From Candidatus Hydrothermarchaeum profundi (GTDB lineage: Archaea > Hydrothermarchaeota > Hydrothermarchaeia > Hydrothermarchaeales > Hydrothermarchaeaceae): a stretch of 64,000 nucleotides of DNA. The stretch is taken from the NCBI GenBank assembly GCA_002011125.2, contig MTMF02000009.1:1416989-1480988 (forward strand). The letters run 5' to 3'. The notes under the pieces are model-generated. The model searched no databases. It saw only the letters and a list, made by a program, of their open reading frames with translations, and was not told where the DNA came from. The position numbers and the translations under genes are program-made. Positions 1-64,000 of this stretch are shown one piece after another. The number at the start of each line of letters is the position of its first letter. Position 1 is the first letter of the stretch.

Positions 1-50
1 ATTTACCTTCGCATTTCGAGGAAATAGTTGCTAAGATAAAAGGTGAATAA
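1..50 (+). CDS. rpl18: 50S ribosomal protein uL18, C-terminal fragment (truncated by window)
   Basis: Frame 3 reads [15 protein letters not shown] (TAA 48-50); conserved position directly upstream of uS5. Confidence 0.8.
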
Positions 51-52
51 TA

Positions 53-706
53 ATGGCTGAAGAAACAGAAGAATGGGAACCTAGAACAAGGTTAGGAAGA
101 CTAGTAAAGAGCGGTGAAATCACGGACATCAGAGGAGTCTTTGATTCCGGTCTTCCTCTAATGGAGGCAGAGATCGTAGATACTTTGATGCCGGACATTA
201 CAGAAGAGGTTATAGATATAGAGCTCGTCCAAAGGATGCATAAATCTGGACGTAGAGTTAGATTTAGAGCCACAGTTGCAGTTGGTAATAAGGACGGATA
301 TATCGGCCTTGGAAAAGGAGTTGCAAAAGAAGTCGGTCCAGCTATACGCAAGGGGATAAAAGATGCAAAGCTAAACCTAGTAGAGATATCAAGAGGATGC
401 GGTAGCTGGGAGTGCGGATGCGGCACTCCCCACTCGGTTCCTTTTGAGGTTATTGGTGTAGCTGGAAGCGTAAGAGTAAAGTTGATGCCAGCTCCGAAAG
501 GGATAGGATTAGCGGCAGGAGATATTTCTAAGAAGATCCTATATCTAGCTGGAATAAGAGATGTGTGGTCTCAGTCTTTTGGTAAAACAAAGACTACTAT
601 AAATACTGCAAGGGCAACATTTAATGCATTAAAACAGACTTCAATTGTTAAAATCACAGATAAACAAAAGGAGACTTTGGGGCTAGTGGAGGGAAGGATA
701 GGATGA
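53..706 (+). CDS. rps5: 30S ribosomal protein uS5
   Basis: [28 protein letters not shown] (archaeal signature). Confidence 0.98.
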
Positions 707-1167
707 AAAGGATAGCGGTTGTCAGAGTGAGAGGAACAGTCGGGGTTTCACATGAAGTTAAAGAAACTTTGAAATACTTGAGACTCAGCAGGGTCAATTA
801 CTGTTCGATAGTTGATGACAGGCCCCAATATCTGGGAATGCTTCAAAAAGTCAAGGATTATGTAACGTGGGGGCCACTGGAAAAGGATGTTTTAGTTGAG
901 ATATTAACTAAGAGGGCGGAACTTACCGGGGGCGAAAGGCTAACTGATGAGTATATAAAGAAAAATACAAAATTTAAATCAATTTCAGATTTTGCTTCTG
1001 CTTTTATGGATTTTAAAGCAGAACTAAAGGATATACCTAACCTTAGACCTTTTTTTAGACTTCATCCACCTAGAAAGGGATATAGAGGGATAAAGAGGAC
1101 ATATACCGAGGGAGGGGCTCTTGGGCCCAGAAATGAAATCAAGAGTTTACTCTACAGAATGAGATGA
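703..1167 (+). CDS. rpl30: 50S ribosomal protein uL30
   Basis: AVVRVRG...[12 protein letters not shown]...FRLHPPRKG; operon position. Confidence 0.97.
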
Positions 1168-1613
1168 TAAAGATGGCGACAAAAAATAGGAAGATTAGGA
1201 AAAAACGAGGCTCTCGAACATGTGGAGGAGGTTCCCATAAGAAAAGCAGAGGGTCTGGAAATCGGGGTGGCTCAGGTAAAGCTGGAGGATGTAAAGGTAA
1301 ATGGACTAAAATTATAAAGGATTACCCTAGATATTTTGGGAGAAGGGGATTCAAGCTACCTAAGGAAATAAAACACGTATATAACTCTATTAATGTAGGT
1401 GAAATAGACGAGATAGTTGATGAACTTTTATTAAAGGGAATCGCGATAAAGGATGATGGTAAGATAATAGTAGAACTATCTGAATTAAATATAGAAAAGG
1501 TTCTTGGAGGAGGTAGAGTAACAAGACCCCTTATTATAAAAGCACAACGGTTCACAGAAGGAGCGGTAGAAAAAATCGAGAAAGCAGGGGGCAAAGCTGT
1601 TATAGAGGAGTGA
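1164..1613 (+). CDS. rpl15: 50S ribosomal protein uL15
   Basis: RGSRTCGGG..K.RGSGNRGG.GKAG; KVLGGG; AVEKIEKAGG. Confidence 0.97.
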   Translation: MIKMATKNRKIRKKRGSRTCGGGSHKKSRGSGNRGGSGKAGGCKGKWTKIIKDYPRYFGRRGFKLPKEIKHVYNSINVGEIDEIVDELLLKGIAIKDDGKIIVELSELNIEKVLGGGRVTRPLIIKAQRFTEGAVEKIEKAGGKAVIEE

Positions 1614-1619
1614 GAAGGG

Positions 1620-4081
<2,462 letters not shown>

Positions 4082-4093
4082 GGAGTGATACTA

Positions 4094-4330
4094 ATGAAAG
4101 AAGTAGTTAAGAAAACACCTGGAGGAAGACTGGTAATTCATCGTCGAAAAGGGAAAGTAGGATTTGCTAGGTGTGCCAATTGTAAAAAACCTCTTTTAGG
4201 AGTACCTGCTTTGAGGCCCAGTAAGCTTTCCAAGTTATCTAAAACAAAAAAAAGACCTAACAGACCCTATGGGGGGTACCTATGCTCGAATTGTATGAGG
4301 ATAGAAATCAAAAGAAAGGTTAGAGGATGA
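4094..4330 (+). CDS. rpl34e: 50S ribosomal protein eL34
   Basis: KTPGGR, CANCKKPL.GVP, KKRPNRPYGGYLCSNC; ATG 4094 behind GGAGTGA. Confidence 0.95.
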   Translation: MKEVVKKTPGGRLVIHRRKGKVGFARCANCKKPLLGVPALRPSKLSKLSKTKKRPNRPYGGYLCSNCMRIEIKRKVRG

Positions 4331-4848
4331 TAATAACTATAGGAGGCCCCATAGGCAGTGGAAAAACCACTGTAGCTAGAGCTTTGGCTTCAAAGTTTGG
4401 CCTGAGGCATATTTCTGCTGGTCAAGTATTTAGGCAAATGGCGAGAGAGAGGGGAATGAGTCTAGAAGAGTTCTCTAAATATGCAGAAAAAAACTTGGAG
4501 TTGGACAGAGCCATTGATAAAAAGCAGATGGAATTAGCTAAATCAGGTAATGCTGTTGTAGATGGGAGGTTAAGTGGCCTATTGATAGATGCAGATCTCA
4601 AGATATGGTTAAAAGCATCATTGGAGGTAAGAGCAAAGCGCGTTGCAGAGAGAGAATCAAAAGATTTTAATGTTGCTCTGAAGGAGACAAAGATCCGCGA
4701 AAGAAGTGAGAACAAACGTTACAAGAAAATATATAATTTTGATTTATCCGATCTTTCAGTCTATGATGTGGTACTGAATACGGAATTATGGAGCGCAGAG
4801 GATGTTATTAATATAATATATGTGATGGTGTCCTCTTTAAAGAGGTGA
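4327..4848 (+). CDS. cmk: Cytidylate kinase (archaeal type)
   Basis: ITIGGPIGSGKTT, SAGQVFRQMA, VDGRLSG, operon position. Confidence 0.95.
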   Translation: MIITIGGPIGSGKTTVARALASKFGLRHISAGQVFRQMARERGMSLEEFSKYAEKNLELDRAIDKKQMELAKSGNAVVDGRLSGLLIDADLKIWLKASLEVRAKRVAERESKDFNVALKETKIRERSENKRYKKIYNFDLSDLSVYDVVLNTELWSAEDVINIIYVMVSSLKR

Positions 4849-4853
4849 TGTAA

Positions 4854-5081
4854 TTGGAGGTAGGTAGAGTCTGTGTAAAACTAGCTGGTAGGGAAGCCGG
4901 TAAAAAATGTGTCATAGTTGAGAAAATAGATGAAAACTTTGTAATAATCGACTCTCCCTTTGTCAGGAGGAGGAGATGCAATATTAGGCATTTGGAGCCT
5001 TTGGATATATTAGTTGATATCAAAGAAGGAGCCGACTCTAAAGAAGTGGAGAAGGCTCTTAGAAAAGCCAAGCTAATTTAA
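4854..5081 (+). CDS. rpl14e: 50S ribosomal protein eL14
   Basis: EVGRVCVKLAGREAGKKCVIV, RRRRCNIRHLEP. Confidence 0.97.
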   Translation: MEVGRVCVKLAGREAGKKCVIVEKIDENFVIIDSPFVRRRRCNIRHLEPLDILVDIKEGADSKEVEKALRKAKLI

Positions 5082-5091
5082 AGGTACCGAA

Positions 5092-6120
5092 ATGGGCAAA
5101 CTCCCTTTTGAAATGGATAGGAAAATAGTTGTTAAGTGTAGAGCATCAACTAATCCAGAGTATGGTAAAATGCCGGAAGAAAGGGGGATTAGAGAATATA
5201 TAAATTATGGAGTTATAAATCTTGATAAACCCCCGGGGCCAACCTCTCATGAAGTTGTTTCGTGGGTAAAGAAGATACTAGAGATAAAAAAAGCGGGACA
5301 CGGCGGAACACTAGATCCTAAAGTATCTGGTGTTTTACCAATCGGTCTTGAAGAGTCAACAAAAATTATACAAACGCTTCTGCCAGCCGGTAAAGAATAT
5401 GTTTGTCTAATGAGACTCCATAGTAATATAGAAGAAAATGAGGTCTCAAGAGTTTTCAAAGAGTTTGAAGGGGAAATTTATCAGAGGCCACCGGTAAAGT
5501 CGGCTGTAAAAAGAAAGCTGAGAAAAAGAACAATCTACTATATCGAGATACTTGAAGTTGATGGGAGGGACATATTATTTAAAGTTGGATGTGAGGCAGG
5601 AACTTATATAAGAAAACTTTGCCATGATATAGGGGAAGTAATAGGGGTTGGGGCACATATGGTAGAATTAAGGAGAACCAAGAGTGGGTCCTTTAAAGAT
5701 GAAGATTCAGTAAAATTACATGATGTCATGGACGCGTATTCTTTTTGGAAAGAAGATGAAAACGAAAAATTTCTCAGAAAAGTCATTTGGCCTGTAGAGA
5801 AAGCGGTAGAACATCTTCAGAAAATAATAGTCAGAGACGGCGCAGTAGATGCTATATGTCATGGAGCAAATCTCGCTGTACCCGGGATATGCGAACTTGA
5901 TGCCGATATAAAACCAGGGGATTTGGTCGCTCTTTTTACTTTAAAAAACGAGCTAATCGCGATAGGTCAAGCAAAAATGGAGACCAGAGATATCCTATTA
6001 GAAAACTCAGGAATCGCTGTTAAAACCAAGAGGGTCGTAATGAAGACAGGGACCTATCCAAGGCTATGGAAATCTAAGCAAGCCGGGGTAGCCGAGACCG
6101 GACCAAGGCGCCGGCCTTGA
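5092..6120 (+). CDS. cbf5: RNA-guided pseudouridine synthase Cbf5 (TruB family, PUA domain)
   Basis: LDKPPGPTSHEV, GHGGTLDPKVSG (catalytic D), CEAGTYIRKL, AVDAICHGA; the last 12 sense codons and the stop lie inside tRNA-Ser. Confidence 0.97.
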   Translation: MGKLPFEMDRKIVVKCRASTNPEYGKMPEERGIREYINYGVINLDKPPGPTSHEVVSWVKKILEIKKAGHGGTLDPKVSGVLPIGLEESTKIIQTLLPAGKEYVCLMRLHSNIEENEVSRVFKEFEGEIYQRPPVKSAVKRKLRKRTIYYIEILEVDGRDILFKVGCEAGTYIRKLCHDIGEVIGVGAHMVELRRTKSGSFKDEDSVKLHDVMDAYSFWKEDENEKFLRKVIWPVEKAVEHLQKIIVRDGAVDAICHGANLAVPGICELDADIKPGDLVALFTLKNELIAIGQAKMETRDILLENSGIAVKTKRVVMKTGTYPRLWKSKQAGVAETGPRRRP

Positions 6121-6169
6121 GAGCCGGTTGAGCATATGCTCAGCATGGGTTCAAATCCCATCCCCGGCG
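6082..6169 (+). tRNA. tRNA-Ser(TGA)
   Basis: Acceptor GCCGGGG/CCCCGGC, anticodon arm CCGGC-CT TGA GA-GCCGG, long variable arm TGAGCATATGCTCA, T arm ATGGG-TTCAAAT-CCCAT; CCA not encoded. Confidence 0.97.
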
Positions 6170-6229
6170 TAAATTTTATTTATTTTCAGAAAGACGACTC
6201 AAATTAGATATTTATTATGAAACTACTGG
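6156..6229 (+). repeat. 74-bp direct repeat, copy 1 (tRNA-Ser 3' end plus downstream flank)
   Basis: Ungapped 69/74 match to 6818-6891 (hand alignment). Confidence 0.93.
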
Positions 6230-6366
6230 CAAAAATTAACTGATAGGGTCTCAGGAGGATGCAACGATTTCGTATTCAAAGGATGGCTACTGTGAGAAAA
6301 GAAAGTACATCGAGAGCGAAGCATGAGAATAAAAGCTTAAATACGTTAAGATTCGAAGGGGTGGAT

Positions 6367-6582
6367 ATGGATAAGCGTAAGTTTAACGTGGTAATCGAGA
6401 AGGACGAGGACGGTTATTATATCGCCACTGTTCCTTCTTTGCCCGGCTGTCATACACAAGCTAAGAATTTGGATGAGCTAATGAAGCGCGTGAAGGAGGC
6501 TATCGAGCTCTATCTTGAGGTCGAAGAAGAAGCAGGCGATGTTGAAACCGAATTCGTAGGGGTGCAGGTAGTTGAGGCTTAG
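6367..6582 (+). CDS. hicB: HicB family antitoxin (short form, UPF0150-like)
   Basis: FNVVIEKDEDGYYIATVPSLPGCHTQAKNLDELMKRVKEAIELYLE; ATG 6367 behind GGGGTG SD. Confidence 0.92.
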   Translation: MDKRKFNVVIEKDEDGYYIATVPSLPGCHTQAKNLDELMKRVKEAIELYLEVEEEAGDVETEFVGVQVVEA

Positions 6583-6792
6583 ACCTCTTCCGCCTGAAAA
6601 GGTCATACGCGCCCTGGAGAAAGCTGGTTTTGTGCGGGTGAGGCAGAAAGGCAGTCATGTTTTTATGAGACATCCTAATGGGAGAACAACAATAGTTCCA
6701 TATCACAAGAAAGAAAATATAGAAGAGGGCTTTTGAGAAAGATAATCAACGACGCCCAGATGACAGTTGAAGAGTTCATGAAGCTGACTTAG
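6572..6792 (+). pseudogene. hicA: HicA family toxin, frameshifted
   Basis: TTG 6572 gives MRLRPLPPEKVIRALEKAGFVRVRQKGSHVFMRHPNGRTTIVPYH.., stopping at TGA 6734-6736; the typical C-terminus RGLLRKIINDAQMTVEEFMKLT* continues in another frame to TAG 6790-6792. Confidence 0.88.
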
Positions 6793-6817
6793 ATTTACCA
6801 GTAAAAATGCGCTGATG

Positions 6818-6891
6818 TCCCATCCTCGGCGCTAATTTTACTTATTTTCAGAAAGACGACTCAAATTAGATAGTTATTATGAAACTACTGG
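6818..6891 (+). repeat. 74-bp direct repeat, copy 2 (begins TCCCATCCTCGGCG, degenerate tRNA-Ser 3' end)
   Basis: 69/74 match to 6156-6229. Confidence 0.93.
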
Positions 6892-7146
6892 TAAATTAAT
6901 GGATATAACTTACGGGATAGGCAATTTTTAGATTCTATTTTCAAAAAGTTCACAATATACACCATTATATGGATAATGTTGATAACTTTTATTAAAGTTC
7001 ATTTTATACAAATTAATTTTTAATCTTCAAATTATTTGCTTTTTTACTTTAAAATTATCACGAATGAGATCTAAGTTTAAATCGTTAGCTTTTTATTCAA
7101 TTAATAAAAAATCTTTTATGAAACTTATCTGTTCGGGGGGTCCTTC

Positions 7147-7653
7147 ATGGAAATGCGTAGAAGTGAAAGAAAAATGGACAAAAAAGGAATAGATGAGGTC
7201 CTTGTTGAGACCCTTATCGGCAATTTGGCAACTACGCGTGATGGTGTTCCGTACACTATACCAATACAATTCTTATATGAACCTAAGGATAAGGCAATAT
7301 ACTTTCATGGGGCTAGTGAGGGTAGGAAGATTGATAATATTAAAGAAAATCCTAAGGTCTGTTTTAGCGCATTTCAGCTCATAGGTTTAATATGTGCAGA
7401 TAAAGCCTGCGAGTATGATCAGAGTTTCAGGAGTGTTGTCATCTTTGGCACAGCTACCTTCGTAAAAGATGCTGATAAAAAATTTGAAGTTCTAAAGGGC
7501 TTTATGGAAAAATATGCCAAAGATCATCCGGCTCCTATACCTGTGACGAGATCTATGGCTGCAAGGACTACAATTATTAAACTCAGTATTGATGAGATTA
7601 GTGGAAAACAAAATATAGAGGGCACAATACACTTTCCAGAAAAGGAAAGGTGA
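7147..7653 (+). CDS. Pyridoxamine 5'-phosphate oxidase-like FMN-binding protein (NimA-like)
   Basis: MRRSER, PYTIPIQF, IYFHGASEGRK, NPKVCF, FRSVVIFG, ISGK. Confidence 0.88.
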   Translation: MEMRRSERKMDKKGIDEVLVETLIGNLATTRDGVPYTIPIQFLYEPKDKAIYFHGASEGRKIDNIKENPKVCFSAFQLIGLICADKACEYDQSFRSVVIFGTATFVKDADKKFEVLKGFMEKYAKDHPAPIPVTRSMAARTTIIKLSIDEISGKQNIEGTIHFPEKER

Positions 7654-7686
7654 AAATTATACTGTAAATAATTTATGCTGTTGCCT

Positions 7687-8571
7687 TTAGGTTCTCATTA
7701 AACTTATTGCAGTAAGCATATCTTCAATACTTGCTTTAGCTCCACTAGCTACCTTATGACCTCCGCCCCCAAAGATCTTTGCAAGCTGAAGCACGTTAAA
7801 TCTTGTGTGGGTTCTAAGTTCGATTCTACCACTTATTCTTGAATATACTAAAATTATATCGAAAGGTGCATCTCTGTGCTCTATTAGTTTATTGGTTGCG
7901 ATGTACACAGGTATTCCCTCTGTTTGTAGAACAGCTACTTTTAGCCCACTAATATTTCTCACTTTAACCTTTCGCATTACTAGCTCTTCAAAGAAACTTA
8001 TTTTTTTCTCATACTCAGCTATTTCTCGCTTGTAATCATCTATAGCGGTAATGCCTTTTTCAGCAAGTGCCTTTGATAGCTGGAATAATTTAAAACTTAG
8101 AGACTGTTTTTTTCCTTTGTAATATGCGACTATTTTCCTCAGTTTGTCTGCTTCAGGACTCACCACATTATTAGTGTCTATTTCGTCTGCTATATTCTCA
8201 AAACCTGTAATACCAAAATACTTTGATACTAGACGACAGGCACTTTTGGTAGAACCGAGATAAAACTCTATATTATCTGGTCTTCTTACGGCTCCCCATA
8301 TGTGGTGGTCTATCCATACAACCCTTTCGCTTTTAGATGCTTCGGCTACAGATCTATTTGTACCAGAAATATCGAAGATATATAGGTTTTTAGCTTTAAT
8401 CTTCGTGAGTGTATAGGCTAAAATAGAGGGGGAGGAAAAGTATGCCCTACAGTTTCCTCTAGCTCTCATAAAAGTAGCGAGGCACAGTACACCATCGCTA
8501 TCAGCATGGGTCACAACATAGGCCATTTTAGGCGCACTGTGTATAGAAATCCTATTACTGGACTCTTCCAT
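7687..8571 (-). CDS. DHH/DHHA1 family phosphoesterase-like protein
   Basis: THADSDG, FD, WIDHH, C-terminal FGGGGHKVASG. Confidence 0.85.
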   Translation of the reverse strand: MEESSNRISIHSAPKMAYVVTHADSDGVLCLATFMRARGNCRAYFSSPSILAYTLTKIKAKNLYIFDISGTNRSVAEASKSERVVWIDHHIWGAVRRPDNIEFYLGSTKSACRLVSKYFGITGFENIADEIDTNNVVSPEADKLRKIVAYYKGKKQSLSFKLFQLSKALAEKGITAIDDYKREIAEYEKKISFFEELVMRKVKVRNISGLKVAVLQTEGIPVYIATNKLIEHRDAPFDIILVYSRISGRIELRTHTRFNVLQLAKIFGGGGHKVASGAKASIEDMLTAISLMRT

Positions 8572-8902
8572 AATTAACTCTTTTTAATAGTTTTTCAAAA
8601 ATTAAGTTTTATTCTTTAGTAAGTTCTAGCAAGAAAAAATGGTAATTTCCTAAAAATAAATTTTGCCCAGTAAACACTTTTTTTACTTGGTGAGATAATT
8701 ATCACGGTGTCGTAGCATCAGCAGTCTATATTAAGCTAAAAAAGGACAAAAAGGTTCTAGGTTCCTTTCTTTCCTATATTTTTACAAAAACATTCTGTGG
8801 GCTTTCGCAATATTTATAAATCTCGTTAAAATATTCCATTGTGCGGTTTGTAAAAACATAGATTTTATAATCGATATAAAATGATAATTTTATAAAGTGA
8901 TT

Positions 8903-8916
8903 GAAAAGATTTATAA
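8903..8916 (+). promoter_or_regulatory. BRE/TATA promoter candidate for the uS13 operon
   Basis: GAAAAG-A-TTTATAA; further TTTATAA copies at 8813, 8864 and 8889. Confidence 0.5.
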
Positions 8917-8958
8917 GTTAAAAAATATAAGGATTAGGGCTAACTCGGAGGAAAGATC

Positions 8959-9435
8959 TTGGAAAAGAAAGAAGAGGAATTTAAATATCTAGTAAGGATC
9001 GCTGGTACGGATATAAATGGGAATAAAAAGATTTCATATGGGCTTACTCGTATAAAAGGAATTGGTAATAGGATGGGAAAGGTGATATGTGAAGCGGCGG
9101 GGATTGATCCAAATAAAAAGGTAGGGTACCTTACTGAAGATGAGGTAGAGAAGTTGGATAACATAATAGAGAATGTAGGCGGTATAGGCCTTCCAGGATG
9201 GCTATTGAATAGGAGGGTTGATTATACTACTGGTAAGAATATTCATGTTATCGGGTCTGACCTCATTATGAGCCTCAGAGAGGATATAAATAGGATGAAG
9301 AAAATGAAAAGCTACAAGGGAATTAGACATGCTTTAGGATTACCCGTAAGAGGTCAGCGAACCCGTACGAGTTTTAGGAAGGGTGTCATAGTAGGGGTTA
9401 TGAGGCGAAAGATGGGGAAAGAAGCCAAAAAATAA
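8959..9435 (+). CDS. rps13: 30S ribosomal protein uS13
   Basis: FKYLVRIAGTDI, IKGIG, SYKGIRHALGLPVRGQRT; TTG start. Confidence 0.98.
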   Translation: MEKKEEEFKYLVRIAGTDINGNKKISYGLTRIKGIGNRMGKVICEAAGIDPNKKVGYLTEDEVEKLDNIIENVGGIGLPGWLLNRRVDYTTGKNIHVIGSDLIMSLREDINRMKKMKSYKGIRHALGLPVRGQRTRTSFRKGVIVGVMRRKMGKEAKK

Positions 9436-9450
9436 TAGGAAGGACTGTTT

Positions 9451-9981
9451 ATGGGAGACCCTAAAAAACGTAAGAAAAAGTATGATACACCACGGAATCC
9501 TTGGCAAATAGAAAGGCTAGAAGAAGAAAGGAAATTAATGAAGAAATATGGCCTAAGAAACAAGAGAGAGTTATGGAGGATGGAGACTCTTCTCAGGGGA
9601 TTTCGTAGGCAAGCTAGGAAATTGCTTGCCCTCGAGACTCCTCAAGCTAAAAAAGAAGAAATCCAACTTCTTGAAAAATTAAGAAGATTAAAAATGCTTA
9701 AGCGGAATTCTACCCTAGATGATGTCTTAGCATTAAAAATAGAAGATATCCTTGATAGGAGACTTCAGACCTTGGTATTTAAAAAAGGGTTGGCGAATAC
9801 ACCAAAACAAGCACGCCAGTTTATCGTTCATGGACATATCTCCATTAAGGGAAGAAAAGTTACAGCACCAAGTTATCTGGTGGGAAGAGAAGAAGAAAAC
9901 TCTATTGGGTATATTGAATCTTCACCACTAAAAAATCTCGAAGCTCAGACGAGTAGTGAGAAAGTGAAAGAGGAGGCGTAA
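9451..9981 (+). CDS. rps4: 30S ribosomal protein uS4
   Basis: [40 protein letters not shown]. Confidence 0.98.
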
Positions 9982-9983
9982 AA

Positions 9984-10379
9984 TTGGTTAAGGAAGCTAA
10001 GGCTTGGGGCGTTGCTCATATCTATTCTTCTTTCAATAATACAATTATACACATAACAGATATAACTGGATCAGAAACCATATCAAGGTGGTCTGGGGGA
10101 AGGATAGTTAGGGCCCATAGAGAAGAGAGTTCTCCATATGCAGCTATGCAGGCAGCTATGAGGGCAGCTGAAGAGGCTATGGAAAAGGGTATAGTAGGGG
10201 TCCACATTAAGGTAAGAGCACCGGGGGGAAGTGGACCGAAAACTCCGGGTCCAGGAGCCCAGCCTGCGATTAGAGCTCTTGCAAGAGCTGGTCTTAAGAT
10301 AGGTAGGATTGAAGATGCAACTCCTATCCCTCACGATGGAACTAAGAAAAAAGGAGGAAAGAGAGGTAGGAGAGTATGA
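9984..10379 (+). CDS. rps11: 30S ribosomal protein uS11
   Basis: [45 protein letters not shown]. Confidence 0.98.
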
Positions 10380-11158
10380 AAGTAGAAATACTTGAAGAAA
10401 CTGATAACTCAATGAGGTTTATATTATCAGAAGCCCACCCAAGCTTGGCTAATGCTTTAAGGAGGATAATGGTATCTGAGGTTCCAACTTTGGCGATTGA
10501 GGATGTAACGATTATTGAGAATACATCATCGCTGTATGATGAAATTATTGCTCATAGATTGGGTTTGATTCCGATTAGAACTGATCTTGATATTATGAAC
10601 TTGAGAGAGGAGTGTGTTTGCAAGGGAGAAGGATGTCCAAATTGTACATTAAAGCTTACTTTAAACTCTACGGGAAAAGATAGGATTATTACAGTGTATT
10701 CACATGATTTAAAGTCAGAAGATGAAAGATTAAAACCGATAGAGGGTATCCCAATTATAAAATTAGGAAAAGAGCAAAAACTAGTATTAGAGGCAGAAGC
10801 TATCCTTGGTAAGGGAAAAGATCATGCTAAATGGCAGCCAGCGGTAGTGGGATATAAATACTACCCAGCAATAGAGGTAAATGGGGAATGTGAAGACTGT
10901 AAAAAATGTGCAGATGTTTGCCCTGTTAACATATTAGAATCAGAAGATGGCAAAATCAAAGTAATCGATGAAATGAAATGCACTTTGTGTAAGTCTTGTG
11001 TAGAAGCATGTGAAAAAAAGATTATTAAGGTTAGAGGGGATGATAAAAAATTTATATTCACGTTAGAGAGTACTGGAGCATTAAAACCTCGAGAAATACT
11101 GAACAAAGCATGTGAAATATTAGAAGAAAAAGCCAGGGAACTGGCTACGCTATTATAG
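10376..11158 (+). CDS. rpoD: RNA polymerase subunit Rpo3 (RpoD) with ferredoxin-like Fe-S domain
   Basis: [32 protein letters not shown]; [12 protein letters not shown] and [11 protein letters not shown]. Confidence 0.97.
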
Positions 11159-11243
11159 CGGGGGTGGCCGAGTCTGGTCAAAGGCGCAAGGTTGAGGGCC
11201 TTGTTCCTAAGTGGATGCGAGGGTTCGAATCCCTTCCCCCGCA
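11158..11243 (+). tRNA. tRNA-Leu(GAG)
   Basis: GCGGGGG/CCCCCGC acceptor, CAAGG-TT GAG GG-CCTTG anticodon arm, long variable arm, GAGGG-TTCGAAT-CCCTT; CCA not encoded. Confidence 0.97.
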
Positions 11244-11256
11244 CTATGGTGATGGT

Positions 11257-11619
11257 ATGAAGAAGCCAAAATCAACAAATCCGCTAATGGTAGAACTTAT
11301 CCAAGACTTAATAGCTAGGTCGCGTGAGGAAAAATCCCTAATTTGGAGAGATATAGCTAAGAGATTATCCAGATCTGCATCCTTGCGTGCAGAAGTTAAT
11401 ATTAGTAGAATCGCCCGCTACTCTAAGAAGGGTGAGACCCTCGTGGTCCCTGGGAAGGTATTGGGATCCGGATCTATTAACCATCCCGTTAATGTAGCAG
11501 CATTAAATTTTTCTGCGAAAGCTAAGGAGAAAATAATAAAAGCAGGTGGTAAGTGCTTATCTCTAAGGAATCTAATGGAACAAAACCCCAAAGGAACAGG
11601 GGTTAAAATTATTGAGTGA
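11257..11619 (+). CDS. rpl18e: 50S ribosomal protein eL18
   Basis: KSTNP, WRDIAKRL, EVNISRI, VVPGKVLGSG; true ATG 11257 downstream of tRNA-Leu. Confidence 0.96.
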   Translation: MKKPKSTNPLMVELIQDLIARSREEKSLIWRDIAKRLSRSASLRAEVNISRIARYSKKGETLVVPGKVLGSGSINHPVNVAALNFSAKAKEKIIKAGGKCLSLRNLMEQNPKGTGVKIIE

Positions 11620-11625
11620 TGTGCT

Positions 11626-12057
11626 ATGAAGGTTATAGACGGGAAGGATCGTATATTAGGGAGACTTGCCTCTTATGTAGCTAAGGAACTCTTGAGAGGT
11701 GAAGAGATTACAATAGTTAATGCTGAAGAGTGTATTATATCAGGTTCAGAAAAAAATATACTTGAAAAATATAAAGCAAGAAGAGCGAGGAAGAGTCTTG
11801 TGAATCCTGCGAGACATGGCCCCTTCTTTCCGAGGCGCCCTGAGGGTATTGTTAGGAGAGCTGTAAGAGGAATGATCCCGTATAGGAAAGCTAAAGGACG
11901 AGAATCATTCCGCAGATTACGTGTCTATGTAGGAGTACCAAAGGACTTTGAGGGGATAGAGTTCGAGAAGATAGATGTACCTAAGGTTGATAAACTTAAG
12001 CTCCCAAAATACATAAAGGTTAAAGAGCTAAGTAAGCAGCTAGGTGCCAAATTCTGA
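11626..12057 (+). CDS. rpl13: 50S ribosomal protein uL13
   Basis: ILGRLASYVAK, IVNAE, GPFFPRRP, VRGMIP. Confidence 0.97.
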   Translation: MKVIDGKDRILGRLASYVAKELLRGEEITIVNAEECIISGSEKNILEKYKARRARKSLVNPARHGPFFPRRPEGIVRRAVRGMIPYRKAKGRESFRRLRVYVGVPKDFEGIEFEKIDVPKVDKLKLPKYIKVKELSKQLGAKF

Positions 12058-12067
12058 GGTGATATGA

Positions 12068-12466
12068 ACGAAAGTAATTCAAACATCTGGTAAGCGGAAG
12101 GCCGCTATAGCAAGGGCGACTTTGCGGGAAGGAAAAGGTAGAGTAAGGATAAATAGAACACCATTAGAGATCTTGGAGCCAGAGATGGCGAGAATGAAGA
12201 TAATGGAGCCTTTGCTCATTGCTGGAGACCTAGTAAATAAAGTCGACATTGATGTAAATGTAAGGGGTGGAGGGTTTATGGGTCAAGCAGAAGCTGCTAG
12301 AATTGCCATAAGTAGAGGACTTGTTGAGTTTAGTGGCGATGTTAAACTGAAGGAAGTTTTTTACGAGTATGATAGAACTATGATAAAAGGCGACCACAGG
12401 AGAAAAGAACCTAAGAAATACGGCGGTCCTGGAGCAAGAGCTAAAAAACAAAAATCTTACAGGTGA
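12068..12466 (+). CDS. rps9: 30S ribosomal protein uS9
   Basis: (ACG)[41 protein letters not shown]; the conserved N-terminus lies upstream of the listed TTG 12122. Confidence 0.95.
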
Positions 12467-12471
12467 GTTTA

Positions 12472-12672
12472 ATGATAATTCCTATTAGATGTTTTAGTTG
12501 TGGCGCGGTAATTGCTGATAAATATGAAAAATTTAAGAAAAGGATAAGGGACGAAGAACCGAAGAAGGTCTTAGACGATTTAGGAATAAAGAGGTATTGT
12601 TGCAGGAGGATGATACTTAGTCAAGCAGATTTCCTAGAGGAAGTAATAGAATTTGAAGTAAAGGGGCCGTAG
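12472..12672 (+). CDS. rpoN: RNA polymerase subunit Rpo10 (RpoN)
   Basis: [11 protein letters not shown]...[14 protein letters not shown]; stop TAG lies inside tRNA-Pro. Confidence 0.97.
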
Positions 12673-12737
12673 GGTAGCTTGGACCATCCTCCCAGCTTGG
12701 GGTGCTGGTGACCCGAGTTCAAATCTCGGCGGCCCCA
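12663..12737 (+). tRNA. tRNA-Pro(GGG)
   Basis: GGGGCCG/CGGCCCC acceptor, CCAGC-TT GGG GT-GCTGG, CCGAG-TTCAAAT-CTCGG; CCA not encoded. Confidence 0.97.
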
Positions 12738-12749
12738 CTTGGGGGTAAT

Positions 12750-12953
12750 ATGTTGAAACTTACTAAGTTCGAAAAAGCGCGGATAATAGGTGCGAGGGCT
12801 CTCCAGCTATCGATGGGGGCTCCTCCGCTAATAAAAGTCACAGGAGATGAGGTGACTCCCATACATATCGCCATAAAGGAGTTAGAGATGGGCGTTATTC
12901 CAATTACTGTTAAAAGGAAGATGCCTGAAAAAATGGAACTCGGAGGAGAATAA
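12750..12953 (+). CDS. rpoK: RNA polymerase subunit Rpo6 (RpoK)
   Basis: [29 protein letters not shown]; ATG 12750. Confidence 0.97.
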
Positions 12954-14200
12954 TGAATCCGACTATAATAGAGGATGTTATAGCTCGAAAGATACTGGAC
13001 AGCAGAGGAAATTGGACAATTGAAGTGGATATATTAACTAGATGTGGATTTGGGAGATGTGCAGCACCGAGTGGGGCTAGTAAAGGAGTACATGAAGTTT
13101 CCTCATATCCTGAGGGAGGTGTGGAGAAAGCTATTGTGGAGGTGGAGGAAACTATAGCCCCAGAGATGATAGGTATGGATTCTGAAGAACAGGATATAAT
13201 AGATGGGATACTGAGGGAAATAGACGGTACAGACAACTTCTCTAATATAGGGGGGAATACGGCAGTTGCTATATCATTAGCTAACGCTAAGGCTGCAGCG
13301 TCTTCATATGGGATCTCTCTTTTTCAACATTTGGGGGGATGTTTTTCCAATCAGCTTCCGTATCCTCTAGGCAATGTTATCGGTGGAGGAGCTCACTCTC
13401 AAAATTCAACGGATATCCAGGAGTTTTTAGTTTTGCCTACAGGGGCTAAGAATATAGAGGAAGCATTAAAAGTTAATTCAGAAGTACACAAAAAGACAAG
13501 GGAGATACTATCTGGTAAACATGATGGAGTAATTGGTAAAGGCGATGAAGGTGCGTGGGCTGCGAACATAACAGATATAGAGGCTCTTGATGTGTTAACT
13601 CAGGCTACGAGAAGGGTCTCTGAAGAAACTGGGGTAGAGATAAGGCTTGGCATGGATGTTGCAGCTTCTGAACTATGGGATGAAAAAAGTGGAGAATACA
13701 TTTACCAGAAAGAAAGAAAGAGTCGCACTCGCGAAGAACAGATAGATTATATGATAGACCTCATAAAGCAATACGACCTATATTATGTTGAAGATCCAAT
13801 TCAGGAAAATGATTATGAAGGGTTTGCTCAAATTAGCAGAGAAGTGAACTGCTTGATATGTGGGGATGACCTTTATGTTACAAATTATGAGAGATTAAAA
13901 AAAGGTATCAAAATGAAATCCTCTAATGCCATTATCATTAAACCTAATCAATGCGGAACATTAACTGATACATACCGAACAATAATATTGGCAAAAAGCC
14001 ATAATCTTATTCCGGTATTATCCCATCGTTCAGGGGAAACGGTTGATGATACAGTTGCACATTTGGCGGTAGCATTTAGTAGCCCTATTATAAAAACAGG
14101 GGTTGTAAGTGGAGAAAGAATAGCGAAGCTAAATGAACTTATAAGAATTAGCGAAGAGTTAGGAACAAGAGCAGAAATGGCACATTTACGGGAGGTATGA
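12953..14200 (+). CDS. eno: Enolase
   Basis: ILDSRGN, APSGAS, DIQEF, GDEG, IIKPNQ, SHRSGET. Confidence 0.97.
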   Translation: MNPTIIEDVIARKILDSRGNWTIEVDILTRCGFGRCAAPSGASKGVHEVSSYPEGGVEKAIVEVEETIAPEMIGMDSEEQDIIDGILREIDGTDNFSNIGGNTAVAISLANAKAAASSYGISLFQHLGGCFSNQLPYPLGNVIGGGAHSQNSTDIQEFLVLPTGAKNIEEALKVNSEVHKKTREILSGKHDGVIGKGDEGAWAANITDIEALDVLTQATRRVSEETGVEIRLGMDVAASELWDEKSGEYIYQKERKSRTREEQIDYMIDLIKQYDLYYVEDPIQENDYEGFAQISREVNCLICGDDLYVTNYERLKKGIKMKSSNAIIIKPNQCGTLTDTYRTIILAKSHNLIPVLSHRSGETVDDTVAHLAVAFSSPIIKTGVVSGERIAKLNELIRISEELGTRAEMAHLREV

Positions 14201-14203
14201 AGC

Positions 14204-14788
14204 GTGGAAGAACTTTTAACTACCCTGGATAATTATCTTGCCGCAGGTACTCATATTGGTACTCAGCAGAAGAATGCGGATATGAAGCCATATATTTATA
14301 GAGTTCGGGCTGATGGACTCTATGTTCTTGACGTTAAAAAATCTGATGAACGAATTAGAATTGCAGCAAAGTTTCTCTCAAAGTATCCTGCAGATAAAAT
14401 ACTTGTAGTTTCACGGAGGCAGTATGGTCAAAAACCGGTAGAAGAGTTTGCGAGGCTTACAGGTGCGGTAGCTGTTACAGGCAGGTTTATCCCCGGTACT
14501 TTAACGAATCCCGCTCTGGATAGTTTTATTGAACCCGAAGTACTTATAGTAACAGATCCCAGAGGAGATGAGCAAGCATTAAAAGAAGCGAGTGATATCG
14601 GAATACCTGTTGTCGCTTTGTGCGATACTGATAATTCAGTTTCGTTTGTGGATATTGTAATACCTACTAATAATAAAGGTAAAAAAGCTTTAGCAATAAT
14701 ATATTGGCTACTGGCTAGAGAGATTCTTAAAAATAGAGGAGAATTGCCCGAGGATTTTCCTTCATTAGAAGAGTTTGGGGAAGGATAA
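14204..14788 (+). CDS. rps2: 30S ribosomal protein uS2
   Basis: [32 protein letters not shown]. Confidence 0.98.
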
Positions 14789-15616
14789 ATGAGGACCCCC
14801 TACGTGGCTGGACAGTTTTATCCGGCAGGAAAAGTTGAACTAAAAAGAGAGATAGAGAAATGTTTTTTAAGTCCACTTGGGCCGGGAAAATTGCCAGAAA
14901 AAGAAGGTAGAAATAAGGATATAAAAGGATGCGTAGTACCTCACGCAGGATATATGTACTCAGGACCTGTAGCTGCCCATGTTTATTATGCGTTATCAAC
15001 TCAAATAAAACCTGAGACTATAGTAATTATTTGCCCTAATCATACAGGGAGAGGTAGCGCGGCTGCACTTTCAAAGGAGGATTGGGAAACTCCGCTTGGA
15101 ATAGTTGATACAGATAAGACTATTGTAGACTTACTATGGAAAAAATGCGATATAATGGATTTAAATGAAGATGCGCATGTCTTTGAACATTCTCTCGAGG
15201 TGCAACTTCCATTTTTACAATACATATATGGGGACTTTACCTTTGTTCCGATATGTTTAGGGTTGCAAGATCTTGATACTGCTCACGAAGTGGCTAGTTG
15301 CTTATTAAACATAAAAAAAGAAATGATAGTTATTGCTAGTAGTGACTTCACGCATTATGAGACACACAGGGAGGCTGAGAGGAAAGATAAACATGCAATC
15401 TCATACATCTTAGATCTAAATGAGAAAGGGTTTATAAAGAACGTATATGAAAATGATCTTTCTATTTGTGGGTACGGACCAATAGCTACATGTATATCCT
15501 TTGTAAAGAAAAGAGGGGCAAATAGAGGAGAACTCCTAAAATACGCTACGAGTGGAAATGTCACTGGAGACTTTGGGCAAGTAGTTGGGTATGCTGGCAT
15601 AATTTTTAGAGGTTAA
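14789..15616 (+). CDS. MEMO1 family protein (AmmeMemoRadiSam system protein B)
   Basis: VAGQFYP, PHAGYMYSG, PNHTG, EHSLEVQLPF, ASSDFTHY, CGYGP. Confidence 0.95.
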   Translation: MRTPYVAGQFYPAGKVELKREIEKCFLSPLGPGKLPEKEGRNKDIKGCVVPHAGYMYSGPVAAHVYYALSTQIKPETIVIICPNHTGRGSAAALSKEDWETPLGIVDTDKTIVDLLWKKCDIMDLNEDAHVFEHSLEVQLPFLQYIYGDFTFVPICLGLQDLDTAHEVASCLLNIKKEMIVIASSDFTHYETHREAERKDKHAISYILDLNEKGFIKNVYENDLSICGYGPIATCISFVKKRGANRGELLKYATSGNVTGDFGQVVGYAGIIFRG

Positions 15617-15621
15617 CAAAT

Positions 15622-16545
15622 ATGATAACAGCCTCTGCCCCAGGTAAAGTAATTTTATTTGGAGAGCATGCTGTAGTTTATGGCGAACCTGCTCTGGCTG
15701 GCGCTATTGATAGAAGAGTATACATAACAGCGAGGGAGTACAATAAAGGAATAAAAATAACTTCAAGCGGGAAAACCATAAGCTATGTTGATAGTTATAA
15801 GGGATCAGAATTCCCATACATTAGAAAAGCCATTGAGCTAACTTTTGATTATCTCCATGAAAGAAAAAATTTAGAAATAAAAATCAATTCTAACATACCT
15901 CCTGCAGCTGGATTGGGTTCATCTGCCTCTGTATCAGTAGCAACTATTCTCGCGGTTTCTAAATTAGTAGGGGCTAATCTAAGTAAAGATGAGATAGCAA
16001 AGATTGGACATAACGTGGAGCTTGAAGTTCAGGGAGCGGCTTCTCCGACTGATACGGCAACAACGACTTTTGGAGGGATACTCTATATTCAACCTACTGA
16101 AAGAAATTTTGAAAGATTAGAAATCCCTTTGCCACTAGTTGTGGGATACACAGGGATTCGGAGATCTACCAGGTACCTTGTTGAGAAGGTCCGGATGTTA
16201 AAAGAAATGTATCCAGATATAATAACCAGCATCATTAGGGGCATTGGTGAAATCGTGAAATGCGCTAAGCATAAAATAGAAAGAGGGGAAGACATAGGAG
16301 GGCTTATGGATATAAACCATGGTATGCTAGAAGCCCTAGGGGTAGGCCATCAGAAGCTTTCGGAACTTGTCTATATATCTCGTCTGTCAGGCGCTAAAGG
16401 AGCAAAGTTAACAGGAGCAGGGGGTGGAGGGTGTATGATTGCATATACGCCTGAAAAAAGCGAGGAGGTTATAGCCTCTATAACCTCAAAGGGATATCAA
16501 GCCTTTAACGCTCCCATTACTTTGGATGGAGTTCGGTTAGAGTGA
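15622..16545 (+). CDS. mvk: Mevalonate kinase
   Basis: SAPGKVILFGEHAVVYG, PPAAGLGSSA, KLTGAGGGG. Confidence 0.96.
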   Translation: MITASAPGKVILFGEHAVVYGEPALAGAIDRRVYITAREYNKGIKITSSGKTISYVDSYKGSEFPYIRKAIELTFDYLHERKNLEIKINSNIPPAAGLGSSASVSVATILAVSKLVGANLSKDEIAKIGHNVELEVQGAASPTDTATTTFGGILYIQPTERNFERLEIPLPLVVGYTGIRRSTRYLVEKVRMLKEMYPDIITSIIRGIGEIVKCAKHKIERGEDIGGLMDINHGMLEALGVGHQKLSELVYISRLSGAKGAKLTGAGGGGCMIAYTPEKSEEVIASITSKGYQAFNAPITLDGVRLE

Positions 16546-17315
16546 TAATAGTTAAACTTGGAGGTAGCTTGATAACTGATAAAAGTAAAGCATTTGTTAT
16601 AAGAGGAGGGGTTCTGCGAAGGTTATCCGGCGAAATAAAAAGAGGAGCGGGAAAAGATTTAATAATAATTCATGGTGGTGGCTCTTTTGGTCACCCTATT
16701 GCGAATAAGTATATGCTCCAGAGAGGATTTCAGAGTAAGGAGCAACTTCGGGGGGTCTATCTTACGAGGTTATATATGGATATATTAAATAGAAAAGTTC
16801 TGGAAGCTTTAACCAATAAGAGCGTTCCTGCTATAAGCATTCAATCCTCAGCAAATATAATATGCGATAATGGCCGAATCAATGAGTTTAATATTGAAAT
16901 AGTGGATGGCTTTATTAAACTAGGTTTAGTTCCCGTCATGTATGGAGACGTAGTGCTGGATAAAAGCAGGGGATTTTGTATCCTTTCAGGAGATCAGATA
17001 GTATCTCATTTGGCGATGGAATTTGATGTAGATAGAGTAATCTTAGCCACAGATGTGGATGGAGTCTATACTAAGGACCCAAAGAAATTTGAAGAAGCAA
17101 AATTTATTAAAGAAATTTCTAAGGATAATACCCAGATTCTTGATAAACTCGAGATATCTGAAAATGATGTGACTGGCGGGTTAAAGGGGAAGATAATCGA
17201 ACTATTGAAACTCGCCGAGAAAGGAACGGAATCCATAATAATAAATGGCTTAGTGAAAGGCAGATTAGAAAAAGCTATTTTAGGAGAAAGAGTTTTAGGC
17301 ACTAAAGTTTTTTGA
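16542..17315 (+). CDS. ipk: Isopentenyl phosphate kinase
   Basis: KLGGSLITDK, HGGGSFGH, YGDV, ILSGD, DVTGG; follows mvk. Confidence 0.93.
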   Translation: MIIVKLGGSLITDKSKAFVIRGGVLRRLSGEIKRGAGKDLIIIHGGGSFGHPIANKYMLQRGFQSKEQLRGVYLTRLYMDILNRKVLEALTNKSVPAISIQSSANIICDNGRINEFNIEIVDGFIKLGLVPVMYGDVVLDKSRGFCILSGDQIVSHLAMEFDVDRVILATDVDGVYTKDPKKFEEAKFIKEISKDNTQILDKLEISENDVTGGLKGKIIELLKLAEKGTESIIINGLVKGRLEKAILGERVLGTKVF

Positions 17316-17336
17316 GAGATACTGTTTATTACCCTT

Positions 17337-18506
17337 TCAATCGCATAGGATCGTGTCTAATACATCTACTGCTTTGTCAATTTGCTCCTTCTCTATATTT
17401 AAAGGCGGTAAGAATCTCAGGACATTATCATGAGTGCAGTTTATCAAAACACCTTTTTCTCTTGCTTTATCCACGATAACGTTGCATGGTCTATCGAGTT
17501 CTACTCCGATCATAAGGCCTACGCCTCTTACTTCCTTGATGCATTTGTGCTTATTCTTTAACTCTTTTAGCCTTCTTAAAAGGTATATTCCAGATTGTTT
17601 AGCTTTTTCTAGAAGATTTTCATCGAGAATGATTTCAATATTAGCCTTCGCCACAGTGCAAGCGAGATGATTGCCTCCGAAAGTTGACGCATGATCTCCG
17701 ATCCTAAATGCTTTAATTATTTCAGGCTTTGCAAGCATAGCACCTATGGGGAAGCCTGCTCCAAGCGCTTTGGCGATTGTAAATAAATCCGGCTCTACTT
17801 TAAAATGCTGGAAGGCGAACATTTCGCCTGTTCTACCAAAGCCTGTTTGAACCTCATCGAGCACGAATAGAATACTATGATCTGTGCATATTTCACTCAC
17901 TTCTTTCAGATAGTTCTCAGGGGGGACAATTACTCCCCCTTCACCTTGGATTGGTTCTAATAAAACTGCGGCAGTTTTCGGGGATATAGCCCTCTTAAAG
18001 TCTTCAATATCTCCAAATTTTACATGTTTGAAACCAGGTAATAGTGGCGCAAAAGGTTTTTTATATCTCTCTTGTCCTGTTGCACTTAAACTACCAAAAG
18101 TCCTACCATGAAAAGAGTTTTCAGCGGCAATTATTACTTTTTTACCTGTATACTTCCTTACTAATTTAATAGTAGCTTCATTGGCTTCTGTCCCTGAGTT
18201 GCAGAAGAAAGATTTGTATCCTCCAGATACTTTATACAGTAGTTCAGCGAGTTCTACTTGAGGGGGGATATAATAAATATTGGTGGTATGAATTATTTTT
18301 TCGACTTGTTTTTTAATAGTCTCTATAATTTTTGGGTGTGAATGACCAATATTAAGGACGGCTAGACCTGAAAAACAGTCTATATATTCATTGCCTTCTA
18401 GGTCTTTAACTATTGCTCCATTTCCCTCGACTATAGCGAGAGGCTGTCTGGAGTAGGTTTGAGCAACATATAGTTTGTCCTTCCGCACTATTTCCTTGAA
18501 TTCCAT
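17337..18506 (-). CDS. argD: Acetylornithine aminotransferase (class III PLP)
   Basis: FCNSGTEANE, FHGRT, EPIQGEGG, DEVQTGFGRTG, AKALG, HASTFGGN. Confidence 0.92.
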   Translation of the reverse strand: MEFKEIVRKDKLYVAQTYSRQPLAIVEGNGAIVKDLEGNEYIDCFSGLAVLNIGHSHPKIIETIKKQVEKIIHTTNIYYIPPQVELAELLYKVSGGYKSFFCNSGTEANEATIKLVRKYTGKKVIIAAENSFHGRTFGSLSATGQERYKKPFAPLLPGFKHVKFGDIEDFKRAISPKTAAVLLEPIQGEGGVIVPPENYLKEVSEICTDHSILFVLDEVQTGFGRTGEMFAFQHFKVEPDLFTIAKALGAGFPIGAMLAKPEIIKAFRIGDHASTFGGNHLACTVAKANIEIILDENLLEKAKQSGIYLLRRLKELKNKHKCIKEVRGVGLMIGVELDRPCNVIVDKAREKGVLINCTHDNVLRFLPPLNIEKEQIDKAVDVLDTILCD

Positions 18507-18527
18507 GGGTATAGCTATTTGATTTTG

Positions 18528-18534
18528 TATATAA
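18528..18534 (+). promoter_or_regulatory. TATA box for the H/ACA RNA (divergent from argD)
   Basis: TATATAA about 25 nt upstream of the first hairpin. Confidence 0.55.
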
Positions 18535-18558
18535 TTGTTACTTTTTCTCTGTAATTAA

Positions 18559-18823
18559 TGCCCTATGCTCGAAGACCTGTTTGATTTGGATGAGTTCCAG
18601 ACGTGAAAACAGGGGCAAGGCTAGGGCAACACGGTGTCACATGGGTCCCTTCCCGAGATACTGCCTCGTGTGCTGAATCAATGAGGGCTAGGTCAACCGT
18701 GACGCCGAACAGAGCTCGCCGGTAAATCCTTTCTCTTGAATAAGAGGGTCCTCAGGCAAGCAAGGGCTTAATGCCCGCAGTGAGCCTGAGTGTTAGAGAG
18801 TAGGATACAGGCGGGCTAAAACA
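18559..18823 (+). ncRNA. Three-hairpin archaeal box H/ACA pseudouridylation guide RNA (HgcG/Pf7-like architecture)
   Basis: GC-rich intergenic stretch. Basal stems TGCCCTA/TAGGGCA, CGGTGTCAC/GTGACGCCG and AGCTCGCC/GGCGGGCT are each followed by ACA (18629, 18709, 18821); internal pockets and TGA..TGA K-turn-like motifs present. Confidence 0.85.
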
Positions 18824-18841
18824 ATAATATCCTCAGTAAAC

Positions 18842-19144
18842 ATGGATAAGGCAATCAGAACTGCAGGGAATTCGACATTAATTGATGTCGAAGTAGTGAC
18901 TAACTCAGCTACAAAAGGAATATCAGGGTATAACGAATGGAGAAATCGTATAGTTTTAAAAATAAATGAAAAGCCTTTACAGAATAGAGCTAATCGTGCA
19001 ATTATTAAATTTATTTCAACAAAACTTGGGATAACCCAAAAAGATGTCAAAATTGTTGCTGGTAGAAAAAGTAATCTTAAGACGATAAAAATCGATCTAG
19101 ATGTTAGTATTGTAAAGCAGTTCTTGGAAAATGAGAGGATTTGA
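18842..19144 (+). CDS. DUF167 / UPF0235 (YggU-like) protein
   Basis: IDVEVVTNS, GYNEWR, ANRAIIKF, IVAGRKSNLKTIKI. Confidence 0.85.
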   Translation: MDKAIRTAGNSTLIDVEVVTNSATKGISGYNEWRNRIVLKINEKPLQNRANRAIIKFISTKLGITQKDVKIVAGRKSNLKTIKIDLDVSIVKQFLENERI

Positions 19145-19520
19145 TTATCATTTATATGAGGAGATTGTAGACGTACTAGAGGAATTAAAAGAAATATCTG
19201 AGCATTCTCCTATAATCGTTGAGGGACGCAACGACGAGATTGCCCTTAGAAAACTTGGGATCAATGGCCAGTTTTATCGAGTGTCAGATGGTATACCCTT
19301 CTATGAATTCTGCGAAGAAATAGCTAAAACCCATTCAAGCGTTATTTTATTTACTGATACTGATACTGCTGGTAAAAAAATAACTAAACGGCTTAAGAGT
19401 TTTTTCTCGCAAAATGGAGTTAAAGTAGAAGATAAATTTAGGATAACTTTATTGACTAAACTGGATACCCATCAAGTAGAGAATTTGTATAAGAGATTTA
19501 GAAGATTTAAGATTTTCTGA
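19131..19520 (+). CDS. Small Toprim-domain protein
   Basis: IIVEGRNDEIALRKLG, ILFTDTDTAG. Confidence 0.88.
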   Translation: MRGFDYHLYEEIVDVLEELKEISEHSPIIVEGRNDEIALRKLGINGQFYRVSDGIPFYEFCEEIAKTHSSVILFTDTDTAGKKITKRLKSFFSQNGVKVEDKFRITLLTKLDTHQVENLYKRFRRFKIF

Positions 19521-19533
19521 TAAGATTTAAATA

Positions 19534-19566
19534 AATTACTTGCTTTTTTAATTCTATCAAGTAATT
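19534..19566. promoter_or_regulatory. Inverted repeat AATTACTTG-N15-CAAGTAATT between TATA box and SD of gap
   Basis: Perfect 9-bp arms directly downstream of TTTAAATA (19526-19533). Confidence 0.55.
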
Positions 19567-19568
19567 AA

Positions 19569-20597
<1,029 letters not shown>

Positions 20598-20602
20598 GAG
20601 AT

Positions 20603-21379
20603 ATGCAAGTCACTAAGATCACAGAGATAATCAAAGAAGCAGAGAAAGTAAAAACTTTTAAATTTGATTTAGAAGCGAAGGGAAAGCCCGGGCAGTTCGT
20701 GATGGTTTGGGTCCCTGGAGTCGATGAGAAACCAATGAGCCTCTCTTATCCTACGGGAAAGATGGGTATTACAGTATTACTTGAAGGGCCTTTCAGCAAA
20801 CAGTTAGGAAGACTGAATGTTGGGGACAGAGTTGGTATCAGAGGTCCGTACGGGAGGGGGTTTAGAGTTGCAGGTAGTAATTTGCTGTTAGTTGGAGGGG
20901 GTGTTGGAACAGCTCCATTAGCACCGCTCGCAGAAAAGGCTATTTCTAAAGGGAAAAAAGTTACAGCCGTTATAGGCGCGAAGACTAGAAATGAACTTGT
21001 TTTTGTTGAAAGAATTAGAAACGCAGGAGCCAGAGTCTTTGTTACAACAGACGATGGTAGTGAGGGAAGTAGGGGATTTACCACAGATAAAACAAGAGAG
21101 TTACTGGAAGAAGGATCATTTGATCAATGCTATGTATGCGGTCCAGAAATCATGATGTTCAAATTATTAGAACAAACAAAAGCAAGAGGTATACCCACCC
21201 AACTATCACTAGTGAGATATTTTAAGTGCGGAATTGGGGTATGTGGGCATTGTGCTTTGGATTATTCAGGAATTAGAGTTTGCAGAGAGGGCCCTGTTCT
21301 TAGTGATAACGAATTAGAGGAAGTTTCAGAGTTTGGGAGATATTGGAGAAGTCCTTCAGGAGTAAAAATTTACTTCTAA
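20603..21379 (+). CDS. pyrK: Dihydroorotate dehydrogenase electron transfer subunit-like (FAD, 2Fe-2S)
   Basis: PGQFVMVW, RGPYG, GGGVG, CGPEIMM, CGIGVCGHC..VCREGPV. Confidence 0.88.
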   Translation: MQVTKITEIIKEAEKVKTFKFDLEAKGKPGQFVMVWVPGVDEKPMSLSYPTGKMGITVLLEGPFSKQLGRLNVGDRVGIRGPYGRGFRVAGSNLLLVGGGVGTAPLAPLAEKAISKGKKVTAVIGAKTRNELVFVERIRNAGARVFVTTDDGSEGSRGFTTDKTRELLEEGSFDQCYVCGPEIMMFKLLEQTKARGIPTQLSLVRYFKCGIGVCGHCALDYSGIRVCREGPVLSDNELEEVSEFGRYWRSPSGVKIYF

Positions 21380-21395
21380 AAAAGGAGGTAGTAGA

Positions 21396-22511
21396 ATGGC
21401 AAAAATAACTGTAAGTTTAATAAAAGCGGACGTTGGTGGATACCCAGGTCATGCCAGCGTCCATCCAGACTTAATAAAAGAAGGAGAAAAAGTTCTAAAA
21501 GAGGCGAAGAAAGAAGGCCTATTAATTGATTTTAGGGTTATGGGCGCTGGAGACGATCTCCAACTACTCATGACGCATAATAAGGGAGTTGACAGCTCAG
21601 ATATTCATGGGTTGGCATGGCAAGCGTTTGAAAAAGCAACGAAAGTAGCGAAGAATTTGAAGTTATATGGAGCTGGCCAAGATTTACTCAGTGATGCTTT
21701 TTCAGGTAATGTCAGAGGTATGGGGCCCGGAGTAGCAGAGATGGAGTTTACAGAGAGAAAAGCGGAGCCTCTCGTAGCGTTTATGATGGATAAGACGGAG
21801 CCGGGGGCTTTTAATTTACCGATTTTCAAAATTTTTGGAGACCCTTTTAACACAGCAGGTCTTGTTGTGGACCCAAGTATGCATGCAGGTTTTATTTTTG
21901 AAGTGTGGGATATTCTCGAGCATAAAAAAGTACTCATGAGCTTGCCGGAGGAATTATATGACCTACTAGCATTAATTGGAGCTAAAAGCAGGTATGTAAT
22001 AAAGAGAGTATTTCCAAAAAAGGGGGGTAAATTACCGGTAGATGAGCCCGTGGCGGTAGTGAGCACTGAGAAGCTTTATGAGATAGCTGGCGAGTATGTT
22101 GGTAAGGATGACCCTGTTGGTCTCGTTAGAGCTCAATCAGGTCTTCCAGCGCTAGGAGAAGTCTTAGAAGCATTTTCTTTTCCCCATTTGGTCAGCGGTT
22201 GGATGCGGGGATCACATAATGGGCCTCTCATGCCTGTATCGTTTAAGGATGCTAGATGCACTAGGTTTGATGGTCCACCAAGGGTCGTTGGCGCTGGATT
22301 TCAATTAAGTAACGGATTATTAGTTGGGCCAGTTGACTTATTTGATGATCCAGCATATGATATTACACGACAAAAGGCGCAAGAAATAACGGATTATATA
22401 CGGAGGCACGGACCTTTTGAGCCGCATAGATTACCATTAGAGGAAATGGAATACACTACCTTGCCAAAAGTTCTACAGAAATTAAAGGATAGATTTGAGG
22501 AAGTAGAATGA
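21396..22511 (+). CDS. fbp: Bifunctional fructose-1,6-bisphosphate aldolase/phosphatase (class V FBPase)
   Basis: SLIKADVGG.PGH, GDD, DKTEPGAFN, YVGKDDP, GWMRGSH, EMEYTT. Confidence 0.97.
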   Translation: MAKITVSLIKADVGGYPGHASVHPDLIKEGEKVLKEAKKEGLLIDFRVMGAGDDLQLLMTHNKGVDSSDIHGLAWQAFEKATKVAKNLKLYGAGQDLLSDAFSGNVRGMGPGVAEMEFTERKAEPLVAFMMDKTEPGAFNLPIFKIFGDPFNTAGLVVDPSMHAGFIFEVWDILEHKKVLMSLPEELYDLLALIGAKSRYVIKRVFPKKGGKLPVDEPVAVVSTEKLYEIAGEYVGKDDPVGLVRAQSGLPALGEVLEAFSFPHLVSGWMRGSHNGPLMPVSFKDARCTRFDGPPRVVGAGFQLSNGLLVGPVDLFDDPAYDITRQKAQEITDYIRRHGPFEPHRLPLEEMEYTTLPKVLQKLKDRFEEVE

Positions 22512-23185
22512 AGTTAAAGACTCCTTTAATAATTCTTAATGTTAAGGCATATAAAGAATCGATGGGTAAAAGAGATTTGAAGCTAGCCAAAATATGCGAG
22601 GAAGTTGCCAAAGAGACTGGTGTAAACATAGCTTATTGTCCACAGCAGGTTGATCTTGCATGGGTAGCTAATGAAGTTGAAATCCCTTGTCTAGCACAAC
22701 ATGTTGACGCATTAGACCCGGGTAGTAAGACTGGATGGACTGTTCTTGAATCCATCAAAGAAGCGGGAGCTATAGGAACTTTGGTCAATCACTCAGAGCA
22801 TAGGATGAAAATTGCTGATATAGATGTTATCGTAGAGAAATCCAAAGAATTGGGCTTATGTACTGTAATCTGTACTAATAATGTTGTTGTCAGCCGGGCT
22901 GCAGCTGTTATGAAACCATATTCAATCGCAATCGAGCCTCCAGCCCTTATCGGGTCGGGTATACCGGTATCGAAAGCAGAACCAGAAATTGTCTCGGATT
23001 CAGTGAACGCAATAAAAGAATTAAATAGGGATACAGTAGTCCTTTGCGGAGCTGGAATTTCTACTGGAGAAGATGTGAGAGAGTCGTTAAAACTAGGTGC
23101 TGAGGGAGTTCTACTAGCCAGCGGGGTAGTTAAAGCAAAAGACCCTAAGAGGACATTATTGGACTTAGCATCTGGAATTTTCTGA
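22508..23185 (+). CDS. tpiA: Triosephosphate isomerase (archaeal type)
   Basis: NVKAY, NHSEHR, IEPPALIGSG, CGAGI, LLASGVVKA. Confidence 0.96.
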   Translation: MKLKTPLIILNVKAYKESMGKRDLKLAKICEEVAKETGVNIAYCPQQVDLAWVANEVEIPCLAQHVDALDPGSKTGWTVLESIKEAGAIGTLVNHSEHRMKIADIDVIVEKSKELGLCTVICTNNVVVSRAAAVMKPYSIAIEPPALIGSGIPVSKAEPEIVSDSVNAIKELNRDTVVLCGAGISTGEDVRESLKLGAEGVLLASGVVKAKDPKRTLLDLASGIF

Positions 23186-23301
23186 CGTTACAAAAATTAT
23201 AGTATGGAGACTTACCGGGTGATTTACTTGGCATTTATTTTTAGTTTTATTGAGGAAAGAAAATGGATTTAAATCATTTAGAAGATCAGGAGGTCATTTC
23301 A

Positions 23302-24492
23302 ATGGGTAAAATTGATTTAGGTACGACTAAATATGTTATACATGCAAATATAGAAACTAATGGAATTGTTGAAAAACCTGACGTAGTTGGAGCTATATTT
23401 GGCCAAACAGAGGGGTTATTGGGTGATGATCTGGACTTAAGAGAGCTACAGAAAACTGGACGAATCGGCAGAATTGAGGTTAATATTGAGTCTAAAGGTG
23501 GCAGATCTAAAGGTACTATCAGCGTGCCTTCAAGTTTAGATAAAGTAGAAACAGCTATTTTAGCCGCAGCTTTAGAGACCATAGACCGCGTTGGACCGTG
23601 TGAAGCTAACATTACAATATCTTCTATTGAAGATGTGCGAGTTACTAAAAGAAAACGTGTGATATCAAGAGCGAAAGATATTTTAAAGACTATGGTTGAG
23701 GAAATAACGCCTGATAGCATTGAGATTACTGAAGAAGTTAAAGAGGCCTTCCGACTACAAGAGATCACAAAATATGGTAAAGAAAATCTTCCCGCAGGTC
23801 CTAATATTAAGGATTCTGATGCTATAATTATTGTAGAAGGCAGGGCAGATGTAATAAATCTTCTCAAGTATGGGATAAAGAATGCAATAGCCGTTGAAGG
23901 CACTAGTATTCCTCAGACTATTATTGACTTAAGCAAGGAGAAAACTACAACAGTTTTCACAGATGGTGATAGAGGCGGTGAACTCATTTTGAGGGAACTT
24001 TTACAAGTAGCAGATGTAGATTTTGTTGCAAGAGCTCCAGATGGTAAAGAAGTTGAAGAATTAACTAAAAAGGAGATATTTAAGGCGTTACGTAACAAGA
24101 TCCCTGCCGAGCAAGTAAAGGGGAGTCTGGCAATAACATCTGAGAACCATGCTAAACCTGCTAAAACTTCAACTCCACCACCAAAGAATGAAAAGGCAGA
24201 GAAATTTAGGAGCCTATTTTCAGATTTAACCGGTACACTGAAGGCATACCTGGTAGATGAGGATGTCAATGTTATAAAGGAGGTAGCAGTAAGAGACTTA
24301 GCCGTCGCTCTTAAAAATTCTAAAGAGAAAGTATCAGCAGTTATATTTGATGGAGTAATAACTCAGCGGCTAGTAGAGATCTCTAGTGAGAAAGGAGTCG
24401 AGTATTTAGTAGGTGCCAAGATAGGAAATATAACAAAAAAGCCTATAGGACTGAAGCTCCTTACCGCTAAGGATCTTGGTTTGCAAGCCTGA
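23302..24492 (+). CDS. dnaG: Archaeal DnaG (Toprim; exosome-associated)
   Basis: VEKPDVVGAIFGQTEGLLG, LQKTGRIGRI, VEGRADV, DGDRGG; ATG 23302 behind AGGAGG. Confidence 0.96.
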   Translation: MGKIDLGTTKYVIHANIETNGIVEKPDVVGAIFGQTEGLLGDDLDLRELQKTGRIGRIEVNIESKGGRSKGTISVPSSLDKVETAILAAALETIDRVGPCEANITISSIEDVRVTKRKRVISRAKDILKTMVEEITPDSIEITEEVKEAFRLQEITKYGKENLPAGPNIKDSDAIIIVEGRADVINLLKYGIKNAIAVEGTSIPQTIIDLSKEKTTTVFTDGDRGGELILRELLQVADVDFVARAPDGKEVEELTKKEIFKALRNKIPAEQVKGSLAITSENHAKPAKTSTPPPKNEKAEKFRSLFSDLTGTLKAYLVDEDVNVIKEVAVRDLAVALKNSKEKVSAVIFDGVITQRLVEISSEKGVEYLVGAKIGNITKKPIGLKLLTAKDLGLQA

Positions 24493-24548
24493 TGAGCTTT
24501 CCTTCTTGCTCAAAATATTTTTAAAACAGAAGGTAATATTAGTAAGTA

Positions 24549-24827
24549 ATGTATAAAGACGAACTAATTCACATACACCAGCTCCTAATATACTTGATGA
24601 AATTCCTAGTTGACAACGGGGTTTCAAAATCCTATTTCAAGGATTACCTTGACCTGAGCATCTCCCCACACCATATCCATAGAACTAAAGCAGAACATAA
24701 ATATGCCATATTTGTTTTAGCATTAGGTATCTCAAAAGTCCTGGCAGAGAATAATGAAATAATTCCTCGAAGTATTTCTAAAAAGTTAGAAGAACTAGCA
24801 GAGAGAGCTAGGACAGAGGTAAGCTAA
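24549..24827 (+). CDS. UPF0058 family protein
   Basis: MYKDELIHIHQLL, ISPHHIHRTKAEHKYAIF. Confidence 0.88.
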   Translation: MYKDELIHIHQLLIYLMKFLVDNGVSKSYFKDYLDLSISPHHIHRTKAEHKYAIFVLALGISKVLAENNEIIPRSISKKLEELAERARTEVS

Positions 24828-25261
24828 TAAAGATATTTTTTTAATATTATTGCGTCCTCACCGTCTGAGTAATAGGATGGCGCATAGCCACTTCTTTTAA
24901 AGCCTAGCTTTTTATAGAATTCGATCGCGCTTATGTTAGATACCCGTACCTCTAACCATACCTCCAGTACACCATAGCTTTTAAGCTTCTCTATTACAGT
25001 TTCCATAAGTAGTCTCCCAATCCCAAGCATTCTATATTGAGGGTCTACAGCTATGGCGAGGATATGTCCTCGAGTATCTACTCTACGGCTGATTACGTAT
25101 CCTACAACTATGCCATTCATCTCCGCAACAAGAAAGGTATCTGGATATAGTTCATATAAATTTAAGAGAAATAAGATATGGTAAGGGTCCTTGAAAGACT
25201 TGCATTCAATATCATACACCCTGCCTAGATCCGTGGGCGAAAATCTTCTGATCCTTATCAT
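24824..25261 (-). CDS. rimI: RimI/Ard1-type N-terminal acetyltransferase (GNAT)
   Basis: GHILAIAVDPQYRMLGIG, LEVRVSN, YYSDGEDA. Confidence 0.92.
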   Translation of the reverse strand: MIRIRRFSPTDLGRVYDIECKSFKDPYHILFLLNLYELYPDTFLVAEMNGIVVGYVISRRVDTRGHILAIAVDPQYRMLGIGRLLMETVIEKLKSYGVLEVWLEVRVSNISAIEFYKKLGFKRSGYAPSYYSDGEDAIILKKYLY

Positions 25262-25773
25262 AGTCTCCTCTTACAATTTTCGCAGAAATTTTTGGTTTTA
25301 TAATCCACGTCTTTAATGCTATTTGAAAACACCATAACACATTTCTTATCTCCACAGTGGCGTAACCCTAAGCAATGGCCAAGTTCATGGACTGCTTCTT
25401 TTATTGCTCTTTCCAAGAATAAAGCATTATTAGAGGCACCGTATAGGGAGGGGTTTAATCTATATAGGGATATTAGACAGATTTTTCCATTAACATGAGC
25501 TTGACCGAAAATAAAGTTTAAGGCGCCTGTGAACAAGTCCCGTTTAGTAATTCCTAAAATTATATCTGACTTTGAGTTTAGGGAGTACTCATGAAGAGCT
25601 TGAAGGAAATATTTGGAGTCATATTGATTTCGCGAATTATTAAAGGCTTCAATAGGGACTTCTAAAATAGTCTTTGATACATTACAGGGGATATCCAAGA
25701 TTTCTTCAATACCCTTAGAAATCTCGTGCAAAAATGTCGCCTTGATATAGTCAAATGCCACTATCTCTATCAT
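25258..25773 (-). CDS. Archaemetzincin (M54 Zn metalloprotease)
   Basis: LNFIFGQA, KEAVHELGHCLGLRHC...CVMVFSNS...FCENC. Confidence 0.93.
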   Translation of the reverse strand: MIEIVAFDYIKATFLHEISKGIEEILDIPCNVSKTILEVPIEAFNNSRNQYDSKYFLQALHEYSLNSKSDIILGITKRDLFTGALNFIFGQAHVNGKICLISLYRLNPSLYGASNNALFLERAIKEAVHELGHCLGLRHCGDKKCVMVFSNSIKDVDYKTKNFCENCKRRL

Positions 25774-25812
25774 AGGAAAAAAGTATAATCCTATGTTTAT
25801 AATATTTGTCTG

Positions 25813-26154
25813 TTATTTTTTAAAAGCAAACGAAGGCAGCCATAATTTTGGCTTCTTTTTTGGATGCTCGATTTTTAGGTCTCTCAAATCTACATGGTTA
25901 TTTAAGAAATCAAAACCCAAAGGGGTGATAGTATATTTTTTAATATTTTTTCTTGAAGATTTAATAAATTTAGCTTTTTCTAATATTTTGAAGGCATTAT
26001 AAGCTTCTTTCGGATTCGCGACATATTTTCTTTTAAGAAACTCATATGGCCCGGTTTCTCCTCTTTGCGCAATTAGTATGAGAGCGCGCATTGCATTTTT
26101 TGTTAGTCTTATTTCTTCAAAGTCTTTTAATAGGTCTTTCATTCTTCTAAGCAT
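25813..26154 (-). CDS. Hypothetical basic protein, possible winged-helix
   Basis: Overlaps aroC end; [15 protein letters not shown] resembles a wHTH wing. Confidence 0.5.
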
Positions 26155-27230
26155 CCTAAATATCCTGACCTAATAGCATGATCAGTTAAGACTATGGCAA
26201 GCATAGCTTCACATACAGGCAGGACCCTAGGGACTATACAAGGATCATGACGTCCTTTGATTTCTATGGTTGTATTTTCCATTTTCTCTAAATCCACAGT
26301 CTCCTGTCTTTTTGCTATTGAGGAAGTTGGTTTTACGGCTACTCTGCATATTATAGGCATACCATTCGATATTCCTGCTTGTATCCCACCTGAATTATTT
26401 GTCTTTGTTCTAACCTTTCCATTTTTGATATAGAAGGGGTCATTGTTTTCAGAGCCTTTTTTAAAAGCTACTTTAAAGCCGGCTCCAATTTCAACGCCTT
26501 TTACTGCTCCCACGGACATAAGTGCTTTAGCTATATCTGCATCGAGTTTATCAAATACCGGCTCTCCAAGCCCCGGTGGAACATTCAAGGCTATTAGTTC
26601 TATAATACCCCCAACAGAATCTCCTTCTTGTTTCGCCTTAATTATTTCCGCTTCCATTTTCTTGGCAATTTCTAAATTTGCGCAACGGAGTGGGTTTTTT
26701 GTAGCATTTTCTATGATATCACTCACAGAAACTTCTCCTACTTCGACTCCGTGAATGTTTACTGTGTGACTTAAGATTTCTATCCCTATACTCGCAAGCA
26801 ATTTCTTCGCTATAGCTCCGGCAGCTACTCTTCCAACGGTCTCTCTGCCAGAGTATCTTCCTCCTCCTCTCCAATCTCTATGTATATACTTTACTGCGTA
26901 GGTATAATCACCATGACTTGGTCTTGGTTTGTTTTTAATTTCTAAGTAGGGAGTAGAATCAACATCTTTATTTTCTACTATCATGGCAATGGGCATTCCA
27001 GTAGTTCTCCCTTCAATAATTCCGGAAAGGATTCTAACTTTATCCTCCTCAGATCTAGTAGTAGTAAGTTGGCCTTGCCCAGGGCGTCTTCTATCTAATT
27101 CCTTCTGTATATCTGTTTCAGATAATTCTAATCCTGGAGGGCACCCATCTACTACCACCCCCACGGCTAAACCATGCGACTCGCCGAACGTAGTTATTCT
27201 GAAAATCTCTCCAAAAGTATTTCCGGGCAT
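26139..27230 (-). CDS. aroC: Chorismate synthase
   Basis: [42 protein letters not shown]. Confidence 0.97.
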
Positions 27231-27277
27231 ATGAAAAAAATAGCTTAATATTAGTATAAAACTATTGTTGTGATTGA

Positions 27278-27934
27278 ATGGAGTTATTTAATCTGAAGAT
27301 TATAGTCGGTTTGATAGTACTAGTCTATTCATCATATCTGGATTTGAAATACAGAAAGATTGATGATAAAGCTTGGATTTCTTTGATATTACTTGGTGTC
27401 TCCTTTTTCATTTTTGAGTATATGCAACAAGTGATGGCTATAAAAGATTTTGTGATATCTATTACTATTACTGCAATTTTATCGCTAGCACTATATTATC
27501 TCGGAATACTTGGTGGGGGGGACGTTAAAATATTAATAGGTATTTCGGCTTTAATACCAAGACAATTTCAGTTCTCAATTTTTCCCTATTTTTCGTTAAC
27601 GGTTTTCGCTAATGCGGTTGTTATTTCTTCACTTCTCCCTCTCCTATTTTTTGCGTATAACATTAGAGAAATTAAAAGGGTGAGAAATGTTAAAGATTTT
27701 CTTGTACTTTTTTTAGGTTATAAAAAAGACGGAAGTAAAGTTGGAAAGCATGAAACGATAATCGCAAAAAATGGGAAATATAATTTCCTACTTCGAGGGA
27801 AAAATATTAAGTTAGGTGAAAAGGCTGAAGGGGAAGTATGGGTTTCTCCAGCTATACCTTTTATAATTCCTATCACAATAGGGTTCGTGATCGCATCTGT
27901 AGGAGGAGATATATTAAGCCATTTAATGAGTTAA
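27278..27934 (+). CDS. A24 prepilin/prearchaellin peptidase (FlaK/PibD family)
   Basis: [10 protein letters not shown] (first Asp), GGGDVK (second Asp), C-terminal [12 protein letters not shown]. Confidence 0.9.
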
Positions 27935-27945
27935 GGAGGTAGAGT

Positions 27946-28704
27946 ATGAAACAAGAGGCGTATATTTTACTCATTCTAGTAGCTATTACTTTCGTTGAGT
28001 ATGTATTTGTATATGTAAATCCAGGACATGGCATAGTTTTAGCGTTGCTTCTAACGATAGTAATCTACATCTCAGTTTCTATACCAAAGGAGGAAACCCC
28101 TCTAACTAGAGCGGCCGAGTCACTTGCATTAATACCCTTGTATGTGTTATTTACTGCTTCACTGCCATGGTTTTTCATAAAACAGAGTTATTTATTGCCT
28201 GCCGTGTATAGCATTATCATGGCATTATGCCTCTGGCATATATATGAGAAAAAGATTGACGCAGCACGTTTGGGTTTAATAAAAAAAAGATTCTGGACAT
28301 TTGTATTAGGAGGTGCTATCGTTGGCTGTATTACGGGGTCAATTGAATACATCATCCTCAAACCTGAAGCGCCCTTACCCCAATTTGAGTTTATTTACCT
28401 CTTGCGTGATTGGATCTACATGACTTTTTTTGTAGGTTTGGGTGAGGAGGTACTGTTTAGGGGAATAATCCAAACAGACCTTCAAGACTTACTTGGCAAT
28501 CAGAAAGGGTTACTTTTAGCGGCAGTCCTTTTTGGGATCATGCATTTAACTTGGAGATCAGTACCCGAATTGTTGTTTGCTGCTTTTTCTGGTTACCTCT
28601 TAGGTTACATATTTTATAGAACAAAGAGTTTAATCATGCCGATCTCGCTTCACGGAGTAAATAATACCATACTTGTAAGTATCTTACCTTATCTCGTGAG
28701 GTAA
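27946..28704 (+). CDS. CPBP (type II CAAX/Abi) intramembrane protease
   Basis: GEEVLFRG, LFGIMH, SLHGVNN motifs; multi-TM. Confidence 0.92.
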   Translation: MKQEAYILLILVAITFVEYVFVYVNPGHGIVLALLLTIVIYISVSIPKEETPLTRAAESLALIPLYVLFTASLPWFFIKQSYLLPAVYSIIMALCLWHIYEKKIDAARLGLIKKRFWTFVLGGAIVGCITGSIEYIILKPEAPLPQFEFIYLLRDWIYMTFFVGLGEEVLFRGIIQTDLQDLLGNQKGLLLAAVLFGIMHLTWRSVPELLFAAFSGYLLGYIFYRTKSLIMPISLHGVNNTILVSILPYLVR

Positions 28705-28707
28705 AAG

Positions 28708-29496
28708 ATGGCTGTAGGATTAAGAATAGACGTTGACAGTATAGCGGATGCTAGGAGTCTACCGTTAGTTACACAAATCCTAGAAGAAATAGGCCTTAAG
28801 GCAACTTTTTTCATCTCTGTGGGTCCTGATAAATCTGGAAGAAACCTGCCTAAATATATGTGGAAACCATTAAAAGAAAAATCGTTAGCAGTCAAGAGAT
28901 ATGGTATTAGAAATCTTTTACTAGGGCTTACTCCTCTTCCTCCAAGGATAGAGGATATAAATATGAAATTTATAATAAAAAAAGGCCATGAAGTTGGGCT
29001 CCATGGTTATGATCATTACGAGTGGATCAAAAGACTGCAATATATGGATTGGAAAGAGATTAAATTAAGGATTAATAAAGGGATAGATATTTTTAGAAAA
29101 ATGTTTGGATTCTCTCCACGGAGCTTTGCATCTCCCGGCTTCTATATTACCGAGGAGTATTTTAAGGCTCTTGAGGTTTTTAGATTTAACTATGCAAGCG
29201 ATGTGATCGGTGCTAACCCTCATTATCCTATGCTTAGCGATAGGAAATTTAGAACCTTACAATTGCCGGTAACCATTAAATCTATTTTCGAGTTAAGACA
29301 GTGCGGAAAATCTGATAAAGAAATACTCAGAATGTTTAAAGAAAAAAAAGATAATTATGCTACATTTTATTTTCATCCTTCTTATGAGGCTTTATTTGAA
29401 AGAGATATCTTAAATAAAATCTTAGAATTAGACTTAGACTTTATAACCTTGGGGGAGATTGCGAGGGATTGGATTGAAGATTCTCCAAATATATGA
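28708..29496 (+). CDS. Polysaccharide deacetylase family, ArnD-like
   Basis: VGLRIDVD, FFISVGPD.SGR, HEVGLHGYDH, FASPG. Confidence 0.85.
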   Translation: MAVGLRIDVDSIADARSLPLVTQILEEIGLKATFFISVGPDKSGRNLPKYMWKPLKEKSLAVKRYGIRNLLLGLTPLPPRIEDINMKFIIKKGHEVGLHGYDHYEWIKRLQYMDWKEIKLRINKGIDIFRKMFGFSPRSFASPGFYITEEYFKALEVFRFNYASDVIGANPHYPMLSDRKFRTLQLPVTIKSIFELRQCGKSDKEILRMFKEKKDNYATFYFHPSYEALFERDILNKILELDLDFITLGEIARDWIEDSPNI

Positions 29497-30622
29497 ATTA
29501 GCTCCAACAGGAATAAAAGCCTTCAATGGCATAGATGTATCTATTCTTGAGATCTCTAGAGAACTAGCCAAGCTTGGCCATGATGTAACAATTTTAACAG
29601 GCAGGAGCGGCAATAATGATATAGACTCTTGTGGAGACGTAAATATTGTTCAAGTGGAATTCTTCAACCTCATGAAAAAGACATGGGATCCAGTCAATTT
29701 AAGGCTTTCACGGCAATTAATTTTCCCTCTAGCCGTATTAGGCAAGAAATTTAGAGATTTTGACATATACCATGGACATATATATGCTTCTGGATTAATT
29801 GCTTTATATTTCGGGAAAATAAATAATGGAAAAGTAGTAAATACTATCCATGGCTCGTATTATCCAATCTGGCACTTGCTAGCTTCCCCGTGGGAGTCAT
29901 TTTTTTATAAAAAGTGTGAGCGGATTTTAGCTCCATTTCTAGCGAAACATGTTGACCTGCAAATTCATACAGGCGAATATTTCGCTAAAAAAGTGATAGA
30001 GTGGGGTGCGCCTCCTAGTAAAGTTAAAATAATTAGGAATGGTGTAAATATTAATGAATTCAACAAAAAAGATTCTAAGAAGGATAAATCGATTATTTTT
30101 ACGGCAAGACGACTTGTTAAAAAAAATGGTGTAGAATACCTTTTAAAAGCTATGAAAAAGATATCAGAGAAAGTAGACTGTGAATTGTGGATTGCTGGGG
30201 ATGGGCCTGAGAGGTCATCCTTAGAGAAACTTACAGAAAGACTTGAATTAAAAAATAAAGTAGTATTTTTAGGTCTTGTGCCACATGATAAAATTCCAGA
30301 ACTTTTAGCGCAAGCTGAAATCGCAGTATTACCGAGTCTAATCGAAGCATCTAGTTTGTTTTTATTAGAAGCCATGGGGATGGGAAAGCCTATAGTAGCT
30401 ACAAATGTTGGTGATAATCAAAAGATTCTTGACGGAAGCGCAATTCTAGTGAATCCCTGCGATATCGATAGTATGGCAGAAGGTATACTAGGTATTCTAG
30501 CCGATGATAAGAGGAAGAATGAAATGAGAAAAAAAGTTTTAGAAAAAGTTAGAGGGTATACATGGGAAAAAGTCGCAAGAATGATAGAGGAGGAATATCT
30601 ACGAATAAGCAGATTAAATTAG
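29474..30622 (+). CDS. GT4 glycosyltransferase
   Basis: RLVKKNG, GDGPE, LPSLIEASSLFLLEAM; TTG start. Confidence 0.92.
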   Translation: MKILQIYELAPTGIKAFNGIDVSILEISRELAKLGHDVTILTGRSGNNDIDSCGDVNIVQVEFFNLMKKTWDPVNLRLSRQLIFPLAVLGKKFRDFDIYHGHIYASGLIALYFGKINNGKVVNTIHGSYYPIWHLLASPWESFFYKKCERILAPFLAKHVDLQIHTGEYFAKKVIEWGAPPSKVKIIRNGVNINEFNKKDSKKDKSIIFTARRLVKKNGVEYLLKAMKKISEKVDCELWIAGDGPERSSLEKLTERLELKNKVVFLGLVPHDKIPELLAQAEIAVLPSLIEASSLFLLEAMGMGKPIVATNVGDNQKILDGSAILVNPCDIDSMAEGILGILADDKRKNEMRKKVLEKVRGYTWEKVARMIEEEYLRISRLN

Positions 30623-31452
30623 TAATGTGGGTAGGGTCGTCTGCGGTTATTTCATTGTTCTTTGTAGATGTATTTTTGAGCGCTCCTACGATATTTTCTG
30701 TAAGTTATCTACAATCAAATGGCGTATACTCTTGGCTAATATTTCTCCTATGTATATTTTGGATTTTTCTTAAAAAAGATGAGATAATAAAAAAAATAAA
30801 GTGGGATCGACTTATTCCTTCAATCCCCTTCTTTGTTTTAGGAGTTATAATTCTTGCAGTATCCTTAGGTGTAAGCGAATTTATAAGCACCTTTTCTTTT
30901 AAGGTACTCGCATTAATACTATCATATACAGCAATATTTGCGATATTCTTTGGCTCAGCGGCAATAGTACCATTAGCATTGATAGTGATCTATGGTTTTT
31001 CTATGTCTTTCCCATTTCTTATATCCTTTTTCTTAGAAAAATATTATACCTCTTTATCGATCTGGTTAACGGCTAGCATATTCAAAATTTTCGGAATATT
31101 GCCTTTGGTAAGCGGCCAGAACTTCGAGTATTTTTCAGTTTCAGGAGATAAAATCTCTGTGCTAATAGATTCTAGATGCTCTGGGACAGCTTCGCTAAGT
31201 GTTTTTATGGCTTTATTTTTTTTAATGGTATTAGATATACGCCTTCCAACTAGAAAAGCCGTACGTCTATTTCTATTTGGGATTACCGGCACCTTTATGC
31301 AGAATATTTTAAGATTGCTTGTCGTCCTGTTTGCGGGATATTTATATGGATATAAAGCTCTATTGTCGGCCCATACATATGCAGGCTATATTATTTTTGC
31401 TGTTTGGTTCTCTACTTTTACTGTGATATACTTAAGAGAGGCGAAAACGTGA
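30562..31452 (+). CDS. Exosortase/archaeosortase family protein
   Basis: Multi-TM protein with Cys-Arg-His triad: IDSRCSG, QNILRL, AHTYAG. Confidence 0.88.
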   Translation: MGKSRKNDRGGISTNKQIKLVMWVGSSAVISLFFVDVFLSAPTIFSVSYLQSNGVYSWLIFLLCIFWIFLKKDEIIKKIKWDRLIPSIPFFVLGVIILAVSLGVSEFISTFSFKVLALILSYTAIFAIFFGSAAIVPLALIVIYGFSMSFPFLISFFLEKYYTSLSIWLTASIFKIFGILPLVSGQNFEYFSVSGDKISVLIDSRCSGTASLSVFMALFFLMVLDIRLPTRKAVRLFLFGITGTFMQNILRLLVVLFAGYLYGYKALLSAHTYAGYIIFAVWFSTFTVIYLREAKT

Positions 31453-31817
31453 ATAGAGATATAATAAGGATATATGCCATGGTAGGACTTCTTTTACTCT
31501 CGTACTATGTACTTCAGGACCCAATATTTAGGGAGTTTGATGTATCTGAGTATGAGGGAGAAGAGAAGGCCTTCTATTTCACGAAGATAATTGATTCTGG
31601 GAGTTCCTATACTGCTGAGATTGGATTTTCAAAGAATAACATCTCTGTAATTTCTGATGCAAAATTAAGTATTGGAGAAGTGGTAAGCTTTTATGGTGTT
31701 ATAAATAATGGCAGGTTATATGTTGAAAAATACAAGGTGCACGAGCATCCCTATATGGTGTACTATCTCTCAATAGTGGGATTATTTTTGTTCATAATAC
31801 TTATTTCTAGGAGGTAA
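31449..31817 (+). CDS. Hypothetical membrane-anchored protein (N- and C-terminal TM, beta-rich middle)
   Basis: GTG start overlapping the archaeosortase stop; ends ..HPYMVYYLSIVGLFLFIILISRR*. Confidence 0.75.
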   Translation: MNRDIIRIYAMVGLLLLSYYVLQDPIFREFDVSEYEGEEKAFYFTKIIDSGSSYTAEIGFSKNNISVISDAKLSIGEVVSFYGVINNGRLYVEKYKVHEHPYMVYYLSIVGLFLFIILISRR

Positions 31818-31820
31818 TAG

Positions 31821-32282
31821 ATGCCAGACTGGGTTTCGCATTTGCTATTAGGATATTTTGTAGCAACTCTATTAGGAATAAAAAATAAAAAGCCTGTATA
31901 TATTGGGGTGCTTTTGCCCGACGCTTTCAAGATATTTATACCGTTGATGACTCTTTTAGAGATTAATAATACGATATTAATGAACTTTTTTGCCCCTTAC
32001 CATACAGTAGTTGGAGTTTTTCTTTCCGGAATCATAGTTGCTAGCTTCTTTGAAAACCTAAAAACGGCATATATGGGCGTAATACTGGGGGCCTTCACAC
32101 ATCTTGTAGCTGATAGTTTTCTATATCCGTGGGGCACCAATATTTGGTTTTTATGGCCGCTGTGGCAGGGTGACCCAGGCACAGGAATCCTGTGGTCTGA
32201 CAGTTTTACTCCCTTATTTATAACTTCACTACTTTCTATTTTCGCCTTCACCTATAGAAAAGTAGTAGAATCCAAACTTTAA
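31821..32282 (+). CDS. Membrane-bound metal-dependent hydrolase-like protein
   Basis: MPDWVSH, LLPD, YHT, THLVAD, FLWPL. Confidence 0.75.
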   Translation: MPDWVSHLLLGYFVATLLGIKNKKPVYIGVLLPDAFKIFIPLMTLLEINNTILMNFFAPYHTVVGVFLSGIIVASFFENLKTAYMGVILGAFTHLVADSFLYPWGTNIWFLWPLWQGDPGTGILWSDSFTPLFITSLLSIFAFTYRKVVESKL

Positions 32283-32331
32283 GTGAAAATTATTTAAATA
32301 TCCTACAATGGAATTGGAAAAAGGTGATAGT

Positions 32332-33447
32332 TTGAGCTATAAAGTATTAGTTACCGGAGGAGCAGGATTTATAGGATCCCATATAGTTGATAAACTGGTC
32401 GATGAAGGACATGAGGTAACAATAATCGATAATTTGGAGCCCCAAGTACATCCTAAAGGCGCTCCAGAGTATGTTAATAGAGAAGCAAAGTTTATTTTAG
32501 GCGATGTGAGAGACAGGGAAAAAATAGAGGAGTTAGTTGAAGATTCTGATGTTATATTTCATGAGGCCGCTATGGTAGGAGTCGGACAGAGTATGTACCA
32601 GATAGAGAAGTATCTTGAAACTAATGTAATAGGCACTGGCCGACTTTTAGAAATTCTGGCTAACAAAGAGCACAATGTAAAAAAACTTGTCGTAGCCTCT
32701 TCTATGAGCATATATGGCGAAGGAAAGTATGAATGTGAAAATTGTGGGGTAGTCTATCCAAAACTAAGGTCAGAGGAGCAGCTTAAAAAAGGAGATTGGG
32801 AGATGAACTGTCCCGCTTGTGGAAATAAAGTGTTGCCCCTTCCTACGGATGAAGACAAACCGCTATTTCCTACATCAGTTTATGCTGTATCAAAAAGAGA
32901 TCAAGAAGAAATTTGTCTCGCTGTTGGAAAGGCGTATGGTATTCCAACTGTGGCATTGCGCTATTTTAATGTCTATGGTTCAAGACAAAGTCTTTCAAAT
33001 CCCTATACCGGTGTGTGTGCAATATTTTCCTCGAGGGTAAGAAATAATCGGCCACCCATAATATTTGAAGATGGTCTACAAACGAGGGACTTTATTGATG
33101 TAAGGGACATTGTTCAGGCTAATATGCTTGCATTAGAGAAATCTAAAGCTAATTATAACGCCTTTAACGTCGGTACGGGTAAAGCCACTTCTATTCTTGA
33201 GATAGCTAGAATTATAGCAGAACTTTATGAATCGAAATTAAAACCTGAGATAGTCAACAAATATCGGGCGGGGGATATACGGCATTGTTTCGCAAATATT
33301 TCTAAAATAAGGAAAATAGGATTTAAACCAAGTATTGAACTAAAAGACGGAATGAGGAACCTAGCTGCTTGGGGTGAGAGAGAAGAGGCTATAGATAAAT
33401 TTGATGAAGCGCATACAGAACTTCAACGTAGGGGATTGGTATTGTGA
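32332..33447 (+). CDS. NAD-dependent nucleotide-sugar epimerase/dehydratase with Cys-rich insert
   Basis: GGAGFIGS, SSMSIYGEG, CENC..CPAC insert, YAVSK, RYFNVYG; TTG 32332 behind AGGTGA. Confidence 0.93.
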   Translation: MSYKVLVTGGAGFIGSHIVDKLVDEGHEVTIIDNLEPQVHPKGAPEYVNREAKFILGDVRDREKIEELVEDSDVIFHEAAMVGVGQSMYQIEKYLETNVIGTGRLLEILANKEHNVKKLVVASSMSIYGEGKYECENCGVVYPKLRSEEQLKKGDWEMNCPACGNKVLPLPTDEDKPLFPTSVYAVSKRDQEEICLAVGKAYGIPTVALRYFNVYGSRQSLSNPYTGVCAIFSSRVRNNRPPIIFEDGLQTRDFIDVRDIVQANMLALEKSKANYNAFNVGTGKATSILEIARIIAELYESKLKPEIVNKYRAGDIRHCFANISKIRKIGFKPSIELKDGMRNLAAWGEREEAIDKFDEAHTELQRRGLVL

Positions 33448-34508
33448 ATAGAATCTTAATAACTGGGGGCGGAGGTTTTATTGGTTCACATGCAGCTGCA
33501 TATTTCGCAAGTGAAGGTAATAAGGTCATTGTATTTGATAATTTGTCAAGGTGGCAGTTTCTTAAAAGCAATGAACGGAGAAAAGAAATTGCGTTATATA
33601 ATTGGAATTACCTAAAGAAATTCGATAATGTTAGATTTATAAAAGGAGATATAAGAAAAAAGCAGGAAATAGAAAAGGCAGCGGAGAAGGTGAATGCTAT
33701 AATACACACAGCTGCTCAAGCCGCTGTAACATATTCCTTTGAGGATCGTAGAGCTGATTTCGAGATAAACGCACTTGGAACTCTTAACGTCCTTGAGGCT
33801 GCAAGAAAATCTAAAGAGAAGCCAGCTGTTATTTACTGCTCTACGAATAAGGTCTATGGGGAGAATGTGAATAAAATTGGTGTAGAAGAAAAAAATGGTC
33901 GGTATGTTTTTCCAACTAAGTATTCGAGAGGTATACCGGAGGATTTCCCAATAGACGGCTGTGGGCATACTCCGTATGGTTGCTCTAAACTGGCAGGAGA
34001 CCTCTATGTACAAGATTATGGTAAGCGTGGAGAGGTAAATAGTGCTATATTTCGAATGGGTTGCATCTATGGTACGAGACAATTTGGAAGCGAGGATCAG
34101 GGATGGGTAGCTCATTTTGTGATTTCGGCGATAAAAGAGAAACCCATAACTATATACGGTGATGGTAAGCAGGTGCGAGATGTTCTATATGTTACTGATT
34201 TAATCAATCTTTTTAAAAAGTTTCTAGACAGGAGAGAAGAATATTTTGGCGAAGTCTTCAATGTGGGCGGGGGGCCTGATAATACTCTTTCTCTCCTAGA
34301 GCTACTACGGATGTTAGAAGAGAAGATTGGGAAAAAACCCACAGTCAACTATTCTGACTGGAGGCCTAGTGATCAAAAAGTATATGTATCTAATATCTCA
34401 AAAGTTAATAGAAAACTAGGATGGAAGCCGAAGGTTGGGGTAGAGGAGGGAGTAGATAATCTAATATCTTTCTTTAAGGAGAATAAAGATATATTGGAGA
34501 AGATTTAG
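33444..34508 (+). CDS. NAD-dependent epimerase, CDP-paratose 2-epimerase (RfbE)-like
   Basis: GGGGFIGS, STNKVYG, TPYGCSK, FRMGCIYG, DQGWVAHF, WRPSDQ. Confidence 0.9.
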   Translation: MNRILITGGGGFIGSHAAAYFASEGNKVIVFDNLSRWQFLKSNERRKEIALYNWNYLKKFDNVRFIKGDIRKKQEIEKAAEKVNAIIHTAAQAAVTYSFEDRRADFEINALGTLNVLEAARKSKEKPAVIYCSTNKVYGENVNKIGVEEKNGRYVFPTKYSRGIPEDFPIDGCGHTPYGCSKLAGDLYVQDYGKRGEVNSAIFRMGCIYGTRQFGSEDQGWVAHFVISAIKEKPITIYGDGKQVRDVLYVTDLINLFKKFLDRREEYFGEVFNVGGGPDNTLSLLELLRMLEEKIGKKPTVNYSDWRPSDQKVYVSNISKVNRKLGWKPKVGVEEGVDNLISFFKENKDILEKI

Positions 34509-34557
34509 CTCTTAAATAGAGAGATAAATCTATTAATACCTAATACTATAATTTATC

Positions 34558-36594
34558 ATGGAATTAAAGTCCCTTTTGAGGGATAAAAGAGAATATATTT
34601 TATTATTAGCAGTATTCTTAATTGCTATTGCTCTTAGGCTGATTACAGCGAAATATGATAGGCTCCTCGGCGCCGATCCTTGGAGGCATTTAAAGATCGC
34701 TGAGCTGTTACTAGAAACAGGGGAATTTCCTCTTTTTTACTCATATACCTTCTATCCTAGAGTTAGTCTTATTGGCTCTTATTCTGGGCTTTATTATCTG
34801 CCGGTGTACATCTACAAAATATTAGAGGTTTTTGAAGTTTCTTTTTTCAAAGTTTTCCAGCTACTACCAGCCATATTCGGAGCTTTGAGTGTAGCTCCAT
34901 TATACATGCTTGTAAAAGAACTATTTGATAAAAGAGTTGGATTACTCTCTGCGTTGTTGATTGCGATATCTCCTGCGAATCTAGAAAGGAGCCTTGCCGG
35001 ATATTACAGAGGTGACGTATTTATGGTTTTTTTTATGCTTTTAGCGTTCTATTTTTTTGTAATCTCCGTCAAAAGAAACATAGTGTTCTCACTTTTAAGC
35101 GGAATTTTTCTTTTTGTATGCAATCTATTTTGGGATGGCTGGCCTTTTGCCTTTGTCGTGATTTCATTAGCGTTTGTCTTAGGAATAATCTTTAACTATT
35201 TTAAATCCCTATCTTCTAAGAATTTAATAATCGTTTATATAGTATCTTTCACTCTTGGACTATCTCTTATATACATTTATAAGCAGCATTTTTATCAATA
35301 TACGATATGGCATCTTTTAAAGCCTCAGGTAATTTCTGTGGGTAAATTGTTTTTACTCAGTCTACTTGTAGTTTTACTCGAGCCCCTTAATAGGCTTACT
35401 CTACGTAAAAAGGCTCAGATAAAAATGGTTCTTTTTTTCCTTGTTTTAGTGCTCACATCTGCCCTCGCTTATTATTTTGGTTTACTACATAATGTTTTAA
35501 GATTCGCGGATACTCTTATACATTGGAGTACGGGGGTAGAGTCAGCCTCCACATATAGTAAAAATATCACTGAAATGCAAAAAATCACATTGAGCTACTT
35601 ATTTAGGGTCTACTATTTTCCTATACTCCTTCTTCCCTTAGGGTTATTTTCAATTATTCGAAAGCTCGATTTTGGGTCTGTTTTTACGATAGGGTTGTTT
35701 TTTACATCTGTACTGACTTTTATATGGATAGTTAGGTTTACTTTTTTAGCTTCACCTGCTGTGCTAATATTGCTCGCAATAGGAATCGCATCTCTGCCGA
35801 GTAGACGAAAAATAGTTCCCTTCTTCTTGTCATTGCTATTTGCTTCTACTGCCGTTTATTCGTTAGGATTTACATCGGAAGTGGAGCCGTTAATTTATCC
35901 TGAGTTATATCAAGCTTTAAACTGGATTAGGGAAAATACTCCCGATGATGCAGTTATAGGAACATGGTGGCATTATACTGGAGCTGTAAACGCCATAGCG
36001 GATAGAAGGGTGCCAGAGCTAACTACTCCAACCACTATAACACGTGGGTTCGCAACTTTATTATGTACGGATGATGAAGATGAAGCAATAGAAATTGCCA
36101 TTTCACGAGGATTAGATTACATAATCGTTGATAGAGGGCTTTATTTATTATGGAACGTGATTCTAAATTACTGTGATGCTGGGAACCACATTCTTAGAGA
36201 CTCAATGCTAAGCAAGTTTTACAAAGAAGAAAGATTACATAATTTCCGTTTAGAATACAGCAATAACAAAGTTAGGGTATATGCGCCTGTTTATCACTAC
36301 GCTAAGTTTAGGGTGATCAGTGACAAGTTTATCTATAAAGCTGGTCAAAAAATCATTCTCACTTTAAATGGACGTTCCAATATTAGGGAGGTAGGAGATA
36401 TAAAATCAGAGATCAACATTATAGACAGCGAGGATAACTCGGTATTTAGGAAAATTCTTAATCTTAATTTAAACGAGTCTACCACTATGGATATCTCAAT
36501 GAACCTTCCTAAAGGCCGATATAGAGTTAATGTAAATGTCTACGTAGATAAAAGGTATCTCGGTTGGGCTTACACTACATTTGTGGTGATGTAG
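34558..36594 (+). CDS. STT3/AglB-like oligosaccharyltransferase with variant WWHYT motif
   Basis: LLGADPWRHL, SLAGYYRGD, NITEMQ, WIRENTPDDAVIGTWWHYTG; many TM helices plus a C-terminal soluble domain. Confidence 0.85.
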   Translation: MELKSLLRDKREYILLLAVFLIAIALRLITAKYDRLLGADPWRHLKIAELLLETGEFPLFYSYTFYPRVSLIGSYSGLYYLPVYIYKILEVFEVSFFKVFQLLPAIFGALSVAPLYMLVKELFDKRVGLLSALLIAISPANLERSLAGYYRGDVFMVFFMLLAFYFFVISVKRNIVFSLLSGIFLFVCNLFWDGWPFAFVVISLAFVLGIIFNYFKSLSSKNLIIVYIVSFTLGLSLIYIYKQHFYQYTIWHLLKPQVISVGKLFLLSLLVVLLEPLNRLTLRKKAQIKMVLFFLVLVLTSALAYYFGLLHNVLRFADTLIHWSTGVESASTYSKNITEMQKITLSYLFRVYYFPILLLPLGLFSIIRKLDFGSVFTIGLFFTSVLTFIWIVRFTFLASPAVLILLAIGIASLPSRRKIVPFFLSLLFASTAVYSLGFTSEVEPLIYPELYQALNWIRENTPDDAVIGTWWHYTGAVNAIADRRVPELTTPTTITRGFATLLCTDDEDEAIEIAISRGLDYIIVDRGLYLLWNVILNYCDAGNHILRDSMLSKFYKEERLHNFRLEYSNNKVRVYAPVYHYAKFRVISDKFIYKAGQKIILTLNGRSNIREVGDIKSEINIIDSEDNSVFRKILNLNLNESTTMDISMNLPKGRYRVNVNVYVDKRYLGWAYTTFVVM

Positions 36595-36595
36595 T

Positions 36596-36994
36596 TTGAA
36601 ATACGAATATGTTATCATTTTGACAACAATTTCAATATTTATTTTAGGTATAGCTTTGCATCCTGCTCCAAAAGAGAGATTTACAATTTTACATTTTACA
36701 GAGCCGATGTCTTTGCAAGAGATAATCAAAATAAATCAACCATTTTATGTGAATTTTACTGTTATTAATCATGAGTATGCGGATCATGAATATCGATATG
36801 AGATATTGTTAGGTGATAAAAAGATCAAAGAGGGCACTATAGCTTTATCTCATAATGAGTCTAAAGAAGTTTCGGAAACAATAATTGCAAAGGAACCAAA
36901 AAATAGAACAATGGTATCTATTCGGCTGTACAAAGACGGTTTGAGCACTCCTTACCGAAGCCTTAGATATCTTGTGAATATTACTGAGGGATAA
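36596..36994 (+). CDS. DUF1616-like protein (single TM plus Ig-like domain)
   Basis: P.PKERFT, VINHE...YRYEI, L.HNES, PYRSL. Confidence 0.7.
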   Translation: MKYEYVIILTTISIFILGIALHPAPKERFTILHFTEPMSLQEIIKINQPFYVNFTVINHEYADHEYRYEILLGDKKIKEGTIALSHNESKEVSETIIAKEPKNRTMVSIRLYKDGLSTPYRSLRYLVNITEG

Positions 36995-36995
36995 A

Positions 36996-38180
36996 ATGAA
37001 GATAGCATTGATACATGAGTCGCCTTACACGCCAGGCAAATGGAGGAGGTTTGACCTACTTTACAAGTACTTAAAGGAGCATGGGCGTCAAGTTAAAATT
37101 ATTGCATTTTCAGACTCGGAGCCAAGGATAGATGATCTGATAAATATACAGCTTCCACCATTACATAGAATGATCGGTACTTTTTTTTATTTCTTAACTC
37201 TGCGTTATCTATCAAATCCAGTCCGGCTCTTTAAATGTTGTCTAGAATTGAGAAGAATTCGACCTGATGTTATCTTATTCCATTATTATGATCTCGGACT
37301 TTTTCTGATTTCATTTAGATTCTTGTTTAAACAGTCGATCTTAGTATACGATCTTAATGACCTAAATATTAGGATGAGATATTATAAAAAAGATAAAAAA
37401 CTCTTATTTAGAATTTTTGCATGGATTGAAGAGGTCTTTATTCCAAAAAAAGTAGATAAGGTGATAACTCCTACAGATTTTGGAAAAAAATACCTTATAG
37501 ATAAGGGGATAACTCCAGAAAAAATCTTTGTATTAAATGAATTGGTCGATAGGGGGTCTTTTTACGATGGCGAGGCGCAGAGGAGTAGACTGACTTCTTT
37601 TATAAATCCTAAACGGGAGAAGATTGTCATATGGCATGGAGTTATACGCCATTATCAAGTAGATGCAATTGTCACTATAATGAAGGGCATGTCCCTTGCT
37701 CAGAAAGAAATTCAAAATCTAAAACTTTTAATAGCTGGGCCTATTGAAGACATGAGTTCTAAAGAAAAACTATTTTCTCTGGCAAATCAACTGAAAATAA
37801 GTGTAAAGTTCACTGGCAGAGTTCCTGCCTCGCAGATACCGAGTATATTAAATTCTGCCCATATAGGCGTACAAGCTCTACCAAATGAACTTTTTTTGAG
37901 GTATATAAATGGAGTCAAACTTGCAGAATATATCTGTGCTGGTTTGCCCGTCTTATGCTCAAATTTGGAAGGACCCGCAGAGCTGGTGAGAGGAAATGGC
38001 TTTTTGTTTAAACCAAACGACTCTGAGGATCTAGCAGATAAACTGCTAAAGATTCTCAGGAGCGATTACCAACAATTAATAGAGAGTTCTAACAGAATCG
38101 CAGAGGAGGAGTTTTCTGAAAAGGCGATTAGAAGAAAAATAAGAGAAATGGAGAGATTTTTGAAATGGTCAGTGACATAG
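36996..38180 (+). CDS. GT4-type glycosyltransferase
   Basis: FTGRVP, KLAEYICAGLPV, GFLFKPND. Confidence 0.88.
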   Translation: MKIALIHESPYTPGKWRRFDLLYKYLKEHGRQVKIIAFSDSEPRIDDLINIQLPPLHRMIGTFFYFLTLRYLSNPVRLFKCCLELRRIRPDVILFHYYDLGLFLISFRFLFKQSILVYDLNDLNIRMRYYKKDKKLLFRIFAWIEEVFIPKKVDKVITPTDFGKKYLIDKGITPEKIFVLNELVDRGSFYDGEAQRSRLTSFINPKREKIVIWHGVIRHYQVDAIVTIMKGMSLAQKEIQNLKLLIAGPIEDMSSKEKLFSLANQLKISVKFTGRVPASQIPSILNSAHIGVQALPNELFLRYINGVKLAEYICAGLPVLCSNLEGPAELVRGNGFLFKPNDSEDLADKLLKILRSDYQQLIESSNRIAEEEFSEKAIRRKIREMERFLKWSVT

Positions 38181-38265
38181 AGCTTGGTAGTAGTATAGTT
38201 AGCCTAACCTATATTCCTTCAAAATACTCAGCGAAAATTGAAAGTCTTTATGGGATTGTTATAAG

Positions 38266-39741
38266 GTGAGGATATTGAGTAATATAACTTCAAGACTCGT
38301 ACGTGGGACTAAGTATTCTTTTTTAAGTTTAGTTATCGTTACATTAATCACAAGCATTCAGTCTATAATAGTTGCAAGATTATTAGGTCCTGAGAATCTA
38401 GGAATATTCACAATACTCAATAATTTACAAGGCACCGTAGCATTACTGGCGACTTTTGGCATTCCCGCAGCTACTATAAAATTTGTTGCTGAGTTTAATG
38501 CTACAGATAGGACAACTCTCGAAAGAGCGATTTCCACTTCTTTTTTTTTAATATCACCTATCGCAATATTGATCTCAATCATTTATTTTTTAAGTGCAAA
38601 GATCATCGCTCTCCGACTCTATCATGAGCAGATTTTAGTTGCATTAATAATGGTCTCAGCTATAACCGTTGTTATTCTATCTATGTTCTCCCCCCTTCAA
38701 TCAATCTTACAAGGATTTCATAAAATAGAGCTTTTCTCAAGGTTGAACATCCTGAATTCTTTTATCTCTCTTCCTATCATTATATATTTTGTATTTAAGT
38801 ATGGGTTGATTGGAGCTGTTATCGGGGCCCTTATCACTGCAGTGATCAAAACAGCGATAAATTTTAGATTTGTTTATAAAGTCCTGAAAGAAAAAAAAGT
38901 TAACTTTCAATTTAATATTGATCAAAAAATAGCTAAAAAAATGTTGAATTATGGTTTTCCTACTCTTTTATCAGGCATCGTCGTTATTCCTGCTTTTTGG
39001 TTTGCCAACACAACCTTAGCACTTAAAAGCGGATTTGGGCAAGTAGGATTATTCGGAGTAGCGAAAACCTTGTCAAATTTTCTAATGTTTATCCCCTCTG
39101 CAATTGCTGTTCCTTTAGTGCCTTTAATTTCAGAACTCCATGCCATTGATCCGAGAGAAATGTCGAACTTAGTTTCAAGGATCTTTAGATTAGTTGGATT
39201 ATTTCTATTACCTCTAGTTTTAATATTAGGTCTATATTCTAGAAATATAATTTCTATAGTATATGGAGATCAATTTTATGATGCGTGGTATATCCTGTTC
39301 TTCATGGCTTTTACAACATTTCTTATAGCTCTTGGATCTATTATAGGATATGTGATGTTAGGAATAGGGAAGATGTGGGAAGCATTTGCTGTAAATCTGT
39401 TTTGGATGAGTGTGTTCATTCCTTCATCATATTTCCTTGTACTGAACTATAGTTTAGACGGGCTAGGATACGCCTATCTTCTTTCCTATATATTATTTAC
39501 TGCATTGGTAATGATTTATGGTACTAAAAAATTAAATATAAAATTTAAAAATTTGGAACCGTTAGTAATATTCAGTACTTCATCTTTTGTACTAAGTTTT
39601 TTTATTCTAAGTTACCTAAGTGGTATTTTATTTTATATCTCATCTTTAGTATTTTTAATCGGTTTGATTTGCCTTGAATACGCAACATTAGTAAAAGAAG
39701 ACAAAGAATTGTTGTTTAAAAGTATTCGGGGTCTCTTATGA
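38266..39741 (+). CDS. Wzx/MurJ-like oligosaccharide flippase
   Basis: IIVARLLGPENLG, many TM helices, LVPLISEL, IVYGDQF. Confidence 0.9.
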   Translation: MRILSNITSRLVRGTKYSFLSLVIVTLITSIQSIIVARLLGPENLGIFTILNNLQGTVALLATFGIPAATIKFVAEFNATDRTTLERAISTSFFLISPIAILISIIYFLSAKIIALRLYHEQILVALIMVSAITVVILSMFSPLQSILQGFHKIELFSRLNILNSFISLPIIIYFVFKYGLIGAVIGALITAVIKTAINFRFVYKVLKEKKVNFQFNIDQKIAKKMLNYGFPTLLSGIVVIPAFWFANTTLALKSGFGQVGLFGVAKTLSNFLMFIPSAIAVPLVPLISELHAIDPREMSNLVSRIFRLVGLFLLPLVLILGLYSRNIISIVYGDQFYDAWYILFFMAFTTFLIALGSIIGYVMLGIGKMWEAFAVNLFWMSVFIPSSYFLVLNYSLDGLGYAYLLSYILFTALVMIYGTKKLNIKFKNLEPLVIFSTSSFVLSFFILSYLSGILFYISSLVFLIGLICLEYATLVKEDKELLFKSIRGLL

Positions 39742-40484
39742 AACTATTGAGCAATGATGTAAAAAACTATTTTAAGAAACATGGAACAGTTTCTAGTTGG
39801 TGGAATCCTGAGGAAGGTGAACTCAAATTTCATTATGAAAAAGAGATCATAATACTAGAAGAGAATTTTGAGATACAGTCTAATTGGTCTGTACTCGATG
39901 TAGGAACGGGGAGAGGTAGATTCGCGATTTGGTTTGCAAAAAGAGGCTGTAAAGTCACTGCTTTAGACATTAGCGAAGAGATGTTAGAGATAGCAAGAAA
40001 AAATGCCAAATTAGAGGGAGTCCAGGAAAAAATAGATTTTGTTTTAGGAGATGCTGAGGATTTATCTAACGTCGGAAAGGAGTTTAATGTTGTTTGTTGT
40101 ATGGAACTTTTCGATCATCTCCCAAATCTAGACAAGGCCGTTAGAAAGATGGCTAATAAACTTGTTACAGGTGGATATTTCTTGTTTACATATGTATCTG
40201 AGGACTCGGTTTATTGGAAACTTGCTAATAGAGCTTCTAAATCGAATCTTGCAAGAGCGTACAATACCAATTATCTCCTAAAAATCTTAAATGGTAATAA
40301 TATAAAAGTAGTTAATCTATTTGGAGTTGGCTTACTTTTTCCTGTTAGAATAATCTACCACCTTTTCATACCAATTTGGATGTGTAAACTTGAAAAAAAA
40401 TTAAAGCCATATTATCATCATCCTTTTTTTGTTAAGAGATGCACCCATGTGTTGGGAATAGGGGTTAAAATGTGTAAAAGATGA
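39738..40484 (+). CDS. Class I SAM-dependent methyltransferase
   Basis: VLDVGTGRG, ALDISEEML, GDAEDL. Confidence 0.9.
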   Translation: MKLLSNDVKNYFKKHGTVSSWWNPEEGELKFHYEKEIIILEENFEIQSNWSVLDVGTGRGRFAIWFAKRGCKVTALDISEEMLEIARKNAKLEGVQEKIDFVLGDAEDLSNVGKEFNVVCCMELFDHLPNLDKAVRKMANKLVTGGYFLFTYVSEDSVYWKLANRASKSNLARAYNTNYLLKILNGNNIKVVNLFGVGLLFPVRIIYHLFIPIWMCKLEKKLKPYYHHPFFVKRCTHVLGIGVKMCKR

Positions 40485-40488
40485 TGTA

Positions 40489-41235
40489 ATGGAGGATAAT
40501 TTTTTGAAGTCAAACCACTCTCAGCGGAGTACAAAAGTGTGGGATGATTTTTGGAGAAATCATGAAGCTTCCGAATGGGATAGCATTTCTCAATTAGTAT
40601 TTAATGTACTATTAAAAGAGATTTTTGATTTCAAAAATAAGAAAATCCTCGAAGCTGGAAGCGGTTCCGGGCGAATATCATTAAAAGTTGCAGAGAAAGG
40701 TGCTAAAGTCTTTCTGTTAGATTATTCTGAAAGCGCAGTTACACTAAGCAAAAGAAATTCTTCAAAGAAAAAGATTAAATCAGAAATTGTACGTGCTTCT
40801 ATCTTTAACATTCCTTTTAAAGAAAATGTCTTTGATATTGTTTGGAACGCAGGCGTTTTAGAACATTTTTCTGAGGAGAAACAAATTAAGGCGTTAGAAG
40901 AAATGAGAGCCGTTTGCAAAAAAAAAGGCAAAATTATTACTATGAATCCTTATGTGCGTGCTTATTTTTACAGACTTGGTAAATGGTATGCAAAAAGAAC
41001 AGGAAAATGGGAAGTTGGCTACGAAAAACCTATTAAAACGTTAGGAAAAAAGTTAGAAGATTTAGACATTAAAATTAAAAACGAATATAATACCGGATTT
41101 ATGGAGTCGGTAGACTTTTTAGGATATATCCCATACACTACTTATCTCACTCCCATTATTCGAAAATTAAAGAAGATCTTCACCTCTTTAGGAGTTGGAG
41201 GATACTTATTAATCACAGTTGGCGAGAAAAAATGA
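40489..41235 (+). CDS. Class I SAM-dependent methyltransferase
   Basis: ILEAGSGSG, LLDYS, FDIVWNAGVLEHF. Confidence 0.9.
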   Translation: MEDNFLKSNHSQRSTKVWDDFWRNHEASEWDSISQLVFNVLLKEIFDFKNKKILEAGSGSGRISLKVAEKGAKVFLLDYSESAVTLSKRNSSKKKIKSEIVRASIFNIPFKENVFDIVWNAGVLEHFSEEKQIKALEEMRAVCKKKGKIITMNPYVRAYFYRLGKWYAKRTGKWEVGYEKPIKTLGKKLEDLDIKIKNEYNTGFMESVDFLGYIPYTTYLTPIIRKLKKIFTSLGVGGYLLITVGEKK

Positions 41236-42449
41236 AAATCCTACTATTGACTATTTGGCCGTACCCCCATATTGGAGGGGGTTCAACGCATATGAGAGTC
41301 CTAGGCGAAGGACTTTCTAAGTTAGGATATGATGTTGATTATTTTTCACCATCATATTTTAATAAAAATATAAAGTTTTTCATTGGCGGAACTTTGCAGA
41401 TTTTGAAAAAGTTCGCTGGTAAAAAAGAGGCTTACATTGCTGTTGACATATTTTTTAAAAAAATATTTATGTCCTTGTATCTAGTTGTAAAACAAATAAA
41501 AAATGAATATACCATAATTAATGCTCAGGATGTGTGGAGTTACAATTCAACGTTTTTGATAAGAAAAATTTTTAGAGTTCCAGTATTACTAACTGTACAT
41601 ACATATTATACCTACGAAATTATTTCGGAAGGCTTAGTCAAAAATAACTCCTTTTCAATGAGATTCTTAATAGACGAAGAGCGGAAAGCATACAAATCAA
41701 CCGTGAAAATCATCAGCGTAGATAGGAAGATTAAGGAATATATCGTAAGTAAATTTAAAGTTTCTTCAGAAAAAATCAACGTAATAAAGAATTTTGTAAA
41801 TATAGATGAATTCTATCCTCAGAGCAGAAATAAATTACAAAAATATCAAAAAAAATTTAAAATTCCTAGCAACAAAAAAATTATACTCTGTGCGAGACGT
41901 TTAGTACCTAAAAATGGTGTCATATATGCTGCTTTCGCAGCCAAAATTTTAAAACAGAAATTAGGAGACACATTCGTCATTGTTTATGCTGGCGACGGTC
42001 CAGAAAAAATTAAAATTGAAGAGTATATTAAGAAAAATGATTTACAGTCTAATGTTATGTTTCTCGGCGCCATTCCACACAACGATATGAAATTTTTGTA
42101 TAACTTAGCAGATGTAGTGATAATTCCATCAGTTAATATAGCCGGCGTTGAGGAAGCAACATCTATTACTGCCTTGGAAGCTATGGCATCCGGCGTGCCT
42201 GTGATCGCATCGAGAATTGGAGGATTAGTAGAAATTATTGATAATGGAACAACCGGGTTCTTGGTAAAAGAAAGGGATCCTGAGGAATTGAGTAATAAAA
42301 TCATAGAAGTTCTGAATAGCGATATTAGCTCCATTTTATTAAATGCAAGAGAGAATATTGTTAAAAACTATTCTCATACAGAGAGAGCGAGGAAATTTTT
42401 AGGATATTATGAGGAGATTATCAGTCAAAATAACGATCGCTTGCGTTGA
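41232..42449 (+). CDS. GT4 glycosyltransferase
   Basis: PHIGG, RRLVPKNG, EEATSITALEAMASGVPV. Confidence 0.92.
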   Translation: MKILLLTIWPYPHIGGGSTHMRVLGEGLSKLGYDVDYFSPSYFNKNIKFFIGGTLQILKKFAGKKEAYIAVDIFFKKIFMSLYLVVKQIKNEYTIINAQDVWSYNSTFLIRKIFRVPVLLTVHTYYTYEIISEGLVKNNSFSMRFLIDEERKAYKSTVKIISVDRKIKEYIVSKFKVSSEKINVIKNFVNIDEFYPQSRNKLQKYQKKFKIPSNKKIILCARRLVPKNGVIYAAFAAKILKQKLGDTFVIVYAGDGPEKIKIEEYIKKNDLQSNVMFLGAIPHNDMKFLYNLADVVIIPSVNIAGVEEATSITALEAMASGVPVIASRIGGLVEIIDNGTTGFLVKERDPEELSNKIIEVLNSDISSILLNARENIVKNYSHTERARKFLGYYEEIISQNNDRLR

Positions 42450-42514
42450 TCTAGATAATTTAAGAAGAAGCGTATTATACCTACTTTCACATATATTCTT
42501 TCACAGAAATAATT

Positions 42515-44257
42515 TTAGGTATAATCTAATTTCCACAATCTATATCCGCTTTTGTTGTATACTAATTTAAATCGTTTATCTTCTTCAATTACTTTTATAA
42601 GCGGATCGAAGCAGTACCACTTTATCTCTTCGCAAGTTGTTGGTCCATCATATATGTAATCCACGTTTATTTTTTTGAATATTTGATAATAATATTCTGA
42701 ATCATTTTTATTATACTCGAATTTTGTGTTGTTGCTTAATACTCTGAATATAGGGGACTCAGGGTATACTCTCACCGCATCACCATACCAGTTAAGGGCT
42801 GGAGCAAACTCGCCAAATATCCTTATTGGCTGTTTGTCTTCTCTATGTTCGTCTAGAAATTTAATTACATCTTGGTGAGCGTTTATCTCGTATTTGTCCC
42901 ATGTAGAGTATAGAGGATATATTTTTCCAAAAGAGTAGGTTGCTCCAAATAAAAGTAAGATTATCGCTATTTTATTTTTATTTTTTTTAAGCGGTTGTAG
43001 TAATATAGAATCATAAAGTATTGAAAGTTCTATACCCGCGTAGAGTGCAAAAATTCCAATAAAATGATGATAATATCTCGTTATTTCATCAAGGCTACTA
43101 AGCCCCATGTAATATGTGTAAGATACAAATAAAAGTAAGATTACTAATTGTTCAAACTTCTTTATGTTCCTTAAAATATATACAAAAGAGAATAAGAGAA
43201 GGGGGTAAGATACGAATATACTCTTTATAGCTATAGGGAGGGTGACATTGACGAATCCACTACTCGCAAAGAGTCCCGAAATTTTCCCTACTGAAGGGTT
43301 AAAGCCCCCTATATATGATATGGGGGTCAATCTATAATAGTAGTAATTTCTCAATACCCAGATGAGTATTAAAATATGTGCGCTGGCATAGTACTTAATT
43401 ACATTGAGTTTCTCTCCGGACTTATATAATAATGCGAATAAAAGCATAAATGAGATATAGTATCCTACAATATCGCTGCTCATGGCGAGAGTGAGGGAGA
43501 TTGCAAGTAGGAACAGGTTTTCTCTTCTTTTAGTTTTCAAGTAATATGAAAAAAAATAGAACGAGCAAGTAGTAAAAAATAAAAGGGGGATCTCTTCTGT
43601 GGACCGAGTATTATCCACTAAAAATCGTGGCCACCAACCAAATAAGGCTAATATGATAAAATAAGGCACTGATTTTCCAAAATCTCTCCCCCATTTTACT
43701 AGCGTGAAGATTGTAAAAAAAGTGTAGAATAATGGTATAGCTTTGGTTATGTCTATGGAAAAACTATTTTGCACTGAAAATAATAAAGCGATATGAGAAT
43801 AAAGTAGAGGTGGTTTATAAAGCCGGTAGTACTCATTTTCTAAATGAAACGCTGGTATCCCTCCTTCCCTAACAACAAGGCGCGCCCAAGGAAAATCAGC
43901 GAAAAGTGATATTACTGATGGATAAGTGTAGTGCTGTATTATACCTAAAAATAAGACGAAAAGCAGAGATAAAATAAGAGTTTGTGAAGGTAACTCTTCG
44001 TCATTTTTAATGTATATCCTTCTCAAAAGTATTCCTATAATAGCAGAAGTTACTATGGCTATTGTTAAAATTAAATAGCCTCTAAAGAGCCCCACTATGC
44101 CAAGTAAAATAAGATAAAATGTTAATATATACTCTCCTATTAAAACAGAAGTTAGGATTTTGGTGAATCTCAACTTTCCATTAAATGCTATAGAATGTAT
44201 GATCGCTGGATTCAATGAAAGAATAATTAACCCCAATATTATCGAAAGGAAGGACAT
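42515..44257 (-). CDS. Polytopic membrane protein, probable GT-C (ArnT/PMT-like) glycosyltransferase
   Basis: Many TM helices, YKPPLLY, TEEIPL, WVLRNY, RYY, C-terminal soluble domain (NVDYI). Confidence 0.6.
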   Translation of the reverse strand: MSFLSIILGLIILSLNPAIIHSIAFNGKLRFTKILTSVLIGEYILTFYLILLGIVGLFRGYLILTIAIVTSAIIGILLRRIYIKNDEELPSQTLILSLLFVLFLGIIQHYTYPSVISLFADFPWARLVVREGGIPAFHLENEYYRLYKPPLLYSHIALLFSVQNSFSIDITKAIPLFYTFFTIFTLVKWGRDFGKSVPYFIILALFGWWPRFLVDNTRSTEEIPLLFFTTCSFYFFSYYLKTKRRENLFLLAISLTLAMSSDIVGYYISFMLLFALLYKSGEKLNVIKYYASAHILILIWVLRNYYYYRLTPISYIGGFNPSVGKISGLFASSGFVNVTLPIAIKSIFVSYPLLLFSFVYILRNIKKFEQLVILLLFVSYTYYMGLSSLDEITRYYHHFIGIFALYAGIELSILYDSILLQPLKKNKNKIAIILLLFGATYSFGKIYPLYSTWDKYEINAHQDVIKFLDEHREDKQPIRIFGEFAPALNWYGDAVRVYPESPIFRVLSNNTKFEYNKNDSEYYYQIFKKINVDYIYDGPTTCEEIKWYCFDPLIKVIEEDKRFKLVYNKSGYRLWKLDYT

Positions 44258-44416
44258 ATAGATGGAAAGATTTATATTGAATCTATATAAGCCTAAGCCC
44301 TTACGTTATAATACTATAAAGCTTTCTAAATAACTGCCAGCTTAATTTATTATGTGGTGTATTCGCAAAAACTACAAATAAATATTACTGGGGTATATAG
44401 AACTTAGAGCGATTTT

Positions 44417-45319
44417 ATGAAACATCCAGCTGTAAGCGTAGTAATCCCTACATATAACCGGGAAGATTTGTTAAAAAAATGTCTAGGGGCTGTAATTGCT
44501 CAAAGTTACCCGAAGAGTGACTATGAGATAGTCGTTGTTGACGATGGTTCGACTGATAGGACAGAAGAAGTTGTAATGAGTATTGCGAAGACTACTAGCA
44601 ACCTAAAGTATATTAGACAGGCACATAAAGGACCCGCTGCAGCAAGAAATCTAGGAATAAAAGAGGGGAGAGGGGAAATCGTCGCGTTTATAGATGATGA
44701 CTGTATTGCGGATAAGAAGTGGTTAGAGAGTTTGGTGCAATGTTTTAGTAAAGACGACAAACTAGCAGGAGTCGAAGGAAAAGTAATTGCAGAAGGCAAG
44801 ACGCCTTTTACTCATCAAGTTGAGAATTTGAAAGGAAACTTTTATTTAACGGCGAATATAGCTTATAAGAAAAAAGTTCTTTTAGAAACGGGACTCTTTG
44901 ATGAAGGCTTTCCATATCCTGCAAGTGAAGATTGGGATTTGGCATTTAAGATACTTAAAAGGGGGGAAAAAATCAAGTTCTGTGAAAGAGCGGTTGTTGT
45001 TCACCCCTCTAGAGAACTATCACTAAAGCAATGGTTAAAGTCAACTTGGATACAGTGGGCAACGGTGGATAGGCTTTATCAAAGGCACAAAGAACTATGG
45101 AAAAAAACTACAGGGCACACTCTAATGCGCTCCTTTTTTGATGGTGTTTTCCTTTATTTTTTTGTATTTTCAAAAAGGTGGAGAAATTATCTTATCTCCA
45201 ATCCACGGAAGCTACCTAAATTTATTGTTTTCTATATTCTGCAAAGTCTAATCATTGCATTTTTTGCTGTAAGGTACCTGATAAACTTATCAAAAAATCT
45301 CATAACGGGGAGAGGATAA
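44417..45319 (+). CDS. GT2 glycosyltransferase
   Basis: SVVIPTYNR, VVDDGSTD, GPAAARNLG, FIDDD, EDWDL. Confidence 0.94.
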   Translation: MKHPAVSVVIPTYNREDLLKKCLGAVIAQSYPKSDYEIVVVDDGSTDRTEEVVMSIAKTTSNLKYIRQAHKGPAAARNLGIKEGRGEIVAFIDDDCIADKKWLESLVQCFSKDDKLAGVEGKVIAEGKTPFTHQVENLKGNFYLTANIAYKKKVLLETGLFDEGFPYPASEDWDLAFKILKRGEKIKFCERAVVVHPSRELSLKQWLKSTWIQWATVDRLYQRHKELWKKTTGHTLMRSFFDGVFLYFFVFSKRWRNYLISNPRKLPKFIVFYILQSLIIAFFAVRYLINLSKNLITGRG

Positions 45320-45482
45320 GATGTTTTTAAGTGAATAATTTTTCCATACTCTGTGGGGTATTAAAACCGGATTCATCCAATAATATTCTAATTTCTCTTT
45401 TCTCTTTCAACTGGGATGTAAAAGAACATAGGCCTCATACTAGATAATATCTCTGCAATAATAACGTGTAGATAAGATGCGT

Positions 45483-46592
45483 TTATGTCTCACTCACTAC
45501 TTCGTACATATTTATTATATTTTTTAATACATTTTCTTTTGAGAATCTTTCCTCTGCCCTTTCTCTAGCTTTCTTTCCCATTCTATGCCGGAAATTGTCA
45601 TTTAAATATTTTCTGAGTGCGCTGGTTAGATTGCCTTGCTTGCTCATATCAATAAGAGTTCCTCCTTCATCAACAATCCACGTGGTTATGGGAGTCTTCT
45701 GGACAATAACAGGGATACCGCTGGCCATTGCTTCAAGAATGGCAATACCGAATTGCTCTGTTAAGCTTCCTAATACAAATACATCAGACGATCCATAGAC
45801 CCTCGGTATCTCTTTCATTGGAACATTTTTCATAAAGAATATGCGATCGCCGAGCATTTTTTTTCCCATTTTTATTACTTTTTCAGTTTCTTGTTCTACA
45901 TGTCCTGCTATAATTAGATACGCGTCCTCTAGTTCTGCTACTTCCTCTATTACGTAATCCATTCTTTTAATTCTCGTTTGGATAGCACCTACAGAGAGAA
46001 CGACAAAAGCATCTTCAGGGATCCCTAGACTTTCTCTAATACTCCAAGCATTTGTGGGAGTGAATTTTTTTGTGTCAACGAAATGGGGAATCATAAACCA
46101 TTTATTAGTATTAAAGCCTGCTTTCTTTGCCTTTTCGAGGTAGTGTGGTGCGAAAAGGTGTAAATGTTCGAAGGCCAGAGGCCATCTTGGAGGGTTTTTA
46201 ATATCTTTAATCTCTAGACTAGTAGCAAAAATTACTTTTGTCTTCAGTAAGCCTAACTTCTTTACTCTCATTAACAGGCTAGCTACGCCTGCGTCAGCGA
46301 GGTGTACAATATCATAATTTTTAAGCCTTAAGGATAAAGGAATAGAAAACGTTATTTGCTCTAGTAAGTAACGGTAGAACCCGGGAATTATGCTTTTGTT
46401 CCATCCAACAAGCCGAGAATCTCTTTTAATACAGGGCAGTATCTCCTCTATCTCCGATTCTCTATCTCCTCCACCTTTAAATAGTGTGACATCAACACCT
46501 TTTTTATTAAGAGCATAAGCAAGCTCTCTTGCCCACGATTCAATTCCTCTGTAGATATGTCCAAGGCCACTAGAAGCAATAGCTACTTTCAT
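45483..46592 (-). CDS. GT4 glycosyltransferase
   Basis: RGIE, KRMDY, EQFGIAILEAMASGIPV. Confidence 0.92.
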   Translation of the reverse strand: MKVAIASSGLGHIYRGIESWARELAYALNKKGVDVTLFKGGGDRESEIEEILPCIKRDSRLVGWNKSIIPGFYRYLLEQITFSIPLSLRLKNYDIVHLADAGVASLLMRVKKLGLLKTKVIFATSLEIKDIKNPPRWPLAFEHLHLFAPHYLEKAKKAGFNTNKWFMIPHFVDTKKFTPTNAWSIRESLGIPEDAFVVLSVGAIQTRIKRMDYVIEEVAELEDAYLIIAGHVEQETEKVIKMGKKMLGDRIFFMKNVPMKEIPRVYGSSDVFVLGSLTEQFGIAILEAMASGIPVIVQKTPITTWIVDEGGTLIDMSKQGNLTSALRKYLNDNFRHRMGKKARERAEERFSKENVLKNIINMYEVVSET

Positions 46593-46658
46593 AAATGATT
46601 ACTCGCTTTAAACTATTAAATAAATATCCAAATTGTTTTAATTGAAAAGTAATCCGAT

Positions 46659-47459
46659 GTGATTAAGTTGAAATTTCCTAAAAAAGAGGACTTAAGTAAT
46701 AAAGACCATCTTTATCTTTACGATTATGATATAAAGGGATATCATAACCCTAATAATCATTCTTTCTGGAAAATTCATTATTTAGAGCATATCGATAATA
46801 TAATAAATACAATCTGTAAGCTAGGTACTAGAAGGATTCTAGAAATAGGATGTGCGCAGGCTAATGTAAGTACATTGCTAGCTGAAAGAGGCTTTGAAAC
46901 AGTAGCCTTGGATATCAATCCTAACTTTTTAACATATGCTATGATGAAATATGAATCTGGACGCATCTCCTATGTTGTAGGCAGTGCTGAAAGTCTTCCC
47001 TTGCAAAATGAAACATTTGACGTTGTAGTAGCAAGTGAAATCTTAGAGCATATTGCATTCCCTGAAAAACTCATTAGGGAAACAAAGCGATGTTTAAGGC
47101 CTGGAGGATACATTATTATTACTACCCCTAACGGAGAGTGTTTATTTAGAGAGAAAGTAGAGTGTTTCTCTAAAGCAAAGGCACAAAGAGATAAATTAAA
47201 GGAACTTCAATTTGGTCCAAGCGGTAAAAATCATCTTTTCCTATTCACCCAAAAGGAAATAATTGAGTTATTGGGGGAGTTAAAATTAGATATAATATCA
47301 ATCAAGTGGATTAAATCGATATTACTAAATAGGTTCTCTCAGCCTTTTATTAGACTTTTTCCTATATCCCTAATAAACAAAATAGAATCAATTTTATCTA
47401 ACTTTCCTTTCTTAAATAGAAAAATAGGCACTACTTTACTGGTAATTGCCCGTAAATGA
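46659..47459 (+). CDS. Class I SAM-dependent methyltransferase
   Basis: ILEIGCAQA, ALDIN, FDVVVASEILEH, LRPGG..TTPN. Confidence 0.9.
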   Translation: MIKLKFPKKEDLSNKDHLYLYDYDIKGYHNPNNHSFWKIHYLEHIDNIINTICKLGTRRILEIGCAQANVSTLLAERGFETVALDINPNFLTYAMMKYESGRISYVVGSAESLPLQNETFDVVVASEILEHIAFPEKLIRETKRCLRPGGYIIITTPNGECLFREKVECFSKAKAQRDKLKELQFGPSGKNHLFLFTQKEIIELLGELKLDIISIKWIKSILLNRFSQPFIRLFPISLINKIESILSNFPFLNRKIGTTLLVIARK

Positions 47460-48540
47460 TATTCTCAACCCTCTGTGATAATTTCTCCCAGTCAAATTCT
47501 GATAGAGAAGGATAATTAAAAGTCTTGTTCATCGCCTTAATAACATTTTTAGCAAAATCTCTCGCATTAGGCTCTGAAAAAACTATATTCTTAAAGCCTA
47601 AAAGCTTAAGTTCTTCTAATTCTATAGAGACTACTGGTTTCTTTGCAGCCGTATATTCTAGGACTTTAATAGGGCAAGCTGAATCGAAATATACATTTTT
47701 TTCTACGGGATAAGTTCCTACATCGCTTGCTGCAAAATAGTCAGGTATCTCATTATAATCGACCCACCCTGTAAAGATTACGTCGTCCCTATATTTTTCA
47801 ACATGCTTCTTCATTTCAGGGATCAAATAACTATCGCCTACGACCATAAATTTCACTTGAGAGACAGCCTCTCTAATAAACTGAACTGAGTCTAAAAAAT
47901 AAAAAGATTCGCTACAGGTTATACCAATAAGACTAATGATCTTTTCCTTATCTAATCTATATTTTCTTCTTATTCTCTCAGGATTTGTCTTTTTAAACTT
48001 GTGAAGGTCAATTCCATTCGGCACATAAAAGCAGTTCTTGTTATATTTCTGGGCATCATTATGAAGGACATTTGATGCGCATATTACCGCTTCTGATTCT
48101 TTTAGATAAACTTCTTTTGTTTTTTGATTTCCAATATAATCAGCATAGTCAAAGATAACTGGGATCCCTAAATCAAATGGTGGAAAGCCATTAAGATAAT
48201 AATTTGAACCACAAAATATTATATCGATCCTATATTTTTTTACAATTTCTTTAACTCTATGTTGAAAAAATTTCTCATTAACCTTTCGTAGCAGGTTATA
48301 CCTACTCAAACACAACCGTCTGAAGTGATGAAGATGTATCTGATTTTCTCTCTTCGTCCAATTCTGTAAGGCTTTCCAGTGTATTGAGGGATTTAAAAAA
48401 TATCTGAATTTTGGCCCCTTTGGTTCAGTCCAAACTAAGATGTGAATTTCATGCTTTTTCTTCAATCTATCAATAAAATAATGTGATCTCTGTCTGATTT
48501 TGTTCAGCCAACTTGCATGAGGGATCCAAAGTATTTTCAT
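47431..48540 (-). CDS. GT-B fold glycosyltransferase (GT4-like)
   Basis: QRSH, VPNGID, PIKVLEYTAAKKPVV. Confidence 0.87.
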   Translation of the reverse strand: MKILWIPHASWLNKIRQRSHYFIDRLKKKHEIHILVWTEPKGPKFRYFLNPSIHWKALQNWTKRENQIHLHHFRRLCLSRYNLLRKVNEKFFQHRVKEIVKKYRIDIIFCGSNYYLNGFPPFDLGIPVIFDYADYIGNQKTKEVYLKESEAVICASNVLHNDAQKYNKNCFYVPNGIDLHKFKKTNPERIRRKYRLDKEKIISLIGITCSESFYFLDSVQFIREAVSQVKFMVVGDSYLIPEMKKHVEKYRDDVIFTGWVDYNEIPDYFAASDVGTYPVEKNVYFDSACPIKVLEYTAAKKPVVSIELEELKLLGFKNIVFSEPNARDFAKNVIKAMNKTFNYPSLSEFDWEKLSQRVENIIYGQLPVK

Positions 48541-50366
48541 CGTCTAAAAATCACCACTTCTCCATTATCGTAGATCTTGCTGGTTTCTTTAAAATTATTT
48601 AAGATTGCTTTATCTATCTTTACTTTCCAAATAAATCCTCTGTCCAATTTATCTAAATTTATAATGAAAAATCCCTTTTCATCAGCGACACCCGGGCTAA
48701 ACATTCTAATATCTTTTTTATTAGTTTGTATTATACCCCTATCTCCGCTGAATAGATATCGACTACTTACTTCATCAACGTAAATCGAACCTACAATTTT
48801 ATTTACAAAAGGATATTCAGCCAATACCGGCTGAGTAGCATGTCGCTGGTCAAAGGGTAATTCTCTATTAAAAATACCGTTATCATCCCCCGTCAGATAA
48901 CTTGTAAGGGAAAAGAAACAAAAAATAAATAGAAAGGATGCGGCCACTAATATTTTTAAATAGTTTTTCTTTATAAGCGCGAAAATAGCTGTTAGTCCTA
49001 CTGCCGCAGGAATTATCGTTAGGATATCCCCATGCACCAAAAATCTTGATGGTTGTGTCTCAAAAAAATTAGTCAGAACAGAGTATACAGGTATTATGTA
49101 AATGAATACTATACCTAGAAGTATAGTCAATTTTTCCAAATCATATTTCAAAAGCCACTTTAGCGATCCTATAACTCCTAAAAGCAAAATTAGAGAGATT
49201 CCGATATAAGATATATATGCTTCAAAATGATAAATCCAAGACATTTTCGCAACAGTTTCTGGAGGGAGTACAGTAATCAACGGTACTACTTCTTCATCTG
49301 GGATGAAAATAATCTTTACAATTTCTACGAAAAGGGAATAATGCACGAACTCTAAATATGCTACAAAACCTATGAAATAAGATACAAAGGGCGTGATCTT
49401 AAATGTATAATGTTTTTCTTTAAAATAAGCTGCAGTGTTTTTTAGAACAAAGTTTGCTCCTAAAAATGCGAGTAATGCCACTGTTGCTGTTGGATGGACA
49501 AAAAAAACAGCTACTGCGGCTAACCAAAAAATTATCCATGAGCGGTATATACCGTAGCGTGAGGCTTTTATAATAGCTAGAATTCCGAATAAAATAAATG
49601 TAACTTCAGGCCTTGCTAACCCTGTAGATCTGTAAATATGCAGGGTTGAAACCGCTGTTATTAAAGCACCTATGAGAGCAATTTTACTATTAGAAAGTTC
49701 ATTTACAATGTAGTACATTAAAAGTACAGTAAATGTTCCTATTAAGAGATTGGTAGCGAGTAGTATAGGAATATCAAAAGACAAGAATAGAGACGTGATC
49801 GTATTGATAATGTGAAAAAAAGGGTAGTAGTAGTAATGTCCCGATGCCGGATTAAGTTTACCAGATGTTACGAGATCTCCGATCCTATGATAATGCCAGT
49901 AGGCATCCCATCCGGTGAGATAAGGGTTGATTAATGGGGTACTAACTCTCGTTAACGCAGCTAAAATGAGTATTTCAACTAAAATTTTGGTACGTATAAC
50001 CTTAGTAATTCTTTTAGTAAAAAGGATTTGTAGGCCTATAGCTACAAATGCGGCTGAGATAAAAACATAATAAGACAGGGGCTTTACATAGATTGCGTCT
50101 CTAAGTGACAATATGGAAAGCGAGAGAAAGAAGATATACATCGCATCGAATATCCTTATCTGACTGGTTGAAAGTATATCGATAGAACTCAACGTATTTT
50201 TAATCAGCCTTGCATGGTAAATCGAAAATATAAGGATTCCAATGAAACCAAAAATCGCATATTCTATTACAAATACACTTAAAGTAGATGTACCTCCACT
50301 ATATTTGGTAACGATATATGTTACAAAAAGTAAACTACCTAATATTAACCCAACTGTCTTCCGCAT
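48537..50366 (-). CDS. Polytopic membrane protein, possible GT-C glycosyltransferase
   Basis: Many TM helices, GWDAYWHY, YYYYPFFH, HP, C-terminal KIYDNG. Confidence 0.55.
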   Translation of the reverse strand: MRKTVGLILGSLLFVTYIVTKYSGGTSTLSVFVIEYAIFGFIGILIFSIYHARLIKNTLSSIDILSTSQIRIFDAMYIFFLSLSILSLRDAIYVKPLSYYVFISAAFVAIGLQILFTKRITKVIRTKILVEILILAALTRVSTPLINPYLTGWDAYWHYHRIGDLVTSGKLNPASGHYYYYPFFHIINTITSLFLSFDIPILLATNLLIGTFTVLLMYYIVNELSNSKIALIGALITAVSTLHIYRSTGLARPEVTFILFGILAIIKASRYGIYRSWIIFWLAAVAVFFVHPTATVALLAFLGANFVLKNTAAYFKEKHYTFKITPFVSYFIGFVAYLEFVHYSLFVEIVKIIFIPDEEVVPLITVLPPETVAKMSWIYHFEAYISYIGISLILLLGVIGSLKWLLKYDLEKLTILLGIVFIYIIPVYSVLTNFFETQPSRFLVHGDILTIIPAAVGLTAIFALIKKNYLKILVAASFLFIFCFFSLTSYLTGDDNGIFNRELPFDQRHATQPVLAEYPFVNKIVGSIYVDEVSSRYLFSGDRGIIQTNKKDIRMFSPGVADEKGFFIINLDKLDRGFIWKVKIDKAILNNFKETSKIYDNGEVVIFRR

Positions 50367-50456
50367 AAGATACTGCCTTTTAGCCTATAAATTATAAAAT
50401 GTTTATTTTCATGACTCTTGGAGTCTAGATTTATTGAATGTTCTACTATTACAGAA

Positions 50457-51584
50457 TTAGGTGTATTTATAGATCTCGTCATATGTCTTAACTAACTCTA
50501 AAACAATTTTATTAAACGAATATTTTTTTTCTACTACTTTTTTAGCGTTTTTTCCTATTAAGTCACTCTTTTTGCCATCTGATAAGCATATTTCCAAGTA
50601 TTTCACTAAATCTGTAATATTTTCTTTTTCAAATAAAAACCCGTTTTTGCCATGGGTTATAATGTTCTTTGGTCCAATAATATTACTAGCAATTACCGCT
50701 TTACTTGAAGCCATGGCTTCTAATAATATACCTGGGAAATTTTCAAACAACGATGGTAAAACAAAGACACTGCATTCAGATAAGTATTTTCTTACTATTT
50801 CTCGGCCGCTCCAAGGAATAAATCTTATTTTATCTTTTTTTCTTGTTTTTAGAGCTAACCTTCTTAGTATATCCTCCTCCGGGCCAGATCCCAATAAGAT
50901 TAAGTGATAGTCATCAAAATCCCTATGTAAGCAGTCGAAAGCTTTAATGAGATATCTAACACCTTTAACTTTGTTTAGTCTTCCTGCGTAGAGGATATAC
51001 CCTTTGTCTCCATTATTTGAATATAACTTAGGATCGACTCCTCGTGGAACTACTTTTGTATTTTTTATTCCTCTAGAGTTAAGATACCGCTCTATACTCT
51101 TGTTCAGTGCAATTACAACGTCTGATTTTTTCATAATATTTTCTTCTAATTTCTTTTTAATGCCAAAGAAAAAGTAGTTCAATTTATTGTATTTTAGTGC
51201 GAAGTCCTTATAATAAGCAAATGCATCGTAATTAGCGGTAAAAAAAGCCTGCGTGATACTTAGCTTTGAAGGGAAGTATGCGGAGAATCTTTCTGATAAA
51301 TTTATAATGTCAGGTTTGATTTTTTTAATCTCTTTTGCAGCATTTTTTGAATATATAAGTACCGACAGAACATCGTCTTTAAAGGGTGCTTTTACATCAA
51401 TGAAGTTAATTCCTTCGAGATTTTCAGTTTTTCCGTCTATAAAACGTTTTATTATATGGATTTCATGTCCTAACTTGACAAATTCTTTGGCCATGCCAAA
51501 AATCTGAGATTGGGTACCTCCTCCATCTGGATATCTATCATATATAGGATGACCAGGAGAAACGAAAAGAATTTTCATAATCAA
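50457..51584 (-). CDS. GT4 glycosyltransferase
   Basis: GGGTQ, GRLNKVKG, ENFPGILLEAMAS. Confidence 0.92.
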   Translation of the reverse strand: MIMKILFVSPGHPIYDRYPDGGGTQSQIFGMAKEFVKLGHEIHIIKRFIDGKTENLEGINFIDVKAPFKDDVLSVLIYSKNAAKEIKKIKPDIINLSERFSAYFPSKLSITQAFFTANYDAFAYYKDFALKYNKLNYFFFGIKKKLEENIMKKSDVVIALNKSIERYLNSRGIKNTKVVPRGVDPKLYSNNGDKGYILYAGRLNKVKGVRYLIKAFDCLHRDFDDYHLILLGSGPEEDILRRLALKTRKKDKIRFIPWSGREIVRKYLSECSVFVLPSLFENFPGILLEAMASSKAVIASNIIGPKNIITHGKNGFLFEKENITDLVKYLEICLSDGKKSDLIGKNAKKVVEKKYSFNKIVLELVKTYDEIYKYT

Positions 51585-51634
51585 AAGTATATATTGATTC
51601 AGGGATATATAGGTATATTCTTGGGGTTTTAATC

Positions 51635-53386
51635 TTGTGTGGCATATGCGGTGTGGCAGGTTTTGAAGATAAGGAATTAGTTAAAAGAATGTGCAATACC
51701 ATTAAACATCGCGGTCCAGACGATCAAGGAATATTCTCAAATGATAATGTTACTCTGGGTAATCGACGTTTAAGCGTTATAGACCTTGAGGGTGGGCATC
51801 AACCTATTCATAATGAGGAGGAGTCAGTGTGGGTTACTTATAATGGTGAAATCTACAATTATCAAACTTTGAGAACCGAATTAGAAAAGCTTGGGCATTC
51901 TTTTTACACTAGGAGTGATACGGAAGTCATTGTGCATCTTTATGAGGAATTTGGAGAAAACTTCACCACAAAGCTTAGGGGGATGTTTGCTTTTGCATTA
52001 TGGGATATAGATACTGAAAAGCTAATTTTAGCGAGAGATGGAAGAGGAATTAAACCATTATATTATACAAATTTCAATGAAGGGATTATTTTCGCTTCTG
52101 AGATAAAATCAATCCTTGAATGTGGCATAAAGAGAAGCTTAAATCTGAAAGCTGTCGATCAATTTCTCTCGTATCGTTTTGTTTTTGGTTCTGATACGAT
52201 GTTTGAAGGCGTTAAAAGCCTTCTCCCAGGGAGTCTTCTCCTATATGAAGGCGGTAAAGCAGTAACTAAGAATTTTTTGCACCTAAGAGTAAGAGGAAAG
52301 CTCTCTGAAAATGAAAAGATAGTAGCTGAAAAACTAAAAAAGCTCCTAGACGAAGCTGTACAACTAAGATTGATAAGTGATGTCCCGTTAGGTGTCTTTT
52401 TATCTGGAGGAATAGACTCTACTTCTATAGTAGGAAGTATGAGTGTTCTGGTAGATGATCCTGTAAAAACTTTTACTGTGGGTTTTGATGATGGAGATGA
52501 GGATTTTAAAAAAGCGAGATTAGTAGCAGAGTACTTCGGCACTGACCATCATGAATTAATTGTAGATTTTGATGATATGACAAAAAAGTTTCCTAAGATG
52601 ATATGGCATCTCGATGAGCCAGTCGCGGATCCTGCAATAGTACCTTTTTATTTTGTTTCTAAATTAGCGAGAAATAATGTAAAGGTTTCACTTGTGGGCG
52701 AAGGGGCTGACGAACTCTTTGGGGGATATCTACATCACAAACTGGCGTTTTCGTATGCTAATTTTTTACCCGAGATTTTAAAGAGAAAAATACTTATGCG
52801 TTTAAATGCTCCCTCTCCGATTAATGATAGAAGATTCCTCTTAGGAAATACAGAAAATCATATAGAATTTAAAAAATTCTTCGATAAGGCGCATAACTCT
52901 TATGATTTTTTAGACAAGATTTTGCTTTGGGAGATTCGGAATGTACTGCCTAAGTTTCAACTAATGCGGGTTGATAAAATTACCATGGCTCATTCTTTAG
53001 AGGCGAGGGTACCCTACCTTGATCCTAAGCTTATAGAATATGCAGTATCTATCCCTAATAATCTCAAACTCAAAGCTCTCGATGGAAAGTATATACTTAA
53101 GAAAGCGGTAAAAAAAAGCATTCCTAAGCCAATTATAAAAAGTAAAAAGAGAATTTTTACTGTGCCTCTTAGAACATGGTTTAGAGAGGGATTAGGAGAA
53201 ATGCTATCATACTTATATGATTCAACTATGTCGGAAGATAGGTACTTGAATCGAGAGCATATCCATAAAATCATTAATCGCAAATCAGCTAGAAATTCTC
53301 ATTTTTACCATTTATGGTCTCTTCTAATGCTTGAACTTTGGTATAGGATCTTTATAAAGGAAGAAAAATCATGGAAATTTCCTTAG
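51635..53386 (+). CDS. asnB: Asparagine synthetase (glutamine-hydrolysing)-like amidotransferase
   Basis: N-terminal (M)CGICG, HRGPD, NGEIYN, LSGGIDS, GEGADELFGGY, LEARVP. Confidence 0.92.
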   Translation: MCGICGVAGFEDKELVKRMCNTIKHRGPDDQGIFSNDNVTLGNRRLSVIDLEGGHQPIHNEEESVWVTYNGEIYNYQTLRTELEKLGHSFYTRSDTEVIVHLYEEFGENFTTKLRGMFAFALWDIDTEKLILARDGRGIKPLYYTNFNEGIIFASEIKSILECGIKRSLNLKAVDQFLSYRFVFGSDTMFEGVKSLLPGSLLLYEGGKAVTKNFLHLRVRGKLSENEKIVAEKLKKLLDEAVQLRLISDVPLGVFLSGGIDSTSIVGSMSVLVDDPVKTFTVGFDDGDEDFKKARLVAEYFGTDHHELIVDFDDMTKKFPKMIWHLDEPVADPAIVPFYFVSKLARNNVKVSLVGEGADELFGGYLHHKLAFSYANFLPEILKRKILMRLNAPSPINDRRFLLGNTENHIEFKKFFDKAHNSYDFLDKILLWEIRNVLPKFQLMRVDKITMAHSLEARVPYLDPKLIEYAVSIPNNLKLKALDGKYILKKAVKKSIPKPIIKSKKRIFTVPLRTWFREGLGEMLSYLYDSTMSEDRYLNREHIHKIINRKSARNSHFYHLWSLLMLELWYRIFIKEEKSWKFP

Positions 53387-54498
53387 TATCCTCGGTTTTC
53401 CCTTATCCTAAGAAAGGAGTTTTTGTTGGGATCGAGAGATTCGTATCAGAGTATTCTGCTGTTTTAGCAAAGAAAGGCCATAAGGTAAAGGTAATAACGA
53501 CTTACTGGAATGGAGGAAAAGCGAGGGATGAATATAATGGGATCGATATCTATAGAGTGAGAGATTCTAGCATCTCGTATGGTAAAATTGGAAGAGTATT
53601 TGATCTACACTACACGACCTTTGGAAGAAATGTTTTAAAGTGCAGAGAAATTTGGAATTCTGATATTATACATGCAATCTCTACATTAGTTACAACAAAA
53701 AAAATTAAAGAACGAGGAGTACCTGTGGTGAGTCACTTCCACCATAAAGCAGAAATGAGAGAGCTTTCTGACTATTTAGTTGTACCCTTTCATATAAGAA
53801 ATGAGAAGATAGCTTATTCCCATTCTGATGCTATTATTACTATGTCACGAGCCAATGAACGAGTACTAATAAGTGACTACGGAGTTGATAAGAGTAAGGT
53901 AAAAATAATACCACATGGCGTGGATATCAACAAATATTACAAGAAAACAATTGAAAAAGAGAATTTTATAATCCTTTTTGCTGGAGCATTAATACCCCGA
54001 AAGGGAGTTCGATACCTTATAGAGGCTTTTGGTAAAGTTAGCCTGAAGCATAAAAAAACAAAGTTAATAATTATTGGTGAGGGTTCTGAGAAAAAAAAGT
54101 TAAAATCATTATCAGAAAAATTAAATTTAAACGTAGAATTCACCGGGCTAATCGAAGACAATGAGCTTTTGAAGTATCTTAATATCGCTGATGTTTTCGT
54201 TCTTCCTTCGCTTAAAGAGGGCTTTGGTCAAGCTATAGTTGAGGCAATGGCATGCAGCCTTCCAGTGATAGCGAGTAATACAACTGCTATCCCAGAAGTT
54301 GTAGGCGATGCAGGGATATTAGTTAGACCGAAGGACTCTAGGGCGCTTGCTGATGCTATTATTTATCTGATCGAAGATGAAAAATTTAGAAAAGAACTTG
54401 GCATTAAGGGGCGTAGGAGAGTAGAAAAATATTTCAGCTGGGAGAAGGTTGTCGAGAAGGCAATAAATATCTACGAAGAAATAGTAGAGAAAGATTAA
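53371..54498 (+). CDS. GT4 glycosyltransferase
   Basis: IPHGVD, PRKG, EGFGQAIVEAMAC. Confidence 0.92.
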   Translation: MEISLVSSVFPYPKKGVFVGIERFVSEYSAVLAKKGHKVKVITTYWNGGKARDEYNGIDIYRVRDSSISYGKIGRVFDLHYTTFGRNVLKCREIWNSDIIHAISTLVTTKKIKERGVPVVSHFHHKAEMRELSDYLVVPFHIRNEKIAYSHSDAIITMSRANERVLISDYGVDKSKVKIIPHGVDINKYYKKTIEKENFIILFAGALIPRKGVRYLIEAFGKVSLKHKKTKLIIIGEGSEKKKLKSLSEKLNLNVEFTGLIEDNELLKYLNIADVFVLPSLKEGFGQAIVEAMACSLPVIASNTTAIPEVVGDAGILVRPKDSRALADAIIYLIEDEKFRKELGIKGRRRVEKYFSWEKVVEKAINIYEEIVEKD

Positions 54499-54513
54499 AC
54501 AAAAGCTAGTCAA

Positions 54514-55668
54514 TTATTTTTCTTCTAACAATTTATCATACAGTTCGATATATCGTTCTATAATTATTTCCCAACTGTAATTTTCAGCTATTTTTCGAGC
54601 ATTTTCACCAAAGTCCTTTATCTTTTTTTCGTCATTTAACAATGAAATAAGCTTATCTGAAAGTTCTTTTGGATTGAAACCTACGAGGTAGCCTGCGGTA
54701 CTATCTTCAATAATATCTCTTGCGACTCCTACAGGAGTTGAAATTATTGGAAGCCTAGAAGCGGCAGCTTCTAAGATGGTTTGACCGAAATTCTCATATT
54801 TAGAGGTGTAGACAAACACATGTGAAGACTTATAAACTTTAATCAAATCTTCTCCATAAATAGGGCCAACAAATTTCACATAATCGTGGATGTGTAGGTC
54901 GTTAGCTAGATTTTTAAGTTCTAACATATACCCCCTATAACTTGCGAAACTCCTCTTAACTTCGTCTCCAATAATAACCAATTCAGAGTCCTTTACCTCT
55001 TTTACTACTTCTTTGAACGCATAAAGGATCTGTTCAAGATTTCTGTCTCGGGATATTCGTCCTACAAATAGAATCCTCTTATTAGGACTCTTTTTACACG
55101 GGACTTTATCGTATAATCCTAGGTTAATTCCGGCAGGTATAACGGATATTTTACTCTCTTCTACCCCAAATTCAACCGCTTCTCTATACTCTTGTATAGT
55201 TGATACAATCACAGTATCCGCCTTTCTAGCTACCGATTTTAGGGTGACTAAATCATGAACTCTATAAGGAATTCCAAAAAACCCGCTTACAAACTTCTTA
55301 TACCCCACTAGTCCACCGTGAGGTTGTAATATGAATGGCTTTGATTTTATCCTGGAAGTTATGAACCCACAATCTGTAAGCATATTCCGATAATTATGCG
55401 CATGCAGGATATCAAAATCCTCTTTTAAAAGCCTCGTAAAAATACTTGGAACGATTCGATACTGCATGACTCCACCAAAACTCCGAAGTCTTGAAATAGA
55501 GACCCCCTGTACGATTTCGTTTTTAGGTATAGATCTCACTTCAAAATCAGATGTAACTACAGGTGAAGAGACACCTCTTTTTTCTAGTTGAAGAGATACT
55601 TCAAAAGCTTGTTTACCTGGGCCCGTTACTACCGGAAAAAACATGGGAATAGTTCTAAGAACTTTCAA
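54514..55668 (-). CDS. GT4 glycosyltransferase
   Basis: PHG, FVGRI, ENFGQTILEAAA. Confidence 0.92.
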   Translation of the reverse strand: MKVLRTIPMFFPVVTGPGKQAFEVSLQLEKRGVSSPVVTSDFEVRSIPKNEIVQGVSISRLRSFGGVMQYRIVPSIFTRLLKEDFDILHAHNYRNMLTDCGFITSRIKSKPFILQPHGGLVGYKKFVSGFFGIPYRVHDLVTLKSVARKADTVIVSTIQEYREAVEFGVEESKISVIPAGINLGLYDKVPCKKSPNKRILFVGRISRDRNLEQILYAFKEVVKEVKDSELVIIGDEVKRSFASYRGYMLELKNLANDLHIHDYVKFVGPIYGEDLIKVYKSSHVFVYTSKYENFGQTILEAAASRLPIISTPVGVARDIIEDSTAGYLVGFNPKELSDKLISLLNDEKKIKDFGENARKIAENYSWEIIIERYIELYDKLLEEK

Positions 55669-55678
55669 TGAAATACAC

Positions 55679-56458
55679 CTATTTATTTGCTTTAACTACT
55701 AAAAATCTCCCAAATTTTTGTACCGGATGTCTCCTACTCATTCTTGGAAATATTCTTGATAAAGGATATAAGCTATCAAACATCTGTATTCTTATATTTT
55801 TAAATCTCGCATTTCTAAACGTATTTTCTGCTTCACTACGGGTAAAGTACTTTATTAAAGGATGTTCCCACATTTCTTTAAAGGCAGAGATTTCTGCGGG
55901 AGTAGCTCTCCTTCTTACTATGGATTCAAAAACTCTAAGTAATTTTTCTCCAAATATCCTATACAAAAACTTGTTTATTTTAGTTATAATAGTTGCCAAG
56001 CTATACTTATGATAAAGTAAGACTATCACTTTGCCATTGTTTTTAAGTACTCTATGTATCTCTTTAATTCCTTTATCATAGCCGGGAGTATGATGGAGAA
56101 CCCCTATACTGTAAACAAAGTCGAAAACTCCTTTCTTCAAAGGCATATTTTCAAGGTCACATCTTATTAACCGTGGCTGGAAACCCGCAGATTCCATTTT
56201 ACTTTTTAGTATTTTCAAGGGTTTCTCAGCTAGGTCAACTCCAACCACGTGGCTTCCATTTTCTATGTACTTTAGCAAATCTATTCCAATACCACATCCT
56301 ACATCGAGTAATAATTCATTTGCATGCTTATCATATTCAAATAAGTCATCTAACCAAGGCAGGAGAGTATATCTAGCATCGTCTTTCTCCCAGTCTCCAC
56401 CACAGGGGTGCAAGTCATAAAATTTTCGTATTTTACTCTTAAGAAACTCATTTGACAT
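55679..56458 (-). CDS. Class I SAM-dependent methyltransferase
   Basis: LLDVGCGIG, GVDL, FDFVYSIGVLHHTP. Confidence 0.9.
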   Translation of the reverse strand: MSNEFLKSKIRKFYDLHPCGGDWEKDDARYTLLPWLDDLFEYDKHANELLLDVGCGIGIDLLKYIENGSHVVGVDLAEKPLKILKSKMESAGFQPRLIRCDLENMPLKKGVFDFVYSIGVLHHTPGYDKGIKEIHRVLKNNGKVIVLLYHKYSLATIITKINKFLYRIFGEKLLRVFESIVRRRATPAEISAFKEMWEHPLIKYFTRSEAENTFRNARFKNIRIQMFDSLYPLSRIFPRMSRRHPVQKFGRFLVVKANK

Positions 56459-56530
56459 TTTCTAATCTGGTATAAAATAAGTGTGATTACTCTTTAAAAT
56501 AATACGCCTTATTTACGGGATAGCGATTAT

Positions 56531-57415
56531 CTAAATTTTTATTGAAGAAAGCCTTTCTTCTATAAGCTCCTTTTTTAAATTTTCACCTATAACTACGAAC
56601 TTAGATAAATCCGAACTTTCTAATTTTTCTATATCTAAACTTCTTGGAACATAATTGAAATTTATTACTCCATCGTCTGTTTTAATAATGCCTTTAGCCC
56701 GAATTATATCTCCAAATTCGCCAGAATCCAAGGTTGATAGAAATTTTTTTAATTTTGTATTATCAAATTTATTTTCTGTTTCGAACGAGAAAGAATCTAA
56801 GTGAATGTCAAAATAATAGGGTTTAACATCTCGTTCCCTTTTACCCTCTAGTAGTGGAGTCTTACAATATACTGTCCTAAAGATTACCGCCGATCTATTA
56901 AGATCCTTAATGATATCTTCAATTTCATCAATGATTTCCTTTGAAACTAAATCGCACTTATTTATTAATAAGATATCAGAGTTGGTTATCTGATCCAAAA
57001 AGAAATTACCTAAATTCCCTGATTTATAATAGTTAAGGAAAGTAGTTGCATCTATTACTCCGATAACAGGTTCAATTTCCAAAGAATCATAAATCTTAGA
57101 TATTTTAAGGGACTCAAGGATATTGGAAGGTGTTGCAATACCTGAAGGCTCAATAATAAGCCTAGCTGGATTAATTTCTTTCAATATTTCTTCTACAGTC
57201 CTTATTAAGTCTGCTCTCAATGCACAGCAGATACACCCACTTGGAAGTTCCATAACTTCAAGTGCACCGTACTTAGTAATCACAGCGCCATCGATCGCGA
57301 CATCTCCCATCTCATTTATAAGTACAACTGTCTTTTCTTTAGATTCTTCAAGTATATTTCTCAAAAGTGTTGTTTTTCCAGCTCCGAGGAATCCGCAAAT
57401 TATCTTAATTTTCAT
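56531..57415 (-). CDS. CobW/COG0523 family P-loop GTPase (metallochaperone)
   Basis: GFLGAGKTT, NEMGD, GCICC, IEPSG, NKCD, RAKG. Confidence 0.93.
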   Translation of the reverse strand: MKIKIICGFLGAGKTTLLRNILEESKEKTVVLINEMGDVAIDGAVITKYGALEVMELPSGCICCALRADLIRTVEEILKEINPARLIIEPSGIATPSNILESLKISKIYDSLEIEPVIGVIDATTFLNYYKSGNLGNFFLDQITNSDILLINKCDLVSKEIIDEIEDIIKDLNRSAVIFRTVYCKTPLLEGKRERDVKPYYFDIHLDSFSFETENKFDNTKLKKFLSTLDSGEFGDIIRAKGIIKTDDGVINFNYVPRSLDIEKLESSDLSKFVVIGENLKKELIEERLSSIKI

Positions 57416-57443
57416 AAGGACTTAGGTAGATTCTTAACTTCTT

Positions 57444-58472
57444 TCAGGTTTTATATTCATGCGCTGCATTGATGAATGCTTGGATGTTCTCTAGGGGCAC
57501 GCTTGGAGGGATATCGCAGCCAGGCATAAGCACATAGCCTCCTCCCTCTGCTCCATCCTTTATCGCTCTAAGTGAAGCCTCTTTTACTTCTTCAGGAGTC
57601 TTCTCGTTCATCACTCCCACGGGGTCTACGTTTCCAGCTATGCACATCTTCCCCTTGAAAAGCTCTTTGGCAGCCTTAAGGTCCACCTTATAGTCAAGAG
57701 TGAAACAAGTTGCACCGCATTCCAAGATCGAGGCGAGCTTATCAGTCGTGTCACCGCAGATATGCACCAAGCTATATACCCCCTTCTTCTTAAACTCCCT
57801 GTTTATCCTTCTAAGGTAAGGCAGGGCAAACTCGTCGAAATGCTTCTTAGATATCAGGTCACCCGAGGCAGTAGGGTCCGCGATGCTTACAACCTCTATG
57901 ACGCTCTCCTCGATAAGCGGCCGATAAAACTCGAGGTTAAGCCGTGCCGCGAAGTCGACGACCTTTTTAACGAAGCCGGGGTCCCTGAAGATGCTGATCA
58001 TCAGGTTCTCAACGCCCATTATCTGCGCGCCCAACGTGAAAGGCCCCCAGCAGGTAGCTGTCACCAGGTACTCGCCGCCTATCTCTTCAGAAACGATCCT
58101 GGTCGCGTCCCATATAGTGTTCACTATCTTGTCCCCCGCTAGGTCTTCTAGATCTAACTTATCAAGTTCCTTTAGACTGTTTACTAAAGGTGCTGCCAGA
58201 TCCGGGGGGCCAACCTTCCTAAACTTCATTTCTCCCCCAAGAGCGGCGGCATGAAAGTTGTTATAGCCTGAACCGCAGTATACGATATCGCTCCTCAGCT
58301 TACTGCTCATCGAGATCAACACGTCAGCCATTTTTTGCGGACTCTCAGCAAGCGTCAAAAAAGTGTTATCCGAGTTGAATATAGTCCACGCCCCGCCTCC
58401 AAAGAGAGCCACCGGTATCCTATCAGGCACGCCTAACCGGAAAGCTTCTAAAACCGCATCCCTTGGCTTCAT
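57444..58472 (-). CDS. MtaA/CmuA (uroporphyrinogen decarboxylase fold) methylcobamide methyltransferase family protein
   Basis: PDRIPV, GPFTL, ADPTAS, HICG, GNVDP, PGCDIP (His/Cys/Cys Zn ligands). Confidence 0.87.
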   Translation of the reverse strand: MKPRDAVLEAFRLGVPDRIPVALFGGGAWTIFNSDNTFLTLAESPQKMADVLISMSSKLRSDIVYCGSGYNNFHAAALGGEMKFRKVGPPDLAAPLVNSLKELDKLDLEDLAGDKIVNTIWDATRIVSEEIGGEYLVTATCWGPFTLGAQIMGVENLMISIFRDPGFVKKVVDFAARLNLEFYRPLIEESVIEVVSIADPTASGDLISKKHFDEFALPYLRRINREFKKKGVYSLVHICGDTTDKLASILECGATCFTLDYKVDLKAAKELFKGKMCIAGNVDPVGVMNEKTPEEVKEASLRAIKDGAEGGGYVLMPGCDIPPSVPLENIQAFINAAHEYKT

Positions 58473-58602
58473 ACTATAACACTAATCCAATTATTATTTA
58501 AGACTTTTTAAAAATAGGAACATAACTTTTAAATAAAAACATGTGCCTATAGAAGTTAGGGCTTTAAGCTCTGGTGTTGTGTTTTTTAGGAGGTGAGTTG
58601 TT

Positions 58603-59049
58603 TTGGCTGAGGCTAAGGAGTTGTCTGCGGAGGAGGCCGACAGGTATATGGAGGAGGTCATGGGCTTTACGCCCAGGATGTTTAAGGTGATTAACACGGT
58701 TAACCCTGAGGCTGGTAAGACCTTCGCGGACTTCTATAACAGTATATGGAAGGACGCCGCTCTTTCTAAGAAGGTTAAGGAGCTTATCTTCACCGCCATA
58801 GGCGTCGCCAACATGTCCCCTAGGTGCCTTATACACGTTATACCCGCGTTAAAGGCAGGGGCTACGACGGCAGAGATATTTGAGGCGGTATCGGTCGGCG
58901 TTATAGCCGCTGGCTTCGTGCCCAACGGCAAGGGCATACCCTACGCCTTCGAATACGCTGCCAAGGTACTAGAGATAGCAGACAAATACAGCAAAGGCGA
59001 AGAATGGGAATACCTGCTGCCGCCAAAATTCGACCACGGCATATACTGA
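58603..59049 (+). CDS. Carboxymuconolactone decarboxylase / AhpD family protein
   Basis: ALSKKVKELIFTAI, RCLIH, ALKAGATTAEIFEA; strong AGGAGGTGA SD, TTG start. Confidence 0.87.
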   Translation: MAEAKELSAEEADRYMEEVMGFTPRMFKVINTVNPEAGKTFADFYNSIWKDAALSKKVKELIFTAIGVANMSPRCLIHVIPALKAGATTAEIFEAVSVGVIAAGFVPNGKGIPYAFEYAAKVLEIADKYSKGEEWEYLLPPKFDHGIY

Positions 59050-59078
59050 GGAGGGGACACCCTCCTTCTTATTTTTCT
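59049..59078 (+). terminator. Hairpin plus T-rich tail after the CMD gene
   Basis: AGGAGGG-GACA-CCCTCCT followed by TCTTATTTTTCT at a convergent junction. Confidence 0.5.
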
Positions 59079-59380
59079 ATAGTCATTGTTACGTCTTTAG
59101 GTAGAGCAAATCCCATCTCGACTTCAATTGCTTTCAAAATAGCTGCGGGTACGGGACAGGCCGGATGTTTTATATGTTTCGAGGCTATCTTGTAAATTTC
59201 AGAATCATTAATTCTCAAAAAAACATTATCGCCGCTTACTTCGTCAAGCTCCTTAGCAAGATTTTTGATCATTTCACAAGGGCTTGCGATTTTAAGCTTT
59301 AATTTATTTTTATCATTTTTTTCTGCTTTTATTACTACTGTAAAACCACAAGCGCCTGCTGAAACTTTTACTTTCGACAT
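59069..59380 (-). CDS. Conserved Cys-containing hypothetical protein (DUF6951-like)
   Basis: GACGF, SPCE, HPACPVP, LPKDV. Confidence 0.65.
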   Translation of the reverse strand: MSKVKVSAGACGFTVVIKAEKNDKNKLKLKIASPCEMIKNLAKELDEVSGDNVFLRINDSEIYKIASKHIKHPACPVPAAILKAIEVEMGFALPKDVTMTIEK

Positions 59381-59450
59381 CTTAGACTAAAATCACAAGG
59401 TAACAACCGCAATAATATTTGTTCTTATGTGTTCATCAAAATTAAACATA

Positions 59451-60641
59451 TTATTTTTTCTTTTTATGTACTAGGAGATCTATTCCTAAATCTTTGGGGG
59501 AGGATCCTCTTTTTTTTGCTAAATACATCATCTTAGATGCTTTAGAAAGTTCTGTAATACAGCCTTTTGTTTTATGGCTAGCTTCAGTAGTAAAAACTAA
59601 ATCAGCACCACATTCGCTAGCTATTCCACATAAAACTGCGTTTATTCCAATAGAATCAGCATCAATAAGTTCTGTAACATTTCCAATCCCCATTAACATT
59701 GGAATATTATGATAAAGACGACCAAATTTTCTATAAGCTATTATAGAGTCTGACAATCCAAAATTAATTGGCTTCAGTATAGGATCAGCAATTACTTTTT
59801 GAAAGTTTCTTTCTTTAGCTAATTTAATATTATTCTCTAGAAATTTAATCCTTTCATCCGGATTATCTGGTATCACTCCCTTTTTCATAGGAAGAATGAC
59901 AGCAGCCTGTTCTACTCTTTTAAAATTTTTTATCATACTCTCATCAAAGCTGAGAATTAGATCTATACCTTCTTCAATAGCGCATTCTATATTTTTTTTG
60001 TTAAGAGTATCTATAGAGAGAGGTTTTCTTAATTTTTTAAGTTCTGGGACAACTTCTCTAATTTTGTCTTCATCTTCTTTATTTAAACCTAAATCTATAA
60101 TATCCGCTCCAGATCTAATATAATACTTCGCAATTTTTATTATCTCGTCTAAGTTTTTACTACTAATATCCACAATTTCAGCGACTATTCTAATTGGGAA
60201 ATCTTTACCGACGGGTAATTCTCCAATTAGAATGTTTCTTGAAGTTTTTAGTGTTTCTCTTATGTAATCAGGGGACTTGAGTTTTTCAAATTCTTCTAAG
60301 GCTTTTTTCTTTTTATAATCTACTAAAAACTCGTCAGCTGGAATATCCTTTGAAAGAGGGATCTTTTCGATATTTTCTAAGAGTATGTCGAGGTCTGCAA
60401 TATCCTTTGGGCCTCTATATGTTTTTATACCTAGAGTATTCTCTATCTCGCTTAGATCTGCATCTACAAGCCCAGGTAGAATCAGGATATCGTAGTTTTT
60501 CTTTACACTTTTTTTAATGAGTTCTGGGGTAAGAAACGTAGCCACTTCGAGAGGAGGTATATACACATCGCATCCGTATCTTCTAGCTATATCTTTAACA
60601 TAATTTTCAGTAGATTTGGCACTTATGAGGAGTACTTTGAT
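59451..60641 (-). CDS. Archaeal dihydropteroate synthase-like (pterin-binding) protein
   Basis: VATFLTP, GPKDIADL, GADIIDLG, SIDT, ADPIL, GNVTELIDADS.G.NA, PKDLGIDLL; the conserved N-terminus (ATC)KVLLIS lies upstream of the listed start 60566. Confidence 0.85.
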   Translation of the reverse strand: MKVLLISAKSTENYVKDIARRYGCDVYIPPLEVATFLTPELIKKSVKKNYDILILPGLVDADLSEIENTLGIKTYRGPKDIADLDILLENIEKIPLSKDIPADEFLVDYKKKKALEEFEKLKSPDYIRETLKTSRNILIGELPVGKDFPIRIVAEIVDISSKNLDEIIKIAKYYIRSGADIIDLGLNKEDEDKIREVVPELKKLRKPLSIDTLNKKNIECAIEEGIDLILSFDESMIKNFKRVEQAAVILPMKKGVIPDNPDERIKFLENNIKLAKERNFQKVIADPILKPINFGLSDSIIAYRKFGRLYHNIPMLMGIGNVTELIDADSIGINAVLCGIASECGADLVFTTEASHKTKGCITELSKASKMMYLAKKRGSSPKDLGIDLLVHKKKK

Positions 60642-60692
60642 CTTACCACCTCGAAAATCTATATTAATAGGTCTAACCTTTCATAGATAAAT

Positions 60693-61280
60693 ATGTTGAG
60701 TTCTAGATTTAGAAATTATATAGAGTACTTTATTATTCCTGTCGCAAAGCTAATAGCTAAATCGCGTGTAAGCCCAAATAGTCTTACTACAATAGGATTT
60801 ATTGTAAGCATATTTGTTGCGGTCGCTTTTTTCTATAATAACTTAACTGCGGCTTTTTTATTTCTTCTATTAACATCTTTTTTTGATTTACTCGATGGGG
60901 CAGTTGCAAGAGTTACTGGAGGCGTAACCAAGTTTGGAGGTTTTTTGGATTCAACGCTCGATAGGTATTCTGATTCAGCGATATTGATAGGGATCGCATT
61001 TTTCTTAAAGAATTTCTACTTTTTGATATTCATAGTTTTAATAGGCACTTTCCTTGTGAGTTATAGTAGAGCTAAGGCGGAAGTGTTTATTAATAAATGT
61101 GATATAGGATTTGCGGAGAGAGCTGAGAGATTATTACTGGTAACGTTTGTTACATTTCTTTCTGCGTACAAAATTGTTGAACCAAAAGAGGCTTTTTTTG
61201 TTGTTCTAATATTTCTAGCTGTTATAACCCATTTAACCGTTTTTCAGAGAATACATTATACATACAAACTATTGAGATAG
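60693..61280 (+). CDS. CDP-alcohol phosphatidyltransferase, probably archaetidylinositol phosphate synthase
   Basis: SPNSLT, DLLDGAVAR..FGGFLDSTLDRYSD, SYSRAKAE, ERAER; near ino1. Confidence 0.88.
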   Translation: MLSSRFRNYIEYFIIPVAKLIAKSRVSPNSLTTIGFIVSIFVAVAFFYNNLTAAFLFLLLTSFFDLLDGAVARVTGGVTKFGGFLDSTLDRYSDSAILIGIAFFLKNFYFLIFIVLIGTFLVSYSRAKAEVFINKCDIGFAERAERLLLVTFVTFLSAYKIVEPKEAFFVVLIFLAVITHLTVFQRIHYTYKLLR

Positions 61281-61571
61281 TTTTTCCACCATCTTATTCA
61301 GATATTTTACTCCCTCTTCAAGAAGATTTTTACCTTTTTCGGTAATGTAGTAATACTTCTTATTTTCTTTTTTTTCTCTTCTTACATAACCAGAAGTTTC
61401 AAGCCGGTATAATACTACATAGGGTGTAATTAATGCTGGTTCAAAATCAAATTTCTTTTTCAATTCTTTTTTTATTTCATACGCGTACATCTCTTTATCC
61501 GCTAGAAGTTTCAATATGTATATCCACAATATTTCTTTCGTAGTTTTTACCTTAAGTCTCTCCAGAGGCAT
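61269..61571 (-). CDS. PadR family transcriptional regulator
   Basis: ILKLL..MYAYEI, YVVLYRLE.SGYV, KKYYYITEKG. Confidence 0.9.
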   Translation of the reverse strand: MPLERLKVKTTKEILWIYILKLLADKEMYAYEIKKELKKKFDFEPALITPYVVLYRLETSGYVRREKKENKKYYYITEKGKNLLEEGVKYLNKMVEKLSQ

Positions 61572-61576
61572 ATCTT

Positions 61577-61626
61577 TATTTTATCACCATAAAATATTTA
61601 AAAGAGTATTTTATACCCATAAAATA
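61577..61626. promoter_or_regulatory. Two palindromic operator candidates TATTTTAT-N4-ATAAAATA flanking a TTTAAA box
   Basis: Copies at 61577-61596 and 61607-61626, 30 bp apart, in the padR/ino1 divergent promoter. Confidence 0.8.
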
Positions 61627-61637
61627 GGTGGTCTCAT

Positions 61638-62720
61638 ATGGGGAAAAAAAAGGTAAGAGTAGGAATCATCGGGATAGGAAACTGTGCGTCTGCACTTGTT
61701 CAAGGAGTTGAATTTTATAAAAACACTTCTGATGACGAGTTTATTCCGGGATTGATGCATCCAAAATTGGGCGAATATCATGTAGGGGATATAGAATTCT
61801 CTGCAGCTTTTGATATAGATAAAAATAAGGTTGGCAAGGATTTAAGCGAGGCTATTTTTACTAAACCAAATAATACATATAAATTTTCTGATGTTCCAAG
61901 ATTGGATGTTCCAGTTCAACGCGGCATGACACACGACGGTTTAGGAAAATACCTATCGGGAGTAATAGAGAAACATCCTTCGCCTACGGTTGATGTAGTT
62001 GATGTACTGAGAGAAACTAGAACCGATGTAGTAGTAAATTTTCTGCCCGTGGGAAGCGAATTCGCAACGAAATGGTATGTTGAGATGGCATTAGAAGCAG
62101 GATGCGGTTTTGTTAATTGTATACCCGTCTTTATTGCAAAAGAAAAGAGATGGCAAGAACTCTTTGAAAAAAAGGGTCTACCAATAATAGGAGACGATAT
62201 TAAAAGTCAAGTTGGAGCTACCATTGTTCATAGAGTGCTTGTAAATCTTTTCAGCAGTCGAGGAGTAAAACTCTTAAGAACATCTCAGTTAAATGTTGGA
62301 GGAAATACAGATTTTTTAAACATGCTTGAAAGAGAACGATTAGAGTCTAAAAAGATATCAAAAACTACTGCGGTTTCTTCTCAATTGCCCTACACTATTG
62401 CAGAAACAGATATACATATTGGGCCTAGTGATTATATCCCTTGGTTGTTAGATAGGAAGTGGGCATATATCAGATTAGAAGGAAGTAGCTTCGGTAATGT
62501 CCCTTTGAATATAGAATTAAAGTTAGAGGTCTGGGATTCTCCAAACTCGGCAGGCGTAGTAATAGATGCTATAAGATGCACAAAAATTGCAATCGATCGT
62601 GGTATAAAAGGGGTTTTAAAAGGCCCCTCTGCATATTTTATGAAATCCCCGCCTGAACAGTTCTCTGATGATACTGCACGCGAGATGGTCGAAGATTTTA
62701 TTAAAAATAAAAAAAATTAA
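61638..62720 (+). CDS. ino1: myo-Inositol-1-phosphate synthase
   Basis: [56 protein letters not shown]. Confidence 0.96.
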
Positions 62721-62905
62721 GTTTCATAATGGTGTACTGTATTTACATCATGCTTACTAGAATTACATTTTAATAATCCTTGATTTTCTAGGTACTCTAT
62801 AGCTTTTAAAACCTTTTTGGGACTCACTAATATTTCAGACGCGATATCAGTAGCGCTACGTGGTCCTCTTTTAAGTAATCTTAATACTTTTTCTTCAACT
62901 CTCAT
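62717..62905 (-). CDS. Small winged-HTH protein
   Basis: [32 protein letters not shown]. Confidence 0.7.
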
Positions 62906-62908
62906 TTT

Positions 62909-63130
62909 TTAGATGACAAAATAGTGATTGATTCCGTTGATCTCTTCTTTCTGAAGATGCTTGTGCAACATATTGTGGTAAATGAACATCTTTAGATGGG
63001 TATCCTTGACATTGTAGCCCTTCCTTTTGACCCTCTCTACAATCTGTTTTCCATTAAGTTTTTCTCCCTCATTGAAAACGCTTAATATTACCTTAGCTTT
63101 ATGGGCTGCGTTTCCAAACTTTTTTCCCAA
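62909..63130 (-). CDS. Small hypothetical protein (possible wHTH)
   Basis: GGGAGGTG SD plus TTG; L..KQIVERV..GY....L...INHY. Confidence 0.65.
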   Translation of the reverse strand: MGKKFGNAAHKAKVILSVFNEGEKLNGKQIVERVKRKGYNVKDTHLKMFIYHNMLHKHLQKEEINGINHYFVI

Positions 63131-63251
63131 TTTTTACACCTCCCTAATCTTTTTTTATTAAAATAGACAATTAAAGAGCGTATTAAATTCTTTTTAAATA
63201 AAATTACATTAAATTTTTTAAAATATAACAAATTATTGGACATTTTTATTT

Positions 63252-63425
63252 TTAGATTTCAATAATCTGCCTAATTACAATGAATCCTGCTTTCTCTATA
63301 GGAATTAATAAATAGTTTTCAATCGAGTTTTCGGACTCAGATACTCTAAGAATAGAGTAGCTCTTTGGAGCGTTTTTTGTATTGTTGTTATCAAAAATAT
63401 TGAGGCATTCAACACCGCTATTCAT
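63252..63425 (-). CDS. Putative 57-aa small protein below the ORF-track cutoff
   Basis: GGGAGGG SD, ATG 63425, MNSGVECLNIF...IRQIIEI*; 30 nt downstream of the ftsZ stop. Confidence 0.4.
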   Translation of the reverse strand: MNSGVECLNIFDNNNTKNAPKSYSILRVSESENSIENYLLIPIEKAGFIVIRQIIEI

Positions 63426-63455
63426 TTTACCCTCCCAAAAGGATAATGGGGAAGA

Positions 63456-64000
63456 CTACACAATGTAGTCTATCCCTAAGTCAGCCATAACTCCCTGTGG
63501 CTTTGGTTTTTCTGTTTTTCTGAAATGCTTGTTCTGGAAATTGAATGTGCCGACTCTTCTGTTTAGTGTCATCCTCTTGGGAATCTGAATATCCTCTGGT
63601 CCCAATATGTCTGGAGAGGTTACTCCAGTCATAATTACCATTACTTCTACCCTGCCATTGTAACTTGGATCTATTCTTGCGCCCCATATGACATTAGAAT
63701 CATCCTGTAAGTAACCTGTAGCGATCTCTCCGATTCTATTAGCCTCAGCAAGACTCAAATCTTCTCCACCAGTGATATGCACTAAAGCTCCAAACGCTCC
63801 CCTATAGTCTACTTCTAATAAGGGATTCTCAAGTGCATGAGTTACAGCTTCCTCAGCTCTATTTCTTGAGTCTGATTCACCGAGTCCAATCATAGCTATT
63901 CCTCTACCCGACCCTTCTTTCATAACAGATCTTACGTCAGCAAAATCTAAGTTAATCAAGCTGGGAGTTGAAATAGTCTCGGTTATTCCTTTAACCATTC
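63456..64000 (-). CDS. ftsZ: Cell division protein FtsZ (FtsZ2-like), 3' part
   Basis: KGITETISTPSLINLDFADV, ALENPLL, GALVHITGG, VIWGARI, C-terminal LGIDYI. Confidence 0.95.
   Translation of the reverse strand, partial: MVKGITETISTPSLINLDFADVRSVMKEGSGRGIAMIGLGESDSRNRAEEAVTHALENPLLEVDYRGAFGALVHITGGEDLSLAEANRIGEIATGYLQDDSNVIWGARIDPSYNGRVEVMVIMTGVTSPDILGPEDIQIPKRMTLNRRVGTFNFQNKHFRKTEKPKPQGVMADLGIDYIV

Follow-up and report, generated by a model that had tools for sequence, protein, structure and literature searches.

What becomes of a messenger RNA whose stop codon is part of a tRNA? The 64,000-nt stretch of the Candidatus Hydrothermarchaeum profundi genome analysed here (the window, to which all positions refer) raises this question three times: the stop codons of cbf5, rpoD and rpoN all lie within the next tRNA gene on the same strand, and RNase P cleaves directly 5' of tRNA position 1.

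Three stop codons within tRNA genes

According to ARAGORN the window contains three tRNAs and no others, each encoded on the + strand: tRNA-Ser(UGA) at 6082-6169, tRNA-Leu(GAG) at 11158-11244 and tRNA-Pro(GGG) at 12663-12738. Infernal, using the Rfam model RF00005 with its gathering score of 29, recovers each of them as a full-length canonical tRNA, with 57.4 bits for tRNA-Ser (6082-6169), 54.2 bits for tRNA-Leu (11158-11243) and 51.4 bits for tRNA-Pro (12663-12737). Each anticodon occurs only once among the 45 ARAGORN tRNAs of the 2.19-Mb genome, which indicates that the three are working genes and not relics.

The pseudouridine synthase gene cbf5 (5092-6120, + strand; a 342-aa ORF) extends 39 nt into tRNA-Ser; the final 13 codons lie within the tRNA, the TGA stop at 6118-6120 being the last of these. 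The stop is the tRNA anticodon, and the protein ends in ..AGVAETGPRRRP. The gene for RNA polymerase subunit D, rpoD (10376-11158, + strand; a 260-aa ORF), overlaps tRNA-Leu by 1 nt, with the last letter of its TAG stop (11156-11158) serving as G1 of the tRNA. The ORF of rpoN, encoding RNA polymerase subunit N, starts at 12463 or 12472 (coding sequence 12472-12672, + strand), and its last 10 nt are positions 1-10 of tRNA-Pro; the TAG stop at 12670-12672 corresponds to U8-A9-G10, and the protein tail reads ..EVKGP. Pfam supports the identity of all three proteins, and the domains end before the overlap in every case: Cbf5 contains TruB_N, TruB_C_2, PUA and DKCLD, with the PUA end at residue 316 of 342; RpoD contains RNA_pol_L, RNA_pol_A_bac and Fer4, ending at residue 252 of 260; RpoN contains RNA_pol_N at residues 2-58 of 66. 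All three stops include tRNA position 1 or fall past it. A preceding sequence-only reading of this DNA had described overlaps of 39, 1 and 10 nt for cbf5, rpoD and rpoN, which ARAGORN, Infernal and the ORFs confirm. It had also argued that excision of the tRNAs at position 1 would leave the three messages without a complete stop codon, and the sequences agree.

Promoters and probable co-transcription

Thirty stand-alone tRNAs served to derive a BRE/TATA-like motif, and the scan with this motif finds only promoters like theirs. Stand-alone tRNAs reach a median score of 10.1 bits (7.1 bits by leave-one-out, n=30). The median for tRNAs that abut a coding sequence is -0.4 bits (n=12), which is lower than in the stand-alone set (p = 7e-6; leave-one-out p = 2.4e-4) and indistinguishable from that of 1176 coding 3' ends (Mann-Whitney p = 0.80). 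While 17 of the 30 stand-alone tRNAs score above the 90th percentile of the null distribution, none of the 12 abutting tRNAs does. The motif scores before tRNA-Ser, tRNA-Leu and tRNA-Pro are -10.7, 4.6 and -6.3 bits, respectively, no better than coding 3' ends, and on these values the proviso of the sequence-only reading, that each tRNA might have its own promoter, is unsupported. The 4.6-bit match is located at -44 of tRNA-Leu, which is the right distance, and 15% of null windows score equally high. In relatives, the motif before the embedded tRNA-Leu, tRNA-Pro or tRNA-Ser reaches 6.9 bits at best.

Two tandem BRE/TATA-like matches on the + strand (8884-8918), at 8884 and 8905 with 11.5 and 11.9 bits, are located just 5' of the S13 gene (start 8959) and are likely to be the promoter of a unit that runs from S13 to S2. 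Between this site and S2 the scan detects no promoter motif, and within the window the next + strand match of at least 8.5 bits is at 14859. The gene for L18e (11248-11619, + strand, including an SD-like GGTGAT at 11248-11253; ORF 11164-11619, in-frame ATG 11257) starts 13 nt after the 3' end of tRNA-Leu, a gap too short to accommodate a promoter. The rpoK gene (12741-12953, + strand, including an SD-like GGGGGT at 12741-12746; ORF 12702-12953, in-frame ATG 12750) starts 12 nt after the 3' end of tRNA-Pro. Neither gap contains a promoter-like site. Both tRNAs are thus embedded without spacers, overlapped upstream and closely followed downstream, and the transcripts of L18e and rpoK must begin in or upstream of the respective tRNA. 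Together with the missing tRNA promoters, these tight starts make co-transcription of the upstream genes with their tRNAs the likely state. tRNA-Ser is the terminal gene of its unit and is followed by a T-rich tract resembling an archaeal terminator.

Overlaps in the genome and in relatives

Genome-wide, the stop codon of a long same-strand ORF overlaps 5 of the 45 tRNAs; 7 more tRNAs are found 1-12 nt after a coding sequence, and the other 33 adjoin no gene. The three junctions of the window belong to a single conserved gene cluster and are not three independent events. The earlier suggestion that three of three indicates a rule was therefore overstated, also in view of the variable rpoD-tRNA-Leu spacing described below. 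Unrelated genes, encoding an ArgZ-like enzyme and a DUF434 protein, show the same kind of tRNA overlap. One ORF, of 141 aa, spans an entire tRNA (tRNA-Asp); it has no Pfam match, is probably spurious and was set aside. TAG accounts for four of the five overlapped stops in the genome, which also contains a Pyl system, and termination at these stops may therefore be less simple.

Of 15 loci in metagenome-assembled genomes of the same order, 13 have an rpoN that runs into tRNA-Pro, and in 10 of these the shared stretch measures exactly 10 nt. The 10-nt overlap is kept in six genera of four families. Its persistence, although single point mutations could provide an earlier stop, could hint at selection for the overlap. 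The acceptor stem reads GGGGCCG in most tRNA-Pro genes of the relatives (12 of the 13 that are overlapped, 5 of the 14 that follow a gap). The spacing between rpoD and tRNA-Leu varies in relatives, the extremes being an overlap of 1 nt and a gap of 42 nt. Overlap of cbf5 with tRNA-Ser also occurs in three of four relatives, with the 39-nt extent seen in this genome only among the loci compared. In many euryarchaeal lineages rpoN and tRNA-Pro are 5-83 nt apart. Across five gene-tRNA pairs in many genomes, the stops are located at tRNA position 1, 10, 15, 39 or 40.

A model of spacer erosion

The arrangement is best explained by the erosion of spacers in tRNA-punctuated operons, the mRNAs of which would be translated before cleavage and then quickly degraded. 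We assign a probability of about 0.58 to this explanation as a whole, which includes the view that the overlap is a tolerated by-product of genome compaction and not a dedicated recoding device. The tRNA genes appear to reside in two old euryarchaeal transcription units, ..cmk-L14e-cbf5-tRNA-Ser and S13-S4-S11-rpoD-tRNA-Leu-L18e-L13-S9-rpoN-tRNA-Pro-rpoK-eno-S2. The spacers that separate coding sequences from tRNAs would have been worn down to zero or below in this lineage, and the upstream frame consequently continues to the first in-frame stop within the tRNA. These stops are supplied by TA plus G1 for rpoD, by the near-universal U8-A9-G10, read as TAG, for rpoN and by the UGA anticodon for cbf5, while the amino acids encoded by the overlaps would be passengers set by the tRNA sequence.

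The genome contains an RNase P RNA (241.9 bits) and genes for RNase Z (358.4 bits), the exosome subunit Rrp41 (381.6 bits, adjoined by a weaker match) and Pelota (342.7 bits). RNase P at the 5' end and RNase Z at the 3' end would free the promoterless tRNAs from the mRNA transcript. We infer that the intact transcript is translated first, mostly co-transcriptionally, and that folding and excision of the tRNA leave an upstream piece without a stop codon or a protected 3' end, which would be cleared fast by 3'-to-5' decay, a step modelled on the bacterial secG-leuU precedent (see below). Ribosomes trapped at the cut mRNA end would be released by Pelota; such rescue of stalled ribosomes is plausible, as is mutual exclusion between translation and tRNA maturation.

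Alternative explanations

The overlaps could instead have been selected as an attenuator. In this case, a stop codon within the tRNA would constitute a maintained post-transcriptional switch, by which each RNase P excision turns the rpoN, rpoD or cbf5 message into a natural non-stop mRNA exposed to the exosome; RNA polymerase subunits would be kept below the co-transcribed ribosomal proteins, and tRNA output would be tied to operon transcription. Both operon-internal tRNAs of the window follow an RNA polymerase subunit gene, and the retention of the 10-nt rpoN overlap in six genera is in line with such a role. Methanococcus maripaludis has to express the RNA polymerase subunit genes of such mixed operons below the ribosomal protein genes, and raising their expression slows growth (PMC10450193). 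The rpoD and cbf5 junctions, however, range freely from overlap to gaps of up to 42 nt, many euryarchaeal lineages hold rpoN and tRNA-Pro apart, and the unrelated ArgZ-like and DUF434 genes are overlapped likewise. The variable spacing of rpoD, cbf5 and rpoN among relatives indicates that overlap as such is not required, and a selected switch appears unlikely. If it existed, Pelota rescue and exosome decay would set the RNA polymerase assembly subunits below ribosomal proteins, ribosome traffic across the tRNA 5' end would gate tRNA maturation, and the system would be the equivalent, in a free-living archaeon, of mitochondrial tRNA punctuation, with feedback between translation and tRNA supply built in.

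It is rather improbable that each tRNA is produced mainly from a start site of its own within the 3'-terminal part of the preceding coding sequence, such that read-through mRNA is rarely cut and the upstream stop codons are seldom lost. Internal starts in coding regions are common in archaea, with 644 reported in Thermococcus kodakarensis (PMC4247193) and 1153 in Haloferax volcanii, where a start site is located near 39 of 52 tRNAs (PMC4983044), and the weak match at -44 of tRNA-Leu could mark such a site. This does not extend to tRNA-Ser and tRNA-Pro, which have negative scores, or to the 12 abutting tRNAs in general. Moreover, L18e and rpoK would still need transcripts that pass through the tRNAs, and a folded pre-tRNA within a read-through transcript would remain a substrate of RNase P.

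Completion of the stop codons as in mitochondria, by non-templated A-rich tails that the exosome would add after RNase P cleavage, is highly improbable, although exosome genes are present. The sequence-only reading had listed A-tailing among the possible mechanisms and noted that the cleaved rpoD message would end in ..UUA UA, where a single added A would give UAA, and this part stands; the same arrangement, TA followed by G1, recurs at cbf5 in two compared loci (L008 and L014), at rpoD in L023 and at rpoN in L022 and L023. It fails for cbf5 and rpoN, the cleaved messages of which would end in ..AAG CAA and ..GUA AA, where added A would create Lys codons instead of a stop. Nor can the remaining two overlapped genes of the genome be completed, which leaves rpoD as the only one of five, and the same holds for the 10-nt overlap that is the commonest state among relatives. 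Archaeal exosome tails, furthermore, are heteropolymeric and target RNA for decay.

That false overlaps arose from an indel in the assembly or from wrongly called tRNA ends is scarcely credible: the genome is a 19-contig draft, the extent of the cbf5 overlap is unmatched in the compared loci, and a one-base frame change at cbf5 would put the TAA at 6075-6077 in frame, but the tRNA 5' ends agree between two independent finders (ARAGORN and Infernal), Cbf5 homology to relatives extends to a few residues from the tRNA, most of these relatives share a cbf5 overlap, and the recurrence of the rpoN overlap in many separate assemblies rules out assembly error at that junction.

Comparison with known systems

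Co-transcripts of mRNA and tRNA are known, and what sets the arrangement described here apart is the location of the upstream stop codon within the tRNA itself. The closest precedent is secG-leuU of Escherichia coli, where a single RNase P cut parts the mRNA from the tRNA, and the secG mRNA then decays exonucleolytically with a half-life below 30 s (PMC2241853). In both systems a tRNA directly follows a same-strand coding sequence, with no promoter between them detected by the motif scan in the archaeon, and the tRNA-Leu reads CUC/CUU. However, a 14-nt spacer saves the secG stop codon (PMC2241853), whereas the archaeal stops lie in the tRNA, and the bacterial pathway involves RNase E and PNPase, whereas archaeal processing, predicted from the genes present, would involve the exosome.

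In alphaproteobacterial selB, the frame likewise runs on into a tRNA gene that is functional and thereby acquires a tRNA-encoded C-terminal extension, and folding and processing of the tRNA were proposed to repress the full-length protein (PMC8124441). There, the whole tRNA-Sec is nested, while the archaeal overlaps comprise 1, 10 and 39 nt of 75-88-nt tRNAs, and SelB is functionally linked to its own tRNA, whereas no such link is evident between the archaeal genes and their tRNAs. The mixed operons of M. maripaludis are of the same kind as the unit described here (..S9-rpoN-rpoK..) but are tuned by internal oligo-T terminators ahead of the rpo genes, in an account that does not involve tRNAs (PMC10450193); the window has no T-run between S9 and rpoN. 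Archaeal tRNAs can also be part of protein-coding transcripts in T. kodakarensis, where tRNA-Lys is located in the TK0306 leader and co-transcribed with the mRNA (PMC4247193), and possibly in H. volcanii, where tRNA-Gly(TCC) is suspected to be operon-borne (PMC4983044). These accounts concern a 5' leader and a suspected operon, and no stop-codon overlap is described in them.

Leaderless transcription of the Nanoarchaeum type was rejected for the three tRNAs, given the presence of RNase P RNA and the absence of a promoter motif before them. In Nanoarchaeum, tRNAs are transcribed without leaders and without RNase P, and the promoter keeps a constant distance to tRNA position 1.

In animal mitochondria, transcripts are punctuated by tRNAs and stop codons can be incomplete. 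The archaeal junctions resemble this organisation in that tRNAs abut or overlap coding sequences without a spacer, RNase P and RNase Z cuts would set the mRNA ends, and one junction, at rpoD, has the TA| form. They differ in that A-addition would fail to complete four of the five overlapped stops, and in that they are found in a free-living archaeon with 33 non-abutting tRNAs, 30 of which define a clear promoter motif.

Stop Codons Within tRNA Genes

ARAGORN predicts three tRNA genes in the 64-kb window, every one of them on the + strand, and each is recovered by Infernal with the Rfam tRNA model as a full-length canonical tRNA above the 29-bit threshold: tRNA-Ser(tga) at 6082-6169 with both programs (57.4 bits), tRNA-Leu(gag) at 11158-11244 by ARAGORN and 11158-11243 by Infernal (54.2 bits), and tRNA-Pro(ggg) at 12663-12738 and 12663-12737, respectively (51.4 bits). 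Their anticodons are represented by one gene each among the 45 genomic tRNAs found by ARAGORN. Every one of the three contains all or part of the stop codon of the gene upstream. The cbf5 ORF (5092-6120, 342 aa) runs 39 nt into tRNA-Ser and ends at a TGA (6118-6120) that is the UGA anticodon itself; the rpoD ORF (10376-11158, 260 aa) overlaps tRNA-Leu by 1 nt, the G of its TAG (11156-11158) being G1 of the tRNA; and the rpoN ORF (12472-12672, 66 aa) overlaps tRNA-Pro by 10 nt, with its TAG (12670-12672) at tRNA positions 8-10. The genes were called as ORFs; by Pfam, their products are Cbf5, RpoD and RpoN, whose conserved domains finish ahead of the overlap, at residues 316/342, 252/260 and 58/66. 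The tRNA-internal stops give predicted tails of ..EVKGP for RpoN and ..AGVAETGPRRRP for Cbf5. ARAGORN, Infernal, the ORF list and the sequence bear out the coordinates and tail peptides of an earlier sequence-only reading, as well as its arithmetic for an rpoD message ending in ..UUA UA.

The genes lie in two blocks, in which names beyond the Pfam-tested ones are read from translations: S5-L30-L15-SecY-Adk..Cmk-L14e-Cbf5-tRNA-Ser, followed by three further ORFs, and S13-S4-S11-RpoD-tRNA-Leu-L18e-L13-S9-RpoN-tRNA-Pro-RpoK-enolase-S2. Overlaps of 4 nt also occur between neighbouring coding sequences. The three ORFs between tRNA-Ser and the S13 promoter (6259-6582, +; 7147-7653, +; 7687-8571, -) look like an insertion; tRNA-Ser and tRNA-Leu are 5.1 kb apart in the window, compared with about 2.3 kb in several relatives.

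Overlaps Across the Genome

The genome is a 2.19-Mb draft of 19 contigs with about 39% G+C and 97.65% completeness. When the longest same-strand ORF reaching to within 60 nt upstream is tabulated for each tRNA, a long ORF's stop codon overlaps the tRNA in 5 of the 45 cases, three in the window and two elsewhere. One of the latter is tRNA-Gly(tcc), behind a 408-aa ArgZ-like/saccharopine-dehydrogenase-like protein (10-nt overlap, TAG at tRNA positions 8-10), the other tRNA-Arg(tct), behind a 219-aa DUF434/DUF5616 protein (15-nt overlap). Seven further tRNAs (Leu-caa, Val-tac, Gly-gcc, Ala-ggc, Val-gac, Glu-ctc and Val-cac) start 1-12 nt behind a long ORF. Eight of the nine ORFs outside the window match Pfam and thus encode real proteins, the exception being the 131-aa ORF before Val-gac. 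A 141-aa ORF that runs through all of tRNA-Asp(gtc) (C9:503096-503521, contig coordinates in the genome holding the window) has no Pfam match, was judged spurious and is not counted. Overlap is therefore recurrent and not universal: the proposal that three of three suggests a rule goes too far, the three cases in the window being the product of one conserved cluster.

High G+C upstream of tRNA-Asp(gtc) and tRNA-Ser(gct) is out of the ordinary and suggests a further structured RNA close by. ARAGORN, run without an intron search, finds the Ser anticodons tga, cga and gct and not gga, and two tRNA-Leu(cag) whose lengths, 96 and 88 nt, are unusual; there may be tRNAs that contain introns or are absent from the draft. 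Similar trailers of about 35 nt follow tRNA-Thr(cgt) (C9:1304489-1304562), tRNA-Cys(gca) (C9:158068-158138) and tRNA-Glu(ctc) (C9:1796757-1796831), and long ORFs (255 and 397 aa) begin at +59 behind two of these; such trailers could represent integration-site repeats accompanied by integrase genes.

Junctions in Related Genomes

rpoD was located in 40 related genomes, and 33 loci (L001-L033) were fetched and analysed. At the rpoN/tRNA-Pro junction of 15 loci, which as relatives are non-independent samples, the overlap is 10 nt in ten (L004, L006, L007, L009, L010, L012, L027, L030, L033 and L016, the last taken by visual inspection of its junction, since the contig ends there), 1 nt in two (L022, L023) and 15 nt in one (L024), and two have gaps (L015, L026). 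With the window included, the 10-nt state spans six genera and four families. The rpoD/tRNA-Leu junction of 25 loci shows a 1-nt overlap once (L023), abutting genes four times and otherwise gaps of 2-42 nt; L001-L003, L021 and L025, where tRNA-Leu is not immediately behind rpoD, lie outside this tally. Overlap is present in 13 of 15 loci at rpoN/tRNA-Pro, and gaps predominate at rpoD/tRNA-Leu. Of the four loci with a cbf5/tRNA-Ser junction, three overlap (by 10, 1 and 1 nt) and one has a 13-nt gap.

The rpoD/tRNA-Leu junction is broken in L001-L003, which represent the closest genus sampled (same family, other genus). The two genes are about 1 kb apart in L001 and 80 nt apart in L002, and all three loci have a T-rich motif in common, some 40 nt ahead of tRNA-Leu.

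A wider scan of named genome contigs yields 80 RpoN loci, 20 of them with a tRNA-Pro within 83 nt downstream; these counts are non-independent, since some of the contigs are genomes already among the 33 loci. All 20 are of euryarchaeal type (Thermoplasmata/Methanomassiliicoccales, Halobacteria, Methanomicrobia, Methanophagales and Hydrothermarchaeales), and a tRNA-Pro within that distance is absent from the Thermoprotei, Bathyarchaeia, Nitrososphaeria and Asgard loci of the scan. Overlap occurs at six of the 20, amounting to 10 nt in five and 15 nt in one; a Halobacteria contig with a different tRNA-Pro is among the five. Elsewhere, the ArgZ-like gene and tRNA-Gly are adjacent in 12/20 relatives (10-nt overlap in two, zero gap in one), and the DUF434 gene lies within 188 nt of tRNA-Arg in 6/18, with overlaps of 10, 10 and 40 nt. 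Most tRNA-Pro genes of relatives share a GGGGCCG acceptor stem, found in 12/13 overlapped genes and 5/14 behind a gap; therefore the protein tail is dictated by the tRNA sequence and not the reverse.

Origin of the Overlaps

The stops fall at tRNA positions 1, 10, 15, 39 and 40, which are the first in-frame stops on offer. Positions 1 and 10 lie in a common frame, and U8-A9-G10 reads as TAG in most of these tRNAs. Together with the drifting spacing at each junction among relatives, this is the pattern expected where spacers erode in a compact genome, the upstream frame then ending at the first stop within the tRNA. Cutting the tRNA from an operon transcript would leave a stop-less upstream message, and the overlap would be tolerable if that message were short-lived in any case. 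To this reading, spacer erosion tolerated with a short-lived cleaved message, we assign a probability of roughly 0.58. Escherichia coli secG-leuU, as described in PMC2241853, offers an experimental precedent for the RNase P cut and fast mRNA loss proposed here: mRNA and tRNA are parted there by a single cut of RNase P, after which the secG message has a half-life below 30 s.

A selected attenuator is a less likely alternative. It gains plausibility from the finding, in PMC10450193, that polymerase subunits must stay below ribosomal proteins in such operons; the overlaps would then be kept for their effect on expression.

Promoters and Probable Co-transcription

Hidden internal promoters before the tRNAs are a less likely rival to cutting from an operon transcript, and the sequence-only reading had itself named them as one observation that would overturn it. 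An A-rich/TATA-like motif is evident upstream of stand-alone tRNAs. Expectation-maximisation on 30 of these gives a consensus of approximately AAAATTTTAxATxA, usually starting 32-44 nt before tRNA position 1, which places the TATA core some 30 nt upstream, implying 5' leaders that are very short (a few nt). The comparison left out tRNA-Ala(tgc) beside a 16S rRNA sequence, and tRNA-Asp(gtc) and tRNA-Ser(gct) with their G+C-rich upstream sequences. The median score is 10.1 bits for the stand-alone set, on which the motif was both trained and scored, and 7.1 bits in the leave-one-out run that meets this circularity. The 12 CDS-abutting tRNAs have a median of -0.4 bits. They score lower than the stand-alone tRNAs (p = 7e-6, or 2.4e-4 with leave-one-out) and cannot be told apart from a null made of the 3' ends of 1176 ORFs with 250 codons or more (p = 0.80). 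The 90th percentile of this null, 6.3 bits, is exceeded by 17/30 stand-alone and 0/12 abutting tRNAs.

In the window, tRNA-Ser, tRNA-Leu and tRNA-Pro score -10.7, 4.6 and -6.3 bits. The tRNA-Leu match lies at -44, and 15% of null windows score as high; in relatives, matches ahead of an embedded tRNA-Leu, -Pro or -Ser reach 6.9 bits at most. No promoter-like motif above the coding 3'-end null thus precedes the window tRNAs. Right before S13 the motif matches twice in tandem (11.5 and 11.9 bits), and no match of at least 8.5 bits occurs from 8919 to 14858. The L18e start (ATG 11257, GGTGAT ahead) lies 13 nt behind tRNA-Leu and that of rpoK (ATG 12750, GGGGGT ahead) 12 nt behind tRNA-Pro; their transcripts must therefore begin within or upstream of the tRNA. 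A T-rich tract of archaeal terminator type follows tRNA-Ser. Sequence context thus makes it likely that the tRNAs are co-transcribed with the upstream genes, and suggests that they are cut from the operon transcript. In two Haloferax volcanii dRNA-seq supplementary spreadsheets no entries were found for tRNA-Pro/-Leu/-Ser or for rpoN, rpoD, other rpo genes and rpl18e.

Possible Fates of Cleaved Messages

The genome encodes an archaeal RNase P RNA (241.9 bits), RNase Z (358.4 bits), the exosome subunit Rrp41 (381.6 bits, with a weaker match beside it) and Pelota (342.7 bits). Leaderless tRNA transcription without RNase P is ruled out on account of that RNase P RNA. Among the mechanisms put forward earlier, mutually exclusive translation and tRNA maturation, and Pelota rescue of cleaved messages, would each be compatible with all observations. 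Completion of stops by A-addition fails as a general rule on codon arithmetic. With the tRNA cut off at position 1, the rpoD message would end in ..UA and need one A for UAA; the cbf5 message ends with the complete codon CAA, and that of rpoN in ..AA, so that added A's give Lys codons. The overlapped ArgZ-like and DUF434 genes likewise cannot be completed in this way, nor can the 10-nt overlap, the most conserved state in relatives. Assembly error is rejected for rpoN and rpoD because their overlaps recur in other assemblies, and retains a small chance at the 39-nt cbf5 overlap.

Wider Significance

mRNA-tRNA co-transcripts and mitochondrial tRNA punctuation are already known, as is a tRNA nested in a bacterial reading frame (PMC8124441), and archaeal tRNAs inside mRNA transcripts have been reported or suspected (PMC4247193 and PMC4983044). 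A search of full-text literature, largely outside subscription journals and without the 1990s papers on these clusters, found no description of stops inside tRNAs of archaeal ribosomal-protein/polymerase operons, nor of a 10-nt overlap conserved between rpoN and tRNA-Pro. Should the tRNAs indeed be excised from the operon transcript, this archaeal order would routinely make stop-less messages of essential genes. Such messages would be natural targets of archaeal non-stop rescue (Pelota) and of 3' decay (exosome), both little studied, and tRNA punctuation with overlapping stops would, in a parallel to mitochondria, reach beyond organelles. Frames end by a simple rule: TA plus G1, the U8-A9-G10 TAG, or a stop-reading anticodon.

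CDS-tRNA overlap is forbidden by some annotation pipelines; small essential genes such as rpoN could thereby be shortened or lost in the annotation of this clade's genomes.

Pyrrolysine and TAG Usage

Beyond the window, a predicted tRNA-Pyl has a PylS gene (294.5 bits) as its neighbour (C9:1320440-1321652), and no McrA was found in the 97.65%-complete genome. The system appears to be a non-methanogen's pyrrolysine system alongside normal use of TAG. TAG accounts for 18.8% of stops (283/1502) among ORFs of at least 200 codons, and for four of the five stops that overlap tRNAs.
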